Positions 1 through 64,000 of a DNA stretch of 64,000 nucleotides are shown here, in pieces (position 1 is the first letter of the stretch; each line of letters opens with the position of its first letter). The translations under genes were made by a program, and so were the position numbers. The notes under the pieces are model-generated. The model ran no database searches and was not told the origin of the DNA. It worked only from the letters and a program-made list of their open reading frames with translations. Location: NCBI GenBank assembly GCA_043803745.1, contig JAZDJS010000048.1:10714-74713 (forward strand). The letters are read 5' to 3'. Source of the stretch: an archaeon. GTDB taxonomy: Archaea; SpSt-1190; DYHY01.

Positions 1-3000
1 CGGGTTGACGGCGGCTCCTGGGACTGGATGTCCGCTTCCGACGGGAGCTTTAATGAGAACTCCGAGAACGCATACAAAACAATTTCGATTTCAGGTCTTT
101 CTGATGGCGACCACACTGTCGAGGTCCGCTGCGAAGACGAGAACAGCAACTGGGGCGACCCGGTTTCGGCAACCCTGACAAAGGGGACTTCAGACACGAC
201 CGCTCCGGTGACAACCGATGATGTTCCTTCCGGATGGAAGAACACGGATGTCACGGTGACTTTCACCTGCACAGATTCGGGCTCTGGCTGCGACAAGGTC
301 TATTACACAACTGACGGGAGCGAACCTGATTCCGGCTCCTCCTATGTCGATTCAGCCTCAAGCTGGCAGTTCACAATGTCCTCAGAAGGGCAATACACAA
401 TCAAATACAGGGGAGTTGACGTTGCAGGGAACTGGGAAACGACGAAGACTGCAGCAAACCTCCTTAGCATTGACAAGACCGCTCCGGGAATTTCCGGGGC
501 TGCGACAGAAGGCCCTAACGGATTGAATGGCTGGTATGTCTCGGACGTCACGGTAAGATTCGACTGCACAGACGACCTTTCCGGTCCGGTTGAATCCTTC
601 TTTGACATTTTCATGACAACTGACGGAGCTGGCCAGTCGGCTTCCGGAACCTGCTACGACCTTGCGGGGAATTCCGCAGGAACGACTGTCTCGAACATTG
701 ACATTGACAAGACAGTTCCAAGCATTTCCGGGACAGTCAGCCCCTCGCCAAACGGGGATGGCTGGAACAAGGAGGACGCTACAGTCCATTTCGACTGTTC
801 CGACGCAACTTCCGGAATCTCCTCTTGCACATCAGACGTTCTCGTTACGACTGAAGGAGAAACTCTCGTTACCGGGACTGCAATTGACAATGCGGGCAAC
901 TCCGCGACAGCCGACATAACGGTAAAACTTGACAAAACGGATCCGGTCACGGAAAGCTCATTTAACCCGGCAGCCCCAAACGGGCTTAACGGCTGGTATG
1001 TTACCGAACCGGAAATAACCCTGACTTTCACAGACGCAGACCCGTCCTCAGGGAAAAAATGGACGAAATACAAGGTCAATGGCGGAGATGCTGAGACATA
1101 TTCGGCTCCGTTCGCGCTTCCCGAAGGAATCCACGAACTGAAATTCCACTCAAAGGACAGGGCGGACAACACTGAGGGCTGGAACACAATCTCGAACATA
1201 AAGGTCGACACGACTGCTCCCGAAGCGCCCGAATTCTCGGGAACTTCCCCATACTATGACGGAGACGGGGACTTTTACGTTTCCTGGAGCTCTTCGAGCG
1301 ATGCGACATCGGGAATAAGGGGCTATGCCCTATACCGGTCGCTTAACGAAGGGTCGTTCGTCCTCATGGGAGTTTTCCTCGACACAACCTACCACGAGCA
1401 AAGCCCCGGAATCGATTCAAGATACGGCTACAAGGTTTCCGCAATTGACAATGCGGGGAACGAAGGGGCTCAGAGCGAAGAGAAGGTTGTCGTAGTCGAC
1501 AGGATGGACCCGACAGCGCCGCTTATGCACGACCTTCCGCCATATATCGGCGAAACAGAGGTTACTGCCTCCTGGGACCATGCGGCTGACACCGGCGTCT
1601 ATCCTTCCGGAATATCGACATATGATGTCTATGTGAATAGCGCACTTGACGGCAGCACAACATATCCGGACAACGACTATTACAAGGACTCGCTTGCGAA
1701 CGAGCAGACCTACCTTTTCAAGACGAATGCCTGGGACAAATCAGACCCTGCAAACGAGGGTCCGATGTCAAACGAGGTCGGGACAACTGTCGACCTGACT
1801 GACCCGGTCACAACCGCGATTTTCAACCCGGAGACTCCGAACGGGAACAACGGCTGGTATATCTCAAGACCGTCGATAACTCTTTCGGCAGTTGATTCGG
1901 GCTCGGGCGTCTACAAGACATATTATTGCTTCGACCAGATTGCTTCTGGAACCAGTTCCCTTGATGTTGAGACTGAGGAGACTGAGGAGACTGGGGACAA
2001 CGAGACTGTTGAAGGCGACCGCTGGCATCCGACAACAACAACGACTGTCGCACCAACACCATGCACGCCATCCGCCGAATACACAGGACCCTTCCAGATA
2101 GACACGGAAGGGACCAACTATGTCAGGTTCTATTCGGTTGACAACGTCGGGAATGTGGAAACGGTCAATGAAGTCTCATTCAAGCAGGACCTTAACGAGC
2201 CGACGAACCAGTGGTTTTTCCTCAATGGAGGCAATTACTATTCGGACGACTCTGACGTTGGAGCGTGGTATGATTCCGGGAAGGATACAAGCAAAGGCAG
2301 CGGACTTGACTATTGCGTAATTGACTGGGGAGACGATTCCCAGACAACTGTCTCGAAATCAAGCAACCACGTGCACCACACATATGCCGACGGCGAATAT
2401 ACCGCAAGCTATGTCTGCTATGACAATGCGGGGCACTCGAGCGAGCCTGAAACCGACGAGATTTTCGTTGACACGGTAGACCCGGCAACATCAGCTGCGC
2501 TCAATCCGGCGGAGCCGGACGGGGACAACGGCTGGTATGTTTCTGAGGTTGAAGTCGCTCTGACTGCAACAGACCCGGAGCCAGCATCGGGAATATACCG
2601 GACCTATTACTGCGTTGACCAGATTCCAGATGGGAGCGGCGACGACGCAATTGAAGGAACTGAAGTTGACGGCGACTGGGGATGGCATCCTCCAAGGCCT
2701 TGCACTCCGAACACAAGATATACGCATCCGTTCGACGTCTCTGATGACGGGACGAACTATGTGCGGTTCTATTCCGTTGACAAGGCTGGAAACGAGGAAG
2801 AAACCCAGACAATCTCTTTCAAGCAGGACGAGACAAACCCGGAAACCGACCACTCGGTTTCCCCAAGGAACCCTGACGGGGACAACGAATGGTATGTCTC
2901 GGAAGTTGACGTGACTCTTGACGCTGACGATGACACATCCGGCGTCTACCAGACACTCTACTGCGTGAAGCAAAGCCTTGCCTGCGAAGAAGAGGAAGAA

Positions 3001-4239
3001 GGGGATGGCGAACCGGAACCAACTTGGTGGCATCCCCCTGCGCCGGAAGAGCCTGAATGCGAACCGGACACTCTCTATGACGGGACTTTCACAGTGCTTC
3101 TAGAAGGGAAGACCTCAGTAACCTACATGTCAATTGACAATGCGGGAAACGAGGAGGAAATGCACACCTTCTCGTTCAAGCAGGACTGGACCGACCCGAC
3201 AACGACAGCGACAACCGACCCGTCCGAACCGAACGGGAACAACAGCTGGTTCAACTCAACAGTTCAGTTCAACCTTACCGCTGTTGACGGGCGTGCTGAA
3301 ACGCCTTCCGAACCGGAAGGGGAAACAATCGAATCCGGCTGCTTCTGGTGGTGGTGGCAGCATCCGCCTGCGGATGGAGAAGTTCCATGCACCTCTGGAG
3401 TCCACAGAACGTACTATTGCATTGACTATGGCGCGGAAACTGGGGTTGTCGGCTGCTCAGCCGAATCCGAGGATTGCGGGGCATGCTACCCGAGGACAAG
3501 ATACACGGAGCCTCTGAACCTGACCTATGAGGGACTGCAAACAATCCGGTTCTTCTCGGTTGACAAGGCCGGTAACCGCGAGGGAATCCAGGAACAGGGA
3601 ATCTGGATTGACACGGTTGCCCCGGAAAGCACAATAACTGCTCCGGCGAACATGTCGAACTATTCGGCAATCGGGACCCTTGTAATCAGGGGGAACAGCT
3701 CGGACGAGACAAGCGAAATCTTCGCAGTCGAAGTTGTTGTCAAGAACGCGGGAGGCTATGCGCTGATGAACTGGACCGCTTCCGAAATTAACGCGACAGG
3801 GGACTGGAATTTCACCTGGACGCCTGGCGGATACGGGACCTACTACATAAGCTCGAGGGCAATCGATGCTGCGGGTAACTTTGAAACGGAGCCGGAAGAG
3901 ATTGTTGTCTACTTCCCGGAGCCGCCTCTCAAGGTGCAAACCTATGGCGGGTTCTACGTAAGGACCTGTGGCAACGGGGTCTGCAACGCGAACATCGGCG
4001 AGAACGAACGGACCTGTCCGGAAGACTGCAAGGCTCCTGAAGAGGAAGAGCCTCTTGAGAACGCCGAAGAGCTAGTCAACCAAGTGACGACAACGACGGT
4101 CCAGCCGACGACAACGACGACGGTCCAACCCCAGCAAGGGACGCTTAACCCGAGACCGGGAATGCTCCCAACAGGACGGTTCGTCCTTTTCGACCTGGCG
4201 GACCAGTTCTGGCAGTGGCTGTCTGGTTTGATGCAGTAA
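1..4239 (+). CDS. Giant Ig-like/FN3-repeat cell-surface protein (5'-truncated by the window edge)
   Basis: Frame is open from base 1 (RVDGGSWDW-M...). Recurrent D.T.P.T / G.NGWY / SVD.AGN.E repeat motifs, FN3-like and PKD-like (IDWGDD) segments, C-terminal CGNGVC...ETCPEDC module, Thr-rich linker and terminal amphipathic helix. Confidence 0.85.
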   Translation, partial: RVDGGSWDWMSASDGSFNENSENAYKTISISGLSDGDHTVEVRCEDENSNWGDPVSATLTKGTSDTTAPVTTDDVPSGWKNTDVTVTFTCTDSGSGCDKVYYTTDGSEPDSGSSYVDSASSWQFTMSSEGQYTIKYRGVDVAGNWETTKTAANLLSIDKTAPGISGAATEGPNGLNGWYVSDVTVRFDCTDDLSGPVESFFDIFMTTDGAGQSASGTCYDLAGNSAGTTVSNIDIDKTVPSISGTVSPSPNGDGWNKEDATVHFDCSDATSGISSCTSDVLVTTEGETLVTGTAIDNAGNSATADITVKLDKTDPVTESSFNPAAPNGLNGWYVTEPEITLTFTDADPSSGKKWTKYKVNGGDAETYSAPFALPEGIHELKFHSKDRADNTEGWNTISNIKVDTTAPEAPEFSGTSPYYDGDGDFYVSWSSSSDATSGIRGYALYRSLNEGSFVLMGVFLDTTYHEQSPGIDSRYGYKVSAIDNAGNEGAQSEEKVVVVDRMDPTAPLMHDLPPYIGETEVTASWDHAADTGVYPSGISTYDVYVNSALDGSTTYPDNDYYKDSLANEQTYLFKTNAWDKSDPANEGPMSNEVGTTVDLTDPVTTAIFNPETPNGNNGWYISRPSITLSAVDSGSGVYKTYYCFDQIASGTSSLDVETEETEETGDNETVEGDRWHPTTTTTVAPTPCTPSAEYTGPFQIDTEGTNYVRFYSVDNVGNVETVNEVSFKQDLNEPTNQWFFLNGGNYYSDDSDVGAWYDSGKDTSKGSGLDYCVIDWGDDSQTTVSKSSNHVHHTYADGEYTASYVCYDNAGHSSEPETDEIFVDTVDPATSAALNPAEPDGDNGWYVSEVEVALTATDPEPASGIYRTYYCVDQIPDGSGDDAIEGTEVDGDWGWHPPRPCTPNTRYTHPFDVSDDGTNYVRFYSVDKAGNEEETQTISFKQDETNPETDHSVSPRNPDGDNEWYVSEVDVTLDADDDTSGVYQTLYCVKQSLACEEEEEGDGEPEPTWWHPPAPEEPECEPDTLYDGTFTVLLEGKTSVTYMSIDNAGNEEEMHTFSFKQDWTDPTTTATTDPSEPNGNNSWFNSTVQFNLTAVDGRAETPSEPEGETIESGCFWWWWQHPPADGEVPCTSGVHRTYYCIDYGAETGVVGCSAESEDCGACYPRTRYTEPLNLTYEGLQTIRFFSVDKAGNREGIQEQGIWIDTVAPESTITAPANMSNYSAIGTLVIRGNSSDETSEIFAVEVVVKNAGGYALMNWTASEINATGDWNFTWTPGGYGTYYISSRAIDAAGNFETEPEEIVVYFPEPPLKVQTYGGFYVRTCGNGVCNANIGENERTCPEDCKAPEEEEPLENAEELVNQVTTTTVQPTTTTTVQPQQGTLNPRPGMLPTGRFVLFDLADQFWQWLSGLMQ

Positions 4240-4257
4240 GGTAGGCAAGGAGAAAGA

Positions 4258-4294
4258 GTCCCCAAGAGGGGACCTTTTTCTTTTTTATTTTTTA
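4258..4294 (+). terminator. Hairpin plus oligo-T terminator
   Basis: GTCCCC-AAGA-GGGGAC stem-loop followed by T-tracts, 19 bp after the stop codon. Confidence 0.6.
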
Positions 4295-4339
4295 TCGGAC
4301 CAGCCAAAGCAATAAAAGCGGGACGTTATTGTTCCAGAA

Positions 4340-5272
4340 ATGAAAGTCTATTTCCTTTCTCCGAACAGGAAGCAGCTGATTTTTCCGGAGGCGGAAGCAA
4401 GGCTTGCCGGGCTGGACGTGCATTTTGAGGAGAAGAAGAAGAAACCCCTGGAGAAAGTCAAGGGGCTCCTTTCGCCCGGGGAGAAGATTCTCGCGCTCGA
4501 CCCGGACTTTTGCTCCTGGAACTTCCCGAAACGGGAGCTGGAAAAAATCCCGGACCTGAAAGCAATCTGCCTCCAGACGACCTCGTTCTCCTGGGTTGAT
4601 TGTTCCGCTGCGAAGGAACGGGGAACCCCGGTGATCAACGTCAGGAACTATTCGACCGATTCGGTTGCGGAATGGGCGGTCCTGATGGCTTTGATGGTCG
4701 GACGGAAAATCCCGCTCGTTCTCAAGGACAAACTGAAGAGGAATATTGCTCGCCACAAAGGCTTCGGGACCGATGGGAAGGTTGCGGGAATAATCGGCTT
4801 AGGTCATATTGGGAAAAGGATCGCTGAGCTCTGCCTCGGACTTGGAATGGATGTGATCTATTGGTCAAGGGCTTCGCGGGACAGCCGTTTCCGGCTCGCC
4901 GGCGGACTTGCAGAGATTTTTGAGACTGCAGATTTCATTTTCCCCGCCCTTGCCAAGAATGAGGAGAGTGCGAAACTGATAACAGACGACTTTCTGAAAA
5001 GGATGAAAGGGACGGCGATTTTCACAAGCATTGTCCACGCGGTTTACAACGAGAAGCTGCTTTTGAGGCTTGCCGAAGCGGGAAAAATAGGCGGCTATGC
5101 TTTCGAGTTCGAGCCGGGCGAGGAGAAGAAATTCTCAAAGCTTTCCGGGAACATACTTGCGCTCCCGGGGCTTGCCTGGGCAACAGACAGTTCGTTCAGG
5201 CGGAACGGAGAGATTTGGGTGGAGAACATCCTGAAAGCGGCAAAAGGGGATTTTTCCGGACGGATTAACTGA
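4340..5272 (+). CDS. D-isomer-specific 2-hydroxyacid dehydrogenase family NAD-binding protein
   Basis: SVAEWA motif, Rossmann GIIGLGHIG, MKGTAIF segment. Canonical Arg/His catalytic positions look divergent. Confidence 0.85.
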   Translation: MKVYFLSPNRKQLIFPEAEARLAGLDVHFEEKKKKPLEKVKGLLSPGEKILALDPDFCSWNFPKRELEKIPDLKAICLQTTSFSWVDCSAAKERGTPVINVRNYSTDSVAEWAVLMALMVGRKIPLVLKDKLKRNIARHKGFGTDGKVAGIIGLGHIGKRIAELCLGLGMDVIYWSRASRDSRFRLAGGLAEIFETADFIFPALAKNEESAKLITDDFLKRMKGTAIFTSIVHAVYNEKLLLRLAEAGKIGGYAFEFEPGEEKKFSKLSGNILALPGLAWATDSSFRRNGEIWVENILKAAKGDFSGRIN

Positions 5273-6477
5273 ATTTTCTTTTTCCCCTGTCCGTGCTGCG
5301 GCACCGAGGGTCTGAGGACCAAACGGTTTTTTCCGAAGGAAAAAGGAGTTCAAGAAGTCAAGAAGTTTCAGAACGGCACTGTCGAGCCATCAGGCGAAGA
5401 TAGTGCGCTTTCCCCGAGGGCTTTTGCAAAGGGCTCGAGAATGGCGCCAAGACAGTCAAGAAAAAGGGTTTCCGGAAGCGCGCAAGCGACCTGATAAAAA
5501 TGGCGTTTCCCGTGAACGGACTTTTTCCAGAGGAAAAAAGGGGTTCTGGAATGGCGTAAGCCCATCATTGGCCGACATTTCCCTTTTCAGGGTTCGTCCG
5601 TTTCTTCTAGGACACCTCAGGGCCTTTTTGTGTTTGCTTGCTTGTTTGCTGCTCTTTGTTTTTTCCCGGGCCAGCGACAAATCCGGACCGGGGTCTCGTT
5701 TGTGGAGCGACGAACCTGCCCTTATACGCCTTGGGGCGAGTCCATCTCTCGTTTCTTCGTTCTCTCTATTCTCCGAAGGTCACCGGGTCCGGATCGTGAC
5801 CGGACGCTTTCCCTGTTTCGGGGAGTGTGCCCTGCAGATTTTTTCTGTGGGTTCTGTCTGTTGGACAGGGGTGAGAAAGTTGCTGAGCTAACAGCAACCT
5901 CCGTTTCTGTTCCTTCTGCGGCTACTAGAACTGGCTAGTTGTTGAGATCCAGTTCCACGCATTCTCTCTTTTTTGACAGGACTAGGAGTTGCGGAGCGAT
6001 GAATGTGATTTAGGCAGGTAAGCGGTGATGAACTGCCGCGTCCCCTCAGGGCGCTATAATGGGTTTTATGGGGGTGGCTTTCTGGAAGAACAAAGCCCCC
6101 AAGGGGACGGCTGGCTGTCGGAAACCGGCTTACAGGGCTCAGACAATTCTTCCCGCAGCCGCAGCCTATGAGGGCTGCGGCCGTAATTGGGGTTTTTGGG
6201 GTTTGGCTGGTGAGAAGTTGCATGGAAGAAAAGCCCTCGGAAACCCTTAAGGTAAGCCGGTTTGACTGGGAATTTGTCATTTGATTATTTTTCTTTCCTT
6301 AGTTTTCTTTTCTGATTCTTTTTTGGTTGTTTGAAGAGTGGGGTGACGGAAGGGCCGGCGCCTGCCGGCCAATCCGCTCTTTTTTTTCCCGCTCTCGTGT
6401 TTCTCTTCGTTCTTTTGCTCTTGCCGCGTGTCTGGTTTGCGTTTTGCTGCGGCTTCTTCTTGTCTTTGTTCGTCTGT

Positions 6478-7545
6478 TTAGGCAAGCACAGGTATTCCAA
6501 GGCTGTTTGCTGTCTGCTTCGTCCTCACTGAAGTTTCCCTTGGATTCACTGCGCCGAGGATGTGAGGCGACTTTACTCCGGTAATTATCGTCATTACGCG
6601 GATTGAGCCTTCCAGTGCCGGGTCGATTCTCGCTCCCCAGATTACTGATGCGCCCGCATCCATGTCCTTCGCTACAAGGTCTCCGATCGTGTTGACCTCG
6701 TCCAGCGTCATGTCCGGTCCTCCGACAACATGCACCATTGCGCCGGTTGCGCCCTTGTAGTCAACATCGAGCAACGGGTTCGAAAGCGCCTTCCGGACAG
6801 CTTCCTCAGCGCGGTTCTCGCTTGTCGATTCCCCGACTCCGATTACCGCAACCCCGCCGTTTGACATTACTGCCTTGACGTCCGCATAGTCTAGGTTGAC
6901 AAGGCTTGGAACTGCAATCGTCTCGACAATCCCCTTGATCATTGTTGCAATCAATTCGTCTGCAACAGCGAATGCCTGGGCAATTGGGAGCTTTCCTGCA
7001 ACCTCGACGAGCCTGTTGTTGTCAATCACGATTACGGTGTCCGTCGTCTGCCTGAGCTCATAGAGTCCCGCTTCAGCCTTGAAAATCCGCGCCTTTTCCA
7101 TTTTGAAAGGCATCGTCACAACGCCGATTACAATCGAGCCCTGTTCCTTCGCAAGCTGCGCAACGACTGGCGCGCTACCGGTTCCGGTTCCTCCGCCCAT
7201 TCCAGCAGTCACAAAGACCAGGTCACAGTTTCTGAGAGAATCCTTTATTTCGTTCCTCGCTTCCTCAGCTGCCGCCCTTCCGACTTCTGGATATCCGCCA
7301 GCCCCAAGGCCTTTTGTAAGGTCGCGTCCGATCAAGATCTTCTTGTCAGCTTCCCTTGCATCAAGGTGTAGCTTGTCTGTGTTGAGAGCTACAACCGTCG
7401 CGCCCTGTATCCCAAGCCTGTAAAGCCTGTCTGCAGTGTTGTTTCCGGCTCCTCCACAGCCGACTACCACTATCCTGGCTTGGCCGACTTCAAAGTCTGC
7501 CCCAGGTCTTGCCGCGTTTGCCGCACTTTGTAGGACGTAGTCCAT
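6478..7545 (-). CDS. ftsZ: Cell division protein FtsZ (FtsZ2-type)
   Basis: GCGGAGNN, GMGGGTGTG tubulin signature, NLDYAD T7 loop; PFKMEKAR resembles archaeal FtsZ2. Confidence 0.97.
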   Translation of the reverse strand: MDYVLQSAANAARPGADFEVGQARIVVVGCGGAGNNTADRLYRLGIQGATVVALNTDKLHLDAREADKKILIGRDLTKGLGAGGYPEVGRAAAEEARNEIKDSLRNCDLVFVTAGMGGGTGTGSAPVVAQLAKEQGSIVIGVVTMPFKMEKARIFKAEAGLYELRQTTDTVIVIDNNRLVEVAGKLPIAQAFAVADELIATMIKGIVETIAVPSLVNLDYADVKAVMSNGGVAVIGVGESTSENRAEEAVRKALSNPLLDVDYKGATGAMVHVVGGPDMTLDEVNTIGDLVAKDMDAGASVIWGARIDPALEGSIRVMTIITGVKSPHILGAVNPRETSVRTKQTANSLGIPVLA

Positions 7546-7688
7546 TTTCTTTTTTCACCCCGGTCATTTCTTTCTTTGACACTTTCCCGGTCCATTTCCC
7601 GGACGTTTGCCCGAGGATTGCATCGGAGTGCCGAAATGACTATATACCTTGGATAGCGTTAGCTACCCCAAGAAGTTCGAAAACAATT

Positions 7689-7802
7689 GAACCTTACCAG
7701 TTCAAGAAAATAGAATTTCAACTACCAAACTAGAAAAGACGGAAAGGACCTGTCCGAAACGCTTACCAGGCGTCCGGGCAAATGCCAAGAAACCGTTACC
7801 AG
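7689..7802. repeat. Three GAA(A)C-N(1-2)-TTACCAG direct repeats upstream of ftsZ
   Basis: GAACCTTACCAG 7689-7700, GAAACGCTTACCAG 7756-7769, GAAACCGTTACCAG 7789-7802. Confidence 0.55.
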
Positions 7803-8004
7803 CGGCTCTTGCGCGTTGCGAATCCTACTTCTCTTTCCGCCGTTTTGATATATATCCCTAGTTGCACTCTGAATACTGCTATCAAATCAGTGTAGCCAAG
7901 AGCAATAATTGAAGTTTGGCGTTCTAGGCGCTGAATCCCCGGAATTCTTGAATTGACCCTTTGCGGATAGTCACTTTTTTGAGTAGTATTTATACCTGAA
8001 AGAG

Positions 8005-8826
8005 TCAGGCAATTTTCTTCAGCCGGATGTATTCCTCTCCGGCAGCAGTTTCAATTGGTTCAGCCTCGAAAGAATATCTCGGTCCCTGCCAAACTCCGTC
8101 CTTCGGATGGATTTTTTCCGGAGAAAAATTGCAGTTTTGCGTGCGGCAACGGAGTATGCGATCGTAAGTTGAGATTTTGGCGCTCAATTTGGTTACCTCC
8201 GCAGGATTGCTCGAGTCAATTAGCAGTAACCCTCCCGGAACAAGCACTTTGTCAAATGCGGCAAGCTGCCTGTCGAGAAGCGATTCAAGTTGATATGCCG
8301 CGTGCCAGGTTGCGCCAAGCCGGTCGTACACCAAATGCGCGGAGGAAGCTTCAAGAGGAGGCTTGAGTGCATTTGCAGCAACAAGGACCGGCTGTTTTCC
8401 GCATCCAGTAAGCTCGTGGAGACTCTTTGTTTCGAGCGGCCGTTCAAGGACTGGATAGCCCGGCGGAGGATTCCCGTCCAGACTGGATTGGTCGTAGAAA
8501 TATTGCCAGCCGAGCTTCTCGCCCGCAGCCCTCACCAGCTCGCTGACAAGGTCTCCGCCAACAACAAGGGCGGGCTTGCCCCTCTCGGAAAGCTCCCTGT
8601 GAAAAACTTCGGTTGAATGCTGCATGTTGCCCGAGGGAATCCAGCAAACTGGCGTTTCTCCGGCTGTCGAACCCAGCAGAGCAAGTTCGGCAACTGCGAA
8701 TTCCGCTGCTGCGGAAAAGAGGGGCTCTGAAATCTCCCTGAGTTCCGCGTCCCAGTCTACATCCTCGCCGCCAGGCAGGTACATTTTCCTGATTCTTGAA
8801 GCAAGCGTTCTGCCGAGAAAATCCAT
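8005..8826 (-). CDS. Hypothetical protein, weak class I SAM-methyltransferase-like C-terminus
   Basis: 273-aa ORF with a TATA-like element upstream; VLVPGGLLLID resembles the MTase L.PGG motif. Confidence 0.6.
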   Translation of the reverse strand: MDFLGRTLASRIRKMYLPGGEDVDWDAELREISEPLFSAAAEFAVAELALLGSTAGETPVCWIPSGNMQHSTEVFHRELSERGKPALVVGGDLVSELVRAAGEKLGWQYFYDQSSLDGNPPPGYPVLERPLETKSLHELTGCGKQPVLVAANALKPPLEASSAHLVYDRLGATWHAAYQLESLLDRQLAAFDKVLVPGGLLLIDSSNPAEVTKLSAKISTYDRILRCRTQNCNFSPEKIHPKDGVWQGPRYSFEAEPIETAAGEEYIRLKKIA

Positions 8827-8913
8827 TGTTTAAACTGGCAACTGCTACTTTATAATAGTTACTCACTCGAAAGTGAAAAGAAAACCTTAAAAATTCCAGA
8901 TGAGACTAATCAT

Positions 8914-9321
8914 ATGGGCGACCGTTATACAGTAGAGGATTTTGACAGGTATTTGCGAACTGCCGCAACGGAAATTGTGAATAGACATTATCAGGCGACG
9001 GCCCAGGCGGCGGCAGATGCAATCGGGATTGCGGCAGACGTTTCTCTCAGTCCAGAAGAATCTGGAAAATATTCCGGCGTTCCCGAGGAACTCCTCGCGA
9101 TTTCCAAGGCCCTTTTCGACCTCACTGCAAACAGCTCGGCTTTGCTTAAAAGGGATTCCAACCCGGCTAAACTGAAGACTCTTGCAGTAAGCAGACTTGA
9201 ACGCGCTGATTTCGGGAAAATCGGAGCGGTCTTGGGTCCGGACCTAGCGGGCTGCCTTGAGGGAATCGTGGAAGAAAAAACCAACGAATACCATCGCGCC
9301 GAGTGGATCAATGTGGACTAA
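8914..9321 (+). CDS. Hypothetical helical protein
   Basis: 135-aa ORF with AAAACCTTAAAA BRE/TATA about 25 bp upstream. Confidence 0.65.
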   Translation: MGDRYTVEDFDRYLRTAATEIVNRHYQATAQAAADAIGIAADVSLSPEESGKYSGVPEELLAISKALFDLTANSSALLKRDSNPAKLKTLAVSRLERADFGKIGAVLGPDLAGCLEGIVEEKTNEYHRAEWINVD

Positions 9322-9367
9322 TTCATTTTGAAAAATATATAAGTCCCGAACGCACCGGAACTTCCGG

Positions 9368-11539
9368 ATGGGCTCTTTGCGGAAACGTTCGGTCTTTCTC
9401 CTTTTGCTCCTGTGTCTCCTGCTTTCGCTCGCCAACTCTGCCGAAATCTCCTCCTGCGGAACCGAGATCTCCTCTTCCGGAAGCTATTCCCTCTCAAAGA
9501 ACATCTCCGGCTCAAGCATAAACATCCAGAACGTGTACCTGGCTTGCCTGAAGGTTTCCTCATCCCACGTTTCAATTGACTGCGCGAATTTTTCAATAAC
9601 GGAGAGCTCCCCGGGAAAAACTGTCGGAATTTTCGTCCAGGGGCTTGTGAGGAACGTCACAATTCGCAACTGCAAGAGCCTTTCCGGATTTGAAACCGGA
9701 ATCTACCTTTCCGGGGCTCTTGACGGGGGGATTTCGGGCTCGAATATCACCGGGAACATCAACGGAATCAGGCTGATTTCCTCGGAAAACTTCAACCTTA
9801 CCGAAAGCAATGTTTCGGGGAACGTCATCGGGCTCTACAGCTATTTCGGGGAACGGAATTTCGCGGTCGGGAACATCTTTTCCCGGAACCGCCTCGTCGG
9901 AATAAAGGTCGAGGGACCGACTGCCCAGCGGCTTCCCGGACAGGGGAACTTCTTCTTTTGGAACAACGTTTCCGGAAGCGAGCAGGGATTCGAAATAACT
10001 AGGGCGAACGGGAACCTGCTCATAGGCAATCAGATCTCAAACTCAAGCATGTACGGGATACGCATCGCATACTCAAGGGACAACAACATCTCCCTGAACG
10101 CGATTTCGGGCTCGAAGAGGGTCGGCCTCTTCCTTGACACCTCCTCGGGCAACCTGTTCAGCTGCAACAATTTCTCCGGAAACCTTGTTGACATTGACAC
10201 CTACTATGCAAACGAGAACCTTGGAAACGCATCCTGCGACGGGGCCAATGTAACGATTGGAACGCCCCAAAACCAGACCAGGACAACTGCGCAGCTAACG
10301 ACGATCCCTGCTTGCGCCTGCACCCCTTGGGTTTCCCGGGGATGCAATACGGGAAGCTGCCAATACGGAAGCGAATTCTCGGAAAGGTCCTGCGCACCGG
10401 CGGGATGCGCATCGGAGAAAACGTGCATAATAAACGCATATTGCTATCGGCAGATTCCACTGGAAAACGCGCCCCAGACGAGCGTTCCCATCGAATCGTC
10501 CTGCCCTGCGAACTGCGACGATTCCAATCCTTGCACTGTCGATTCCTGCTCGGAAGAAACGGGCTTCAATTGCCGCCACGCAAGCCTACCTGAAGGGGCT
10601 TCCTGCGGAAAAGACCTTTTCTGCAAGGCAACTAGCGAATGCGCGCAAAAAAGCGAGCCACAGCAAAGCTGCCCTGCTTGTTCCGAACCGGGTGCTTGGT
10701 CCGGATGCTTGGATGGCGTGCATAGCCGGACAATACAGATATGCGGCCAGGAAACCGGATATTTCTGCGTTCCATACATTGAAAGGGGGGCTTGCCTGCT
10801 TCCGGCGCAGACAACCGTCCCTGCCGCAACAGCGCCCCCTTCCTCGTGCAGGGAGAACTCGGAATGCCCGGCAACGAATGTCTGCTCGGGAGGGCAGTGC
10901 GTTCCCGCAAAGCTGGTTCTTGTTTTTGTTCCGCTCAATTGGACTGGGAGCGCGCAGAGTTTCTCGGAAGAGGCCGATCGTCAGGCGAATTTCCTTCTGG
11001 CGAACCTGCCCCTTTCCGGCTGCCCGGAGAAGGTCAAGATTCTGAAGGGAACCGAACCCTGCGCTGCGCAGATATCCTGCAAATATTGCGGCGAGGCGCT
11101 TTCAATCCGGAGCTGCGCAAAAAGGGTTTCGGCAAGCGTTGACATTGCGATAGGGCTCACGAACCTGGACTCCCTCTGCAAGACGGAAATCCGCGGATTC
11201 TCCTGCGGTGCGGGGGGCGTTTTCGTCAAATCGGGCGGTTCCGAGGTTCTTGCCCACGAGGTTGGGCACGAGTTCGGTCTCCGCGACGAATATTGCAATT
11301 ACGGAACCCGCTGCGGGGAATTCGCAGCTCCAAATCCCCTCCGCGCGGAATACGGCTGCAATCCCTCGGATGCGAACTGCTGCTGGTGCTCCGGAAGCTA
11401 TTCAGTCTGCTGCTATGGGAACGTTAACGAGTTCGGCGGACGCTCGATCATGAGTTATGCCGGAGCCCCCGCCCCCAGGGCTTTCGACTATCCGGCGCTT
11501 GCGCACCTTAAAAGCCTGGAAAAACTGAGGTGTAACTGA
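9368..11539 (+). CDS. Secreted multidomain protein: parallel beta-helix + Cys-rich repeats + metzincin-like Zn protease
   Basis: Signal peptide; G-I-x-L/N-x-I beta-helix repeats; CDDSNPCTVDSC module; HEVGHEFGLRDEY zinc motif and SIMSY Met-turn. Confidence 0.85.
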   Translation: MGSLRKRSVFLLLLLCLLLSLANSAEISSCGTEISSSGSYSLSKNISGSSINIQNVYLACLKVSSSHVSIDCANFSITESSPGKTVGIFVQGLVRNVTIRNCKSLSGFETGIYLSGALDGGISGSNITGNINGIRLISSENFNLTESNVSGNVIGLYSYFGERNFAVGNIFSRNRLVGIKVEGPTAQRLPGQGNFFFWNNVSGSEQGFEITRANGNLLIGNQISNSSMYGIRIAYSRDNNISLNAISGSKRVGLFLDTSSGNLFSCNNFSGNLVDIDTYYANENLGNASCDGANVTIGTPQNQTRTTAQLTTIPACACTPWVSRGCNTGSCQYGSEFSERSCAPAGCASEKTCIINAYCYRQIPLENAPQTSVPIESSCPANCDDSNPCTVDSCSEETGFNCRHASLPEGASCGKDLFCKATSECAQKSEPQQSCPACSEPGAWSGCLDGVHSRTIQICGQETGYFCVPYIERGACLLPAQTTVPAATAPPSSCRENSECPATNVCSGGQCVPAKLVLVFVPLNWTGSAQSFSEEADRQANFLLANLPLSGCPEKVKILKGTEPCAAQISCKYCGEALSIRSCAKRVSASVDIAIGLTNLDSLCKTEIRGFSCGAGGVFVKSGGSEVLAHEVGHEFGLRDEYCNYGTRCGEFAAPNPLRAEYGCNPSDANCCWCSGSYSVCCYGNVNEFGGRSIMSYAGAPAPRAFDYPALAHLKSLEKLRCN

Positions 11540-12183
11540 TGAGACTGGACATTCTCCAAGCAGCCTGCATCCTGGCATCGCTTCTCCTGCTCCCGGCCTT
11601 CTCAGCCGAGTTCCTTGAACAAGTTCTTGAAATCGAGCTTTCGCTCAACCAGAACGGAAGCGCAAACCTGCTCGCATATTCGATTGTCCCGGCGGCAAGC
11701 TCGAGCGAAAGCCTGGGCAGCTACCGGATTGTCCTGAGCGCAGGGGGAACTGAAATTTCCGAAGTTAATTTTTCCGCCGAGTTCCTCCTTCTGACAGACC
11801 CGCCCGAGGAGGTTCCGGAATCCTTCGCAGTTGCAAGGCTGCCCATCGGGAACGCGTCAACCCCGGACCTCCTTGAAATCTTCTCGCCGGAGGGGAAACT
11901 TCTCCTTTCGGAAAAAATCGCTCTCTGCAATGCGGACGGCCTTTGCTCTTCCGGGGAGAACGCGCTCTCCTGTCCCTCAGACTGCCCTGCCGGCGGGCGC
12001 GACAGCCTCTGCCAGCCGGATGCTCCCGGATGCGACCCGGACTGCGAGAAAGCAGTTGACTCTAACTGCGGTGCGGCTCTGGAAAAAGTTGGCTGGGCAA
12101 CTCCGGCGGCGAAAGTTTTCGGCTTTCTTGCGGTTGTCGGAATTCTCGGCGGAGCATATGTTGCTTTCAGGAGAAAACGTTAA
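11539..12183 (+). CDS. Secreted, C-terminally membrane-anchored Cys-rich protein
   Basis: Signal peptide, CNADGLC..GEN..SCPSDC module, TM helix then RRKR; start overlaps the previous stop (TGATG). Confidence 0.8.
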   Translation: MRLDILQAACILASLLLLPAFSAEFLEQVLEIELSLNQNGSANLLAYSIVPAASSSESLGSYRIVLSAGGTEISEVNFSAEFLLLTDPPEEVPESFAVARLPIGNASTPDLLEIFSPEGKLLLSEKIALCNADGLCSSGENALSCPSDCPAGGRDSLCQPDAPGCDPDCEKAVDSNCGAALEKVGWATPAAKVFGFLAVVGILGGAYVAFRRKR

Positions 12184-12188
12184 TAACT

Positions 12189-12545
12189 GTGGAAGGGACA
12201 AGCCGGGAGAAGATGGCTCCGGCAAGGCGTTACATAGTAAGGGACATAGAAGACGCAAACGAATTTGCAGCGGATGCGAGAACTGGCCGCGGGGAGCATT
12301 TCGGATTCTTCCACCAAGGCCCTTTGCTTTCCAATGCGGCTAGGAAGGAAGCTCTTGAAAAAGCCTGGGAACACTGGAACGCTGCATACAGGGGCCTTGC
12401 GCACTATGCCGGGGATTCCTTCCCGCTATTCACGCATCCGATACTTTTGTTCAGAGTCTTGGCAGCAGAAAACGCGGTTAAATATGCCGATGGATCTCTC
12501 GAATCTGAACTGAGGGCAAACTACAAGCAACCAGTCGCCGTTTGA
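12189..12545 (+). CDS. Hypothetical protein
   Basis: 118-aa ORF filling the gap after the previous gene; start uncertain. Confidence 0.5.
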   Translation: MEGTSREKMAPARRYIVRDIEDANEFAADARTGRGEHFGFFHQGPLLSNAARKEALEKAWEHWNAAYRGLAHYAGDSFPLFTHPILLFRVLAAENAVKYADGSLESELRANYKQPVAV

Positions 12546-12553
12546 GAAACTCG

Positions 12554-12591
12554 GTCAAAGACCCCGCCAGCCCTAAAGGGCGGAGGCTTTC
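12554..12591. repeat. Palindrome resembling an IS200/IS605 end, or a bidirectional terminator
   Basis: GTCAAAGACCCCGCCAGCCCTAAAGGGCGGAGGCTTTC between convergent genes. Confidence 0.35.
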
Positions 12592-12596
12592 GCGAT

Positions 12597-13790
12597 TCAG
12601 TAAATCTTGACCCGCTGGTGTATCTGCCTCTCCCCGTAGAGGAAAATCAGGGCAATCGGGGTTATCAGGGTTGTCAGAAGGCTCATCAGGACGATTGCGG
12701 AGAAAGCCGACTGGTTAAGCGCGCCAGCCCCGAACCCGACAAGCGCTATTATCATTGCAATTTCTCCCCGGGGAACCATCCCCATTCCGATGATTGTCGA
12801 CTCTTTCAGGGGGAACTTGAAGGTGCGCGAGGTCACAAATCCGGCGATGAATTTCGTCAGCACGGCAACCAGCGTGAGGAGCAAAACGAAGAGAATCAGG
12901 GAGGGGTTCAGCGCCTTCCGCAGGTCGACAAGGATTCCGAGCGAAACGAAGAAAAGGTTCCCGAAAATTATCTCGAAATATCTGGCGCCCTCCTTGTGAG
13001 TTCCCGATTCCAGGTGCCCGATTGAAATCCCTGCAATGAACGCGCCGATTATTGCGGAAAGCCCGGCAACCTCGGCAAGGACGCTGTACGTGAATGCAAC
13101 GAAAACCGCGAGAATGAACGGAACGTGCTCGTAATTCCTGCGGGTGAGCGCCCAGTCCCGGAGCTCCTCTATCTTCCGGGAAATGAACCGTTTCCCGATA
13201 AACAGGCCTCCGGCAATGAAGATTGCCGCAATGAGCCCCTTCTCAAGGAGAATGAGAGGGGAAACTCTCCCGGGCCCGGCGACCTGCTCCGCAACCGCAA
13301 GGGCGAAAAGCCCGAGGACATCGTCGATGATTGCGGCGGAAAGGATTATTTTCGCCTCGGGTTTCCCCAGTTTTCCCAGCTCGGAAAGCACCTGGACCGT
13401 TATTGCAACGCTTGTTGCGGTGAGGGCTGTCCCGATGAAGAACGAGGCTTTCCCGCCATATCCGAAGAGGAGGGAAATCAGATAGCCGCCTAGCCAAGGG
13501 AAAACAATTCCCGCAAATGCGACCGCCCCTGCTTTCGGATTCCAGAGGTCCTCGAGCTTCGTGTCAAGCCCGACAGTGAAAAGGAGGAAAATCGCGCCGA
13601 TTGTCGCAAGGGCAGCGACAATTTCCGAATAGGGAATTATCCCTAGAAGGCTCGGCCCAAGGATTATTCCGGCAAGAATGCTCCCGACGACCCCGGATTG
13701 CTTGAAGCGGAAGGAAATGAAGAAACCGAACAGCGACGCGAAAAGGAGCAGGCTCATCTGGAAGGCAATTCCCGAAAGTCCGGATTCCAT
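12597..13790 (-). CDS. Cation:proton antiporter, CPA2 (NapA/KefB-like)
   Basis: About 12 TM helices; GIILGPS, TATSVAIT, AAIIDD and MVPRGEIA motifs. Confidence 0.92.
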   Translation of the reverse strand: MESGLSGIAFQMSLLLFASLFGFFISFRFKQSGVVGSILAGIILGPSLLGIIPYSEIVAALATIGAIFLLFTVGLDTKLEDLWNPKAGAVAFAGIVFPWLGGYLISLLFGYGGKASFFIGTALTATSVAITVQVLSELGKLGKPEAKIILSAAIIDDVLGLFALAVAEQVAGPGRVSPLILLEKGLIAAIFIAGGLFIGKRFISRKIEELRDWALTRRNYEHVPFILAVFVAFTYSVLAEVAGLSAIIGAFIAGISIGHLESGTHKEGARYFEIIFGNLFFVSLGILVDLRKALNPSLILFVLLLTLVAVLTKFIAGFVTSRTFKFPLKESTIIGMGMVPRGEIAMIIALVGFGAGALNQSAFSAIVLMSLLTTLITPIALIFLYGERQIHQRVKIY

Positions 13791-13817
13791 TTACGCAGGC
13801 GGAGGAAAGTCCGGGGC

Positions 13818-15188
13818 TTATTTAACGTTTCCCCATTGCGGCTCAAGGAAATCCTTTTCCGAAATCCGCTCGTTTATTTCCCCGGCAAGGTTTTCCTGCA
13901 TCAGGGCGCGCACCTCTTCCGGGCTCTTTTTCTGCCCGAGAAGCCAGGCAAGCTTCACATATGCGGTTTCCGGGAGAGTGTCCTTTGCGAAAACGGCGCC
14001 GGTTTCCCCGAGAAGCCTGAGGTTCCGGTATGTGTACGGATGGACTGCTCCGTAAATCGCCTGGCTTGTCATTGCGACGACAATTCCCGCATCAACGGCG
14101 TTCTTGATTGAAGGCAGCCAGGATTTGGGACCGTTGGTTATGACGTGTCCGAGCCCGGTTCCCTCGATTACTATTCCCCTGAAGCCCTTTGAAGCGTAAT
14201 GGTCGATGACTTCCGGGGAAAGGTTCGGGGCAATCTTGACAATCGCGGTCCTGTCCTCGAAATCGGGGCGCAGTTTCAACTCCGCGCAAGCTCCGGCTTT
14301 CCGGGGCTCCCCGAGAATCTCGATTCTCCCGTCCGGGAAGATTTTTGCGAACGGCGCCTTGTTAACCGACTGGAAGGCATCCCTCCGTGAAGTGTGCATT
14401 TTCCTTGCCTTCGTTCCCCAATGGGCGAGGCAGTAATCGTCGTTTGTTGTGCCGTGCATCACAAGAAAAACCCCTGCGGAAGCCTGCTTGGCAATGAAAT
14501 TCGCCGCGCAGAGGAGATTTATCGAGCCGTCGAAGCTTCCCCGGTCTGGCGACCTTTGCGCTCCGACGACGCAAACCGGTTTTTCAAGGTTCTGGAGAGC
14601 AAATGAGAGCGCGGCGGAAGTGTAGTGAAGGACGTCGGTTCCGTGGGTGACAATCACCCCGGAAATTTCCTTCTTGGAGAGCATCCGCCCGACCTCCTCT
14701 GCAATCAGGGAGAAATGGGAGAAATCCATGTCCTCGGATGCTATTGTGAACGGGGAGGAAACCTCGGCAATGTCAACTATTTTCGATATTTCCGGGACTG
14801 TTGAGATTACCTCCTCGGGCGTGCGGCACATGTAAACGCCTCCGGTCGAATAGTCGACATGCGTTCCGATTGTTCCGCCTGTCGAAACAAGCCCGATTTT
14901 CGGGAGCGCGCCAGCCGGCTTCTCCGCCCTTGCCGGGATTATCTTGCCTATCTTTATCCCCTCTCCAGTCTTGCGAACCGACCTTATTTCCGATGGGGAA
15001 ATTGCAAGGTTGTATCCGGTCGGAAGCTTGAGAACCAGATTTTCCCTGTTGCCCGCCGAAATTCGGGGCATGAGTATCCCCTGCTCCTTCGCACCGGAAG
15101 AAAGCTCGACTTCAATCGCATTCCCCTCGGCTATTTTTCCGGACGCAAGGAAGCGCGCCTCGATTTCTGGAGGATAACTGCCGGACAT
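13818..15188 (-). CDS. gatD: Glutamyl-tRNA(Gln) amidotransferase subunit D
   Basis: N-terminal LKLPTGYN domain plus asparaginase motifs STGGTI, THGTD, GAQRSPDR, RKMHTSRRDAF. Confidence 0.96.
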   Translation of the reverse strand: MSGSYPPEIEARFLASGKIAEGNAIEVELSSGAKEQGILMPRISAGNRENLVLKLPTGYNLAISPSEIRSVRKTGEGIKIGKIIPARAEKPAGALPKIGLVSTGGTIGTHVDYSTGGVYMCRTPEEVISTVPEISKIVDIAEVSSPFTIASEDMDFSHFSLIAEEVGRMLSKKEISGVIVTHGTDVLHYTSAALSFALQNLEKPVCVVGAQRSPDRGSFDGSINLLCAANFIAKQASAGVFLVMHGTTNDDYCLAHWGTKARKMHTSRRDAFQSVNKAPFAKIFPDGRIEILGEPRKAGACAELKLRPDFEDRTAIVKIAPNLSPEVIDHYASKGFRGIVIEGTGLGHVITNGPKSWLPSIKNAVDAGIVVAMTSQAIYGAVHPYTYRNLRLLGETGAVFAKDTLPETAYVKLAWLLGQKKSPEEVRALMQENLAGEINERISEKDFLEPQWGNVK

Positions 15189-15283
15189 CCCGGAAAACTC
15201 CGGTCAAGATATAAAAGAGTGGCCCTTCCGGACCGCTTAAGGAAGAAACGTTTAAATTGCGCTCCAATCATTCACTGAAATAA

Positions 15284-17110
15284 ATGAAAATAGGCCTTGA
15301 GATTCACCAGCAGCTGAAAACGAGCAAGCTGTTCTGCCGCTGCCCCTCGGTTCTCAGGGAGGTTAAGCCTGACGTTATTGTCGAAAGGCGCCTCAGGGCC
15401 GTTGCAAGCGAAACCGGCGCCCGCGACATTACCAGCGAAACCGAGTTTGCAAAGGGCAGGAAATTCATCTACCAGGCCTATTCGGACTCGACCTGCCTGA
15501 TAGAAATTGACGAGGCCCCCCCGAAGGAAATCAACCCGGAGGCGCTCCAGATTGCCTGCACAATTGCTGGCGCCCTGAACTGCCGGGTCGTCCCGGAGCT
15601 CCACGTTATGAGGAAGGCGATAATAGACGGCTCGTGCCCCTCGAGCTTCCAAAGGACCGCGCTCCTTGCAAAGGACGGTTTTGTCGAGGCCCGTTCCGGA
15701 AAGAAAATCAGGATAGAATCGATTTGCATCGAGGAGGATGCGGGGAGGATAATTGCATCAGACAATTCAAGCGCAACTTTCAGGGTCGACCGCCTCGGGA
15801 TTCCTCTCGTTGAGATAACGACCGCTCCGGAAATCGAATCGCCGGAAGAAGCGCGGGAGGTCGCGGAACGGATTGGAACGGTTCTCAGGCTTACCGGAAA
15901 GGTTGTCCGGGGACTTGGCTCGATAAGGCAGGACCTCAACGTCTCGGTTCCCGAAGGAGCGCGTGTCGAGATAAAGGGCGTCCAGCAACTCGACCAGATT
16001 CCCGAACTTGTCCGAATGGAGGCTGAGCGGCAGAAGAGCCTTGCAGGGATTGCCAAGAAATATTCCGACAGGATAATTGCAATTGAGCGGGCAGGCGGCC
16101 CAAAATCTGCGGAAGTAACTGAGGTTTTCCTTGAAACCGGATGCAAACTGCTGGCTGGCTTGGAAATACACGCGGCAATCCTTCCAGGTCTTGCGGGGAT
16201 ACTTGACGAGACCCTCCACGAGGGAAAGCGTTTTGGAAAGGAGGTTGCGGAAAGGATGCGCATCCTGACAACTGCACGGGGCTTCCTGCACACTGACGAA
16301 CTTCCCGCATATGGCGTCACAGCCGAAGAGGTCCGGGATTTGCGAGCCGCAACCGGCGCGGGCGAAAATGACCTGATCTGCCTCGTCGCTGGAAAGGGAC
16401 CCGAAGCACACCTTCCGCTGATGCCTGTTGTTGAAAGAATACTTCTCTCGAATCTCGGGGTTCCCGGCGAGACGCGGAAGGCGAATCCCGACTGCTCGAC
16501 AAGCTTCCTGAGGCCCATTTCCGGGAGCTCGCGCTTCTATCCGGAAACTGACGTTGCCCCGGCGCAAATGGGCCCCGTTAGAGCGGATTCGGTTGAATCC
16601 CCGGAGGAACGGATGGGGAAGCTGGAAAAGCTCGGGCTCCCTGAAAAGCTTGCGAAGGGACTGCTCCTTTCGGAAAACTATCCCCTCTTTCTCCTTGCGC
16701 TTGAAAAGCGCGTGCAGCCGGTTCTTGCGGCAACAATTGTCGAGGAAACTCTTCCGTACCTGAGAAGAAAGGGGATTGAAATCGACCGGGTTCCGGACAG
16801 CGACTATTCGGTGCTGTTTGAACTTGTTTCTTCGGGAAAGCTCCCCCGAGAAGGAATTCCTGACGCAATGGAGAAACTTGCGAGACACGAGGGGATTTCA
16901 AAACTCGCGGAAGCCGGGCGAGTTTCCGAAGCGCAGGTCGCCGGATTCGCAAGAAAGCTCATCTTTGAACGCAGGGAGTACATTCTCAAGGAGGGCGCGG
17001 AACGCGCAATATCCGGCCTGATGGGTGAACTGATGAAGGAATTTAAGGGGAAATTCTCCGGGACGCTGCTGAAGGAAATTCTTTCGAAGGAGCTTCTTGG
17101 AAATGCCTGA
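15284..17110 (+). CDS. gatE: Glutamyl-tRNA(Gln) amidotransferase subunit E
   Basis: KIGLEIHQQL, KLFCRC, DRLGIPLVEI, IRQDLNVS, RFYPETDV; AspRS-like insert (HTDELPAYG). Confidence 0.97.
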   Translation: MKIGLEIHQQLKTSKLFCRCPSVLREVKPDVIVERRLRAVASETGARDITSETEFAKGRKFIYQAYSDSTCLIEIDEAPPKEINPEALQIACTIAGALNCRVVPELHVMRKAIIDGSCPSSFQRTALLAKDGFVEARSGKKIRIESICIEEDAGRIIASDNSSATFRVDRLGIPLVEITTAPEIESPEEAREVAERIGTVLRLTGKVVRGLGSIRQDLNVSVPEGARVEIKGVQQLDQIPELVRMEAERQKSLAGIAKKYSDRIIAIERAGGPKSAEVTEVFLETGCKLLAGLEIHAAILPGLAGILDETLHEGKRFGKEVAERMRILTTARGFLHTDELPAYGVTAEEVRDLRAATGAGENDLICLVAGKGPEAHLPLMPVVERILLSNLGVPGETRKANPDCSTSFLRPISGSSRFYPETDVAPAQMGPVRADSVESPEERMGKLEKLGLPEKLAKGLLLSENYPLFLLALEKRVQPVLAATIVEETLPYLRRKGIEIDRVPDSDYSVLFELVSSGKLPREGIPDAMEKLARHEGISKLAEAGRVSEAQVAGFARKLIFERREYILKEGAERAISGLMGELMKEFKGKFSGTLLKEILSKELLGNA

Positions 17111-18590
17111 AGGCTCCCCGCCCAAGGGCTTGCCCAAGGGCTTGCCCAAGGGCTCGCCAAAGGGCTCGCCCGAAAGTTTCGGCTTTTCAATAATAGGGAG
17201 GAAATCGGGCGGCGAGGAAATCGGGCGGACTGATTTTGCGCTGATCCGGCAAGAGGGCTTGGACTTCCCGGAGTACCTTCCCTTCGGCTTGGAAACTCCG
17301 GACGGGGATGATTTGTTCCGGATTGGAAAAATCGTCAAGGCATACCAGAACATCCCGGAAATAACCGAAACTGGAGAGAAGCGGCGGGAGGAAATAGGGA
17401 AGCTTGTTTCGAAATATCTCGGGCTCCTTTCCGGGAAGAGGCTTTCGCGGGAAAAGGCCGAGCTTTATGAGCGGGTCGTTTTCTCGGCAACGGGGGAAGG
17501 GCGCGGTCCGCTTGAATTCCTTGTCGGAGACCCGCAAATCGAGGAAATAATGGTCAACGGAACGAGCCAGCCCATTTTCATCTTCCACCGCAGGTTCGGA
17601 ATGTGCGCTACGAACCTAAGGTTCGATTCGGAAGAATACCTGATTGAAAAGGCGAACCAGCTCCTTTTCCCCGGCAACAAAAGGGTCGATTCATCCAAGC
17701 CTTTCGCGCATGCAATTCTTCCGAACGGGGACCGGATCTCGGTCGAAATACCTCCGCTTGCGAAGGAACCCTGCATCGACATAAGGAAATTCTCGGAAAA
17801 GCCGATGACTCTTCCGGAACTCGTTAAACTGGGGATGCTCGACCTGCGGGCTGCCGCTTTCCTTTTCCTTGCCGTTGAGTCGGGCGTCTGCAACATCGGG
17901 GTCGTCGGCAACACGGGGGCCGGGAAGACAACGCTCCTTGGGGCGCTTCTGAGGCTGGCTCCGCCCTACCAGAGAGTTATTCTTGTCGAGGAAATACCGG
18001 AAATATCCGTTCCGCACAAGCACAACGTCCGACTTGTCCAGGTCGAGCATCTGGGAATCGGGATGGCGGAGCTTGTCCGGGAAACGCTGAGGCTCCGGCC
18101 GGACAGGGTTGTTGTCGGGGAAGTGAGGAGCCCCTCGGAAGTCCAGGCTCTCCGGGATTCCTGCCTTTCGGGCCAGGCATATTCCACCTATTTCACATAC
18201 CATTCCGAAAGCGCGCAGGCGGCGGTTGAGCGGCTTGAAAGCCAGGGAATTTCGCGGAAGGACTGCGAATATTTCGGCCTCCTCGTGGTTTGCAGGAGGT
18301 TCGAGGACCGGGACGGAAAAACGCGGAGGATTGTCTCGGAGATTTCCGAAATCGGAGCCGACGGGCGGACCCTGCCGCTTTTCAAGCACGATTTCAAAAG
18401 GAACCGCTGGATTCGCAGGCTCCGGGGGAAAAGCAGGGTTGAAGCGCGCCTGCTGGAGACTTTCATTTCGGGAAAGGGTGGGCTCTCCCGCGAAATTGCG
18501 AAGAGGGAGAAGCTTCTGAAAAGATTCTCGGACGCGGAGGATGCGGAGTTTTTCTCGGGAATCTGGAGGGCGGCCCGGAAAGGTGGCTGA
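17103..18590 (+). CDS. Type IV pilus/Tad assembly ATPase (CpaF/TadA/ArlI family)
   Basis: IEEIMVNG, IRKF, Walker A GNTGAGKTT, LRLRPDRVVVGEVR. Low-complexity PKGL repeats at the N-terminus. Confidence 0.93.
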   Translation: MPEGSPPKGLPKGLPKGSPKGSPESFGFSIIGRKSGGEEIGRTDFALIRQEGLDFPEYLPFGLETPDGDDLFRIGKIVKAYQNIPEITETGEKRREEIGKLVSKYLGLLSGKRLSREKAELYERVVFSATGEGRGPLEFLVGDPQIEEIMVNGTSQPIFIFHRRFGMCATNLRFDSEEYLIEKANQLLFPGNKRVDSSKPFAHAILPNGDRISVEIPPLAKEPCIDIRKFSEKPMTLPELVKLGMLDLRAAAFLFLAVESGVCNIGVVGNTGAGKTTLLGALLRLAPPYQRVILVEEIPEISVPHKHNVRLVQVEHLGIGMAELVRETLRLRPDRVVVGEVRSPSEVQALRDSCLSGQAYSTYFTYHSESAQAAVERLESQGISRKDCEYFGLLVVCRRFEDRDGKTRRIVSEISEIGADGRTLPLFKHDFKRNRWIRRLRGKSRVEARLLETFISGKGGLSREIAKREKLLKRFSDAEDAEFFSGIWRAARKGG

Positions 18591-19365
18591 CAAAAAAAGG
18601 GGCCTCATCCGGAGACAGTTCCGCTTGGCGGAGCTTGAACGGGAGCTTGCCGGCGTCGGGACGGACCTTCCGCTTGGCAAGCTTGCTTTTGGCGCAGCCG
18701 GGCTTGCATCCGCTCTTGCGGCCCTTTCGGCGCTCTCGGTTTTCAACGGGAATCTTCCCCTCGCGGCAATTTCCCTCGGGGGCGTTCTCCTTGCCCTGCG
18801 CATCCCCGAAATCTCCGCGAAAATCGCGTGCGCTGTCGCGCGAAAGTCCCTTGAAAGGGAACTGCCTTTCTTTCTCTCAAGATATTCCCATCTTGCGGCC
18901 CTTGGCGTGAATCCGCTGAAGGCGTTGGAGATTTCGGTGGGCTTTGGGGGTCCTGTCGGGAAGGTTGCGGGGGGTGCGCTTTTTTCCGCAAGGAAGGGGA
19001 TTCCGCTTGAAAAAGCGCTTGAGAATGCTTCGGAGGAGACTTTGTCAGAGCGGGCTGAAGAGGCGTTCTCGGCGATTTCGTCGGTTCTTTCCGACGGTTA
19101 TACCGGAAGCGCAAGGGAGCTTATCGACGGCATCTACAAGGGGCTTCTTGAGGAACACAAGGCGGCGCTTGAGGAATATTCGGCGAGGAGCCAGATAGTC
19201 TTCCTTTCGGTCGTTTTCTCGACTGCAATAATCCCGGCTCTTGCGGCTTTCGCCCTTGCTTTTTCCGAATCCGGAAACCCGGTCGCCGCGCCGGTCCTTT
19301 TCATCCTGGCCTTTCCGGCAATTGCCGCCGCACAGTTCCTTTACATGAGGTTCTCGTCGCCATGA
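18583..19365 (+). CDS. Type II secretion F-family / TadB-C platform membrane protein
   Basis: ERELPFFL motif, G...EKAL, TM pairs; overlaps the ATPase stop. Confidence 0.85.
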   Translation: MADKKRGLIRRQFRLAELERELAGVGTDLPLGKLAFGAAGLASALAALSALSVFNGNLPLAAISLGGVLLALRIPEISAKIACAVARKSLERELPFFLSRYSHLAALGVNPLKALEISVGFGGPVGKVAGGALFSARKGIPLEKALENASEETLSERAEEAFSAISSVLSDGYTGSARELIDGIYKGLLEEHKAALEEYSARSQIVFLSVVFSTAIIPALAAFALAFSESGNPVAAPVLFILAFPAIAAAQFLYMRFSSP

Positions 19366-20060
19366 TCCGGAGCCTGTTCGAAAAATCCCCCGAAGCGCGC
19401 ATCGAACGGGAACTCGTCCCGTTCCTTCTCAGACTTTCGCGGATTCCGAAGGGGACTCCTGCAAGGGCCCTTGTGGGCAGGGCGGATGGGGGCGAAATAG
19501 GAAAGCTCCTGAACTCCGCTGAACGCGAATATCTGAAGGGTTCCGGCCGAAAGAGCCTGCAGGCGTGCATACTGAAAAGCTTCGGAAGGTTCAGGGGGAG
19601 AAAAGTTAGGATTTTCGCGGAAACTCTCGTGACCGGAATCTCGAACAACTTCGACGCGGCTGAGCTTGTCAGGAAAACGGCAAGCGAAATACAGGAAATC
19701 TCCGCGATTGAGGAGAAGGGCCGGGCTGCCCGCTCAATCCAGAAATACACAATCCTCGCCTCCTCGGGATTTTTCGTCCCGTTCATCCTCGGCGCAACAA
19801 GCTCGATAATCGTCCTGGTTTCCGGGATTTCGAAGGGACTTGCCGGCTTTGGAATCCGGACAACGGGAAGCCCGGAGCTCCTTTCCGGGACCCTCCTCGC
19901 ATACTCGCTGATCCTTCCAGGAATATCTGCGGGATTCCTTTCCTTCGGGATCGAATCAGAAGGCGGCGGAAGAGTCCGGCGCTTCCTAAGACTTTCCGCG
20001 CTGCTTTCGGCTTCCGCGCTTGCGGCTTTCTTAATTGGAAAGCGGCTGCTTGGCGTATGA
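19362..20060 (+). CDS. Second TadC-like platform membrane protein
   Basis: ERELVPFL motif, three C-terminal TM helices, ATGA overlap. Confidence 0.75.
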   Translation: MIRSLFEKSPEARIERELVPFLLRLSRIPKGTPARALVGRADGGEIGKLLNSAEREYLKGSGRKSLQACILKSFGRFRGRKVRIFAETLVTGISNNFDAAELVRKTASEIQEISAIEEKGRAARSIQKYTILASSGFFVPFILGATSSIIVLVSGISKGLAGFGIRTTGSPELLSGTLLAYSLILPGISAGFLSFGIESEGGGRVRRFLRLSALLSASALAAFLIGKRLLGV

Positions 20061-20197
20061 ACGCGGTGCCTGAAGAATTGGGGAAATCGGACAATGAGGT
20101 GAACTCCGCGGGGCGTCGCGGTCGAAGACCGCTTGTATTTGAAAGGCTGGAAGATTCGAGCGGAAAGGATTAAAAGGTTCGCCGGCTTCCAGTTGGA

Positions 20198-20371
20198 ATG
20201 AAGGGAAAAAAGGCGCTCTCAACTCTTGAATGGATTGTTCTTGCGGCAATCGCAATCCTGATGATAACCTACGTCCTCGGCTACTGGTCCGGAATCTGGG
20301 GTTCGGCGACCGGGGCTGCTGAGAAGGCAAACTCTTCCTTCGCTTCCGCGCTGTCCAAGCTGTTCAAGTGA
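20198..20371 (+). CDS. Small pilin with class III signal peptide (57 aa; absent from the ORF track)
   Basis: MKGKKA-LSTLEWIVLAAIAILMITYV...KLFK*; own BRE/TATA GAAAGGATTAAAA at 20163-20175. Confidence 0.85.
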   Translation: MKGKKALSTLEWIVLAAIAILMITYVLGYWSGIWGSATGAAEKANSSFASALSKLFK

Positions 20372-20375
20372 CGAA

Positions 20376-21062
20376 ATGACATCCGCCAAGACCGCTTCTT
20401 CTGCGCCCTCTCCCGCCGCACCCGGCCCGGAGGACGCCCTTCTTTCGGCAATTTCAGCCGTCTTCGGCTCGGAGCCCCGGAAGAAGAATATCGAGATAAG
20501 GAAGCTCGAAGCGGAACTCCTTGCGGTCAAGAAATTGAAGTCGCTCGGATATTCCATCGAATCGCTTGCGAACGTTGGCGCGAACAAGACGCCCTCGCTA
20601 GTCCTGAATGGGGGCTTGAAGGTCGATGTCAAGACAAGGAACTTCGGTAGCCCGACGGGTCTTGAGGATTTTTCGATAAAGAAGAACGGCGCGCGGATTT
20701 CTGACGTCGTGCTCTGCCACGACCCGCTTGCGGGAGCGTTCTACGTCTTCCTTCGGGGAGAGGTGAGCCAGCTCTGGCTTGACGGGGAGTTCTACTATGC
20801 TCCGGACTGCTTCTATTTTTACCCCTGGAAATCCAAGGAAGAGGCTGAATTTTACGCGGGAAAAACCCGGAAGGGCCGGGCGCGGAGCTGGGGGCGGCTT
20901 TTCTCTAACAAGGACCGGTTCCTTGACTGGTCTGACGCGGTCCTGAATGCGGGGATTGGTAACTTCAGGGAAGCCTGGGACAAGCTAAAGTCCGCCGAAG
21001 CCGCCAAGCCCGCAAAAAAGGAGAAGAAGGAGCTGGACGTTTCGGATATTCTGATGAGTTGA
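20376..21062 (+). CDS. Hypothetical protein, possible PD-(D/E)xK-like fold
   Basis: AELLAVKKLKSLGY...TPSLVL...VDVKT pattern. Confidence 0.6.
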   Translation: MTSAKTASSAPSPAAPGPEDALLSAISAVFGSEPRKKNIEIRKLEAELLAVKKLKSLGYSIESLANVGANKTPSLVLNGGLKVDVKTRNFGSPTGLEDFSIKKNGARISDVVLCHDPLAGAFYVFLRGEVSQLWLDGEFYYAPDCFYFYPWKSKEEAEFYAGKTRKGRARSWGRLFSNKDRFLDWSDAVLNAGIGNFREAWDKLKSAEAAKPAKKEKKELDVSDILMS

Positions 21063-21070
21063 AGTTAAAA

Positions 21071-21505
21071 ATGGGAAAAATTTTTCTGAGGGAAGTAAAC
21101 ACGAGGGGAGAGATTTCAAAGGAAGCCCTGATCAGATACAGGGTTTTCGTTGTCGGGCAGAAGGTCCCGGAGGAAATCGAGATTGACGCGCACGAGGATT
21201 CCTGCACGCACTTCCTCGCATTCTTCGGAAAAATTCCGGTCGGCTGCATAAGGGTCAGGCCGGTCGGAAGGAAGCTGAAACTTGAGCGGCTTGCGGTCCT
21301 TCCCGAATTCCGGGGGCGCGGCTTTGGCAGGGAAATCGTCCGGCTTGCGGTCGGATATTGCAGAAGGAAAAAGCCGTCCGGAATCTACATGAACGCGCAG
21401 TACTACCTTCTGGAATTCTACAAAAAGCTCGGGTTCGAGCCAAGAGGGAAGACTTTCTTCGAAGCCGGAATAAAGCACGTAAAGATGGTCCTGAAGGCAG
21501 ATTGA
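21071..21505 (+). CDS. GNAT acetyltransferase (ElaA/YjcF-like)
   Basis: IRYRVFVVGQ, ERLAVLPEFRGRGFG, NAQ...FYKKLGF, FFEAGIKH. Confidence 0.92.
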   Translation: MGKIFLREVNTRGEISKEALIRYRVFVVGQKVPEEIEIDAHEDSCTHFLAFFGKIPVGCIRVRPVGRKLKLERLAVLPEFRGRGFGREIVRLAVGYCRRKKPSGIYMNAQYYLLEFYKKLGFEPRGKTFFEAGIKHVKMVLKAD

Positions 21506-21506
21506 T

Positions 21507-23015
21507 TTGAAACCGGAGGATTTTGAGCGGGTAAAACCGGGATTCTTCGCTCCAAGGGGGGCGAAGTTCGTTGGCAAGGCGAGAGGCCTCCTGGAAACTG
21601 CCGACCTGATTCACGAGCTTAAGCTTTCCTATCCGATCCCCTCGATTTACATCCCACCGGAATTCGCCGAAGGGTTCCTTGAGAGGAACGGCCGTTTAGG
21701 AACTGGAAATGTGGGGGAAATGGAACCTGCACGATTTTCAACCGAGGAAATCTCCCTCCTCAAATGGATTTATTCGAAATATGAACGATTCTGGGAAACC
21801 TGCCCTCGGGAATTCTATGGGCCTCTTGCGGTAAGGGGCGCGCTTGAGGGCGAGGATTCCCTTGAGACGCGCCTTCCGGGAGTTGGAAAAACCTGCTTCT
21901 CCTGGGAAGACGGGGTTGGCGAAAACAGGCCCGTCCAGTTCCTGAAGGCCGTGAAGAAGGTCGTTCTTGCGGGAGCGGGACAGCAGGCAGAGGAACTTGA
22001 AAGGGAATATGGCACTTCAGCAAGCCCAGGTTTGCTTATCCAACCGGCAATCGGAAGGATCCCTGAAAATCTGAATCTAAATGCGCGGCCGCATCACTCT
22101 TTCAAGCCGCTCTACGCAGGGCAATTGAACACTGCAAGGAGAGATATTGCGAAGCTTTCCGTTGTAAAGGATAGCCTTGGGACTGCCGTCGTAGAAGACA
22201 CTTTGAGAAATGTTCCGACCTTCGCATACGACAAGGGGGACGGACGGATAACTGGGGGTCGGGGAGAGCAGGAAGACTCCGATTCAATTGTCCAAGGGGA
22301 AATTCAACTCCATAGGGAAGCCCTCGTGTCGAACACAATTGAATCGCACGCTTTCCCCAAGGCACTTGTCGAAAGGGTTTTCAGGGACGGGCTTGAGCTT
22401 GAGAGGAGGGTTGGCTACGGGCCGGAGCATGGCGCGCACATAGAGTTCGCGACCGAGTTCTTCGACCCCGTAGAACCTTGGCCCCTTTGCATCCTGCAGA
22501 TAGCTCCGATAAGAAAATTCAGCTCGCCGGTTGAAATCCCGGCTGAGGCTGCAGTTGTTTCCGGCGAGCTTTGCGTCGGGAGCTCTGACAGGACATACTC
22601 TCAGGCATATGTTCTGCCGACATATCTGAACATGCATGATCCCGACCTGAAATCCGCGACGCTTCTTCTTGCGGAATATGACCGGGCTCACGAGGGCTAT
22701 CTGCTGGTTGTTCCGGACAGCTTCCTCAAGACGGGGGTTGAGGAGCAGTTCCGGGAAAGATTTCCGCATGCCGGAGGAGTCCTCTGCTTTGCCGACGAGT
22801 ATCATCGGAGGAGCGCAGACACGCACTGGCTCGAGGGATACCGCGACAGAAAAACCCCGTTCGCGTCGGTTGTCGCCGAATATCCGAGGATGGCCCATCT
22901 GGGAATCCCGAACGACTTGTGGACCCCGAACAAAGGGCGGGCAATTTCCCTTGAGCGCCAGGTGAGGATTGTCACAGACGAGGATGCGGAAAATGTCTGG
23001 GTTGGGTTTGCCTGA
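21507..23015 (+). CDS. Divergent PEP synthase/PPDK nucleotide-binding (ATP-grasp)-like protein
   Basis: GKARGL, PLAVRGA..EDS...PGV, LIQP.IG, HIEFA...LCILQIAPI match PPDK_N motifs loosely. Confidence 0.6.
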   Translation: MKPEDFERVKPGFFAPRGAKFVGKARGLLETADLIHELKLSYPIPSIYIPPEFAEGFLERNGRLGTGNVGEMEPARFSTEEISLLKWIYSKYERFWETCPREFYGPLAVRGALEGEDSLETRLPGVGKTCFSWEDGVGENRPVQFLKAVKKVVLAGAGQQAEELEREYGTSASPGLLIQPAIGRIPENLNLNARPHHSFKPLYAGQLNTARRDIAKLSVVKDSLGTAVVEDTLRNVPTFAYDKGDGRITGGRGEQEDSDSIVQGEIQLHREALVSNTIESHAFPKALVERVFRDGLELERRVGYGPEHGAHIEFATEFFDPVEPWPLCILQIAPIRKFSSPVEIPAEAAVVSGELCVGSSDRTYSQAYVLPTYLNMHDPDLKSATLLLAEYDRAHEGYLLVVPDSFLKTGVEEQFRERFPHAGGVLCFADEYHRRSADTHWLEGYRDRKTPFASVVAEYPRMAHLGIPNDLWTPNKGRAISLERQVRIVTDEDAENVWVGFA

Positions 23016-23030
23016 CTTGAGAATCAGCTA

Positions 23031-23279
23031 CTAGCGCCGAATCCCGCTGATTTTCCTTTTTGTTTCCAATCCGCGCGCGAAACTCGAAACATCGACGGGC
23101 TTCCTGATTTCTCCGGAAGGGAACACCGTCGCAATCTCGGGCCAGTTCCCGCCCTTGTCCTCGCGCACAATCAGGATGTGGTTCAATTGCTTCGAAGCTG
23201 TCTGAGCTTCCTTGAGGGCGGTCGCCTCGTCCGGAAAACTGAACTCCCTCTTGTCCGGAAGGACGAATTTGCAAGTCAT
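23031..23279 (-). CDS. Small hypothetical protein
   Basis: 82 aa, with an AGGAGG SD-like site upstream on the minus strand. Confidence 0.6.
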   Translation of the reverse strand: MTCKFVLPDKREFSFPDEATALKEAQTASKQLNHILIVREDKGGNWPEIATVFPSGEIRKPVDVSSFARGLETKRKISGIRR

Positions 23280-23307
23280 GTTTGTCTTTCCTCCTTTGAA
23301 AAAATAA

Positions 23308-23856
23308 CTAAAGCGCCCTGAGCTTGAGCCCGGAAAGGGCAGCCTTCACCTGGGCGAGGAATTCGATTGCGCCCTCCTTCGTGAAAGGGGTCATTTTCCC
23401 GACTGCGAACGAGTCTAGGTTCCCGGAGAACTGGAAGCCCGCCTTGATTACCCTGCTTTTCAGGTCGGAAAGAATCTTGTCCAGCTCAGCCTTCCTCTCC
23501 TCTGGCTTGATTGCAAGAGCCTTCGTCTCGAGCTTGAATGCAAGCGAGCTTGCGAAATAAATCCGGTCCTTGTAGATGACAAGCGACCCCTGGAAATCTC
23601 CGCCCGATTTGGCGAATGCGAGATTGTCGATTCCCGACGCGCCCAAGAGGATGTCCTGCGGACCTTTCAGCTTGAAAATCAGTTTCGTCAGGTCGGATTT
23701 GGGGCTCTCGTGCCTGATCGCGACAAGGCTTGAGAAACCTTCGCCCGCTCCAAGAAACGCCTCGGCAGCGCCCCTCAAGTTCGCCAAAAGCGCGTCGTTG
23801 ACTTCCTTGGCTTCCCAAATTGCCCCGGGTGTAATTGCCATGATGGGATTCGCCAT
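23308..23856 (-). CDS. Hypothetical protein
   Basis: 182-aa ORF with normal composition and TATA-like CATATATAA upstream. Confidence 0.7.
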   Translation of the reverse strand: MANPIMAITPGAIWEAKEVNDALLANLRGAAEAFLGAGEGFSSLVAIRHESPKSDLTKLIFKLKGPQDILLGASGIDNLAFAKSGGDFQGSLVIYKDRIYFASSLAFKLETKALAIKPEERKAELDKILSDLKSRVIKAGFQFSGNLDSFAVGKMTPFTKEGAIEFLAQVKAALSGLKLRAL

Positions 23857-23971
23857 TCCGCCCGGTTATATATGTTTTTTCAAGTTCCCGCCCCCAAACG
23901 ACGATGTTTCCGGGTTTTTCCGAGAAGGCATTTATACGAAACGGCCCCAATACTGCCGAGGGAAGGCAAAA

Positions 23972-24265
23972 ATGATGCTTACAGTGAGAGAGGAACCGAC
24001 GAAAATGGATTTCAGCACTTTCAAGGCGCGCGTAGTGGCCCTTGTGAACGAGCTTGACCGGACGGGAAACCGCGCCCAGACCCAGTATTGCGGGCCGGAC
24101 AGCGAAGTCGACAAGCTCTCTAAGACAACGAAGCAGTTCTGGCGGGCGAAGATTGAAATAAGCGGACCGATCGCAGAACACGAGGTGAAGGCCCTCCAGG
24201 AAAAGGTAATGCGGGACGAGGCAATCCAGGCGAAGCAGGGAATCATCAGCAGAAAGAAATTTTAG
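23972..24265 (+). CDS. Small hypothetical protein
   Basis: In-frame ATG at 23972 within the 23576 ORF; TTTATA at about 23931; protein-like composition. Confidence 0.6.
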   Translation: MMLTVREEPTKMDFSTFKARVVALVNELDRTGNRAQTQYCGPDSEVDKLSKTTKQFWRAKIEISGPIAEHEVKALQEKVMRDEAIQAKQGIISRKKF

Positions 24266-25809
24266 CTTCGGGCAAGCTCCCTTACCGCTCCTGAAAAATC
24301 CGCGCCAGCGCCGAGATATTTCGTCCTAAGGACCCCGTCTTTCTTGCAGGCGACAAGCGCTGCGCCGGGCTCCGGGAAAAACAAATTCTCCCCGCACGTA
24401 TACCCGCGGGCGTTTGCAATCCGCTCATATGCGTCAACGGCCCTTGGCGAGCCGTGCACCGGGAAAAGGACGCCCGGGGCAACCGCGTCGATTATCCGCC
24501 CATAGGCTTCCCCGCACATAGGGTGCCCGCTCAGGCTGAAAACGTCAAAGGTTCCTCCGGGAATTTTCTCCCCCTTGTATGTTCCGCGCGTAAGCATTTC
24601 ATGAAGCGGGCTGTCCTCCGGGGCGTAAACCGAATTGAGGATTACGATCCCTCCCTGACCGTACTTTATGTTGCCGGTCATAACCGCGTCAAGAAGGGAC
24701 TTGGACTCTCCGGCCTGGCAGAATCCGGGGGAAACGACTGCAACGTGAAGTTTCTCGTCAGGGAAAGCATAGCACCAGTCGGCTGGGTTGCTGAAATTTC
24801 CTATCAGCGTTTCAAACGAATCCGCAAAAGGGCTCCCGTCAACGGCAGTGTATTTCACCCCGAGCCCGGCCCTTACAACGCAGTCCAGCTCCTCCCGGGG
24901 AATCCCGCTGCGTTTTATTGCATCTTCAATGAGCGCAATTCCCCTGTGGAAACGCCCGAGCGCGAAGTGGGGAAGGACGAGGCAACCCTTTTCCTTGGTT
25001 GAGTTCAGGCGCAGCATCGCGGATTTGACCGCTTCGACATAGCGCTCCTCGTTCTCGCTCCGGTCGTTCAGGTCAAGGGGCTTGTAAGCGGTTGTCATTT
25101 CCCCTGCGTGGATGTCCGCGTGCAGCCTTCCGAACTGGGCGAAATGCTCTTCGTCGAATTCCTCGTTTCCGGTTATCTGGGCGTAAATGTCGAAACCCGT
25201 CGAAAAAGAAAGGCCTCCTTGCGATATCCGGAAGGAAAGCTGCCCGGGCAAGTGCTCGTATCCTTCGGGCTGTTCATATGCCTCGATTCTCAACGGGCCC
25301 AGCGCCGTGCCAATCTCGATAAACTCCCCATCCGCTACAATTAGCTTGTTCTCGTCGATTCTTTCAACTGCCCATCTGGCGCGGCCGGCGGAATTCTTGG
25401 CTTTGCGTAGCTTTTCCGCGTTCCTTATTGCGGAGGGGAGTATTGCGTAGGTTTCACTTGACATTACGACATTGGGGCTTTTCCCGCCAAGTGAGTAAAG
25501 GAGCCTGACCAAATTGCCATAATGGTCGAAATGCCCGTGGGAGACTAGAACGTCGTCAACATCGGTCGGGAGGACATATCCGCCGTTTCTGTTTGTGGAA
25601 CCGCCGATGTCGACCAGGATTTTCCGAACGGGCTCGCCGGTTTCAGCCGAACAAATAGCAACCTCAAGGCAGGTTCCGGCTTGAATTTCAGTTCCTCCGA
25701 GGGATCTGATTACAAATGCGCCGTCTCCCGATTCGCAGTCCAAGGTATCCCCTTGCTTAAGGTTCGTTCTTAGTATATAAATATTCTCTACTTTCAGGTA
25801 GTCATTCAA
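24262..25809 (-). CDS. Metallo-beta-lactamase beta-CASP nuclease (aCPSF/RNase J-like, divergent)
   Basis: LVDIG, SHGHFDHYG, HLPG, ALGR, SLSGH and PVHG motifs. Confidence 0.85.
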   Translation of the reverse strand: MNDYLKVENIYILRTNLKQGDTLDCESGDGAFVIRSLGGTEIQAGTCLEVAICSAETGEPVRKILVDIGGSTNRNGGYVLPTDVDDVLVSHGHFDHYGNLVRLLYSLGGKSPNVVMSSETYAILPSAIRNAEKLRKAKNSAGRARWAVERIDENKLIVADGEFIEIGTALGPLRIEAYEQPEGYEHLPGQLSFRISQGGLSFSTGFDIYAQITGNEEFDEEHFAQFGRLHADIHAGEMTTAYKPLDLNDRSENEERYVEAVKSAMLRLNSTKEKGCLVLPHFALGRFHRGIALIEDAIKRSGIPREELDCVVRAGLGVKYTAVDGSPFADSFETLIGNFSNPADWCYAFPDEKLHVAVVSPGFCQAGESKSLLDAVMTGNIKYGQGGIVILNSVYAPEDSPLHEMLTRGTYKGEKIPGGTFDVFSLSGHPMCGEAYGRIIDAVAPGVLFPVHGSPRAVDAYERIANARGYTCGENLFFPEPGAALVACKKDGVLRTKYLGAGADFSGAVRELARS

Positions 25810-25811
25810 GC

Positions 25812-26453
25812 CTAACTCTGGTTCCTGAGGAGTTTCGCAAGAGAAAACGCGCGCGAACCGTCGATTGCGAAAAGCGCCTCGGAAAGCCCGAACGGGGCAA
25901 GGTATGCTTCTCGCGGAATTTTCCCTGGGCCTTCGACAATGTGGCTTGCCCCCTTGAGGAGGAGGTTCCGAAGCCTTGTCGGGTTTTTCAATTCCCTGAA
26001 ATCGGACAAGGTGAGGAAAAGGAGCGCTGGAAGGTCGGCAGGTCTTGGCGGAGAGTGCGCGCGGGCAAGGTATGCGGGGCAGAAAAGCTGCCAGCTCTCG
26101 GCGCCGGAAAGATAGAGCCTGCGGTAAATCACGGCCGGTTTCAGCTCATCTGAAACTCTGACGTCCCTGACCGAATTGTCGTAATCAACGAAAAGCGTCC
26201 TCTTCGCCGATTCAAGCTCCGGCTTCGCCCCGGATTCCTCAATGCATTCGCGCACTGCTGCAGCGGGGAATCCCTCGTCAAGCTCGACAGCCCCCCCGAT
26301 TCCTGAGAATGTTACAATTGTTCTCCCCTTTTCCGTCCGCCAACGCTTCGGCTTGTCAACCGCGAAAACGAGCTTCCCGGAATGCTTGAGGATTACCGCC
26401 GAGCCCAGCTGTGCATCCCTCGGGGCAAGTTCGGAAAGGGGTTTTTCGCCCAT
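25812..26453 (-). CDS. NUDIX hydrolase
   Basis: Nudix box GGAVELDEGFPAAAVRECIEESG; start moved to ATG 26453 to avoid overlap with the next gene. Confidence 0.85.
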   Translation of the reverse strand: MGEKPLSELAPRDAQLGSAVILKHSGKLVFAVDKPKRWRTEKGRTIVTFSGIGGAVELDEGFPAAAVRECIEESGAKPELESAKRTLFVDYDNSVRDVRVSDELKPAVIYRRLYLSGAESWQLFCPAYLARAHSPPRPADLPALLFLTLSDFRELKNPTRLRNLLLKGASHIVEGPGKIPREAYLAPFGLSEALFAIDGSRAFSLAKLLRNQS

Positions 26454-26507
26454 TGCGGGGAAAAGGGGGCGAAGTAATAAATGCTTTCTCCCGGTTGGGC
26501 CCGGGAA

Positions 26508-27848
26508 ATGGCGCTCAGTATTCCCGCTGGAGGGTTGAAGCTCGCCCTTGCAATCCTCCTTGCCGGATTTTTCGCCCTCCTTGCCGCGCGGGTTTCCGTA
26601 CTTTCCGGGGAACCTTCCGGCTGGGACTATTTCTACCATGAGCGGGTTGTCAGCCTCTCGATTGAGCAGGGGAAACTCCTGCCGTTCGACCCGCTTTCCG
26701 CCGGAGGGAGAACCCAGACATATCTTCCGTTCTATTATTCGCTGATAATTGCGACTTCCTTTTCAACCGGGCTTTCCCCGGAAAGTCTCCTGCGCGCAGC
26801 TTCGCCGTTCCTTTTCTTCCTTGCCGCGCTCTCAATTTTCATTTTCTCCGGGCGGAAGGTTTCGTCGCTTCTCGCCCTTGCGGTTTTCGCATCATTCCCG
26901 GAAATTCTCATGTTCGCGGCAGCCTCCGGGCTTCCCTCGGTTGCGAGTTTTTTCCCCCTTGCACTCCTTCTGGCAAGCTTCTTCTCGGAGGGAAAAGGCC
27001 TTGGGTTCCCGCTCGCGCTCCTGCTTTCAATCGAAGTCGGAGAATTCCATCTCCTGTCGGCGCTGGTCCTTGCGCTTTTCTCGGCAGCCAATTTCATTTT
27101 CAGAAAGAATCAAAAGGCGCTTTTCGTTTCCATCGCAGGCCTTGCAATTCCTTTTGCCTGGAACAAATTTTCAACGAAAACAGTCCCTTTCTGGGGGCGG
27201 GCTCCGGGGCTTGCCCGCATCCTCGACCCGCCGTTCCCGCTCCATCTCCTGCTCCCGGCGGGGATAATCCTGGCCGACCTTGCGCTGAACTGGAAACGAA
27301 AGGACAAGCTTTCGGCCGCGGGATTCCTGGGCGCGCTAATACTTCTTTCATTTTTCTCGCCAATCCTCCCCTCGCGGTTCGTCACATATCTCCCTTTCGC
27401 GCTCGCCCTTTACGCAACAACCCTCGGGAGCTGGAAATGGCCGGTCTGCGTTTCCCTTGCGGCGCTCCTTGCCGTTTCCGGAGCGGGAACTGCCGGAAAC
27501 CTCGGGCCGATAATTTCCTCCGAGGATAGTGCCGCAATTGGCTGGCTTGACGAGAACATCCTAGATTCCACCGTTGTTGCCGGGCACACCGACCTCACTT
27601 CAGTCTTTCTCCTCGGGCATTCGATGACGATAATAGACGGCTATTCGGAGGGGCTTGCCGATGCCTGGGCGCGCCAGGAAGCAATCCGGCAGGCATATTC
27701 CTCCGGAGACTTTTCCGGGCTTGCCGAAAAATACGGGGCGAAATTCGTTTACACGAACAAGGCCGAGCACAGGTTCTTAGGGGAAACCCCGAAACTGCCG
27801 AAAAATGCGCTTTTCGACAACAATTACGCCAAGATTCTGGTTGTTTGA
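26508..27848 (+). CDS. Multi-pass membrane protein, GT-C-like glycosyltransferase
   Basis: DYFYH...Y.PFY N-terminal loop, about 11 TM helices, AIGWL.EN and KYGAKFVY C-terminal domain. Confidence 0.7.
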   Translation: MALSIPAGGLKLALAILLAGFFALLAARVSVLSGEPSGWDYFYHERVVSLSIEQGKLLPFDPLSAGGRTQTYLPFYYSLIIATSFSTGLSPESLLRAASPFLFFLAALSIFIFSGRKVSSLLALAVFASFPEILMFAAASGLPSVASFFPLALLLASFFSEGKGLGFPLALLLSIEVGEFHLLSALVLALFSAANFIFRKNQKALFVSIAGLAIPFAWNKFSTKTVPFWGRAPGLARILDPPFPLHLLLPAGIILADLALNWKRKDKLSAAGFLGALILLSFFSPILPSRFVTYLPFALALYATTLGSWKWPVCVSLAALLAVSGAGTAGNLGPIISSEDSAAIGWLDENILDSTVVAGHTDLTSVFLLGHSMTIIDGYSEGLADAWARQEAIRQAYSSGDFSGLAEKYGAKFVYTNKAEHRFLGETPKLPKNALFDNNYAKILVV

Positions 27849-28146
27849 TTCGCGCCAGTGAAATTTCCAGTGACAAAATCTTTATAACTGAAAAAGGGGC
27901 ATGATGTCCTGATTGAAATGAGTGGTCCCACGAGTGGTGGTCTAGTTCATAGCTAGGCGGAAAGTAACATTCACACTCGAAGGAATTTTCGGTTTTGTTG
28001 TTCATCGCCATCCCTAGGACTTTTCCGGGACGGGCTTAAGGGCAGTCTTTTCCGGACCTGACTGATTGGGGTTTTCAGGATTTTTTTGATTCCTGGCAAA
28101 GAAAATACAGTAATGGAGATGAAAATAAGAATGAAGAGAGAAATGA

Positions 28147-29502
28147 GTGGTGGTTCAGTTCATCGGGGAGCTGGGGCTTTCCGGAACTGAGCGGATAGAA
28201 GATGAGGCTGGGGCAAAGGAGCTCCTGGAAAAATATTACGGAGAACTCGAGATTGGGACGGAGTCTCCGGGACGCGAGGCGGTCAAGACAATGGCTCTCC
28301 TGCAGTGGGGAGCGACCGCTGCGCCTGAGGAGGCCCGGAAGATTGCGGATTGGACTGATCCAACGAGGACCGTCAGGACGGGGAACGTCGGAGTGCAGGG
28401 GCTCCTTAGGAAAGGGGATCTGACAACTTCTGCGTCCTTTGCAATGGCTGAATGGGGACCGGTCGACACTCCCGCTGGATATTCCCCGCTGAGGATAATT
28501 AAGGGTGAGCTGGAAGGGGAATTCCTTCCTTTGGGAATAATCGGGCCGGACGGAAAGGGGCTGGGAGAATTTCTTGCAAGGAGGGCGCGCAGTTGGTATG
28601 AAAAAAAGCTCCCCTCGGGAGGCTTGCTGACTGCAGCCTTCCTGGAGGAGGGGGCTTTCTCGGAAGATGGCCTTTCCGGGAACTTGATGGCAGGACTTCC
28701 ATATGCCTGTTCAGTTCAAGCCCAGGGCGGTTGTGTTTTCTGCCCCTTTGGGAAAGGGGAGACTGGAATACCGACAGCGGAGGATTTCGGCTTTGCAGCA
28801 GTTGAGGCGGTCGGGAGGAACGGCGGAAGGACGACAATTACAATAACCGCAGGGAACACTGGCAGGCCGGAGCGGGGACTGGAACGGTATTTGCCGGTTC
28901 TTTCGGAAATACGAGAGAGGCTAATTGAGGCGGGACTGAAACCGCCCCCAATACAGCTTGAAGTCTCTCCGCCCAATTGGGAAGTGCTTGGCTATCTGGG
29001 AGTTGAGGAGCTTTTCGGGAAGCTCATTGAGCTCGGCGTCACATCGCTTATGCTCAATCCCGAGATTCCCATAACGCCTGAAAACGCAAGGGAGCGGGAA
29101 GTTCGCCTAAAGTCAAAAGGCAGCATTCCGGAATCGGATTACCTCCGATCCTGGGAGCTTGCAAAGAAAATGGATCTTGGAACGGCAGGCGTCCTAATCT
29201 GGGGCCTCGGAGGAGAGGCTGCGGATTATCGGGATTTCTCCGCCCTTGAAGCATACAAATCGGGCGTTGATAAAATGGCATCAGTCGGAGCATATCCAGT
29301 CTCCCTCGCACTGAGGCCGCGGGGGGCGTTGATGGGAAAATACGCACCGCCTCCGTTGAAGGGGCAAGTCGAGCTTGTCATTTATTCGGCGAATGTGTGT
29401 GCTAAAGCGGGAATTTCCCCCCCTCCGGGCTGTTCAAAATGTTCGGCCTGCGGGCCTGACGGGGTTGCATACGACCTTGCCTTGAAGGGGGAATTGAAAT
29501 GA
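28147..29502 (+). CDS. Radical SAM enzyme with CX7CX2C motif (MSMEG_0568-like)
   Basis: CSVQAQGGCVFC, TITAG, LIWGLG, LRP.GALM and C-terminal GCSKCSAC. Confidence 0.8.
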   Translation: MVVQFIGELGLSGTERIEDEAGAKELLEKYYGELEIGTESPGREAVKTMALLQWGATAAPEEARKIADWTDPTRTVRTGNVGVQGLLRKGDLTTSASFAMAEWGPVDTPAGYSPLRIIKGELEGEFLPLGIIGPDGKGLGEFLARRARSWYEKKLPSGGLLTAAFLEEGAFSEDGLSGNLMAGLPYACSVQAQGGCVFCPFGKGETGIPTAEDFGFAAVEAVGRNGGRTTITITAGNTGRPERGLERYLPVLSEIRERLIEAGLKPPPIQLEVSPPNWEVLGYLGVEELFGKLIELGVTSLMLNPEIPITPENAREREVRLKSKGSIPESDYLRSWELAKKMDLGTAGVLIWGLGGEAADYRDFSALEAYKSGVDKMASVGAYPVSLALRPRGALMGKYAPPPLKGQVELVIYSANVCAKAGISPPPGCSKCSACGPDGVAYDLALKGELK

Positions 29503-29882
29503 AGGGAGCCGTTCCGAAAAAGCTCGGACCGTATTCCCTGGGGGCCTCTGCCAGAGGCCTCTCTCTCTTTTTTTCCTCCGGGGAGACCGGAACTGACCCG
29601 AAAACAGGGAAGCTTGAGAAAGGGATTGCAGCGCAGGCTAGACGGACTCTTGAGAATATCGAGGCAATTCTCTTGCAAAAAGGGCTCTCCCGCAGGAACG
29701 TCGTGAAGGCAACTGTCTACCTGACCGATCTCCGGAATTTCGCGGAATTCAACGGAGTATACCGCAGGTTCTTCGGGGAATCTCTCCCGGCGCGGACGTG
29801 TGTCGGGGTGAGCGAACTTGTCGGCGGGGCTTTCGTAGAGGTAGAAGTTGTCGCGTCAAGGAAGGTTGGAAGATGGGATTAA
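29499..29882 (+). CDS. ridA: RidA/YjgF enamine deaminase
   Basis: GPYS, VVKATVYL.D, FNGVY..FF, PARTCVGV, VEVE. Confidence 0.92.
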   Translation: MKGAVPKKLGPYSLGASARGLSLFFSSGETGTDPKTGKLEKGIAAQARRTLENIEAILLQKGLSRRNVVKATVYLTDLRNFAEFNGVYRRFFGESLPARTCVGVSELVGGAFVEVEVVASRKVGRWD

Positions 29883-30889
29883 TTGACCTGAGATATGGCA
29901 CTAATCCAATTCCCCTTGACAATGCGGCAATTGCAAGTATTGCTGCAGAAGCGGTGCGGAAACTGAACGAATATCCCGACCAAAGCTGCACGAAAATCAA
30001 GCGGGCAATTGCGAAAAGCCTCGGCAGGGGTTTTTCTTCCGGCAACGTCCTGGTTGGGAATGGGTTGGACTCGGTGATAAACACTATTGCCGAGTCGGTC
30101 CTCGGAGGTAGGAAGGGAAACGGCGCGGTAGCGGTGCCGTCGTTCTACGTTTTCTCGGCGGCAATGAGGAAGCTGGGGGCGCGGGTGCTGGAGTTCCCGC
30201 TTTCGGAGGGGACTTTCTCTTTGGATGTCCGTAAGTTCTCCGATGAGATGAAGCAGCGCGGCACAGACCTTTGCTTCCTCGCCAACCCCAACAATCCGAC
30301 GGGGAACCTCCTGATACAAGACAAGAGCGGCTTGCTGAAACTGGCCGGCTCCTGCAAGCTCTTGATTGTCGACGAGTGCTATTACGGCTTCTGCAAGCAG
30401 ACATTTGTCAGGGAGACGCTCGAGCTCGAAAATCTCGTCGTCCTAAGGAGCCTCTCGAAATCGTACGGCCTGGCAGGCCTGCGCCTCGGATACGCAGTCT
30501 CTCGGAAGGAGAACATAGAACGCCTTGGCAGGGTCGCCTCCGCCTGCAGGCCGTTCGACGCCGGAACAATTTCCCAGGAAATTGGCACGTGGGCAGTGGG
30601 AAGGAAGAACCGTCTCGCGGAGTTCGCGCAACTGAAAGACGATTTCCTCCGGCTGCTCAGGGATTCCTGCGGAGCAGAGGTCAGTGGCACAGAGACCTCC
30701 TTCCTTCTTCTGAAGGTCGCAGACTCGGAGGAATTCGGTAAGAGACTGGCTTTGGAAGGGGTCCTTGTCAACACCCTCGCACCCTACAAGATGGGCGAGA
30801 GATATGTGCGGATAGGGATACCTCCTCGCAGACTTTTCGCAAAGGTCGCAAAGGCTGTAGTACGGGCGACAAACAATAATAAAGGGTGA
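29873..30889 (+). CDS. HisC/CobD-like class II PLP-dependent aminotransferase
   Basis: EYPD, GNG, NPNNPTG, IVDECY, RSLSKSYGLAGLRLGY (PLP lysine). Confidence 0.9.
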   Translation: MGLIDLRYGTNPIPLDNAAIASIAAEAVRKLNEYPDQSCTKIKRAIAKSLGRGFSSGNVLVGNGLDSVINTIAESVLGGRKGNGAVAVPSFYVFSAAMRKLGARVLEFPLSEGTFSLDVRKFSDEMKQRGTDLCFLANPNNPTGNLLIQDKSGLLKLAGSCKLLIVDECYYGFCKQTFVRETLELENLVVLRSLSKSYGLAGLRLGYAVSRKENIERLGRVASACRPFDAGTISQEIGTWAVGRKNRLAEFAQLKDDFLRLLRDSCGAEVSGTETSFLLLKVADSEEFGKRLALEGVLVNTLAPYKMGERYVRIGIPPRRLFAKVAKAVVRATNNNKG

Positions 30890-30908
30890 GGAAAAAGTGA
30901 ACAGAAAA

Positions 30909-32699
30909 ATGGCGAACGATTCATTCCAGCCCCCGAGGGGGACGCGCGACCTCCTCCCGAAGGAGCTTTCGGTGAGGAACAGGATTTGCGAAATACTTTC
31001 CGGGACTGCCGAAACGTACGGCTTTGGGCCGATAGACACCCCGGTTTTCGAGAATTTCGACTTCCTTGCGAAAAAGTCCGGGCCCGAGGTGAAGGAGCAG
31101 ATATACTATTTCAAGGACAAGGCGGGGCGCGAGCTCGGGCTCAGGTTTGATTTCACCGTCCCCATTGCAAGGCTTGTCATGAACAACCCCCAGCTGCCGA
31201 AACCTCTCCGGCTTTACGTCCTTGACAAGGCATGGAGATATGAGGAAATCTCGGCAGGCAGGTTCAGGGAGTTCTCCCAGTTGGACGTCGAGATACTCGG
31301 CTCGAAAGAGCTTATTGTCGATGCCGAGACAATCGCCGTCGGCGTCGCCCTCCTGACCGTTTTCGGGATCCCGAAAATAAAGGTGAAGATAAACAACAGG
31401 GAAATCCTTGACGGCTTTGCCAAAAGCATCGGGATTTCCGAGGGCTCTGCTCGGGACGATTTCTTCAGGACAATTGACAAAAGGGAGAAGCTTTCCGAAT
31501 CGGCGTTCCGGGAGGCGCTCGGGAAGCTGGGGCTTTCCGAGGAAACCGCAGGGCAGGTTTCGGAATATTGCGGCCTTTCCGGAGAGGCCGGGGATGTGAT
31601 CAAGCGGGCTGAAAAGCTGCTCAACCAGAATTCCTTGATTTCCGGCGGGATCGAGAAGCTGAAGAAACTTTTCAGCCTCCTCAAGAATTACGGGGTTGAG
31701 AAATACTGCGAGCTTGACCTCTCGATTGCAAGGGGGCTGGATTATTACACTGGCATCATCTTCGAGGTCAAGGCGGGGAACTACGGGCTTTCGATTATCG
31801 GCGGCGGCAGATATGACAAGCTCATCGGGCTTTACTCGGGAGAGGAAATGCCTGCGACCGGCTTTGCAATGGGCATTGACCGGCTTTACGAGCTTCTTGG
31901 GAAGGAAGGGCGGCTGCCGGCATCGGGCTCGGGAAGCAAGGCGCTCGTGGTTCCGATCGGGGAACCCGCGCTTCCAAAGGCAATCGAGCTTGTCCAGGGA
32001 ATCAGGCTTGCCGGGGTCAACTCGGAAATAGACGTCATGGGGCGGAGCGTTGGGAAGAACCTCGAGTTCGCCGACAAGGCGAAGATGCCTTTTGCGGTAA
32101 TCGTCGGGGAGAAGGAGCTTTCGGCGCGCAAGGCAACGGTGAAGGATCTCCGGACCGGGGAAAGCGAGGCTGTGGATTTCGCGCAAGTCCCTTTCTACAT
32201 CGCCGGGAAACTGAGCAGGGATTTCGAGGTTCCGGGCAAGTCCGAAGAGAAAACTTCTGCAATCGCGGGTTCGGGGGATTTCAAGGCGCGCCTCCACACG
32301 GCAGACCACATCCTTACGGGCGTTCTTGGTCAGCTTGCAAAGGGCTTCGAGGAACGGGCGCTGGAATTTGCGGAAACCCACTGCAGGTGGGATTGCGTCT
32401 CGGATGACGACTTGAGGAAGCTGAAGGCGGAAATCGAGAAAAGCGTGAACGAGATTATTTCTCGGAATCTGCAGGTTTCGCAAAAGGAGATTCCGAGGGC
32501 CGAAGCTGAGGAAAAATTCGGTAAGCTCAGGGCCCCAAAGGAGCTTGAGGAAATAACCGTCTACGAAATAGCCGGCTTCAACGAGCTTCCTTGCGGAGGC
32601 CCCCACGTCCGAAGCACGGCGCAGGTCGGCAAGTTCAAAATCCTGAAAATTGAGAAGAAAGGGGCGAAAGCCTGGTCGATAAGGTATACTGTTGAATAA
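30909..32699 (+). CDS. hisS: Histidyl-tRNA synthetase with a C-terminal AlaX/tRNA_SAD editing-like domain
   Basis: PRGTRD, LRFDFT, GRFREFSQ, RGLDYYTG, GGGRYD, GFAMGIDRL and anticodon domain, then LHTADHIL and LPCGGPHV in the same frame. Confidence 0.95.
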   Translation: MANDSFQPPRGTRDLLPKELSVRNRICEILSGTAETYGFGPIDTPVFENFDFLAKKSGPEVKEQIYYFKDKAGRELGLRFDFTVPIARLVMNNPQLPKPLRLYVLDKAWRYEEISAGRFREFSQLDVEILGSKELIVDAETIAVGVALLTVFGIPKIKVKINNREILDGFAKSIGISEGSARDDFFRTIDKREKLSESAFREALGKLGLSEETAGQVSEYCGLSGEAGDVIKRAEKLLNQNSLISGGIEKLKKLFSLLKNYGVEKYCELDLSIARGLDYYTGIIFEVKAGNYGLSIIGGGRYDKLIGLYSGEEMPATGFAMGIDRLYELLGKEGRLPASGSGSKALVVPIGEPALPKAIELVQGIRLAGVNSEIDVMGRSVGKNLEFADKAKMPFAVIVGEKELSARKATVKDLRTGESEAVDFAQVPFYIAGKLSRDFEVPGKSEEKTSAIAGSGDFKARLHTADHILTGVLGQLAKGFEERALEFAETHCRWDCVSDDDLRKLKAEIEKSVNEIISRNLQVSQKEIPRAEAEEKFGKLRAPKELEEITVYEIAGFNELPCGGPHVRSTAQVGKFKILKIEKKGAKAWSIRYTVE

Positions 32700-32742
32700 C
32701 TGCAACAAAAAGAATAAAAGCAAGCGCCGTCTGCCCTGGGCG

Positions 32743-33522
32743 ATGGAACTTGTCAAGCTATTCCGGAACATAAAGGAGAATTTCTTTTTCTCGGCGGTTT
32801 TCCTTGCAACCCTCGTCGGGGGCATCCTTGCAATGATCTACAAGCCGCTCCTTCCCGAAGTCGAAATCCTGAAGGGCACGTTCTGGCTTTTCGGCCTTTC
32901 CCTCCAGGCAACGGTGATAATCTTGTGGATAGGGGGCTACCTGCTCTACAGATGGAACCTCGGGAAAAGAAAGAACAGCACCCAGCTTGTCTGGGGGGTT
33001 TCATTCCTGCTCTACTCAGTTGTCTTCATTGGGATGGCCCTGCAGGCCCTTGGATTTGGGTTCGCTGACGCCAAACTCCCCTGGATTTTCTTCGTTTACA
33101 GGCAGTTCATGATCTTGTGGCTTGCCGGAATTTATTGGGGGCTTGCCGGAATTGTTTTCGCAAAGGAGAACAGACTTGCCCGGATTCTGCCGACGGCGGC
33201 AATACTCCTCATTGGCTATGGGATTTTCGCAAACGGGCTCTTCATTGTCAAGGATGTGGAGTACACGATGTACAGCTTCCTTTACCTGCTGTTCGTTCCG
33301 GTGTGCTTCATCCTTTCCCGGATTTTCTGGAAATATGCCCAGCTTGCCTCGGCAACCTTCGCAAGATACCTTTCAATCGGCTTTGCGGGCATCGGCATAA
33401 CATATCTTGCATGGGCGCCCTGGCACAAGACAACCTTCTATTTCGTCTGGTTTTTCCTGTATGTCCTTTCGCTGATTCCGCTTCTTGTCGGCTTCCTTGG
33501 CGCGGGGCAGAAGAGCACTTAG
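32743..33522 (+). CDS. Polytopic (about 7-8 TM) sensor-like membrane protein without a cytoplasmic output domain
   Basis: Continuous TM helices; the ORF ends right after the last TM. Confidence 0.75.
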   Translation: MELVKLFRNIKENFFFSAVFLATLVGGILAMIYKPLLPEVEILKGTFWLFGLSLQATVIILWIGGYLLYRWNLGKRKNSTQLVWGVSFLLYSVVFIGMALQALGFGFADAKLPWIFFVYRQFMILWLAGIYWGLAGIVFAKENRLARILPTAAILLIGYGIFANGLFIVKDVEYTMYSFLYLLFVPVCFILSRIFWKYAQLASATFARYLSIGFAGIGITYLAWAPWHKTTFYFVWFFLYVLSLIPLLVGFLGAGQKST

Positions 33523-33534
33523 GGGGGTTTCAGA

Positions 33535-33864
33535 GTGGGTTCCGTCGAAAATAAAATCGCTTATGAGCTGATTGAGAAAGCGAAATCGACGATAGGCGGG
33601 ACTGCGCTGACAATTGCCGAATCGGAAGGCCTGAAGATATCTAAGGGTTCCGTTGAAACCGAACGGACCGGATACCTGGAAAAGCTTGTGGAAGCTTTCA
33701 AGAGGATAATAGGTCCTGTTGCGAAAAATTTTGCAATCCAGGGGGCGCAGGCAGCCCTGGCCGGATTTGAAAAGCCCGAGATTGACCGGGAACTCCCGAA
33801 CCTTCCGGAGTGGGCAAGGCCGTCTGTTGCAGCCAAGCTTTCCGGGTTTTTCGGAGAGTTCTGA
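33535..33864 (+). CDS. Small helical protein with an internal (S/R)(T/I)IG(G/P).A repeat
   Basis: KSTIGGTA / KRIIGPVA duplicated motif; 12 bp after the membrane gene. Confidence 0.7.
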   Translation: MGSVENKIAYELIEKAKSTIGGTALTIAESEGLKISKGSVETERTGYLEKLVEAFKRIIGPVAKNFAIQGAQAALAGFEKPEIDRELPNLPEWARPSVAAKLSGFFGEF

Positions 33865-33926
33865 TTCCCGACTCCTGAATCCCCCGGAAAAAGGATTAAA
33901 AAAGGGGCGCGCGAGCGCGCTTTCCA

Positions 33927-35135
33927 ATGGAAAGCAAGAAGCTGCGGGAGAAGGTTCTCGTATCCCTGAACATCTTCCTCCAGCTCTTGGGGCATTCCCT
34001 TTACGGGGTTTTCATCCCGATTTTCCTTCTGAAGGAGGGCGCAACCCTTCCGGAGGTTTTCATTTACGGGGCAATGGACGGTCTCGGAACCCTCGGGGGG
34101 GCTCTTGTCGGCCCGGCGGCAGTCAAAAAGTTCGGGGTGAAATTCCCGCTCGTTTTCAGGGCGCTCTTCCAACCGCTCTGGGTTGTCGGGCTTTTGAACC
34201 ATGGAAAGCTTCCTTTCCCTCTTCCGGCATATGGGTTCGTTTTCGGGGCGTTCACTTCAGTCTACTGGCTTGCGATAAACGCATACACGATTGAGGCAAG
34301 CAGCAAGAAGGAAAGGGGCCTCTTCTCGGGAATTTCCTCCGCAATGGTCTGGATTGCATCCATAATAGCGCCGCTGATAGGCGCGTTCATAATCGGGAAG
34401 TTCGGATATTCGGCCGTCTTCAGCCTGGCAATTGCGGTAATTCTCCTCGCGCTTGTCCCCGCCCTTCTTCTCCCGAGGCTGCGGCTTCTGGACGGGGCGC
34501 AAACCCGGACGATTCCGAAGAAGGGCGGCGGAACTGGGCGGCGGAACGAGATCCTCGGGGCATTTCTCCTTATGTATGCGATACTCGGCGTCGGCGGACT
34601 TGCGACATATTACGCATGGCCGCTTTATCTTTACTCGGTCTTCGGGGGGGAACTCCAGATAGGCCTCCTTGCATCGCTAGGTTCCTTCTTCGGCCTTGCT
34701 GGCGCGCTCTTCGGGGGCTGGTTCGCCGACAAGATGAGCAAGACCCGGCTTGTCGCAGCGTCTGGCAGCGTCCTCTTCTTCAGCTGGGTTCTCTCGGCAG
34801 CGTTCACAAGCGCGCTGGCGCTCTCGATTGTCGTTTCTTTCCGGAGATTCGCTGACGAAGTCACCGGAAACGCGCTTTTCGCCAAGTTCGGGAACCTTTT
34901 CGCGCGGGACAACCTGATCATCCGGATAGCCCAGAAACATTTCGCTCTCGGAGCGGGCCTTGCTCTTGCGGGCGCTTTGGCCTGCTTCGTCTCAATCAGG
35001 ACTTTTTTCGTTCTTGTCGGAATCCTCTTCCTCGTCTATGCCGCAGCAATCTCGGGCACGGTCTTCCGGACGGGGAGAAAGCTCGCGCTCCCCAGGGGAA
35101 TGCTGATTTTCCTTGAGCGATTTTACCAGAACTAG
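33927..35135 (+). CDS. MFS transporter
   Basis: 12 TM helices; KKERG, IAPLIGAFII and GGWFADKMSK motifs. Confidence 0.9.
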   Translation: MESKKLREKVLVSLNIFLQLLGHSLYGVFIPIFLLKEGATLPEVFIYGAMDGLGTLGGALVGPAAVKKFGVKFPLVFRALFQPLWVVGLLNHGKLPFPLPAYGFVFGAFTSVYWLAINAYTIEASSKKERGLFSGISSAMVWIASIIAPLIGAFIIGKFGYSAVFSLAIAVILLALVPALLLPRLRLLDGAQTRTIPKKGGGTGRRNEILGAFLLMYAILGVGGLATYYAWPLYLYSVFGGELQIGLLASLGSFFGLAGALFGGWFADKMSKTRLVAASGSVLFFSWVLSAAFTSALALSIVVSFRRFADEVTGNALFAKFGNLFARDNLIIRIAQKHFALGAGLALAGALACFVSIRTFFVLVGILFLVYAAAISGTVFRTGRKLALPRGMLIFLERFYQN

Positions 35136-35617
35136 ACTCTCAGCCGCTTTACCTTTGCAAGTTTTTCCTTGTATTTCGGCAGAGTTACTGAAAGGACGCC
35201 TTCCTTGAGATCCGGTTTCGCGCGCTCGGGAACCACAAGATAGGGCAGGGAAACTGACTTGTAATACGCGGAATTCCGGTTCTTCGCGGAAACCGTTATT
35301 GTGTGGTCCGTCACCTCAAGGCAGATTTCGCTTTTCTTAAAGCCGGCGAGCCCGTCGAAGGAAACCTTGGTTGCGTTGGGAGAATCGTGCATTTTCATTC
35401 CCCCGGAGAAATGGGCGAGCTTCTTCTCCATCTCCGCGAAGCGCGCGGACATTTCCTTCTCGAATGATAGGAACTTTCTCTCGAAAAGGGAGGGCGTCAG
35501 GATTGCTGGAAGGCGCTTTTTCTGCTTCTGTCTCGGCTTCTGCTGCCGCTTTGCAATCTTTCCGCTTTTCCTCGTTGATTTTGATGACTTGTGGTGGGGG
35601 TGGTGCTTCTTTGCCAT
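35132..35617 (-). CDS. Small heat-shock protein (Hsp20) with a basic N-terminal tail
   Basis: G.KKSEI, YYKSVSLP..V.P, EGVLSVTLPK alpha-crystallin motifs. Confidence 0.85.
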   Translation of the reverse strand: MAKKHHPHHKSSKSTRKSGKIAKRQQKPRQKQKKRLPAILTPSLFERKFLSFEKEMSARFAEMEKKLAHFSGGMKMHDSPNATKVSFDGLAGFKKSEICLEVTDHTITVSAKNRNSAYYKSVSLPYLVVPERAKPDLKEGVLSVTLPKYKEKLAKVKRLRV

Positions 35618-35795
35618 CCTCTTTCGAGCGGGTTGAGGGTTAAAAATGTAACTCAACAGAGGGGCTGTAAACGGGCTGATTTTAAACTTACGACAGTTAG
35701 ATTGAAAAGGCGAATAATGAGCAAGAGGCCACCGAAGGTCAGAAAAACCCGAGCCCTGGATGAACTATTTAAAAGGGGTCAATAATACTGTCTCA

Positions 35796-36407
35796 ATGAC
35801 TTTGCTTCTAGCAACGCTTGAACTCGACGGCGCCAAAGTGCGGGGAATCCTTTCCGCTGACGGGCATGAGACTTCCGAGGACGGACATTATGTGGTTGAA
35901 AAGAATTTCGTCAAGCTTGCCCGATATGGCGATGCTGCTGTCCTGGGGGCTGCCGGGCTTGCCTCAGGCTGCAAAAAAAATGTCGCCGCTTTTGAAAAAA
36001 GGGGCTTTCCGGGCGTAATGGAGATTATTGATACGGATTTTTTGGTAATACAGCCGGCTTTGTTTAAGGAGCCGGCGTGGATGAGTGTTTGGCACAGCCA
36101 TCACAAACGGGATTACGGTCAATTCCGGATTTATTTCCCGCTGAGCGTTTTCTCCTCAGCAGGATTCGAATGGGAAACGGGCGGGATTTACGGCGTCGGC
36201 GGAACCGGCGAAGAAATGAGGAAATTGAGGGCTTGTTTCGGGGTTCGCGAGCAGGAGGTCCTTTCGGAAATTCCCCCCGTTCCCAACGCGCTTGAACTCC
36301 ATGAATATTTCTTCCGCCACCTGGTCGACTATGTGGGAATAGGCCCCGAATACATGCGCTACGAGCTTTCTGAGGCGAGCTGGAAGGGTCCGATTTTTCT
36401 TGGGTAG
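35796..36407 (+). CDS. Hypothetical protein with an Ntn-hydrolase/proteasome-beta-like N-terminus
   Basis: M-TLLLA...GILSADG...KL...AVLGAAG...YGVGG pattern; TATA-like TATTTAAA at 35766. Confidence 0.55.
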   Translation: MTLLLATLELDGAKVRGILSADGHETSEDGHYVVEKNFVKLARYGDAAVLGAAGLASGCKKNVAAFEKRGFPGVMEIIDTDFLVIQPALFKEPAWMSVWHSHHKRDYGQFRIYFPLSVFSSAGFEWETGGIYGVGGTGEEMRKLRACFGVREQEVLSEIPPVPNALELHEYFFRHLVDYVGIGPEYMRYELSEASWKGPIFLG

Positions 36408-36417
36408 GCGGTCCCGC

Positions 36418-36432
36418 AAAACTTTAAAAAGC
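36418..36432 (+). promoter_or_regulatory. BRE/TATA promoter of the rpl37ae operon
   Basis: AAAACTTTAAAAAGC ending about 24 bp before the ATG. Similar elements precede 8914, 39705, 40429, 41133, 48318, 49138 and 62781. Confidence 0.65.
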
Positions 36433-36455
36433 CGTTTAGCGGGCGTTTCCTAGTT

Positions 36456-36764
36456 ATGGCAACCAAAAAATCAATGACTTCGGCACGGTTTGGCGTTCGC
36501 TACGGCACAAAGGTCCGCAAGAGGATTGCGGAAATCGAGGCTCTCCAGAAGAAGAAGCACGACTGCCCGGTATGCCACTACAGCCGCGTTTCCCGCCTTT
36601 CGATGGGAATCTGGCAGTGCAAACACTGCAACGCGAAATTCGCCGGCGGCGCATGGACCCCGAAGACGGAAACCGTGATGCCAATTGCCCAAGCTGCAAA
36701 AGCCGAGAGGGGCTTCGAGACTGATGCGAGCGAGTTCGAGGAACCGCTTAAGAAGAGAAAGTGA
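36456..36764 (+). CDS. rpl37ae: 50S ribosomal protein L37Ae (eL43)
   Basis: RFGVRYG, CPVC, GIWQCKHC, FAGGAW. Confidence 0.96.
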   Translation: MATKKSMTSARFGVRYGTKVRKRIAEIEALQKKKHDCPVCHYSRVSRLSMGIWQCKHCNAKFAGGAWTPKTETVMPIAQAAKAERGFETDASEFEEPLKKRK

Positions 36765-36790
36765 AGAAGAGGAAGAGGAGATTCCCAGAA

Positions 36791-36925
36791 ATGTACAAAT
36801 GCATGAAATGCGGAAAGGAAGTTGCTCTCGATTCGAATGAGAAGCGGATACGCTGCCCCTATTGCGGCTACAAGATTCTCGTGAAGCAGAGAAGCGGCGC
36901 AGTGAAAACGGTCAAATCCAGATAA
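36791..36925 (+). CDS. rpoP: RNA polymerase subunit P (Rpo12; 44 aa, absent from the ORF track)
   Basis: MYKCMKCGKEV...IRCPYCGYKILVKQR; conserved position after rpl37ae. Confidence 0.95.
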   Translation: MYKCMKCGKEVALDSNEKRIRCPYCGYKILVKQRSGAVKTVKSR

Positions 36926-37182
36926 TGGTCGGGAAGAAGGGCGGAGAAGTTTCGGCAACTGTCAAGCTTCCTGGGGGAGCGCCCCTTGAGAAAAACCTGA
37001 AAGCCGAACTTGCGGCGGAAAGGGGGGTTTCTGTTGCGAAATCCGGCAAGGCGGTGGAAATAACAGTTTCCAAGGGAGCGGAATCCTGGGCAACGCTGAG
37101 GTCGAAGGTCAACACGACCCTCCGGATTGTTGAAACCGTGGAAAACACTATTAAGGGGATTGCGGGCAAGGAAAAGGATTGA
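36925..37182 (+). CDS. pcc1: KEOPS subunit Pcc1-like protein
   Basis: LRSKVNTTLR motif; synteny between rpoP and prefoldin beta. Confidence 0.7.
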   Translation: MVGKKGGEVSATVKLPGGAPLEKNLKAELAAERGVSVAKSGKAVEITVSKGAESWATLRSKVNTTLRIVETVENTIKGIAGKEKD

Positions 37183-37183
37183 A

Positions 37184-37576
37184 ATGGCGAAGAATACCAC
37201 CACTCAAGGAATTGATTTTGAAAAGGAAGAGGCTCAGGCTCAGGCTCAGGGCCTAGTAATGCAAATGCAGGCATACCAGCAGCAGCAGCAGGCCCTTGCA
37301 GCCCAAAAGCAGCAGATTGAGGTCAGCCTTGCCGAGGTTGAATCGGCGATCGAGACCCTGAAGAAAACCTCCGAGGAGATGGTCTATCGGGCAATAGGTC
37401 CCATAATGGTCAGGAAGAAGAAAGAGGATGTTGAAAAGGACCTTGCCGAGCTTGTCGAAACCGCGAAAATCCGCCTCGTTACCGTCAAGCGGCAGGAAGA
37501 GAAGGTAAGGGAAAAGATACGGGAAATCACTGAGAAAATCACCCCCCTTCTGAAGAAGGCCGGATTCGAGGAGTAG
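37184..37576 (+). CDS. pfdB: Prefoldin beta subunit
   Basis: Coiled coils flanking the VYRAIGPIMV hairpin. Confidence 0.93.
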   Translation: MAKNTTTQGIDFEKEEAQAQAQGLVMQMQAYQQQQQALAAQKQQIEVSLAEVESAIETLKKTSEEMVYRAIGPIMVRKKKEDVEKDLAELVETAKIRLVTVKRQEEKVREKIREITEKITPLLKKAGFEE

Positions 37577-37588
37577 AAGCCCGGGGAA

Positions 37589-38569
37589 ATGGCGGAACGC
37601 CCTGCGGAGAAGAACAGGAAAAAGGGGAACCCTGCGAAAATTCTTTCGGGCAGGAAGAACATACTCGTCCTCACACACAAGAACGCGGACCTCGACGCTT
37701 TCGCGTCAGCCGTAATTGTTTCCGATGCTTTCGAGGGGAGAATTGTCGCGCCGGGGGGCGCCGGGAAGCCTGCAAAGGAAGCTGCTGAGAAGCTTGGCAT
37801 TGAGATTCTTTCGGAAATCCCCGAAGGCTCGTTCTCCGCAACCGTTGTCGTCGACTGTTCCTCGGAAAGCCAGATTGAGCCCCTTCTGGCAAGCGCGCTT
37901 CCGAAGCCGCTCGTTGTCTTCGACCATCACCTGCCGAAGGAGGGCGAAGGAAGCCTCCTTGAAATTGCGGAAGGCTATTTCGTTGACGAGCAGCCCTCCT
38001 GCGTTGAGGTCGTCCTCGGTTTCTTTCCGGTCCTTTCGAAGCGCTCCCGCACCGCAGCAATTTCGGGGATTTACGCTGACACGCGCCATCTTGCGCTTGC
38101 AAGGGTCGGGACCCTCCAGAAAATAATCGAACTTTCCCTGGGCGAGGAGGATTTGCTTTCCGAGGGGAAAAACCTCGCGTCGGGAAGGCCGGAATTCTCC
38201 CAGAGGTTTGCCGTGATAAAAAGCCTCCAGAAGCTCAGGTTCGAGCGCCTCGAGGATGAGACGATTCTCGCCACAACGGTTGCGGGAAGCTTCGAGTCGG
38301 TCGCGGCAGGAATGCTTGTTTCAGCGGGGGCGGACATCTCGCTTGTTGCGGTTGCAAAAGAGGGGGAAGTCAGGATTTCCGGGCGCACATCGAACAAAAT
38401 GAAGGACCGGCTCCATCTCGGTCAGCTTTTCCAGAAGCTCGGGGGCGGGGGGCATCCTGGCGCGGCGCTAGCCAACATCCCGGTGAAAAGCAAGAGGCCT
38501 TCCGATTCCGACGTTGAAAACGCGTTATCTTCCGCAGCAAACCTTATAAAGGATTTTTTGGGCTCTTGA
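37589..38569 (+). CDS. DHH/DHHA1 phosphoesterase
   Basis: THKNADLD, VVD, FDHH, GIYADT, GGGGHPGAA. Confidence 0.92.
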   Translation: MAERPAEKNRKKGNPAKILSGRKNILVLTHKNADLDAFASAVIVSDAFEGRIVAPGGAGKPAKEAAEKLGIEILSEIPEGSFSATVVVDCSSESQIEPLLASALPKPLVVFDHHLPKEGEGSLLEIAEGYFVDEQPSCVEVVLGFFPVLSKRSRTAAISGIYADTRHLALARVGTLQKIIELSLGEEDLLSEGKNLASGRPEFSQRFAVIKSLQKLRFERLEDETILATTVAGSFESVAAGMLVSAGADISLVAVAKEGEVRISGRTSNKMKDRLHLGQLFQKLGGGGHPGAALANIPVKSKRPSDSDVENALSSAANLIKDFLGS

Positions 38570-38610
38570 ACGTTCAAAGAAAAGATGACGGAGGTCCAGA
38601 CACGTTCAGA

Positions 38611-39000
38611 ATGGCAGCGCACCCTATTGAAAGCCTTAACCGCACCTCTCCGGCGGCATTGGCAAAAAGCACCCTTGCCGAATACAACCAGGCAATTGGG
38701 ATTCTTTCTGAAATAAGCAAGGATGCCCAGGTTCCAAAAGGCGTGAGGAAGCGGATTGAGGACATCGTAATCAAGCTTGGGGCGGCGGATAGGTCCCTCC
38801 AGGTGAAGATAAACTCCTGCACATACCTTCTTGACGATGTCAGCAACGACCCGAGCCTTCCGCCGCACACCCGGACGTTCATCTGGCAGGTTGCCGGCCT
38901 TTTGGAGGCTACCGGGAAGCGGATTCAGCTTGTGAAGGCGGCCGCCTCTTCGGGGACTGTGTCGGGGACTGTGTCGGGGACTGTGTCGGGGACCAAGTAA
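38611..39000 (+). CDS. UPF0147 family protein with an SGTV-repeat tail
   Basis: D..VPK.VR...LDDVSNDPSLP.HTRT.IW motif; next to sepF as in other archaea. Confidence 0.85.
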   Translation: MAAHPIESLNRTSPAALAKSTLAEYNQAIGILSEISKDAQVPKGVRKRIEDIVIKLGAADRSLQVKINSCTYLLDDVSNDPSLPPHTRTFIWQVAGLLEATGKRIQLVKAAASSGTVSGTVSGTVSGTK

Positions 39001-39113
39001 GAGGGGGTTCCGGGGGGGCTTGGAGCAACCATTCCGGAACCGCACAAGAGCATATGCGGAAAGTATTAAATAACCGTGTTCCCTTGGGTTAGCGAGAAGG
39101 TGTTAGCATCAAG

Positions 39114-39500
39114 ATGGTAATGAAAAGAATCAAGGAATTTTTCAGCAAGGTTTCCCACGGGGGAAAGAATCCTGACCAGCAAAAGGCGCAGCCCGAGAAA
39201 AGGGAAGCGCCCGCCCTGGTCAGAATAGACGTAAAGAACGTTGAAAAGGAACCGCTCGCACTGCAGGTCGTGAAACTCCAGAATTTCTCCGATACAGAGG
39301 GGATCCTCGACTCCCTCCGGGGCGGAAAGCGCATTCTCCTGGTGAAAATCTCAGGGCTCAAGGAAAAGGACATGACCGAGCTCAAGCGCGCGATAAACCG
39401 GTTCAAGACCCATTGCGCGGCAACTGGCGCGGATCTGGCTGCAATTGACGAAAGCTGGATAATTCTCGTTCCTCCCGTCGTTGGTCTTGAGAGAGTCTAG
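39114..39500 (+). CDS. sepF: Cell division protein SepF
   Basis: LR.G..ILLV, ELKRAI, G.DLAAIDE.WIILVP. Confidence 0.85.
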   Translation: MVMKRIKEFFSKVSHGGKNPDQQKAQPEKREAPALVRIDVKNVEKEPLALQVVKLQNFSDTEGILDSLRGGKRILLVKISGLKEKDMTELKRAINRFKTHCAATGADLAAIDESWIILVPPVVGLERV

Positions 39501-39643
39501 ATAGATCCGGGGGGCAGGAAAAGCGTTGTCCTGGCTCGAAAGCCGGATGCTCTGAAGAGCAAACTGGGGGGCGGAGCCCTGCGGTTCCGGACGAAAGCTG
39601 GATAATTCTCGTTCCTCCCGTCGTCGGGCTGGAAAGGGTTTGA
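39447..39643 (+). repeat. Direct duplication of the sepF 3' end (39447-39500 / 39590-39643)
   Basis: 35 identical nt, then synonymous differences; both copies encode DESWIILVPPVVGLERV*. Confidence 0.95.
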
Positions 39644-39704
39644 TATTCAAGCAGCCGCGATTTGAGCGAGATAACTATTTAAGAATGAATAATTACTCGG
39701 CTGC

Positions 39705-40367
39705 ATGGCGGAACTTCGAGTATTGGAAACGACCGACTTGGAAACCTTCCAGAGCTATCTTGAAACTTGGCGCCCGCCGGAGGCGGTGCTTGTAAGCAAC
39801 GGCCCTGATGCTCCGAAAACTGCGGAGTTCATCCAGCAAATTGGCGAAGGCACCCATTTTCTTTTCGCTTACACGGCAGCGCCCGAGGAAAACCTGCTTG
39901 AAGCGCTTTCAGGCAGAGGCGTGCTGTGTGTTGAGGGAAATTTCCTTGTATACGGGGCTGACGAACGCGAGAATGTTTCCGGAACTGCACTGAAAACCCA
40001 TTCAAGGTTCTTCGGAGATTCTCTTGCCATTTACCAGGTCTTCGGGCCTGTCTGCTCTGCTGAGCTTCCTGCAACTGATTGCGATGAGGTTGTTGCCGGG
40101 AACCTGAAATGGCTCGATGCGCTCAAGGTTCGCGGGATAAAAACGGCTGAAACTTTCGGCTGCGGCGGATGCTGCTCACGGGCGGTTGCGCTTGCTGATG
40201 ACGTGGTTTCCTTGATTACCCAGCTTCCTCCGGAATATTCCGGGAACCCTTCCGGCTGGGCGCGCGAGGTTCTTGGCGGGGTGCAGATTCGCCCCGGAAA
40301 ATACGCGGCAAAACAGGTTCCGCAGTATTGCGAGGGCGTTCCGGTCGGCGCGCTGCTCCTGCGATAA
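39705..40367 (+). CDS. Hypothetical protein, paralog of the next gene
   Basis: Shares PPE.VL, LAIYQ.FG and T..P..Y.G.P..W...VL motifs with 40429-41073. Confidence 0.75.
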   Translation: MAELRVLETTDLETFQSYLETWRPPEAVLVSNGPDAPKTAEFIQQIGEGTHFLFAYTAAPEENLLEALSGRGVLCVEGNFLVYGADERENVSGTALKTHSRFFGDSLAIYQVFGPVCSAELPATDCDEVVAGNLKWLDALKVRGIKTAETFGCGGCCSRAVALADDVVSLITQLPPEYSGNPSGWAREVLGGVQIRPGKYAAKQVPQYCEGVPVGALLLR

Positions 40368-40428
40368 GCGCCATTTTTAAATGGTTAAAATGGGAAAGGG
40401 TTATAAGTTTGGCTTGGGCCGCACGGAT

Positions 40429-41073
40429 ATGAAGATACACCTCGTTGATGCCGGTTCAGCTGAGGGATTCAACCAGAAAGTGAGGCAATACAAGCCGCCT
40501 GAAGTTGTTCTTGACGAAAACAGCAATTTGTATTTCGTTGCCGGGAAACCTGGAAAAAGGACGGTTTATTTCGCGCATTCAAGCGAATCCCGCATACGGA
40601 CTGCTGAAGGGACCCCGGCGCACGTTGTTTCGGGCTCCCTGAAAATAGGAAAGTTCGAAAAGGCCCACAGGGCGAACGGACGGACTGTTGTCCTTGAGGG
40701 CGGGGAAGATTTGGCAATCTATCAGTTTTTCGGCCGCCCCGAAACTCCCGAAGGAAAAATCCAGCTTGGCTCGGCTGAATGGGCGCGGGCGATTGGGGAA
40801 CGCGGGCTTTGCGCGTCTGACGCAATAGCATATTCGGCTGGCGAGAAACGGATTGCGGAAATCAACGCTGATAAGAGTTGGTTCTTCCTGACCAGATTTC
40901 CGAGGGACTATCCGGGAGGGCCGAACAAATGGCTGGAGAATGTCTTGAATGTTGAAATTGTGCCTGATGCGATGGGACATGACAACAGGCATCTGAATTA
41001 CCTGGAAGCGCGCGGTCCGATAGGCGTTTATGCGGAAGTTGCGAGAGGAAAAAATCGCGCACAACCTGCCTGA
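40429..41073 (+). CDS. Hypothetical protein, paralog of the previous gene
   Basis: Same shared motifs; own TATA (GAAAGGGTTATAAG at about 40394-40407). Confidence 0.75.
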   Translation: MKIHLVDAGSAEGFNQKVRQYKPPEVVLDENSNLYFVAGKPGKRTVYFAHSSESRIRTAEGTPAHVVSGSLKIGKFEKAHRANGRTVVLEGGEDLAIYQFFGRPETPEGKIQLGSAEWARAIGERGLCASDAIAYSAGEKRIAEINADKSWFFLTRFPRDYPGGPNKWLENVLNVEIVPDAMGHDNRHLNYLEARGPIGVYAEVARGKNRAQPA

Positions 41074-41132
41074 TTGGCTGGCTTTTCGCTCTGAGAAAAC
41101 CTTAAATACCCAAAAAATGCCCGCTTAACCCG

Positions 41133-41348
41133 ATGGCTGTTGATTCAGACAAGCTCACACGATTCGAAAAGGCAAGGGTCCTCGGCGCCCGGGCGCTGCA
41201 GGTTTCCCTTGGCGCACCAGTCCTGATAAAAACGAATGAAATAAACCCCGTCGAGATTGCCCGGCAGGAGCTTGCGAGAAGCGCGATAAAAATTCTCGTG
41301 ATCCGGAAGAATTCGGACGGTTCCGAGGAAACCTTGGAGGCATCCTGA
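41133..41348 (+). CDS. rpoK: RNA polymerase subunit K (Rpo6)
   Basis: LTRFEKARVLGARALQVSLGAP. Confidence 0.97.
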   Translation: MAVDSDKLTRFEKARVLGARALQVSLGAPVLIKTNEINPVEIARQELARSAIKILVIRKNSDGSEETLEAS

Positions 41349-41350
41349 GA

Positions 41351-41722
41351 ATGGGAAAAGTCCGCATCCTTCTGATAAAGCGAATTGCGAGGAAGATGGT
41401 TGAGCAGAGCCCTGAAAAGTTTTCAAGGGATTTCGAGCAGAACAAGAAATCCCTTGCCGATCTCAAGCTCACCCTTCGGCTGCGGAACAGGGTTGCGGGA
41501 TATATCTCAGCCCTCCTTACGCCGTCAAAGCTTCCCAATGCCCTTGGTGAGGAAAAGCCGCTTAGCGAGGAGGAATTCTCCGAAGGGGCTGTTTTCGACC
41601 AGGAAGGCACGCCGGTAAACCAGGAAAAGTCTCCCCAGGAACAGGAAATTGAAGCTGAAGCTAGGGCGTCCGCCAAGGCGTCCGCCAAAGCTGCTGCTGC
41701 GGCGGGGACTGCTGCCAAGTAA
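41351..41722 (+). CDS. rps17e: 30S ribosomal protein S17e with an acidic C-terminal extension
   Basis: MGKVR...IKR, DFEQNK, LRNRVAGYI. Confidence 0.93.
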   Translation: MGKVRILLIKRIARKMVEQSPEKFSRDFEQNKKSLADLKLTLRLRNRVAGYISALLTPSKLPNALGEEKPLSEEEFSEGAVFDQEGTPVNQEKSPQEQEIEAEARASAKASAKAAAAAGTAAK

Positions 41723-41749
41723 GACGGAGCCGCTTTCCCGCTGCAAGGA

Positions 41750-42100
41750 TTATTTCAAGCCGAGTTCGGCCCGCGCGTTTGCAACTGATTCATTTATCGC
41801 CTGGATTGCGCTTGAATAGATTTCGTTCACCCGCGCTTCATATGAGCCGGGCCTTGCATACGGATACGGAAGGTCTGCTTCCGTGACCGCAATAGGTTCG
41901 AAAATTTGCGTCTGCACAACGCTCCTGACCGGGTCGGAGGAAAGCGCAACAGGCCCCGAGCCTGCGGAACCCCCCGAATATTTCGTCCTTTCGGCATATG
42001 CTTTCATTGCCGCTTTCACGTCGCCCCTGCCGCGCCTAGACCCCGACAAAGAGTCAGTTTTGTCAGCGCCTTCAATTCCAAAAAGGTCTTCGCCTCCCAT
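41750..42100 (-). CDS. Hypothetical protein
   Basis: 116-aa ORF filling the gap between known genes. Confidence 0.55.
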   Translation of the reverse strand: MGGEDLFGIEGADKTDSLSGSRRGRGDVKAAMKAYAERTKYSGGSAGSGPVALSSDPVRSVVQTQIFEPIAVTEADLPYPYARPGSYEARVNEIYSSAIQAINESVANARAELGLK

Positions 42101-42435
42101 TTTTCCCTTCAGTCTCCCAAGGGGACTTTTTGATATCCCCCTAAGAAAACATAACTGACCCAGGTCAATTATAGTAATTTAGTTAGACTGTTCAGGGGTA
42201 AGACCTTAAAAGTACAACCAGGAAAAAGAAGCTGAAAATTCAGATTTCAATCTCTTATTGGGTCAATCTGATGTGTTTGCTAGACTATGAAGTTTGTCCG
42301 TGCGTTTCGATTGTTCCAGGTCGAAAAAACTGAATTCCTTCCTCATTCCTGCCAAAGGAGGAATAACAAAAAGGAGGTTTTGGCCCAATTTAAAAACAAA
42401 CAATTATATGTTAGTTGGCCCATATTAGGTAAATT

Positions 42436-42804
42436 ATGGCAGCGACGGATGAAAATGTTTTTGCAGTTCTTGATTACCTGGGGCTTACGACACACAAGGC
42501 CGAATATCAGAAAGTTGCCCAGGCGCTCTCATATATCAAGCGCACGTTCAAGGTCAAGGAAGAATTCAAGCTGAATCAGATAATGAGGCCCCTTGCGGTT
42601 GAGCAGAACAACAGGAAATGGCTCCGGACGCTTCTGTCGAAAATGGTTGAGCGGGGATATCTTTACAGGCCGTCATCGAAGAAATATGCAAAGGCATACG
42701 ACTCTTTCGCAAACTGGCTCTCGGTTGCGCACGGGAAAATAGACCAGATTGAGAACTCCGACCCGCAGCCTGCCGCGGCTGCGCCCCAGCAAGTTGTCCA
42801 ATGA
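42436..42804 (+). CDS. Winged-helix DNA-binding protein
   Basis: LRTLLSKMVERGYL..Y wing pattern. Confidence 0.65.
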   Translation: MAATDENVFAVLDYLGLTTHKAEYQKVAQALSYIKRTFKVKEEFKLNQIMRPLAVEQNNRKWLRTLLSKMVERGYLYRPSSKKYAKAYDSFANWLSVAHGKIDQIENSDPQPAAAAPQQVVQ

Positions 42805-43850
42805 TCATGAAGGCGTGCTGCTTTTTCGCTTCGAACATTGACCGGGATTTCCCCCTTGAAAGAATCTTTTCCGAACTCCCCTCCTCACTCAGGCAGCGCA
42901 TCAACCCTCTTGTCAGGAACGGCGCGGGGGAGGAGATTGTTTTGGACGCGCCCCTTCCGGACTTTTCAGTTAAGGGAACCGACGGGCTTGGCGGGCAGTC
43001 GGGAAACTCCGCAAGAGCCCTCGGAACCCTTGGAGTTGAAACTTTCCTCTCAGTCGGTCGGGGACGGGCTGCGCTTCGCAGGTTCGCGGGAAAAAACGTG
43101 AGAGTGATTGGTCCGGAAGGTGTGCCGCGGATACACGCAATACTCGAGTATGGAAAGGGCTTTCTTGGCGCGCCGAATCCCAACCGGATAATCCTGACCT
43201 ATGACCCCGAGAACACGAAGGGAACTGTTCCGGAAAGCTTTGAAAAAAAAGTCCTGGCTGAAGGGGAGCTCTCCTTCGCGCTCGTCGGGGGGCTCCATCT
43301 TGCGGGGAACTGTTCGAGGGCGATTTCCCTCGCAAAGAAACTCCGCGCCCGCGGAGCATTCACGCATTTCGAATTCAATTCCAAGGAAGGCCTTGACTGG
43401 CGCACCCTGATTGGGCGCACGAAGGGGGCCTTCGATTCTTTCGGCTGCAATTCCGAGGAAGCCGAGAAAATCTGCGGGAAGGATTATTGGAGTCTCCCTG
43501 AGATTGCCGGCGCGGAAATAGCCGTCGTCCATTCGCGTGGAAAAAGCGTCGCAGTTTTCAGGACGGGTTCGCTCAGTCCGAACGAAGTTTCTGCAGCGCT
43601 CTCGTTTGCCGCAAAGCTTGCGGCCGGGAAGGTTTTTTCCGGGAAGGATTGCTCCATCCGGATGCTGGGCTCCCTTGAAAAGGCGGGGAAAATTTCGGCT
43701 GGCGGAAGGGCGCACGTCGCTGAAAGGTCCGGAATTGTCAAAGTCGAGGTTCCCAGCTGGACTGTTTCGGCAAGCGAAAAAACCTCCCTCGGATTGGGTG
43801 ATTCGTTCGCGGCAGGGTTCGTTTATTCTCTGTTCAGTTGCGTGAAATAG
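42801..43850 (+). CDS. ADP-dependent gluco/phosphofructokinase-like sugar kinase (ribokinase fold)
   Basis: SNID, GGQSGN, IHAILEY, PNRIIL, GLHL, HFEF, GCNSEE, SLGLGDSFAAG. Confidence 0.8.
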   Translation: MIMKACCFFASNIDRDFPLERIFSELPSSLRQRINPLVRNGAGEEIVLDAPLPDFSVKGTDGLGGQSGNSARALGTLGVETFLSVGRGRAALRRFAGKNVRVIGPEGVPRIHAILEYGKGFLGAPNPNRIILTYDPENTKGTVPESFEKKVLAEGELSFALVGGLHLAGNCSRAISLAKKLRARGAFTHFEFNSKEGLDWRTLIGRTKGAFDSFGCNSEEAEKICGKDYWSLPEIAGAEIAVVHSRGKSVAVFRTGSLSPNEVSAALSFAAKLAAGKVFSGKDCSIRMLGSLEKAGKISAGGRAHVAERSGIVKVEVPSWTVSASEKTSLGLGDSFAAGFVYSLFSCVK

Positions 43851-44916
43851 GCCCGCCGACAATCTGGTGCTCCGCCCCGGAAACGGTCGTTCCCTCGGAG
43901 ATTTCAGCCCCTTCCGAAACGATGCAATTCTGCAGGGCGCAGCCATCCTCTATTTTCGCGCCGGGAAAGATAAGGCAGTTCTCAAGGAGAGAATTGTCCC
44001 CGACAGTCGCCCCGCCCATCACGTGGTTGTGCTTTTCGAAAACGACGTTCTCGCCGATTTCCGCGCCAGCTTCCACAAGCGTCGGACCCCTTGCAATGAT
44101 TCCCTTGCCGAGCTTCGCACCCTTTGCGAAATATGGCTTTCCGAGGAGCCGCTTCCCGAGCATGAACTCGTTCGCAAGGAAATATCCCTGCGGCTTGCCG
44201 ATGTCAATCCAGAACTCCGGGGAAACGAACCCCCCGAGGTAATGTCCGCGCCCGAGAAGATGCTCCCAAATCTGCCCGAGGTTATCCGGCTTTTCCCCGC
44301 GCGCCCGGAGGGCTGAGACGTACTCCGGCACGTGTCTTGAGAAGAAATCCGGGGAAACGAAGTACATTGCGGTTGAAATAAGGTCGGAGGGGGGTTCCTT
44401 AGGCTTTTCGTGGAACCGGACTATCTTTCCGCCCGGAAGAATTTCGGCAATCCCCATCTGGGAGAGGAGTTCCCGGTGCGGGAACTTGTAAAGACCAATC
44501 GATGCTTCGGCGCCGGTTTCCCTATGGCGCTGGAACATTCCCCGGAAATCGAAATAGGGCGAGAAATTGTCAGCCCCGACAATCAGGGTGTCCTGGTTGA
44601 AATTTGTCTGGCTTGCAATGAACTCAAGCGCTCCGACCGCGCCAAGCTTCTGGTTCTCGTTCCCGGTCTTTTCAACAACGAAGGAGACCTCGTCAAGTCC
44701 GAACTGCTTCCCGCTCCCTATGTGGTTCCTCAGGCGCTCGTGAAAAGTGTCGTTGACTGAAAGCGTCACATCCCTGAAACCGTTCCTGGAAAGGTTCTCA
44801 AGGAGGTAATCTATCGCCGGCTTGCCCAAAATGGGAAGGAGTTCCTTCGGGGTTTTCAGGGTAAGCGGTCGAAGGCGGGTCCCGTAGCCTCCTGCGAGAA
44901 CGAGGACCTGGTTCAT
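43834..44916 (-). CDS. Sugar-phosphate nucleotidyltransferase with a left-handed beta-helix
   Basis: LAGGYGTRLRPLT..PKELL, FHEKP, WIDIG, hexapeptide repeats. Confidence 0.93.
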   Translation of the reverse strand: MNQVLVLAGGYGTRLRPLTLKTPKELLPILGKPAIDYLLENLSRNGFRDVTLSVNDTFHERLRNHIGSGKQFGLDEVSFVVEKTGNENQKLGAVGALEFIASQTNFNQDTLIVGADNFSPYFDFRGMFQRHRETGAEASIGLYKFPHRELLSQMGIAEILPGGKIVRFHEKPKEPPSDLISTAMYFVSPDFFSRHVPEYVSALRARGEKPDNLGQIWEHLLGRGHYLGGFVSPEFWIDIGKPQGYFLANEFMLGKRLLGKPYFAKGAKLGKGIIARGPTLVEAGAEIGENVVFEKHNHVMGGATVGDNSLLENCLIFPGAKIEDGCALQNCIVSEGAEISEGTTVSGAEHQIVGGPISRN

Positions 44917-45025
44917 CCAGTTAACGTAATACACTGTAATATAAACTTTCTTCTTGGCCCTTGAAAGGGCTTTCCAGCAGTTTCAATTGATGGGGGATAA
45001 ATAAAAGATTGACGTGAGCGCTTGG

Positions 45026-45490
45026 ATGCCCTCGGAACCGTCCTCGGAACCGTCCTCGGAACCTCAGAAAGAAGTGCTCCTAATTTACTCGGTGAACGGG
45101 AACGAAATCGGGAAAATGCTCGCAAGCGAAGAGGGCGTTGTTGTTGATTTCGGCGGCGAGCAGAAGCTGGAATTCCCGCGCCGGGAAGTAAAGGCCGCGA
45201 ACGCAATGCGCGTCGGAAGGATAGGGCTTGACAGCTACGTGATGCGGATATTCATCTCAACGGTCCTTGCAGCAAAGCTCAGGAAGGAGTTCTCGGAAAT
45301 AAAACTCGTCAATCCCGAAGGGATTCCATACCCTCCGGCATTCTCCGGGACAATTACAGGGGAATACGCAGAATTCTTCATATCATCCAAGGATGTCTTC
45401 GGCGTGAATGCGCGGGGCGCCCCGGCCGCAAGAGCTTTCATGAACGTTGTCAACGGAACGAGCCCGGAAAGGCTGAGATTACCTGAATAG
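45026..45490 (+). CDS. Hypothetical protein
   Basis: About 154 aa with PSSE repeats at the N-terminus; TATA-like element upstream. Confidence 0.6.
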   Translation: MPSEPSSEPSSEPQKEVLLIYSVNGNEIGKMLASEEGVVVDFGGEQKLEFPRREVKAANAMRVGRIGLDSYVMRIFISTVLAAKLRKEFSEIKLVNPEGIPYPPAFSGTITGEYAEFFISSKDVFGVNARGAPAARAFMNVVNGTSPERLRLPE

Positions 45491-45569
45491 GCAACCGAAG
45501 TCTCTGGAGTGAAGCGGAGCAAAATCCAACGAAATCGGAAAACTTAAAATGTTGTGGTGTAGGGAAAAG

Positions 45570-47594
45570 ATGAAAGTGAAACATTTTGGCGCGCTTTTGA
45601 TTGCCTGCCTTGCCTTGCTTCTTTCGGGCTGCACGATTGGACCCGACCCGGACGGGGGCGGGATTTCCTTTCTCCTGACTCTCCAGGACCCCGTTGCAAC
45701 GCTTGGAAGCGGGGAAGTCTTCACTCTCAAGGGCCTTGGCGCGAACTCCTCGAATCTTTACGCAACAATAAAATCGGACGGAGCAACGAATTCGTATTCA
45801 TTTTCATGCATGAACTCGTCCGAAACAGTTGGCCTTCTGAAGGTTTCGGTCAGGAACTGCACAAGGGTTTCCGAAACGAACGGGTATGCAGTCGTTTCCC
45901 TTTTCAAGCTTGAAAAAACTGAATCGGCTCCCGATGAAGCAACTCCGGCCACGATAGACCCGTTCACGACCATACTGACGACGGCCCCGGGTCCGGTTCC
46001 TCCAACTCAACCCGAAGAATTTCCCGGCCAGGAAACCCCTGAAACTATAGACACCCTTCCGACATCTTCGATAGCAATGACGACGGCCCCGGGTGCGGCC
46101 CCGGGTGCGGCTCCGCCGGCCCCGGAAACTGTCAGAAGCAACTGCAATTCCGACCCGGAATTCGAAAGGATTTGCTCGAACGTTGGAATGTCAACCGAGG
46201 GTTTCTCGGAAAACCGGACGCTTCACTGCACGGAGGGCTATTCCTGCTGGTTCAGGAAACGGGAAGTTGTCCCGGGTGTGAATGAGACTGAAAGCGAGAC
46301 GCGGGTCACTACGGTCACGATAGACACTTCTTCCTCAACGACAATAACGACGACGGCTCCCGGTGCGGTTCCCGCTGTTGTTATTCAGAATGCGCCAAGT
46401 TGCGTTTCCGATTATGAATACTACCGGGCTTGCTCGTACCGGAATTCCACCAACCGGAGCCTGATAAACCTGTCGGGGGAAATCGGTCTGCCGGCTGCAT
46501 TCAACCTGTCTGCAATGGTCTTTCTAAGCAACGATTCAATCGGGTGCGAAGGCGATAACCGGGTTTGCTGGACCTACAAGCTCGGCACGTTCAATTTGAG
46601 CATAGCGGCTAAGCGAGGAGGCCTGACAGGTGAATGCATTGAAAACATTTCTTTCAAGGTCTGGAACGAAACCTGGTCTGAAGAAGGGTTCCTGCCGGAG
46701 TCGTACGTTATTGTCGGAAAAGCGCGGGTACATGAGCTCAAGCGCATATATTTCAGAAATCTTGCCCCGGGAACTTACAGCTATTCGATAAGGGCTCCCG
46801 GTTATCCCGAGGCCTATTCGAACATCACCAGCAAAGCTTCTCCCTACAACCGGGACCGTTCAATCGTCTGGATTATGGAACCTCTTGAGCTGAAGACCGT
46901 TCCAGTCACCTTCCACTTCACAGCGAAACAATGGTATGAATTCGGCGCGCGTTACTGGGACCTTGACAACGGCGAGATTGTCCTTGTCAACGAAACAAGG
47001 GGGCTCCGCTATTCCGAGAAAACGAACTCAACGGGATATGTCGTGCTTGAACTGATTCCCGCGAAATACGACCTCACTGCAACCTGGAGGAACGCAACAA
47101 TGAACGGAAAAATTAACGATATCCCGTTGAGTTCGAACGGAACAAATCCCCGTAGTTTCCAGTTCGATCTCAGCACTGCGCTAGTCTGCGGGCCGGGACT
47201 GAATCCGGTGTTAGTAGAGGGCTGCTTCAGGGAAAACATGAGCCTGCAGGGATACCTCCCTTCGACTTTGAAATGCGCGGAGGGCTATTCCTGTTTCTTT
47301 CGGTATAAGACCTGTGAAGAGTATTCCGACGGAATGCAGGACTTTGTGTGCTCGGGGGAAAACCTGACCGGCCAAGGATACGCACTGAAGGACAAGTGGT
47401 CTACCTACAGGGATAAAGGGGTCTGCCCGGAAGGGCAATCCTGCTGGAGAATATATCATCCCTGCGAGACATTCAACAACTCCAGAGCTGACTACCGCTG
47501 TTCCGCCGAGAACTTTACAAGCCAGGGATACCAGAACCTGAGCGCATTCCCCTGCCCGACCGGACAGATATGCTGGAGAAAGTTTTCGAGGTGA
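45570..47594 (+). CDS. Large secreted lipoprotein with Cys-rich repeats and Thr/Pro linkers
   Basis: LLLSGC lipobox; repeated C..EN....GY...C.EG.SCW modules; many N-x-S/T sequons. Confidence 0.8.
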   Translation: MKVKHFGALLIACLALLLSGCTIGPDPDGGGISFLLTLQDPVATLGSGEVFTLKGLGANSSNLYATIKSDGATNSYSFSCMNSSETVGLLKVSVRNCTRVSETNGYAVVSLFKLEKTESAPDEATPATIDPFTTILTTAPGPVPPTQPEEFPGQETPETIDTLPTSSIAMTTAPGAAPGAAPPAPETVRSNCNSDPEFERICSNVGMSTEGFSENRTLHCTEGYSCWFRKREVVPGVNETESETRVTTVTIDTSSSTTITTTAPGAVPAVVIQNAPSCVSDYEYYRACSYRNSTNRSLINLSGEIGLPAAFNLSAMVFLSNDSIGCEGDNRVCWTYKLGTFNLSIAAKRGGLTGECIENISFKVWNETWSEEGFLPESYVIVGKARVHELKRIYFRNLAPGTYSYSIRAPGYPEAYSNITSKASPYNRDRSIVWIMEPLELKTVPVTFHFTAKQWYEFGARYWDLDNGEIVLVNETRGLRYSEKTNSTGYVVLELIPAKYDLTATWRNATMNGKINDIPLSSNGTNPRSFQFDLSTALVCGPGLNPVLVEGCFRENMSLQGYLPSTLKCAEGYSCFFRYKTCEEYSDGMQDFVCSGENLTGQGYALKDKWSTYRDKGVCPEGQSCWRIYHPCETFNNSRADYRCSAENFTSQGYQNLSAFPCPTGQICWRKFSR

Positions 47595-47618
47595 GTTTTT
47601 TCTTCTTCTTCTTCTTGC

Positions 47619-47876
47619 CGGACGGCTTAAGTCCGCTTTCCCACACAGTCCCAGTGCCGGGCTAGTCAAATCTGGTGTCGGCACGGGTCCGGCTTTTTCC
47701 GGACAATTTTCAGGAAAAATTGGCGGCCTATTCCCTTTGGGTTTCACATTCTCGAGGTCGGGTAATTCCAGAATATTATCGCCGACCTTGATCCGGATTT
47801 TTCCGGACAAATATCCGCCATGCGTTTGGCGGACGGCCTCAGGCCCGCTTTCCCACACATTCCAATTTTCAGGAAA
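47619..47876. repeat. Interleaved direct repeats in a non-coding region
   Basis: CCGCTTTCCCACACA at 47633/47845; TCCGG(C/A)TTTTTCCGGACAA at 47688/47792; CAATTTTCAGGAAA at 47704/47863. Confidence 0.8.
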
Positions 47877-48089
47877 GCGAGCTTTTCGGCCTGTGTCCCG
47901 TCACACTAACGCTCCCCGATCCTCCTAACGTGATTAACGATACACTCTGTCCTGGGGAGTATCCCTCGTTGCGGGAGGGATTCCCGACAGGCCGGCTTAA
48001 AAACAGTTTCCCCTCGGGGTTCCCTCGGGGTTCCCTCGGGGTTCCCCTGCCTCCTGGTTTTACCGGGCGTTATCTCAGTTTTTCCTCTT

Positions 48090-48276
48090 GAACTACCGCG
48101 GGCTAAAAAAGCCCGCGGATTTCGATGCTGCAGCATTGATCAAGTAACTCTTGACTCGGTAATAGGCGGGCTAATTCGCCCGCAATCATAGTGTGAAATC
48201 TGGAGCGCGCGTCATCCTCAGATGATCCAGCATCGGCTGGATATTTCCGCCCTCAAAGGGCAGAGTTTTGCGCGCG
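48090..48276. mobile_element. Putative non-autonomous IS200/IS605-derived palindromic element (PATE-like)
   Basis: AACTA-CCGCGGGCT-AAAAA-AGCCCGCGG at the left end and TCCGCCCTCAAAGGGCAGAG at the right end; internal hairpins; no transposase. Confidence 0.4.
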
Positions 48277-48317
48277 AAAGAATAAAAGTTAAATAGTGAC
48301 CTTATTTCCATGGCAGA

Positions 48318-48683
48318 ATGGCAACATTACAGCAAGAACAGGTTCGCACAGGTCAAGGTGGGAACTCCGGAAGTTCCCAGGGTCCCCCCTCGGGGAACGG
48401 CACGGAAGCTCTTGAGATAAACGAATTCATGCTCAAGATGATTGAGGTCCTTAACAAAAGGTTCGGGGCGGTCAATCACCAGCTCAACGAGATTTCCGCA
48501 AAATCCGCGGGAAAGGTTGAGCTGGCAGAAAAGCTTGCTGAGCTTAGGGCGAAACACGACAGGGAAAAGGAGGATTTGCTCGCAAGGATTACGCTCCTTG
48601 ACAACGAGCTTGTCGCGCTGAAAAACTCCCTCAAGCCCCCCGAGCCGAAAGTCAACAAGAACATCCTCAAGCACCTGGAGTGA
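48318..48683 (+). CDS. Coiled-coil hypothetical protein
   Basis: Heptad pattern; TATA-like AAAAGTTAAATAG upstream. Confidence 0.7.
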   Translation: MATLQQEQVRTGQGGNSGSSQGPPSGNGTEALEINEFMLKMIEVLNKRFGAVNHQLNEISAKSAGKVELAEKLAELRAKHDREKEDLLARITLLDNELVALKNSLKPPEPKVNKNILKHLE

Positions 48684-49093
48684 CTCGCGTGTCCTTCTCG
48701 GAAGTTTCGGCAATCCTTGTCAAGCTTTCCGAGGTAGTATCCCGACAGAGCGAGGAAATAGAACTTATCCGCGCCGACCTCCACATCCTTGCCAACAGCA
48801 GCTCGACAAATGTCGCAAAGCTGAGGGAACGCATTGACCGGGCTGAGAAGGCGATTACTGAAGAGCATCCGAAGGTTGTTTCCGAACGGTTCGAGAGCAT
48901 CGAGGGCAAACTTGAGGAAATGTTTCACAGGTTCAACCAGACCGGTTCGCGCCTCTCGGAAATCTCAAGAAGGCTTGAGGAACTGAAGGAAAGGGAATCT
49001 TCCGAGGAAAAGTACGGAGAAGCAACGAGGAAGCTTGCCGGAGTCGGGCGGCTCATCAATCCCTCGATACTTTCCTATCTTGAACGGCCCTGA
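48680..49093 (+). CDS. Coiled-coil hypothetical protein
   Basis: Heptad pattern; GTGA overlap with the previous gene. Confidence 0.7.
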   Translation: MTRVSFSEVSAILVKLSEVVSRQSEEIELIRADLHILANSSSTNVAKLRERIDRAEKAITEEHPKVVSERFESIEGKLEEMFHRFNQTGSRLSEISRRLEELKERESSEEKYGEATRKLAGVGRLINPSILSYLERP

Positions 49094-49137
49094 CAGTGAA
49101 AAAGTTATTTAAGTAACGTAGCGGGAGTAATAATGAA

Positions 49138-50895
49138 ATGAAAGGACCTGGACCATTGGATAGTCCTGTAATATCAATTGACGATTTTCTCCGGAAGATG
49201 CAATGCGACCCTCGCCAGGACAAGGGCATTTACCTGCCGGGGGGAAAGCACCCGCACCCTGAGTTGGGAAAAGGTGGCGGAGGCGGATATTGGGGACGCT
49301 GGGCAATGTGGAACGACGCGCCCTGGCAGCCCCATTGCTTGGTTTTCGGGGCAACGCTTCCGGAGCCGATATACTACAATATTGTCGATTTCATGTGCGG
49401 AACTACCGGCCTCTGGTGGGATTACACGAAAATCCGGGAAGGCATTGCAGCATCCCCGACAAGCAGGCTCCAGGGGGAAATCCTCGGGCGCCAGTCCTTC
49501 CAGAGGAAGGATGCGAAGGAAATGCTTGCAACGGTCCAGACAATGAAGACGGTCATACTCAACCTCGAAAGCGATCTTGAGAAAATCCGCGAGCAGCGGG
49601 AGGCATTCACCAACAAGAACCCCGAGCAAATCAAGGGGCTTTTCGTCGATAACTTCGGCGGGCCCTCAAGGAGCTGGTCCGCCCTCGCGCACCAGGTCCC
49701 GATAGTGAAGAGCGCGCTGACCTGGTTCTACAGGATGGAGGAAAAATCTCCCGACGCCCTGAAGATGAAGAAGAAGGACAAGGAATCGGACGCGGAATTC
49801 CAGGCGCGCTGGACGAAGGAATGCCAGTCCGACATGGAAAAACAGGCGGATATTTTCGTCAAGTCCGAGGAGCTCAATCCGGCCGTCGCGAACTATCTCA
49901 AGCGGAAAATCCAGGAATACTGGACCTGGCGGAACAGCTATCAGGCTTTCATCAGCAAGACCTACAATTCGGTAATCCACAACATCCGCCAGCAGAGGGT
50001 GAACCTGCAGCTTTACATGAAATGGGCCCAGCGGAACATCCAGGAAGCCGAGAACATGCTGATTCCGTTCAACGAGGTTGACCAGATATACGGGATGTTC
50101 GCGGAGGAATTCCCGCAGTTCGCGCCCCTGATGTACACCGTGACGGACATGTTCTACGACCCGGAGGGAAAATGGCCTATTGTCACGGACAGGATGAGGC
50201 CCTGGCTACCCTGCATCGCAATCCAGCTCTTGATGAGCTACAATCCCGACCTTCAGGGGAACAAATTCGTCAGGGGCTTCTCAGTGATGAGCTACGGCGT
50301 GATTAAGAAGAAGGACAAGGACGACCTTAAGAAAGAGCTTGCCAGGGAAAGCTCCAACTTCGTCGAGATAATGCGGACCGCCGGGGGGTTCAAGGAAGAC
50401 GACCTCAAAAGCCTCGGACTCACCGAAACTGCCGAGGAGAAGGATATCGGGGAATACGAGAAGACAAAAGGTGAACTCGACGAACTTTCGACCCTGTCGC
50501 CCGAGGATACGGCTCAAGGATATTCCGTCGAGGGGGCGAACAAGGAAAAAATGAAGGCGCTTACGAAGAAGCTCTCGGAACTCGGGCAGAAGATAGGCGT
50601 TGAGGAAGTCGCTGACAAGGGCAAGACCCCTGAGGAAGCCGGCAAGTCGATAATGAAGGAGATGGAATCCTGGTTCAAGCCGTTGAAAACGAATGATACG
50701 CAGCTCTACAGCCAGATGTGGAACTGGCGTGAGGCGTTCTTGGCGGGCATAAAGCCGATGCTGGGGTTTTTCGGGAACGAGACCGACAAGGTCTTCGACA
50801 CGAGGAAAAGGCGCGCATCCTGGTTCGCATACAACACGTTCTTCAAGGTCTACCACGGGCTCAAGGCGAGCTACGGCTGGCTTGATTACGTTTAA
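49138..50895 (+). CDS. Conserved-looking helical protein of unknown function
   Basis: 585 aa; EPIYY.I.DFM...ASPTS...Q...YMKW motifs recall an uncharacterised DPANN family (from memory, not searched). Confidence 0.8.
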   Translation: MKGPGPLDSPVISIDDFLRKMQCDPRQDKGIYLPGGKHPHPELGKGGGGGYWGRWAMWNDAPWQPHCLVFGATLPEPIYYNIVDFMCGTTGLWWDYTKIREGIAASPTSRLQGEILGRQSFQRKDAKEMLATVQTMKTVILNLESDLEKIREQREAFTNKNPEQIKGLFVDNFGGPSRSWSALAHQVPIVKSALTWFYRMEEKSPDALKMKKKDKESDAEFQARWTKECQSDMEKQADIFVKSEELNPAVANYLKRKIQEYWTWRNSYQAFISKTYNSVIHNIRQQRVNLQLYMKWAQRNIQEAENMLIPFNEVDQIYGMFAEEFPQFAPLMYTVTDMFYDPEGKWPIVTDRMRPWLPCIAIQLLMSYNPDLQGNKFVRGFSVMSYGVIKKKDKDDLKKELARESSNFVEIMRTAGGFKEDDLKSLGLTETAEEKDIGEYEKTKGELDELSTLSPEDTAQGYSVEGANKEKMKALTKKLSELGQKIGVEEVADKGKTPEEAGKSIMKEMESWFKPLKTNDTQLYSQMWNWREAFLAGIKPMLGFFGNETDKVFDTRKRRASWFAYNTFFKVYHGLKASYGWLDYV

Positions 50896-50899
50896 GTTT

Positions 50900-51184
50900 T
50901 CAGCGGGGCCAGCAGGAAAAGAGCCTCTTGAGCTTTTCGGTCGGAACGTATTCTATTGAAACGGGCTTCCCTCCGGAAACCCTGCGGGACACGAGCCCCT
51001 TCTTCTCAAGCTCGGCAAGCCTCCTCGAGAGTATCGACGGATTTATTCCCTTCAAATTCCGCTTGAGGCCGTTGAACTTTGTCGTTCCCGAATGGATCTC
51101 CTTGATGATCGCAAGGGCCCACTTCTTCTCGAAAATCGAAAGGACCTCGAAGACCGGGCACTCGTGGCCATGCCTCTTCATCAT
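50900..51184 (-). CDS. HxlR/HypR-family winged-helix regulator
   Basis: CPV...KKW.L.II...FN.LKR.L.GI...LS.RL.ELE..GLV.R; true start ATG 51184. Confidence 0.9.
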   Translation of the reverse strand: MMKRHGHECPVFEVLSIFEKKWALAIIKEIHSGTTKFNGLKRNLKGINPSILSRRLAELEKKGLVSRRVSGGKPVSIEYVPTEKLKRLFSCWPR

Positions 51185-51275
51185 CCCGTGATAGTCCGGC
51201 AGCCCTTTAAAAATGATGCGCTGCAATAAACAATAAAAACCCGGTATAGAATAAGTACTTGATTCAAATAAGGAA

Positions 51276-52040
51276 ATGAAGGCAAAGGGGAAAAGACTCC
51301 TCGAGGTGCGGGGGTTGAGGGCTTCTGTCGGCGGCAAGGCCATTCTGAGGGGGGTTGACCTCTCCGTCGGGGAGGGGGAAATACACCTAGTGATGGGTCC
51401 GAACGGGAGCGGAAAAAGCACCCTTGCGCACGTCATCATGGGCGACCCGAAATATTCGGTTACCCGCGGGAAACTCCTCCTTGGAGGCAAGGACATCTCT
51501 TCCCTTGAGACTGATGCCCGCGCGCGGGAGGGGCTTTTCCTTGCGCTCCAGCACCCGACCGAGATTTCCGGCGTGACCCTTTTCAGCTTCCTCAGGGCGG
51601 CCGTAAACTCCCGGAGAACGAAAAAGGAGCCGGTTTCGCTTGCCGAATTCAGGGGGAAGGTTGAAACCGCCTGCCGGACCCTTGGGATTGACGGGTCCTT
51701 CCTTGAAAGGGAGCTTAACGCGGGTTTCTCGGGCGGGGAGAAGAAGCGCGCGGAAGTCCTCCAGGCGCTGGTTCTCGAGCCGAAGCTTGCGGTTTTCGAC
51801 GAGACCGATTCGGGCCTTGACCTTGACTCGCTGAAAACGGTTGCGACGACAATTGAGAAAATGCGCTCACCCAAATTCTCGGCAATAGTCATCACCCACA
51901 ATCCGCGTGTCCTGAAATACATAAGGCCGGACAAGGTGCACGTTCTTTCCAGAGGCGTCGTAGTCAGGACCGGGGGGAAGGAGGTTGCGAAGCTCCTTGA
52001 GAAGGGGGGCTATTCCTTCCTCCGGGAGAAGGAAGGTTGA
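51276..52040 (+). CDS. sufC: Fe-S cluster assembly ATPase SufC
   Basis: [26 protein letters not shown]. Confidence 0.96.
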
Positions 52041-52041
52041 A

Positions 52042-53454
52042 TTGGCGCTTCCCGGAAGAATTGCGAAAATAGGGCGGGACTACCGAGAACGGTACGGATT
52101 CCATGTGCGGGAACGCTCTGTTTTCAGGACCGACAAGGGAATTTCCGAGGGGGTTGTCAGGGAGATTTCTAGGATGAAAAACGAGCCCGACTGGATGCTT
52201 CAGCTGAGGCTTTCCGCCCTTGAAATTTTCCAGAAAAAGAGAATGCCGACCTGGGGGGCGGACCTCTCGGAAATTGATTTCGGGAGGCTCACATACTACA
52301 TCAGGCCCCAGGACAAGAAAACGGGGAAATGGGCGGACCTTCCCGAGGAGATACGGACGACTTTCGACAGGCTGGGCGTCCCCGGAGCCGAGAAAAAATT
52401 CCTGGGCGGTGTCGGCGCGCAATATGAAAGCGAGGTCGTCTACCACAGCCTCCGGCGCGAACTTTCCCGCAAGGGGATAATTTTCCTTGACATGGATTCG
52501 GGCCTGAGGGAACATCCGGAGCTCGTCAGGAAATATTTCGGGAAGATTGTCCCGGCGGCTGACAACAAGTTCTCCGCGCTGAACACTGCGGCATGGTCCG
52601 GAGGGACTTTCCTTTATGTCCCGAAGGGCGTCAAGGTGAAAATCCCCCTCCAGGCATATTTCAGGATGAACGCGAAGAACATCGGCCAGTTCGAACGCAC
52701 CCTGATTGTCGCTGACGAGGGCGCGGAGGTCCACTACGTGGAAGGCTGCACGGCGCCAATCTACTCTACCGATTCCCTGCACGCGGCGGTCGTCGAGCTC
52801 GTCGCAATGAAGGGCTCCAAGATTCGTTACACGACAATCCAGAACTGGTCGAACAACGTTTACAACCTGGTCACCAAGCGCGCTCATGCACACGAGGGCG
52901 CAAAAGTCGAATGGGTTGACGGGAACATCGGAAGCAAGATTACGATGAAATATCCTTCGGTCTTCCTCCTCGGGCCGCGCGCGCGCGCGGACATACTCTC
53001 AATAGCGTTCGCAGGAAGGGGCCAGCACCAGGATGCCGGGGGGAAGGTTCTCCATCTTGCCCCGGACACGGCTTCGACAATAGTTTCCAAGTCGATTTCC
53101 CATTCGGGGGGGCGCACATCATATCGGGGAAAGCTCTTTGTCCAGAAGGGCTCGACCGGCGTCAAGAGTTCAATGCGCTGTGACGCGCTGATAATCGACG
53201 GCAGGAGCAGGAGCGACACGTACCCGGACATTGTCGTAAAAGAGCGGGACGCGACAATCGGGCACGAGGCAACTGTCGGCAAAATCGGGGACGAGCAGAT
53301 TTTCTACCTGATGAGCAGGGGGATTCCCCACGATGAGGCGGTCTCCCTGATTGTGATGGGCTTCATCGAGGGATTCACAAAGGAGCTCCCGATGGAATAT
53401 GCTGTCGAGCTTAACCGGCTCGTAAGGCTTGAGATGGGGGGCTCGGTTGGCTGA
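52042..53454 (+). CDS. sufB: Fe-S cluster assembly protein SufB
   Basis: [41 protein letters not shown]; start approximate. Confidence 0.97.
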
Positions 53455-53455
53455 A

Positions 53456-54280
53456 ATGGGGGAATTGACCGTCCGGGTAAATGCCGGCGAACATCTTGAA
53501 AGGGAAATCGACGTTCCCGCGAATTCGGATTTCAGGCTCTTCCTCGAAAAGGGCGCTTCTGCAAGACTTGTCGCGAAATTCTTCGGCGAGAGCGGAAAGA
53601 CGACCCAGAGAATAGAGCTCGCCCCGGGTTCCCAGCTTGCCCTGTGCGAAATCAAGAAGAGCGAGGCGGGCGGAGAATTCTCCTCCGAAATAACGATTGC
53701 AAAGGGCGCGAAATTCCTCGGGCTGAATTCGGTTGTCTCGGGGGGGCGCGTCGGTGAGAAAAGGGAAATATTCCTTGCGGGAAAGGGGGCTTCCGCCGAC
53801 TATTCGGAAATCTTCTGGGAGAATGGGGAGGAGCGCCTTGAAAGCAACCTCCTGATTGTCCACAGCGAGCGGGATACGTCGGCAACGGCGCATTCAAGGG
53901 GGCTTGTTTCGGGCGGGGGGTCTGCGCGCGCCAGGGGCCTTGTCCGGATTGAGAAACGGGCCCAGAAAGCGAACTCGTTCCTTTCCCAGCACGCAATGCT
54001 CCTTGACAGCGAATCCCGGAATGATTCCCTGCCCTTCCTCGAAATAGAGGCAAATGATGTGAAGGCGCGCCACTCCGCCGCGGCGGGACCGATTGATCCG
54101 GAGCAGGTTTTCTATCTCCAGAGCAGGGGGCTTTCCCGTGAGGAGGCTATCAGGACAATTGCGCTCGGGTTCCTCCTGGGAAAACTGCCGGGCTTTGAAA
54201 GCATTCCCGGGGATGATAGTGCGCTCAGTTCAATTGAACGGCTTTTCGGGGAAAAATGGAGGAGGTCAATCGAGAAATGA
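53456..54280 (+). CDS. sufD: SufD-like protein
   Basis: PFLEIEANDVKARH, FYLQSRG. Confidence 0.9.
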   Translation: MGELTVRVNAGEHLEREIDVPANSDFRLFLEKGASARLVAKFFGESGKTTQRIELAPGSQLALCEIKKSEAGGEFSSEITIAKGAKFLGLNSVVSGGRVGEKREIFLAGKGASADYSEIFWENGEERLESNLLIVHSERDTSATAHSRGLVSGGGSARARGLVRIEKRAQKANSFLSQHAMLLDSESRNDSLPFLEIEANDVKARHSAAAGPIDPEQVFYLQSRGLSREEAIRTIALGFLLGKLPGFESIPGDDSALSSIERLFGEKWRRSIEK

Positions 54281-55491
54281 TGTCTTTTTCGAAACTCCGG
54301 GACGATTTTCCGATACTTTCCCGGAAGGTGAACGGGCATGCGCTTGCATACCTTGACAATGCCGCAACGGCCCAAAAGCCGCGCGCGGTAGTAGAAAGAA
54401 TGTCGAGGTTCTGGAATGAAACCAACTCGAACGTCCACCGGGGAATGCACGCGCTGAGCGCAAGGGCAACCGATGAATATGAAGGGGCCCGCGAGAAGAT
54501 TGCAAGGTTCATCGGGGCGAAAAGCCCCCGGGAAATAATCTTCACGAAGAACGCGACGGAGGGCCTCAACCTCCTCGCAAGGACCCTGCCGAAAATCTCG
54601 GGCAAGGGGCGGGTTGTCCTGACCGAGATGGAGCACCACAGCAACCTTGTCCCGTGGCAGGAGAACTGCGGACGGCGGCTCGGCTTCGTTCCGTTCGACA
54701 GGAAGACGGGCAAGCTCTGCTGGCGGGAATTTGATTTTTCCGGAACGGCAATCGCGTCAATCACGCACGAATCGAACTATCTCGGGACAATAAATCCGGT
54801 CAGGAAGATCTCTCGGGCGCTTCCCGAACGCGCGTTCCTCGCTGTTGACGGCGCCCAGAGCGTCCCGAATTTCCAGGTTGACGTGGGTCGTCTTGGCGCG
54901 GACTTTCTCGTTTTCTCGGGGCACAAGATGTGCGGACCCACGGGAATAGGTGTTCTCTGGGGACGCGAGGAGCTGCTCGAACGGTTGCCCCCGTTCCTCT
55001 ATGGCGGAGAAATGATTTCGACGGTAAGCCTGCGGTCGGCAGAGTGGAATTCCCTTCCATGGAAGTTCGAGGCGGGGACCCCCCCGATTGCGGAGGCAAT
55101 CGGGCTTGGCGCTGCCGTCAACTATCTGCGGAAAATCGGGCTCGGAAGGATACGCAAGCACGGGGCGCGGTTGACCGGGGCAGCAATCAGGCGGATTTCG
55201 GAAATCGGAGGGGCGCGGATATTCGGGCCGGGAAAAATTTCCGAGAGGGGCGGGCTTGTTTCGTTTGAACTTCCAGGAATACATCCGCACGACATCGCGG
55301 GAATCCTTGACAAGAACGGAATCGCAATAAGGGCGGGGCACCACTGCGCCGAGCCGATCTCGAAAAAGCTCGGGGTTCCGGGAGCTGCCAGGGCAAGCTT
55401 CTATTTCTACAACACGCTTGAGGAAGTCGAGAGGCTCGGCTCGGCTCTTGAGCGAGTCCTCAAGGTTTTCAAGGGAAGGCGGAACTGGTGA
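54277..55491 (+). CDS. sufS: Cysteine desulfurase SufS
   Basis: YLDNAATAQKP, MEHHSN, SGHKMCGPTGIG, RAGHHCA. Confidence 0.97.
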   Translation: MMSFSKLRDDFPILSRKVNGHALAYLDNAATAQKPRAVVERMSRFWNETNSNVHRGMHALSARATDEYEGAREKIARFIGAKSPREIIFTKNATEGLNLLARTLPKISGKGRVVLTEMEHHSNLVPWQENCGRRLGFVPFDRKTGKLCWREFDFSGTAIASITHESNYLGTINPVRKISRALPERAFLAVDGAQSVPNFQVDVGRLGADFLVFSGHKMCGPTGIGVLWGREELLERLPPFLYGGEMISTVSLRSAEWNSLPWKFEAGTPPIAEAIGLGAAVNYLRKIGLGRIRKHGARLTGAAIRRISEIGGARIFGPGKISERGGLVSFELPGIHPHDIAGILDKNGIAIRAGHHCAEPISKKLGVPGAARASFYFYNTLEEVERLGSALERVLKVFKGRRNW

Positions 55492-55896
55492 ATGGACGAA
55501 TATTCCGAGGAAATTCTCGACCATTACCTTCGGCCAAGGAAACGGGGCAGGATTGCAGGCGCATCGGCAAAGGCAACTCTTGCAAACCCGGTCTGCGGGG
55601 ACCGGATAAGCGTCCAGCTGAAAATTTCCGGAGGGAAGATAGAGAAGGCTGCCTTCGAGGGGACCGGCTGCGCAATAAGCACCGCAGCAGCCTCGATGTT
55701 TATGGAGGAAATCGAGGGCAAGAGCGTTTCCACAGTGAGAAAGTTCGGCAGGCCGGAGATAATGCGGCTTCTGAAAGTAGGCCTAACCCCCGCGAGGGAG
55801 CATTGCGCGCTCATTTCCCTTGAAGCGGTCCAGAAAGCCCTCGGCGAGTTCGGGCTGAGGGCGGAGAACAGGGGAAGAAACCGAAGAAAAGCGTAA
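55492..55896 (+). CDS. sufU: SufU/IscU-type scaffold
   Basis: ILDHY..P, NPVCGD, GCAIS, R..CA. Confidence 0.93.
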   Translation: MDEYSEEILDHYLRPRKRGRIAGASAKATLANPVCGDRISVQLKISGGKIEKAAFEGTGCAISTAAASMFMEEIEGKSVSTVRKFGRPEIMRLLKVGLTPAREHCALISLEAVQKALGEFGLRAENRGRNRRKA

Positions 55897-55926
55897 AAAG
55901 AGGGCTTGAAAGGGGAACTGCACGAA

Positions 55927-56433
55927 ATGAAGTCAAGACGAAAAATTGACAAGCTGAAAAAGCCGAGGGCATCGCCGAAATACAAGCAGATTCTTGGGCG
56001 AGGCGAGCAGGCCCCGGATTTTGCGCTATGGGGAACTGACGGGAAAAGCCATTCCCTTTCCGAATTCAAGGGGAAAAATGTCGCCCTGTACTTCTACCCG
56101 AAAGACAACACGCCCGGATGCACTTCCGAGGCCTGTTCCTTCCGCGACATTTTCCCAGAACTCAAGAAAAAGAAGGCGGTCGTAATCGGGATAAGCCCCG
56201 ACAACGTCAGGTCGCACGAGGATTTCGCGAGGAAATATTCCCTGCCGTTCCTTCTCCTTTCCGACCTCGATCATGCGGCAGCCAAGTCTTACGGGGTCTG
56301 GCAGAACCGGGGGATTTTCGGGTGGGGCGTTTCAAGGACAACTTTCACAATCGACCTCAGGGGGAAGATACGGAAGGTTTTCACGCAGGTCGTTCCCGAA
56401 GGGCATGGCAAGCAGGTTTTGAAGGCTCTCTGA
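55927..56433 (+). CDS. bcp: Peroxiredoxin Bcp/PrxQ
   Basis: [20 protein letters not shown]. Confidence 0.95.
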
Positions 56434-56539
56434 GTCCCGCTCCGATTTTTCGGGAGCTGTGTTTAACTCCGTGGAGCGGGGGGCAGCCGCCGAAGTTTTA
56501 AGCGAAAAGGAATAAATAGTCGGGCGGCGTCCCCGCCGG

Positions 56540-58354
56540 ATGGCTGAGGGAAAAACGGATTTCACATTCAAGCTTGGCGGACCCGCCGGATACGGAATTG
56601 CCCAGGCTGGCGCGCTATTTTCAAAGGCATGCACCCGCTCCGGATATTTTGTCTTCGTCAACAACGAATACCCCTCACTAATCCGCGGCGGACACAACAC
56701 AGTCCAGGTCAGGATACGCAACGCGCCCGCGCTCGGTCTGGCTGAGAGGGTCGACCTCGTCCTCGCCCTTGACCGGAACGGGATTCTCGAGCACATTTCC
56801 GAGCTTGTCCCCTCTTCCGTAATTGTCTATGATTCCGACGAGGTCAAGGAAGAGGATGCCAGAACGGCTGGATGCACCCTTGTGCCGATGCCGCTCATAT
56901 CCCTAGCAAGGCAGGTCGGCGGGGAGAAGATAATGAAGAACACGGTCGGGCTTGGCGCAATAGCAGCGATTTCCGGGCTTGACATTGAAACCCTGAACGC
57001 GCTTATCCGGGAAAATTTCAGCGGGAAGAGGGAAGAGGTTGCTGCAACAAACATCAGGGCTGCGCGCCTCGGATATGATTATGTGGCTGAAAAATTCGGG
57101 GATGTTGTCGGGAAATTCCAGTGGAAGCTCTCGGAACTTCCAGCAGCTCCCGCAAGAATCCTAGTTTCGGGAAACGAAGCTGTTGCGCTCGGCGCAATGC
57201 GGGCGGGATGCAGGTTCCTTGCGGCATATCCGATGACTCCGGCATCGGCGATAATGCACTATTATGCCGCGAACGAGCGGACCGCCGGCGTCGTTATGAA
57301 GCATGTCGAGGATGAGATTTCGGGGATAAACATGGCAATTGGCGCGAACTTTGCGGGAGCGCGGGCAATGGTCGCGACTTCCGGCGGGGGCTTTTCCCTC
57401 CAGACAGAGGGCCTGGGCCTTGCCGCAATGACCGAGACTCCGGTTGTGATTGTCGAAGTCCAGAGACCGGGTCCTGCAACCGGGCTTCCGACTCACACGG
57501 GACAGGGCGATCTCCATTTCGTGATAAACGCACACCAGGACGAATTCCCAAGGGTCGTTGTTGCCCCGGGGGATACGGAGGAGGCTTTCAGGTTCACTTT
57601 CGATGCGTTCAACTGGGCTGAGAAATTTCAGGCGCCGGTAATTGTCCTTTCCGACAAGTATCTTGCGGAAAGCCAGTTCACGCACGAGCCGTTCGAACAC
57701 AAGAGCCTGAGAATTGAACGGGGGTTCATTGTCGATGCGGCTTGGCTTGAGAAGAACAAGCCCTACAAACGGTATGAGCGGACCGAAAACGGGGTCGCGC
57801 CAAGGGCGCTCCCGGGAACCCCTGGCGGGATACATAGGGCGCCCTCGGATGAGAGGGATGAATTCGGCAACATTGACGAATCTCCCCAGGTCAGGAAAAT
57901 GCAGGTTGAGCGGAGGCTTGCAAAATTCAGGGCAATCCAGAAAGAGATTCCCTTGCCAATTGTCCACGGAAGTTCGGAGGAACTAACATTTGTTGGCTGG
58001 GGCTCCAGCAAGGGGGCGATTCTTGAGGCAATCGAGCTCCTTGCGAAAAAGGGCATCCGCGCGAACTTTGTCCAGTTCACGTATCTTTGGCCATTCCCTC
58101 CCGGTGCGAAAGGCATCCTCGAAAAACTGAAAAGGCCTATTCTTGTCGAGGGGAATTCCACCGCCCAACTCGGGAAGCTCATCCGGCAGGAAACCGGGCT
58201 TTTGATAGGGGAAAGGATACTGAAATACGATGGAAGGCCAATTTCCGCCGATTTCGTTGTGAAAGGGTTTGAGAAACTGAAAAACGGGAGCCGAGGCATT
58301 GGCCGAGGTCCGGAGCCAAACGATGCTGAAACAAGCGACGGAGGCGAAGCCTGA
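56540..58354 (+). CDS. korA: 2-oxoacid:ferredoxin oxidoreductase alpha subunit
   Basis: YPSLIRGGH, YPMTPA, TSGGGFSL, RPGPATGLPT, GWGSS. Confidence 0.95.
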   Translation: MAEGKTDFTFKLGGPAGYGIAQAGALFSKACTRSGYFVFVNNEYPSLIRGGHNTVQVRIRNAPALGLAERVDLVLALDRNGILEHISELVPSSVIVYDSDEVKEEDARTAGCTLVPMPLISLARQVGGEKIMKNTVGLGAIAAISGLDIETLNALIRENFSGKREEVAATNIRAARLGYDYVAEKFGDVVGKFQWKLSELPAAPARILVSGNEAVALGAMRAGCRFLAAYPMTPASAIMHYYAANERTAGVVMKHVEDEISGINMAIGANFAGARAMVATSGGGFSLQTEGLGLAAMTETPVVIVEVQRPGPATGLPTHTGQGDLHFVINAHQDEFPRVVVAPGDTEEAFRFTFDAFNWAEKFQAPVIVLSDKYLAESQFTHEPFEHKSLRIERGFIVDAAWLEKNKPYKRYERTENGVAPRALPGTPGGIHRAPSDERDEFGNIDESPQVRKMQVERRLAKFRAIQKEIPLPIVHGSSEELTFVGWGSSKGAILEAIELLAKKGIRANFVQFTYLWPFPPGAKGILEKLKRPILVEGNSTAQLGKLIRQETGLLIGERILKYDGRPISADFVVKGFEKLKNGSRGIGRGPEPNDAETSDGGEA

Positions 58355-58355
58355 A

Positions 58356-59207
58356 ATGACGACCCTTTCCGAGCTTGCAGCAAGGATTCCGGACTGGTGC
58401 CCGGGCTGCGGGAATTTCGCAATACTCAACGCCCTGAAGAAGTCGATAATAGACCTGAAAATAGAGCCGAAGGATTTCGTTGTCGTGTCAGGGATAGGCT
58501 GTTCCGGGAAAATGCAGCAATGGCTCAACACCTACGGCATACACACGCTCCACGGGCGGGCTGTTCCGGTTGCGACGGGAGTGAAGCTTGCCAACGGGGA
58601 CCTGACCGTTGTCGTTTCTGGAGGAGATGGAGACGGCTACGGAATCGGAATAGGCCATTTCATACATGCGATGAGAAGGAACATTGACCTGACCTATCTT
58701 GTCCATAACAACCAGGTTTACGGGCTAACGACAGGTCAGACAAGCCCGACAAGCGAAAAGGGCTTTGTCACGAAATCAACGCCGTTCGGAGTAATCGAGG
58801 TTCCGGTCAATCCGATTGCGCTTGCAATTGAGTCGGGGGCGACGTTCGTTGCTCGCGGGTATTCCGGGGACATAATACATCTTTCCGGGCTGATAACTGA
58901 AGCAATCAAGCACAAGGGCTTTGCTCTCGTCGACATCCTCCAGCCCTGCGTGACCTTCAACCACAGGAACACCTACGAATGGTTCCAGAAGGTCTGCTAC
59001 AAGCTTCCGGCCGATTACAATCCGGGGGACCGGAAAGCGGCTCTTGCGAAATCGGACGAATGGGGGGAGAAGACGGGGATACCTATTGGCGTTGTCTACA
59101 GAGAAGAGAGGCCTACCTATTCGGATGAGGTTCCGCAGTTGAAAACTCCGCTGGTCAAACAGAGCCTGGAAATCGACATTGACAAGCTCATGGAGAAATT
59201 GGTTTGA
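58356..59207 (+). CDS. korB: 2-oxoacid:ferredoxin oxidoreductase beta subunit
   Basis: WCPGCG, SGIGC, HGRA, GDGD...NN TPP motif, QPCVTFN. Confidence 0.96.
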   Translation: MTTLSELAARIPDWCPGCGNFAILNALKKSIIDLKIEPKDFVVVSGIGCSGKMQQWLNTYGIHTLHGRAVPVATGVKLANGDLTVVVSGGDGDGYGIGIGHFIHAMRRNIDLTYLVHNNQVYGLTTGQTSPTSEKGFVTKSTPFGVIEVPVNPIALAIESGATFVARGYSGDIIHLSGLITEAIKHKGFALVDILQPCVTFNHRNTYEWFQKVCYKLPADYNPGDRKAALAKSDEWGEKTGIPIGVVYREERPTYSDEVPQLKTPLVKQSLEIDIDKLMEKLV

Positions 59208-59211
59208 ACTG

Positions 59212-60153
59212 CTAGATTTCCGCGCTCTGGCGGTAAAGATTCGGAGCTGCTGTCACGGGCGGCATCTTTCCGCTATGTCCGGGATAACAGCTGGAAGGCC
59301 CTTCAATCAGGAGCTGGATAAGCCGTCCTGCCGTGCTCGGAGCTTCGCCAGCATAAAGGGCTGCTGCATCATGTCTGGACGGTTCGAATAGGTATTCCGC
59401 CCATCTGCGAGCCTGGTCAAGCCTGCCGAGATGAGCTTCCTTTGAGAACTTTAGTTTCCTCCGTTCGCTTTCAAGGAAGCCTTGCCCTTTGAGGACAACA
59501 TCCATTCCTTTGCGGTATTCCAAATCAAATCCTGCAAGTTCTTCGGGCGTGCATGCCCAGCCAAGCGGATAAACCATCTCTGATTCGGGGGTGTTCTTCC
59601 AGGCGCCCCGCAGTGACTGCGGGCTTCGCAAATGGGCTCCGCAGCGGAACGTCTCGATATCCAGCATCGCGCCCTTTCCATATCGCGCAAAAAGGCCGAA
59701 TAGCTCGTCAACATATTCTTCGGCGTATACCCGCGGGTGGATGTGTTCCTCCTTCCCGACAAGGGAGGAATATCCGTCAAGAATCGTCTGGACGCTGCCA
59801 ACAAGTCCTTCCGGAATGACAATCCCCAAATCAATGTCGCCGGGGGCGTTCTCTCCGCCCAATGAGCTTTGCGGCTCTCCGGCAAGCATTCTCTTCATTA
59901 ATTTCCCGGCGCTTCCGGAAAAGACGACCGCATCCGCGCCAAGTTCTCCCAGCTCCTCCGCAATTGCGGAAGCGATGAGATAGTATTTCAGGGCGGTTTC
60001 GGTGTTCGCCTGCGGAAGGGAATAGCGCACAAGGAGTTTTGTTGCGGTTGAAACTGCGCTTTCCGGAACTTTTTCAGCCTTGTCGCCCAAGGAAGCGAGC
60101 AGTTCATTAGCCTTCTCCTCAGCAGATAACAGTTCAATCCCCTTGAACAGCAT
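59212..60153 (-). CDS. Pol-beta superfamily nucleotidyltransferase-like protein
   Basis: VVFSGS...GDIDLGIVI signature. Confidence 0.6.
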   Translation of the reverse strand: MLFKGIELLSAEEKANELLASLGDKAEKVPESAVSTATKLLVRYSLPQANTETALKYYLIASAIAEELGELGADAVVFSGSAGKLMKRMLAGEPQSSLGGENAPGDIDLGIVIPEGLVGSVQTILDGYSSLVGKEEHIHPRVYAEEYVDELFGLFARYGKGAMLDIETFRCGAHLRSPQSLRGAWKNTPESEMVYPLGWACTPEELAGFDLEYRKGMDVVLKGQGFLESERRKLKFSKEAHLGRLDQARRWAEYLFEPSRHDAAALYAGEAPSTAGRLIQLLIEGPSSCYPGHSGKMPPVTAAPNLYRQSAEI

Positions 60154-60251
60154 ATGCTTTTTGCATTTAAATAGTTACTTGTCAGTAGGTATTATCGCCA
60201 AATCAGGCAGTTCATCAAAACAGCTTTAATTCACCGGCGCGCAGTAAGAGA

Positions 60252-61361
60252 GTGCATCCTGCTCTTCACTGGAAAAAGCTCCCGAACCAAAAAATCCAGT
60301 GCCGCCTCTGCGCGCACTACTGCCTGATTAAGGAGGGTGAGTTCGGCTTCTGCCGGGTCAGGAAGAATTCCGGCGGCGCGCTCGTCTCCCTTTCCTACGG
60401 GCTTGCGCGCGGCGTTGCAATCGACCCGATTGAGAAAAAGCCGTTCTTCCAGTTCTTCCCGGGCTCGCGCGTCCTTTCCTTCGGAACGCCCGGCTGCAAC
60501 TTCACCTGCCTGGGCTGCCAGAACTGGGATTTGTCCCAAGAGCCGCGACTGGGTGTCTCCGAAGCGACCGAAGGTCCTCTGCAGAGGAAATCGCGGTCCT
60601 TGCAACCGGAGGAACTCGTCAAACTCGCAACCGGAACTGACGGCCTCGCATACACCTATTCCGAGCCGACGATTTTCTGGGAATATGCGCTCGATTGCAT
60701 CCGGCTTTCCAGGAAACTCGGCAAAAGGACGGCCGAGTCCAGCAGGGGCTGGACGAGGTCCCGAGCCGCGCGCGGCGAGGGAAAACAGCTCTACAACGTC
60801 TTCGTCTCAAACGGCTTCTTTTCTAGGGAGCTTGCCAATCAGATAATCAAGGAAAAACTTCTGGACGCCGTGAGGATTGACCTGAAGTTCATGGACGAAA
60901 AGAACTACAAGAACTATTGCGGCGGAAGGCTCAAGCCGGTCCTTGACAATATCCGAAAGTTCGCCAAATCGGAAATACACCTGGAAGTTATGGTGCTGAT
61001 AATCCCTGACCTAAATGACTCGCCGGCAACGCTGAGAAAATTCGCGAAATTCATCGCCTCGGTTGACAAATCGATTCCAATCCATTTCCTCCGTTTTTTC
61101 CCCCAATACAAGGCGGAGAACCGGCCGACTCCGGACGAAACTCTCGTTCTTGCGGGGAAAATCGCGAAAAAGGAGGGGCTCGAATATGTCTATCTCGGCA
61201 ACAGCACGATTCCCGGGGGCGAGGACACCCTCTGCCCTGGCTGCGGAAAGACTCTTGTCAGGCGGGAGGGGTTCGGGGTTGTCGAGAACTTTCTTCGCGC
61301 GCCAGCCTGCCCCTTCTGCGAAAGGAAGCTGAGAAGGTTCGTTCTTTCTACCAAGAAATAG
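60252..61361 (+). CDS. AmmeMemoRadiSam-type (PFL-activase-like) radical SAM enzyme
   Basis: CRLCAHYC, DPIEKKP, GCNFTCLGCQNW, YTYSEP, YVYLGN, C-terminal CxxC pairs. Confidence 0.93.
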   Translation: MHPALHWKKLPNQKIQCRLCAHYCLIKEGEFGFCRVRKNSGGALVSLSYGLARGVAIDPIEKKPFFQFFPGSRVLSFGTPGCNFTCLGCQNWDLSQEPRLGVSEATEGPLQRKSRSLQPEELVKLATGTDGLAYTYSEPTIFWEYALDCIRLSRKLGKRTAESSRGWTRSRAARGEGKQLYNVFVSNGFFSRELANQIIKEKLLDAVRIDLKFMDEKNYKNYCGGRLKPVLDNIRKFAKSEIHLEVMVLIIPDLNDSPATLRKFAKFIASVDKSIPIHFLRFFPQYKAENRPTPDETLVLAGKIAKKEGLEYVYLGNSTIPGGEDTLCPGCGKTLVRREGFGVVENFLRAPACPFCERKLRRFVLSTKK

Positions 61362-61391
61362 GCTTTTATTCCGCCTGCGCTCCGCGGGAAT

Positions 61392-62123
61392 GTGACTGAA
61401 AGTGTGGAGAAAATCCTGGCGCTCCTGGAAAAGGAATATCCCGATGCAGAAATCAACTTGGACCAGTCAAGCCCGGTCGAGCTTGTCGTCTCTGTAATCC
61501 TTTCCGCCCAGTGCACCGATGCAAGAGTGAACCTCGTGACTCCCGCCCTTTTCAGGAAATACCGGACATTCTCGGATTTCTCCCGCGCAAAACTCCCCGA
61601 CCTTGAGCGGATGATTCATTCAACCGGCTTTTTCCGGAACAAGGCGAAAAACATACGGAATTGCTGCAGGGAAGTCGTGGAAAAATGCGGAGGGCGCCTG
61701 CCTGAAACCCTTGAGGAGCTAATAGAACTCCCGGGGATAGGGAGGAAAAGCGGGAACGTGATAATCTCGAACATTTACGGGAGGAACGAAGGCGTCATTG
61801 TCGACACCCACGTTTTCCGCCTGGCGCGACGGCTCGGGCTTTCAGAGGGCAACACTCCGGAAAAGGTTGAGCGGGATTTGATGAAGCTCCTTCCGCAAAG
61901 GGACTGGCTTCTTTTCTCGAACCTGCTCGTCTTCCACGGACGGGCGGTCTGCAACGCAAGGAAGCCTCTGTGCGGGAACTGCAGTCTGAGAAAACTCTGT
62001 CCCTCTGTGCGGGAAAATCCGGCTGAACGTCTGGAACTTTCCGAAAAGTCTGAAAGCGTTCCGGATTTCGCTGACGCTCAACTTTTCGGTGAGAGGGTTC
62101 CTCAAATTATGGTCGGCAGGTAG
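61392..62123 (+). CDS. nth: Endonuclease III
   Basis: ILSAQCTD, LPGIGRKS, VDTHV, C.ARKP.C..C.....C; C-terminal tail overlaps the next gene. Confidence 0.96.
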   Translation: MTESVEKILALLEKEYPDAEINLDQSSPVELVVSVILSAQCTDARVNLVTPALFRKYRTFSDFSRAKLPDLERMIHSTGFFRNKAKNIRNCCREVVEKCGGRLPETLEELIELPGIGRKSGNVIISNIYGRNEGVIVDTHVFRLARRLGLSEGNTPEKVERDLMKLLPQRDWLLFSNLLVFHGRAVCNARKPLCGNCSLRKLCPSVRENPAERLELSEKSESVPDFADAQLFGERVPQIMVGR

Positions 62124-62671
62124 TTCGCGAATTCCTCGACCTTCTCCTGGAAGACCTTCGCATCATGCCGGAGGAGCTCGACGAACTGCTCGATCTTGTC
62201 GTAGTAAAAGTATTTCTCCCTCATGGGCCTGATGAACTTGAGGAGCGGGCTCCCGACCCATCGGGCAAGATAATCCGTCCTGCAGAAGCCGTCCATCTTG
62301 TATTCTATCCACCCGTGGTTCGCCATTATCGGGTTTTTCGGATCGGTCCCAGGCTTCGGCTTGGGCGTGAAATACATCTTCAGGTTCAGGAACATCCAGT
62401 TTATCGCATACTTGTAGTCGACCTCGTGGCTGCCCCTCCACCAGGCTGCGACGAATGTGCCTTCCCCTTGCTGGGCGGGCGGAACGTTAACATAACGGAC
62501 TTCCTGAGTGAGGTAGCCCAAATCCTGCATGATGCTGTATGACTTGCGGTAAAGCTGGTCAATTCCCCAGCCCTCGAGGCGGAATGTCACGTAATGGAGC
62601 GCATGGTATTGGACCGGACCTTGCCAATTGACCGGAGAAACCTTCTCAACGGTTGCATTCGCATCAGCCAT
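62102..62671 (-). CDS. Conserved hypothetical protein
   Basis: 189 aa, aromatic-rich; LY......DLGY...E..Y...TDY...W pattern recalls a DPANN family (not searched). Confidence 0.75.
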   Translation of the reverse strand: MADANATVEKVSPVNWQGPVQYHALHYVTFRLEGWGIDQLYRKSYSIMQDLGYLTQEVRYVNVPPAQQGEGTFVAAWWRGSHEVDYKYAINWMFLNLKMYFTPKPKPGTDPKNPIMANHGWIEYKMDGFCRTDYLARWVGSPLLKFIRPMREKYFYYDKIEQFVELLRHDAKVFQEKVEEFANYLPTII

Positions 62672-62780
62672 TTTTTCCTAAACCTGATTGCCCCTGCGGG
62701 ATTATTAAGCGTTTTGCTTTTTCCCGAGGCGCTTTAGGCGGAGAAAGGTTATAAATTTCGGTCGCGTTCCAGCTCCAACA

Positions 62781-63518
62781 ATGCCTGAGGAGACTAGCAG
62801 TCCGCAGAAAAGCCCCACGGTCAAGCAACGGCTCGGGGCGAAAATCGCAGGGGAAATCGTAATGTCGGATTCCCCGGCCAAGGCGCTGAAGAAATGGCGG
62901 GAAATCTTCAAGACCCAGCAGAACGAGCTTGCGAAATCCCTGAAAGTGAAGCCGTCCGTTATCAGCGATTACGAAAGCGGCAGGCGGAAGAGCCCCGGAA
63001 CGGTCGTGGTGCGCAGGGTCGTTGAGGCCCTCATTTCACTTGACGAGCTTAAAGGGAGCCAGACGATTTTCGAATTCTCAAACATGCTTTCCGGCGACGC
63101 AATATTCGAGATAATCCTCGACATAAAGGAGTTCCAAAAGCCCGCAAAGGTCAAGGATTTCATCGAGGCGTGCAAGGGCACGTTGATTACCGGAACCCCT
63201 TATCTTGACAGGGACGTCTTCGGATACACGGTGATAGACTCTATAAGGGCGATTGTCGAGTTCTCGCCGCTTGAGCTTGCCAAAATCTACGGCTCAACTA
63301 CTCAACGGGCGCTGGTCTTCTCAAAAATAACCTCCGGGCGCAGCCCGATGATTGCGATAAAGCTGACAAGCCTCAAGCCGGCTGTCGTGATCTTCCACGG
63401 GCCGCAGGAGGTTGACAAGCTTGCGGTGAAAATAGCCGAAACCGAGAAAATCCCGGTAATACTCTCGAACTATCCAACCGTTGACGAGCTTGTCGCGTCA
63501 ATGAGGTCCAAGTTCTGA
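62781..63518 (+). CDS. Xre-HTH transcriptional regulator, COG1709-like
   Basis: IAGEIVMS, SVISDYESGRRKSPG, GYTVIDS, GRSPMIAI. Confidence 0.9.
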   Translation: MPEETSSPQKSPTVKQRLGAKIAGEIVMSDSPAKALKKWREIFKTQQNELAKSLKVKPSVISDYESGRRKSPGTVVVRRVVEALISLDELKGSQTIFEFSNMLSGDAIFEIILDIKEFQKPAKVKDFIEACKGTLITGTPYLDRDVFGYTVIDSIRAIVEFSPLELAKIYGSTTQRALVFSKITSGRSPMIAIKLTSLKPAVVIFHGPQEVDKLAVKIAETEKIPVILSNYPTVDELVASMRSKF

Positions 63519-63519
63519 A

Positions 63520-63957
63520 ATGAGGCGCGCCCAGGCAACCCTCGAGTTCCTAGTGATTCTTGCGGTTTCAGCGGCGTATCTTTCGGCGGCGATTGCATTG
63601 ACCGGGGCGGGCTTCGCCGGGGTTGAGCGCGCGGCCCTTGCGAAGAACCGGGCGGAGGTTTCGGATTTCCTGGATTTTTCAGGCAGGATTTCAGGAAAGA
63701 CCCGGAGCAGCCTTTCGGAGAATTTCACGATTTTCCCGACCGGATGGCTTGACGTCTTCTCCGACGGGAAAGTTGTCGGGATTTCGACATGCGGGAAGTT
63801 CTCCGGAATTGAATCCGCGGAAATCTCACTGCCCTCGAAAGCTTTCGGGCTCCGGAAGGAAAGCTGCGATGATTTCGGCTTGAGCGGGAAATTCGGAGTG
63901 TCGGTCAGAAAAAGCTCCGGAGGTGTTGCTGAAATTGAAATCTCAGATTTCGATTGA
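63520..63957 (+). CDS. Class III signal peptide (pilin-like) protein
   Basis: MRRA-QATLEFLVILAV. Confidence 0.8.
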   Translation: MRRAQATLEFLVILAVSAAYLSAAIALTGAGFAGVERAALAKNRAEVSDFLDFSGRISGKTRSSLSENFTIFPTGWLDVFSDGKVVGISTCGKFSGIESAEISLPSKAFGLRKESCDDFGLSGKFGVSVRKSSGGVAEIEISDFD

Positions 63958-64000
63958 GCTGATTGTCGTCCTCTCCCTTGTCGTTCTTGCGGCGGGAGGC
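63935..64000 (+). CDS. Pilin-like protein, 3'-truncated by the window edge
   Basis: TTG start, MKS-QISIELIVVLSLVVLAAGG. Confidence 0.6.
   Translation, partial: MKSQISIELIVVLSLVVLAAGG

Follow-up and report, generated by a model that had tools for sequence, protein, structure and literature searches.

To our knowledge, neither misacylation nor editing is known for histidyl-tRNA synthetase (HisRS), and we know of no plausible non-cognate substrate for it. In the available part of the AARS Online domain table (PMC11580382), an AlaX-type editing domain ("Edit-AT") is given for AlaRS and ThrRS only and none for HisRS. In these two class II synthetases the covalently attached domain is universal and ancient and deals with a known misactivated amino acid (Ser, Gly). 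The free-standing form closest to the protein described here is AlaX-S (type I AlaXp; P. horikoshii PH0574, PDB 1V4P, 1WXO, 1V7O and 1WNU), which, according to the accessible portion of PMC11260482, clears both Ser-tRNAAla and Ser-tRNAThr and lacks tRNA specificity. Plasmodium TrpRS (Pf-WRS) is an example of a synthetase outside the AlaRS/ThrRS pair, and without known mischarging, that carries an AlaX-S-like module on a linker. According to the accessible text of PMC3680381, tRNA binding and aminoacylation depend on this N-terminal domain, which is regarded as tRNA-binding and has all four zinc ligands replaced (by D, S, N and V). Finally, the HisZ-HisG system, in which a HisRS paralogue has been recruited to the his operon, couples translation-type parts with histidine-biosynthesis genes.

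The locus described here, located in a window comprising the whole 64,000-nucleotide stretch of archaeal DNA analyzed, shares features with each of these systems. Its hisS gene continues in frame into an AlaX-S-type module which, like PH0574, belongs to the class of about 140 aa, lacks the N-terminal barrel of AlaX-M and the C-Ala of AlaX-L, and shares the fold over the whole chain as well as the HXXXH and CXGXH motifs (defined as in the accessible part of PMC12003907). In contrast to PH0574 and to the usual understanding of AlaX-S as a free-standing protein, the module is joined in frame to HisRS and falls into a separate clade present in his operons or on HisRS, and its activity is a prediction. 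Like the homologous domains of AlaRS and ThrRS with their shared motifs it is covalently linked to a class II synthetase and would provide post-transfer editing in cis, but the fusion is recent and lineage-specific and involves a flexible linker. Unlike the Plasmodium domain, the module retains H, H, C and H as zinc ligands, is located C-terminally and resides on a prokaryotic class II HisRS. While HisZ is a regulatory subunit without an anticodon-binding domain, the HisRS of the fusion is predicted to be a true synthetase and its coupled part an editing-type hydrolase.

Architecture of the fusion gene

This is a genuine gene, and its product is a single polypeptide in which HisRS is followed by a flexible linker of 26 residues and then by an entire AlaX-S-type hydrolase module (Table 1). 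The HisRS-AlaX-type fusion proposed in the initial annotation was confirmed as a single open frame without a stop or a change of frame. The extension past the anticodon domain, previously estimated at about 160 aa, measures 165 aa (26-aa linker and 139-aa module), and the HTADH and CGGPH motifs were found exactly at the positions given for them (32295 and 32592). An alternative start at ATG 30909 yields the 596-aa form present in the database (P0002). Pfam tRNA_SAD matched residues 553-590 of the fusion protein with 41.2 bits (cut-off 24), and the C-terminal tail reads ...EKKGAKAWSIRYTVE.

Table 1. Positions, in the window, of the fusion gene, its domains and motifs, and the adjoining stretch
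Feature	Coordinates	Strand	Basis or remark
hisS::alaXS fusion gene	30897..32699	+	600 aa from GTG 30897; stop TAA 32697-32699
HisRS class II catalytic domain, residues 15-330	30939..31886	+	Pfam PF13393 (tRNA-synt_His), 187.7 bits
HGTP_anticodon (anticodon-binding) domain, residues 348-435	31938..32201	+	Pfam PF03129, 55 bits
26-aa linker, residues 436-461 (KLSRDFEVPGKSEEKTSAIAGSGD and flanks)	32202..32279	+	ORF, blastn; similarity to the same-genus HisRS stops here
Complete AlaX-S-type module, residues 462-600, 139 aa	32280..32696	+	Alignments, AF2, Foldseek, profile alignment
HTADH (HXXXH motif), H467 and H471	32295..32309	+	Sequence
CGGPH (CXGXH motif), C566 and H570	32592..32606	+	Sequence
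Stretch lacking a nucleotide match in G001 (about 1.55 kb longer here)	32121..33924	.	blastn
ORF, 276 aa	32692-33522		No Pfam match
ORF, 109 aa	33535-33864		No Pfam match

The HisRS body displayed the features of a genuine aminoacyl-tRNA synthetase. The whole protein scored 383.7 bits with the NCBIfam hisS equivalog TIGR00442 (cut-off 286.75), while the hisZ model stayed below its cut-off (236.5 bits, cut-off 271.65), and all 51 of the 51 invariant columns in an alignment of 35 HisRS sequences were kept. The small genome of the host archaeon (G000) contains a single PF13393 match, making this its sole HisRS, and its tRNAHis(GUG) gene encodes G-1, C73 and CCA. The earlier identification as HisRS is thus backed by both an equivalog-level score and the lack of a second copy in the genome, and the HisRS part is in all probability the housekeeping, true synthetase of the organism. 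Directly upstream, at 29798..30889 on the + strand, lies an ORF for a class I/II aminotransferase, whose best NCBIfam model is hisC at 175.7 bits (cut-off 276.55); it is mentioned for context only.

The same open frame would result if misassembly or a sequencing error had erased a stop codon separating hisS from an independent alaXS gene, and it is in keeping with such an error that the junction sequence is known from one assembly and that the fusion is unique within its phylum. We nevertheless consider an artefact extremely unlikely, since the 74.7-kb contig is syntenic with the same-genus genome G001 on both sides, the composition of the module matches that of its neighbours and the same pairing occurs in three public proteins of other lineages. 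In addition, in-frame ATG, GTG and TTG codons are absent from 32173-32400, a range that includes the linker. Lacking its own start codon, the module can be made only as a part of HisRS.

The AlaX-S-type module and its acquisition

The AF2 model of the module reached a pLDDT of 95.6, with low values for the first residues, and Foldseek matched it to AlaRS editing domains and AlaX-S with E values of 1e-12 to 8e-12. TM scores were 0.82-0.84 for the P. horikoshii AlaRS editing domain, while a TMq of 0.81 and a TMt of 0.78 at 23-25% identity were obtained for AlaX-S (1v4p, 1v7o and 1wnu). A profile alignment placed the module on residues 7-149 of the 157 residues of 1v4p. The AlaX-type assignment of the initial annotation therefore held, with both motifs intact and a predicted structure of the AlaX-S fold. 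The AlaX-M equivalog NF040865 matched residues 465-599 (E 8.4e-22) with 78 bits, far from its cut-off of 300, and covered only its C-terminal 138 positions (96-233 of 234), indicating that the module represents the editing core without the N-terminal barrel. Its length falls in the minimal size class of AlaX-S (about 140-157 aa), with no AlaX-M N-terminal domain and no C-Ala/DHHA1. The module aligned end to end with free proteins of 138-145 aa, F462 being opposite their initiator Met. As far as can be judged from sequence, it corresponds to a whole free AlaX-S-type protein appended to HisRS.

All four zinc-ligand residues (H, H, C and H) are present in the module, and the C and H of CXGXH were invariant across the 22-sequence clade alignment. 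A Glu stands opposite Thr30 of P. horikoshii AlaX-S, which we take to be a position with a role, although the alignment in this variable stretch is uncertain. The terminal branch of the module was the longest in its clade (0.95 versus a median of 0.6), which could reflect relaxed constraint.

Comparison with G001 revealed how the locus differs within the genus. The G001 HisRS is 69% identical but ends at 456 aa and lacks the module; that a relative of the same genus lives without it counts against a role in proofreading. Shared blastn blocks (30921-32120 and 33925-35119) flank the stretch that has no counterpart in G001, which contains the hisS tail and linker, the AlaX-S module and two further ORFs. 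Among 17 genomes of the phylum, a clade-type module was detected in the host genome alone (170 bits), the next matches being AlaX-M-size frames at 96 bits. A 587-aa open frame around hisS in G016:C14 was considered as a second fusion and rejected, as it had no AlaX match at E <= 1e-8. The module was gained by this lineage alone, probably by insertion behind hisS and subsequent loss of the hisS stop codon. With a GC3 of 0.657, similar to that of its neighbours, its DNA is not obviously foreign.

Relatives in histidine operons and on other HisRS proteins

In a search of 1.84 billion representative sequences, the best non-self matches to the module among those listed were the free 138-145-aa proteins P0141 (105.9 bits), P0142, P0143 and P0144; some 30 representatives, taken as members of the clade, reached E <= 1e-10. 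Three free relatives of the module are located inside histidine-biosynthesis operons, namely in Peregrinibacteria (hisG-C-D-B-H-AF-IE-alaXS), in Magasanikiibacteria (alaXS-hisG-D-C-(HAD phosphatase)-B-H-AF-IE) and on a metagenome contig (hisF-hisIE-alaXS-hisD-hisS). The locus search relied on a four-sequence alignment that gave 8 and 4 relatives; this context sample is small, and most free clade members (P0143, P0144, P0146, P0147 and others) lie outside it. Ten loci had readable neighbours, and at six of them no complete his genes were observed beside the module. Sampling of 401 genomes from the phylum of G043 yielded a clade member only in G043 itself, the centre of the search. In the phylum of G041, two of 301 sampled genomes (G041 itself and G525) gave clade-level scores, the other eight matches being AlaX-M-size frames with 99-111 bits, and no his genes were present within 1.5 kb of the G525 clade member. 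The clade of small AlaX-S proteins is rare and horizontally scattered.

The operon locations also raise the possibility that the module acts on a small molecule in histidine metabolism, as a hydrolase that might for instance stand in for histidinol-phosphate phosphatase, and became fused to HisRS as a consequence of operon proximity. The Peregrinibacteria operon, in which alaXS is the last gene, has all his steps except a recognisable histidinol-phosphate phosphatase, with both the HisB-N and PHP-type models below cut-off in that genome, and hisD was present in all four checked genomes with free relatives. We nevertheless judge this explanation very improbable: the Magasanikiibacteria operon has alaXS together with a HisB-N-type phosphatase (173.2 bits, cut-off 140), and both fold and motifs correspond to an aminoacyl-ester hydrolase. 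Moreover, the host genome lacks hisD and hisF and hisD was found in none of the 17 genomes of its phylum, so that a biosynthetic role is unlikely here, there being no pathway to serve.

Pfam was run on the 64 representative matches of at least 280 aa among the 150 listed, the other 86 being too short for a HisRS. Three other public proteins, P0021 (587 aa), P0145 (608 aa) and P0290 (585 aa), are N-terminal AlaX-S-HisRS fusions. They combine the same two partners and draw on the same AlaX-S clade as the fusion in the window, but carry the module at the opposite end of HisRS. Their HisRS bodies were 30-43% identical to the HisRS in the window, and the module shared 36% identity (96.7 bits) with that of P0021. 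The nearest free-standing relative differed for the module of each N-terminal fusion. In the tree, the module from the window fell into a 10-row clade (99/96) with his-operon proteins, while that of P0145 paired with the free protein P0144 (100/99), and the AU test rejected a grouping of all three fused forms in one clade (p 0.00026). By tree and AU test, at least three AlaX-S/HisRS fusions look independent. The clade as a whole appears to be genetically tied to histidine, some members being in his operons and others repeatedly fused to HisRS.

Q or E substitutes for the first HXXXH histidine in two of the N-terminal fusions, and catalysis may therefore not be the conserved feature. This replacement and the Plasmodium TrpRS precedent (PMC3680381, as far as its accessible text goes) are consistent with a non-catalytic appendage, in which the AlaX fold would aid the binding of tRNAHis by HisRS, as proposed for apicomplexan TrpRS. 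However, the Plasmodium domain has lost the zinc ligands that are all retained in the window, and the invariant C and H of CXGXH likewise speak against an appendage. The free 140-aa relatives encoded in his operons are not attached to any synthetase that they could assist in cis, and the same-genus HisRS works without the module. Such a purely structural role is accordingly improbable in our assessment.

Possible roles in histidine decoding

Our preferred reading, to which we give about an even chance, is that the module is a putative tethered aminoacyl-tRNA deacylase working with HisRS and tRNAHis. Like AlaX-S acting on Ser-tRNA, it would cleave the aminoacyl ester at the CCA end of a misacylated tRNA. 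Its attachment to the HisRS dimer would mean that it encounters tRNAHis, which would make the module a post-transfer proofreading step for HisRS. The co-transcription of free relatives with his genes suggests a need for this activity under histidine shortage, when near-cognate amino acids would be stronger competitors; in an auxotroph like the host archaeon the need may be permanent. Architecture, fold, intact motifs, acquisition by a single lineage, recurrent fusion and linkage to his operons are what the data show, whereas the catalytic activity, the choice of tRNAHis as substrate and the connection with starvation are what we infer from them.

A different substrate is conceivable if the module acts as a general trans-editing factor for Ser-tRNAAla and Ser-tRNAThr that simply rides on HisRS without any role in histidine decoding. 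This would agree with the broad activity reported for P. horikoshii AlaX-S (PMC11260482, accessible portion), whose motifs and fold the module shares, and the flexible linker would permit action in trans. Such a factor seems redundant in the host, though. The initial annotation had suggested a check for lost editing domains in AlaRS and ThrRS, but AlaRS keeps HTATH/CSGPH and ThrRS keeps HSTSH/CRGPH and both look editing-competent, and the genome encodes four further AlaX paralogues (one AlaX-L and three of AlaX-M size). The module therefore replaces no lost editor, and this candidate explanation was ruled out. A neutral carrier also leaves at least three independent fusions to HisRS as well as three his-operon locations unexplained. 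We regard the general factor as unlikely, and the his-operon neighbours of the free relatives argue for a role specific to histidine rather than a general one.

Extending the preferred reading of a deacylase acting with HisRS to the clade as a whole, the AlaX-S-type proteins may form a dedicated, so far unrecognised proofreading system of histidine decoding. It would clear mis-acylated tRNAHis or otherwise control His-tRNAHis, be expressed with the his operon when histidine is short, and be hard-wired onto HisRS in several tiny-genome archaea and bacteria. We put this forward tentatively, as possible rather than probable.

The initial annotation knew of no described example of this architecture. 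Our literature search, which extended to sources other than subscription journals and supplements, agrees in that it turned up no account of HisRS-AlaX fusions or of an AlaX located in a his operon, but the architecture as such is already present in public sequence collections (P0021, P0145 and P0290), unnamed or as "histidyl-tRNA synthetase".

HisRS has been treated as needing no proofreading, and an intact AlaX-type hydrolase seems to have been joined to it at least three times, at either end. Together with the his-operon relatives, these repeated fusions suggest an undescribed error or regulatory step in histidine decoding, and if dedicated proofreading is true, HisRS would join the editing synthetases. 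The finding also illustrates how translation quality-control modules are reshuffled in ultra-small genomes via horizontal transfer and gene fusion.

The HisRS-AlaX-S protein

A single 600-aa reading frame makes up the fusion gene (in the database, P0002 begins at the ATG at 30909 and has 596 aa); it encodes an intact HisRS, a flexible linker and a whole AlaX-S module in one polypeptide. It scored 383.7 bits against the hisS equivalog TIGR00442 (NCBIfam; cut-off 286.75) and, in an alignment of 35 HisRS sequences, retained 51 of 51 invariant columns. The best named HisRS matches were archaeal (Aenigmatarchaeota, Nezhaarchaeota and Parvarchaeota, ~40-43% identity), and on that basis the host is described as an archaeon with a small genome. 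The motifs HTADH and CGGPH lie where the initial annotation had placed them and fit the HXXXH and CXGXH motifs as defined in the accessible text of PMC12003907; the single reading frame, the Pfam domains and both motifs bear out its claim of a HisRS joined to an AlaX-type module with intact motifs. Since no in-frame ATG, GTG or TTG occurs between 32173 and 32400, the module can be made only as part of HisRS.

Coordinates of the fusion gene, its surroundings and the histidine operons of module relatives
Feature	Position	Details
Fusion gene	window 30897..32699 (+)	
tRNA-synt_His	residues 15-330	Pfam, 187.7 bits
HGTP_anticodon	residues 348-435	Pfam, 55 bits
Linker	residues 436-461	26 aa
AlaX-S-type module	residues 462-600	
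tRNA_SAD	residues 553-590	Pfam, 41.2 bits (cut-off 24)
HTADH	window 32295	
CGGPH	window 32592	
Radical-SAM-like gene and RidA/L-PSP gene	window 28147-29882	radical-SAM-like gene with weak NCBIfam match only
Nucleotide alignment with G001	window 30921-32120 and 33925-35119	
ORF, 276 aa	window 32692-33522	membrane-like by eye; no Pfam match
ORF, 109 aa	window 33535-33864	no Pfam match
MFS transporter gene	window 33927-35135	
Peregrinibacteria operon	L059	TrpR-like repressor, hisG, hisC, hisD, hisB (IGPD), hisH, hisA-F, hisIE, alaXS
TrpR-like repressor gene	L059:11482-11967 (-)	
Magasanikiibacteria operon	L060	TrpR-like repressor, alaXS, hisG (short form), hisD, hisC, HAD phosphatase, hisB, hisH, hisA-F, hisIE
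TrpR-like repressor gene	L060:14732-15010 (-)	
Metagenome contig	L055	hisF, hisIE, alaXS, hisD, hisS
In-frame TAA in hisS	L055, 3053-3055	invariant Gln of class II motif 2 (REFW*CD)

AlaX-S is the family closest to the module. The AlaXM model matched residues 465-599 only with its positions 96-233 of 234 (E 8.4e-22; 78 bits vs a cut-off of 300), so that the module amounts to the editing core by itself rather than to an AlaX-M. An AlphaFold model of residues 455-600, built on a 41-sequence alignment, reached a mean pLDDT of 95.6 and a pTM of 0.89. Foldseek matched it in the PDB to the P. horikoshii AlaRS editing domain (2zzf, 2zzg and 2zze; TM 0.82-0.84, E about 1e-12) and to free AlaX-S structures (1v4p, 1v7o and 1wnu), for which a TMq of 0.81 and a TMt of 0.77-0.78 indicate superposition over whole chains; ThrRS N2 domains scored lower than both. 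The clade profile could be aligned to 1v4p from residue 7 to residue 149 of 157.

Recent acquisition and other editing domains of the genome

The module was acquired recently by this lineage. HisRS was found in 41 of 41 related genomes, and a match covering query residues 1-600 occurred only in G000, the genome holding the window (1.23 Mb, 51 contigs, 90% completeness), in which the fusion protein is the sole HisRS. The HisRS of the same-genus relative G001 has 456 aa, shares 69% identity across residues 8-441 and terminates in ...GKLNSPEPEDSYSKVPEEGN; its gene is followed by the orthologue of the window's MFS transporter gene, and gene order is the same in G003, a member of the same family. 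At the G003 locus (L011, contig C21) hisS is broken up into two frames that overlap (405 aa and 97 aa), a frameshift or assembly error. From the blocks of the G001 nucleotide alignment, ~1.55 kb is extra in G000, comprising the linker, the module and two ORFs that may have arrived together with it. The radical-SAM-like and RidA/L-PSP genes lie upstream of the aminotransferase gene and hisS; in G001, hisS is immediately adjacent to a related gene of 410 aa, so that the genes for RidA and the aminotransferase are likewise additional in G000. Across 17 genomes of the phylum, the module-clade profile scored 170 bits in G000 and 96 bits in the second best, a 241-aa frame of AlaX-M size, and a single-sequence search among phylum genomes was consistent with this result. 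GC3 was 0.657 for the module, with a range of 0.55-0.73 among its neighbours.

Seven frames of G000 carry tRNA_SAD (L001-L007; contigs C44, C21, C19 twice, C43 and C1): the fusion, an AlaX-L, a ThrRS, a short AlaRS that ends ~30 aa past its second motif and has no C-Ala domain, and three of AlaX-M size, two of which have both motifs; the C1 frame has HTTAH and no CxxxH. The check proposed in the initial annotation, whether AlaRS and ThrRS lack editing domains, gave a negative answer: ThrRS has HSTSH and CRGPH and the short AlaRS HTATH and CSGPH. The module as a substitute for a lost editor was rejected, both sets of motifs being present. A 481-aa frame adjoining one AlaX-M-size gene (L006, C43) resembles by eye a form III RuBisCO large subunit.

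Relatives of the module, other HisRS fusions and histidine operons

A full HMMER search with residues 400-600 against 1.84 billion representatives returned 1135 matches at E <= 1e-3 and 31 at E <= 1e-10. The top non-self matches were free proteins of 138-145 aa (P0141, with 44% identity and 105.9 bits, P0142, P0143 and P0144), whose start coincides with that of the module (FKARLHTADH fused, MKERLHTADH free). Among the 150 matches listed, 64 proteins of at least 280 aa were scanned with Pfam; P0145 (608 aa) was the single case with an N-terminal AlaX-S followed by HisRS, and the other 63 had no HisRS domain. Word-based searches of 5.8 billion clusters yielded P0021 (587 aa) and P0290 (585 aa; JGI name 'histidyl-tRNA synthetase'), both with the module N-terminal to HisRS. 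Both domains were present in two of the 120 matches listed in either case, the window's own protein being the other beside P0021. In P0021 the first His of the motif is replaced by Q, in P0290 by E, and P0145 has HTAEH. The P0021 module is 36% identical to that of the window (96.7 bits, vs only 64 bits for the best AlaRS/AlaX match of another search). The module clade is rare: among 401 genomes sampled from the phylum of G043 it occurred in one (G043 itself, the search centre) and, at clade-level scores, among 301 sampled from the phylum of G041 in two, one being G041 itself.

A careful IQ-TREE tree (31 module sequences; a short alignment of 144 columns, a weakly supported backbone, and a group named after the first quick tree had been seen) grouped the window's module and free proteins, the three from his operons among them, in a 10-row clade (support 99/96), paired P0145 with free P0144 (100/99) and assigned P0021 to a third group (80/94). 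A topology uniting the three fused forms was rejected by the AU test (log-likelihood difference 64.5, p 0.00026). From these placements and the test, three or more independent fusions are counted, a C-terminal one and two or more at the N-terminus. P0290 paired with free P0146 in a quick tree (SH-aLRT 93), and the HisRS bodies of the fusions share 30-43% identity among themselves.

Neighbourhoods were read at ten loci of the clade, the window included, a small context sample. Pairing of the module with HisRS is recurrent, and its clade is linked to his operons. Complete or partial his operons were present at L059, L060 and L055, and his genes or HisRS were tied to 7 of the 13 members with any context information, four HisRS fusions included. 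In both CPR operons (L059 and L060) the repressor gene comes first, and hisA and hisF form one fused gene of ~500 aa. A sequencing error, a pseudogene or recoding might explain the single in-frame TAA of the L055 hisS. At L056, L057 and L058 (archaeal-looking metagenome) alaXS lies near genes for an ACT-domain protein, an Lrp/AsnC regulator and an aminotransferase or prephenate dehydrogenase; a diphthamide-synthase-like gene also occurs there. This is a setting of amino-acid metabolism that recurs apart from the his operon. No related genes were within reach of alaXS at L047, L050 and L083. In the window, the tenth locus, the gene upstream of hisS encodes a hisC-like aminotransferase scoring below the cut-off.

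It is very improbable that the module serves histidine metabolism, for instance as a stand-in for histidinol-phosphate phosphatase. Such a role would suit the Peregrinibacteria operon, where this phosphatase is not recognisable, and the presence of hisD in four of four checked genomes with free relatives. In the Magasanikiibacteria operon, however, alaXS stands alongside a HisB-N-type phosphatase (173.2 bits vs a cut-off of 140). Moreover, neither hisD nor hisF was found in G000 by family searches (controls positive in 14 of 14 genomes) or tblastn, and hisD occurred in 0 of 17 genomes of the phylum, so a biosynthetic role cannot account for the module in G000.

A putative deacylase tethered to HisRS

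We hold with about even confidence that the module is a deacylase working with HisRS and tRNAHis. Its predicted reaction is hydrolysis of an aminoacyl ester at the CCA end, which P. horikoshii AlaX-S carries out on Ser-tRNAAla and Ser-tRNAThr, according to the accessible text of PMC11260482. Tethering to HisRS would set tRNAHis as the target. The tRNAHis(GUG) of G000 is normal, with encoded G-1, C73 and CCA. Co-transcription of free forms with his genes may point to a need under histidine scarcity, which in an auxotroph would be permanent. No record of HisRS mischarging was found in the literature covered, part of it available in excerpt.

For an AlaX-like module carried by a different synthetase, apicomplexan TrpRS offers the closest precedent; its domain, according to the part of PMC3680381 seen, has lost its four zinc ligands and is thought to bind tRNA. 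The AARS Online domain table, as excerpted from PMC11580382, assigns the AlaX-type editing domain to no synthetases but AlaRS and ThrRS, and gives HGPT anticodon-binding and WHEP domains for HisRS. A full-text literature search of main texts, in the portions retrieved, gave neither a HisRS-AlaX fusion nor AlaX in his operons, in line with the initial annotation, which knew of no described example. The architecture is real-looking, rare and recurrent, and the module's link to histidine is unexplained but consistent. It represents a known kind of editing module, here in a new HisRS-fused variant.
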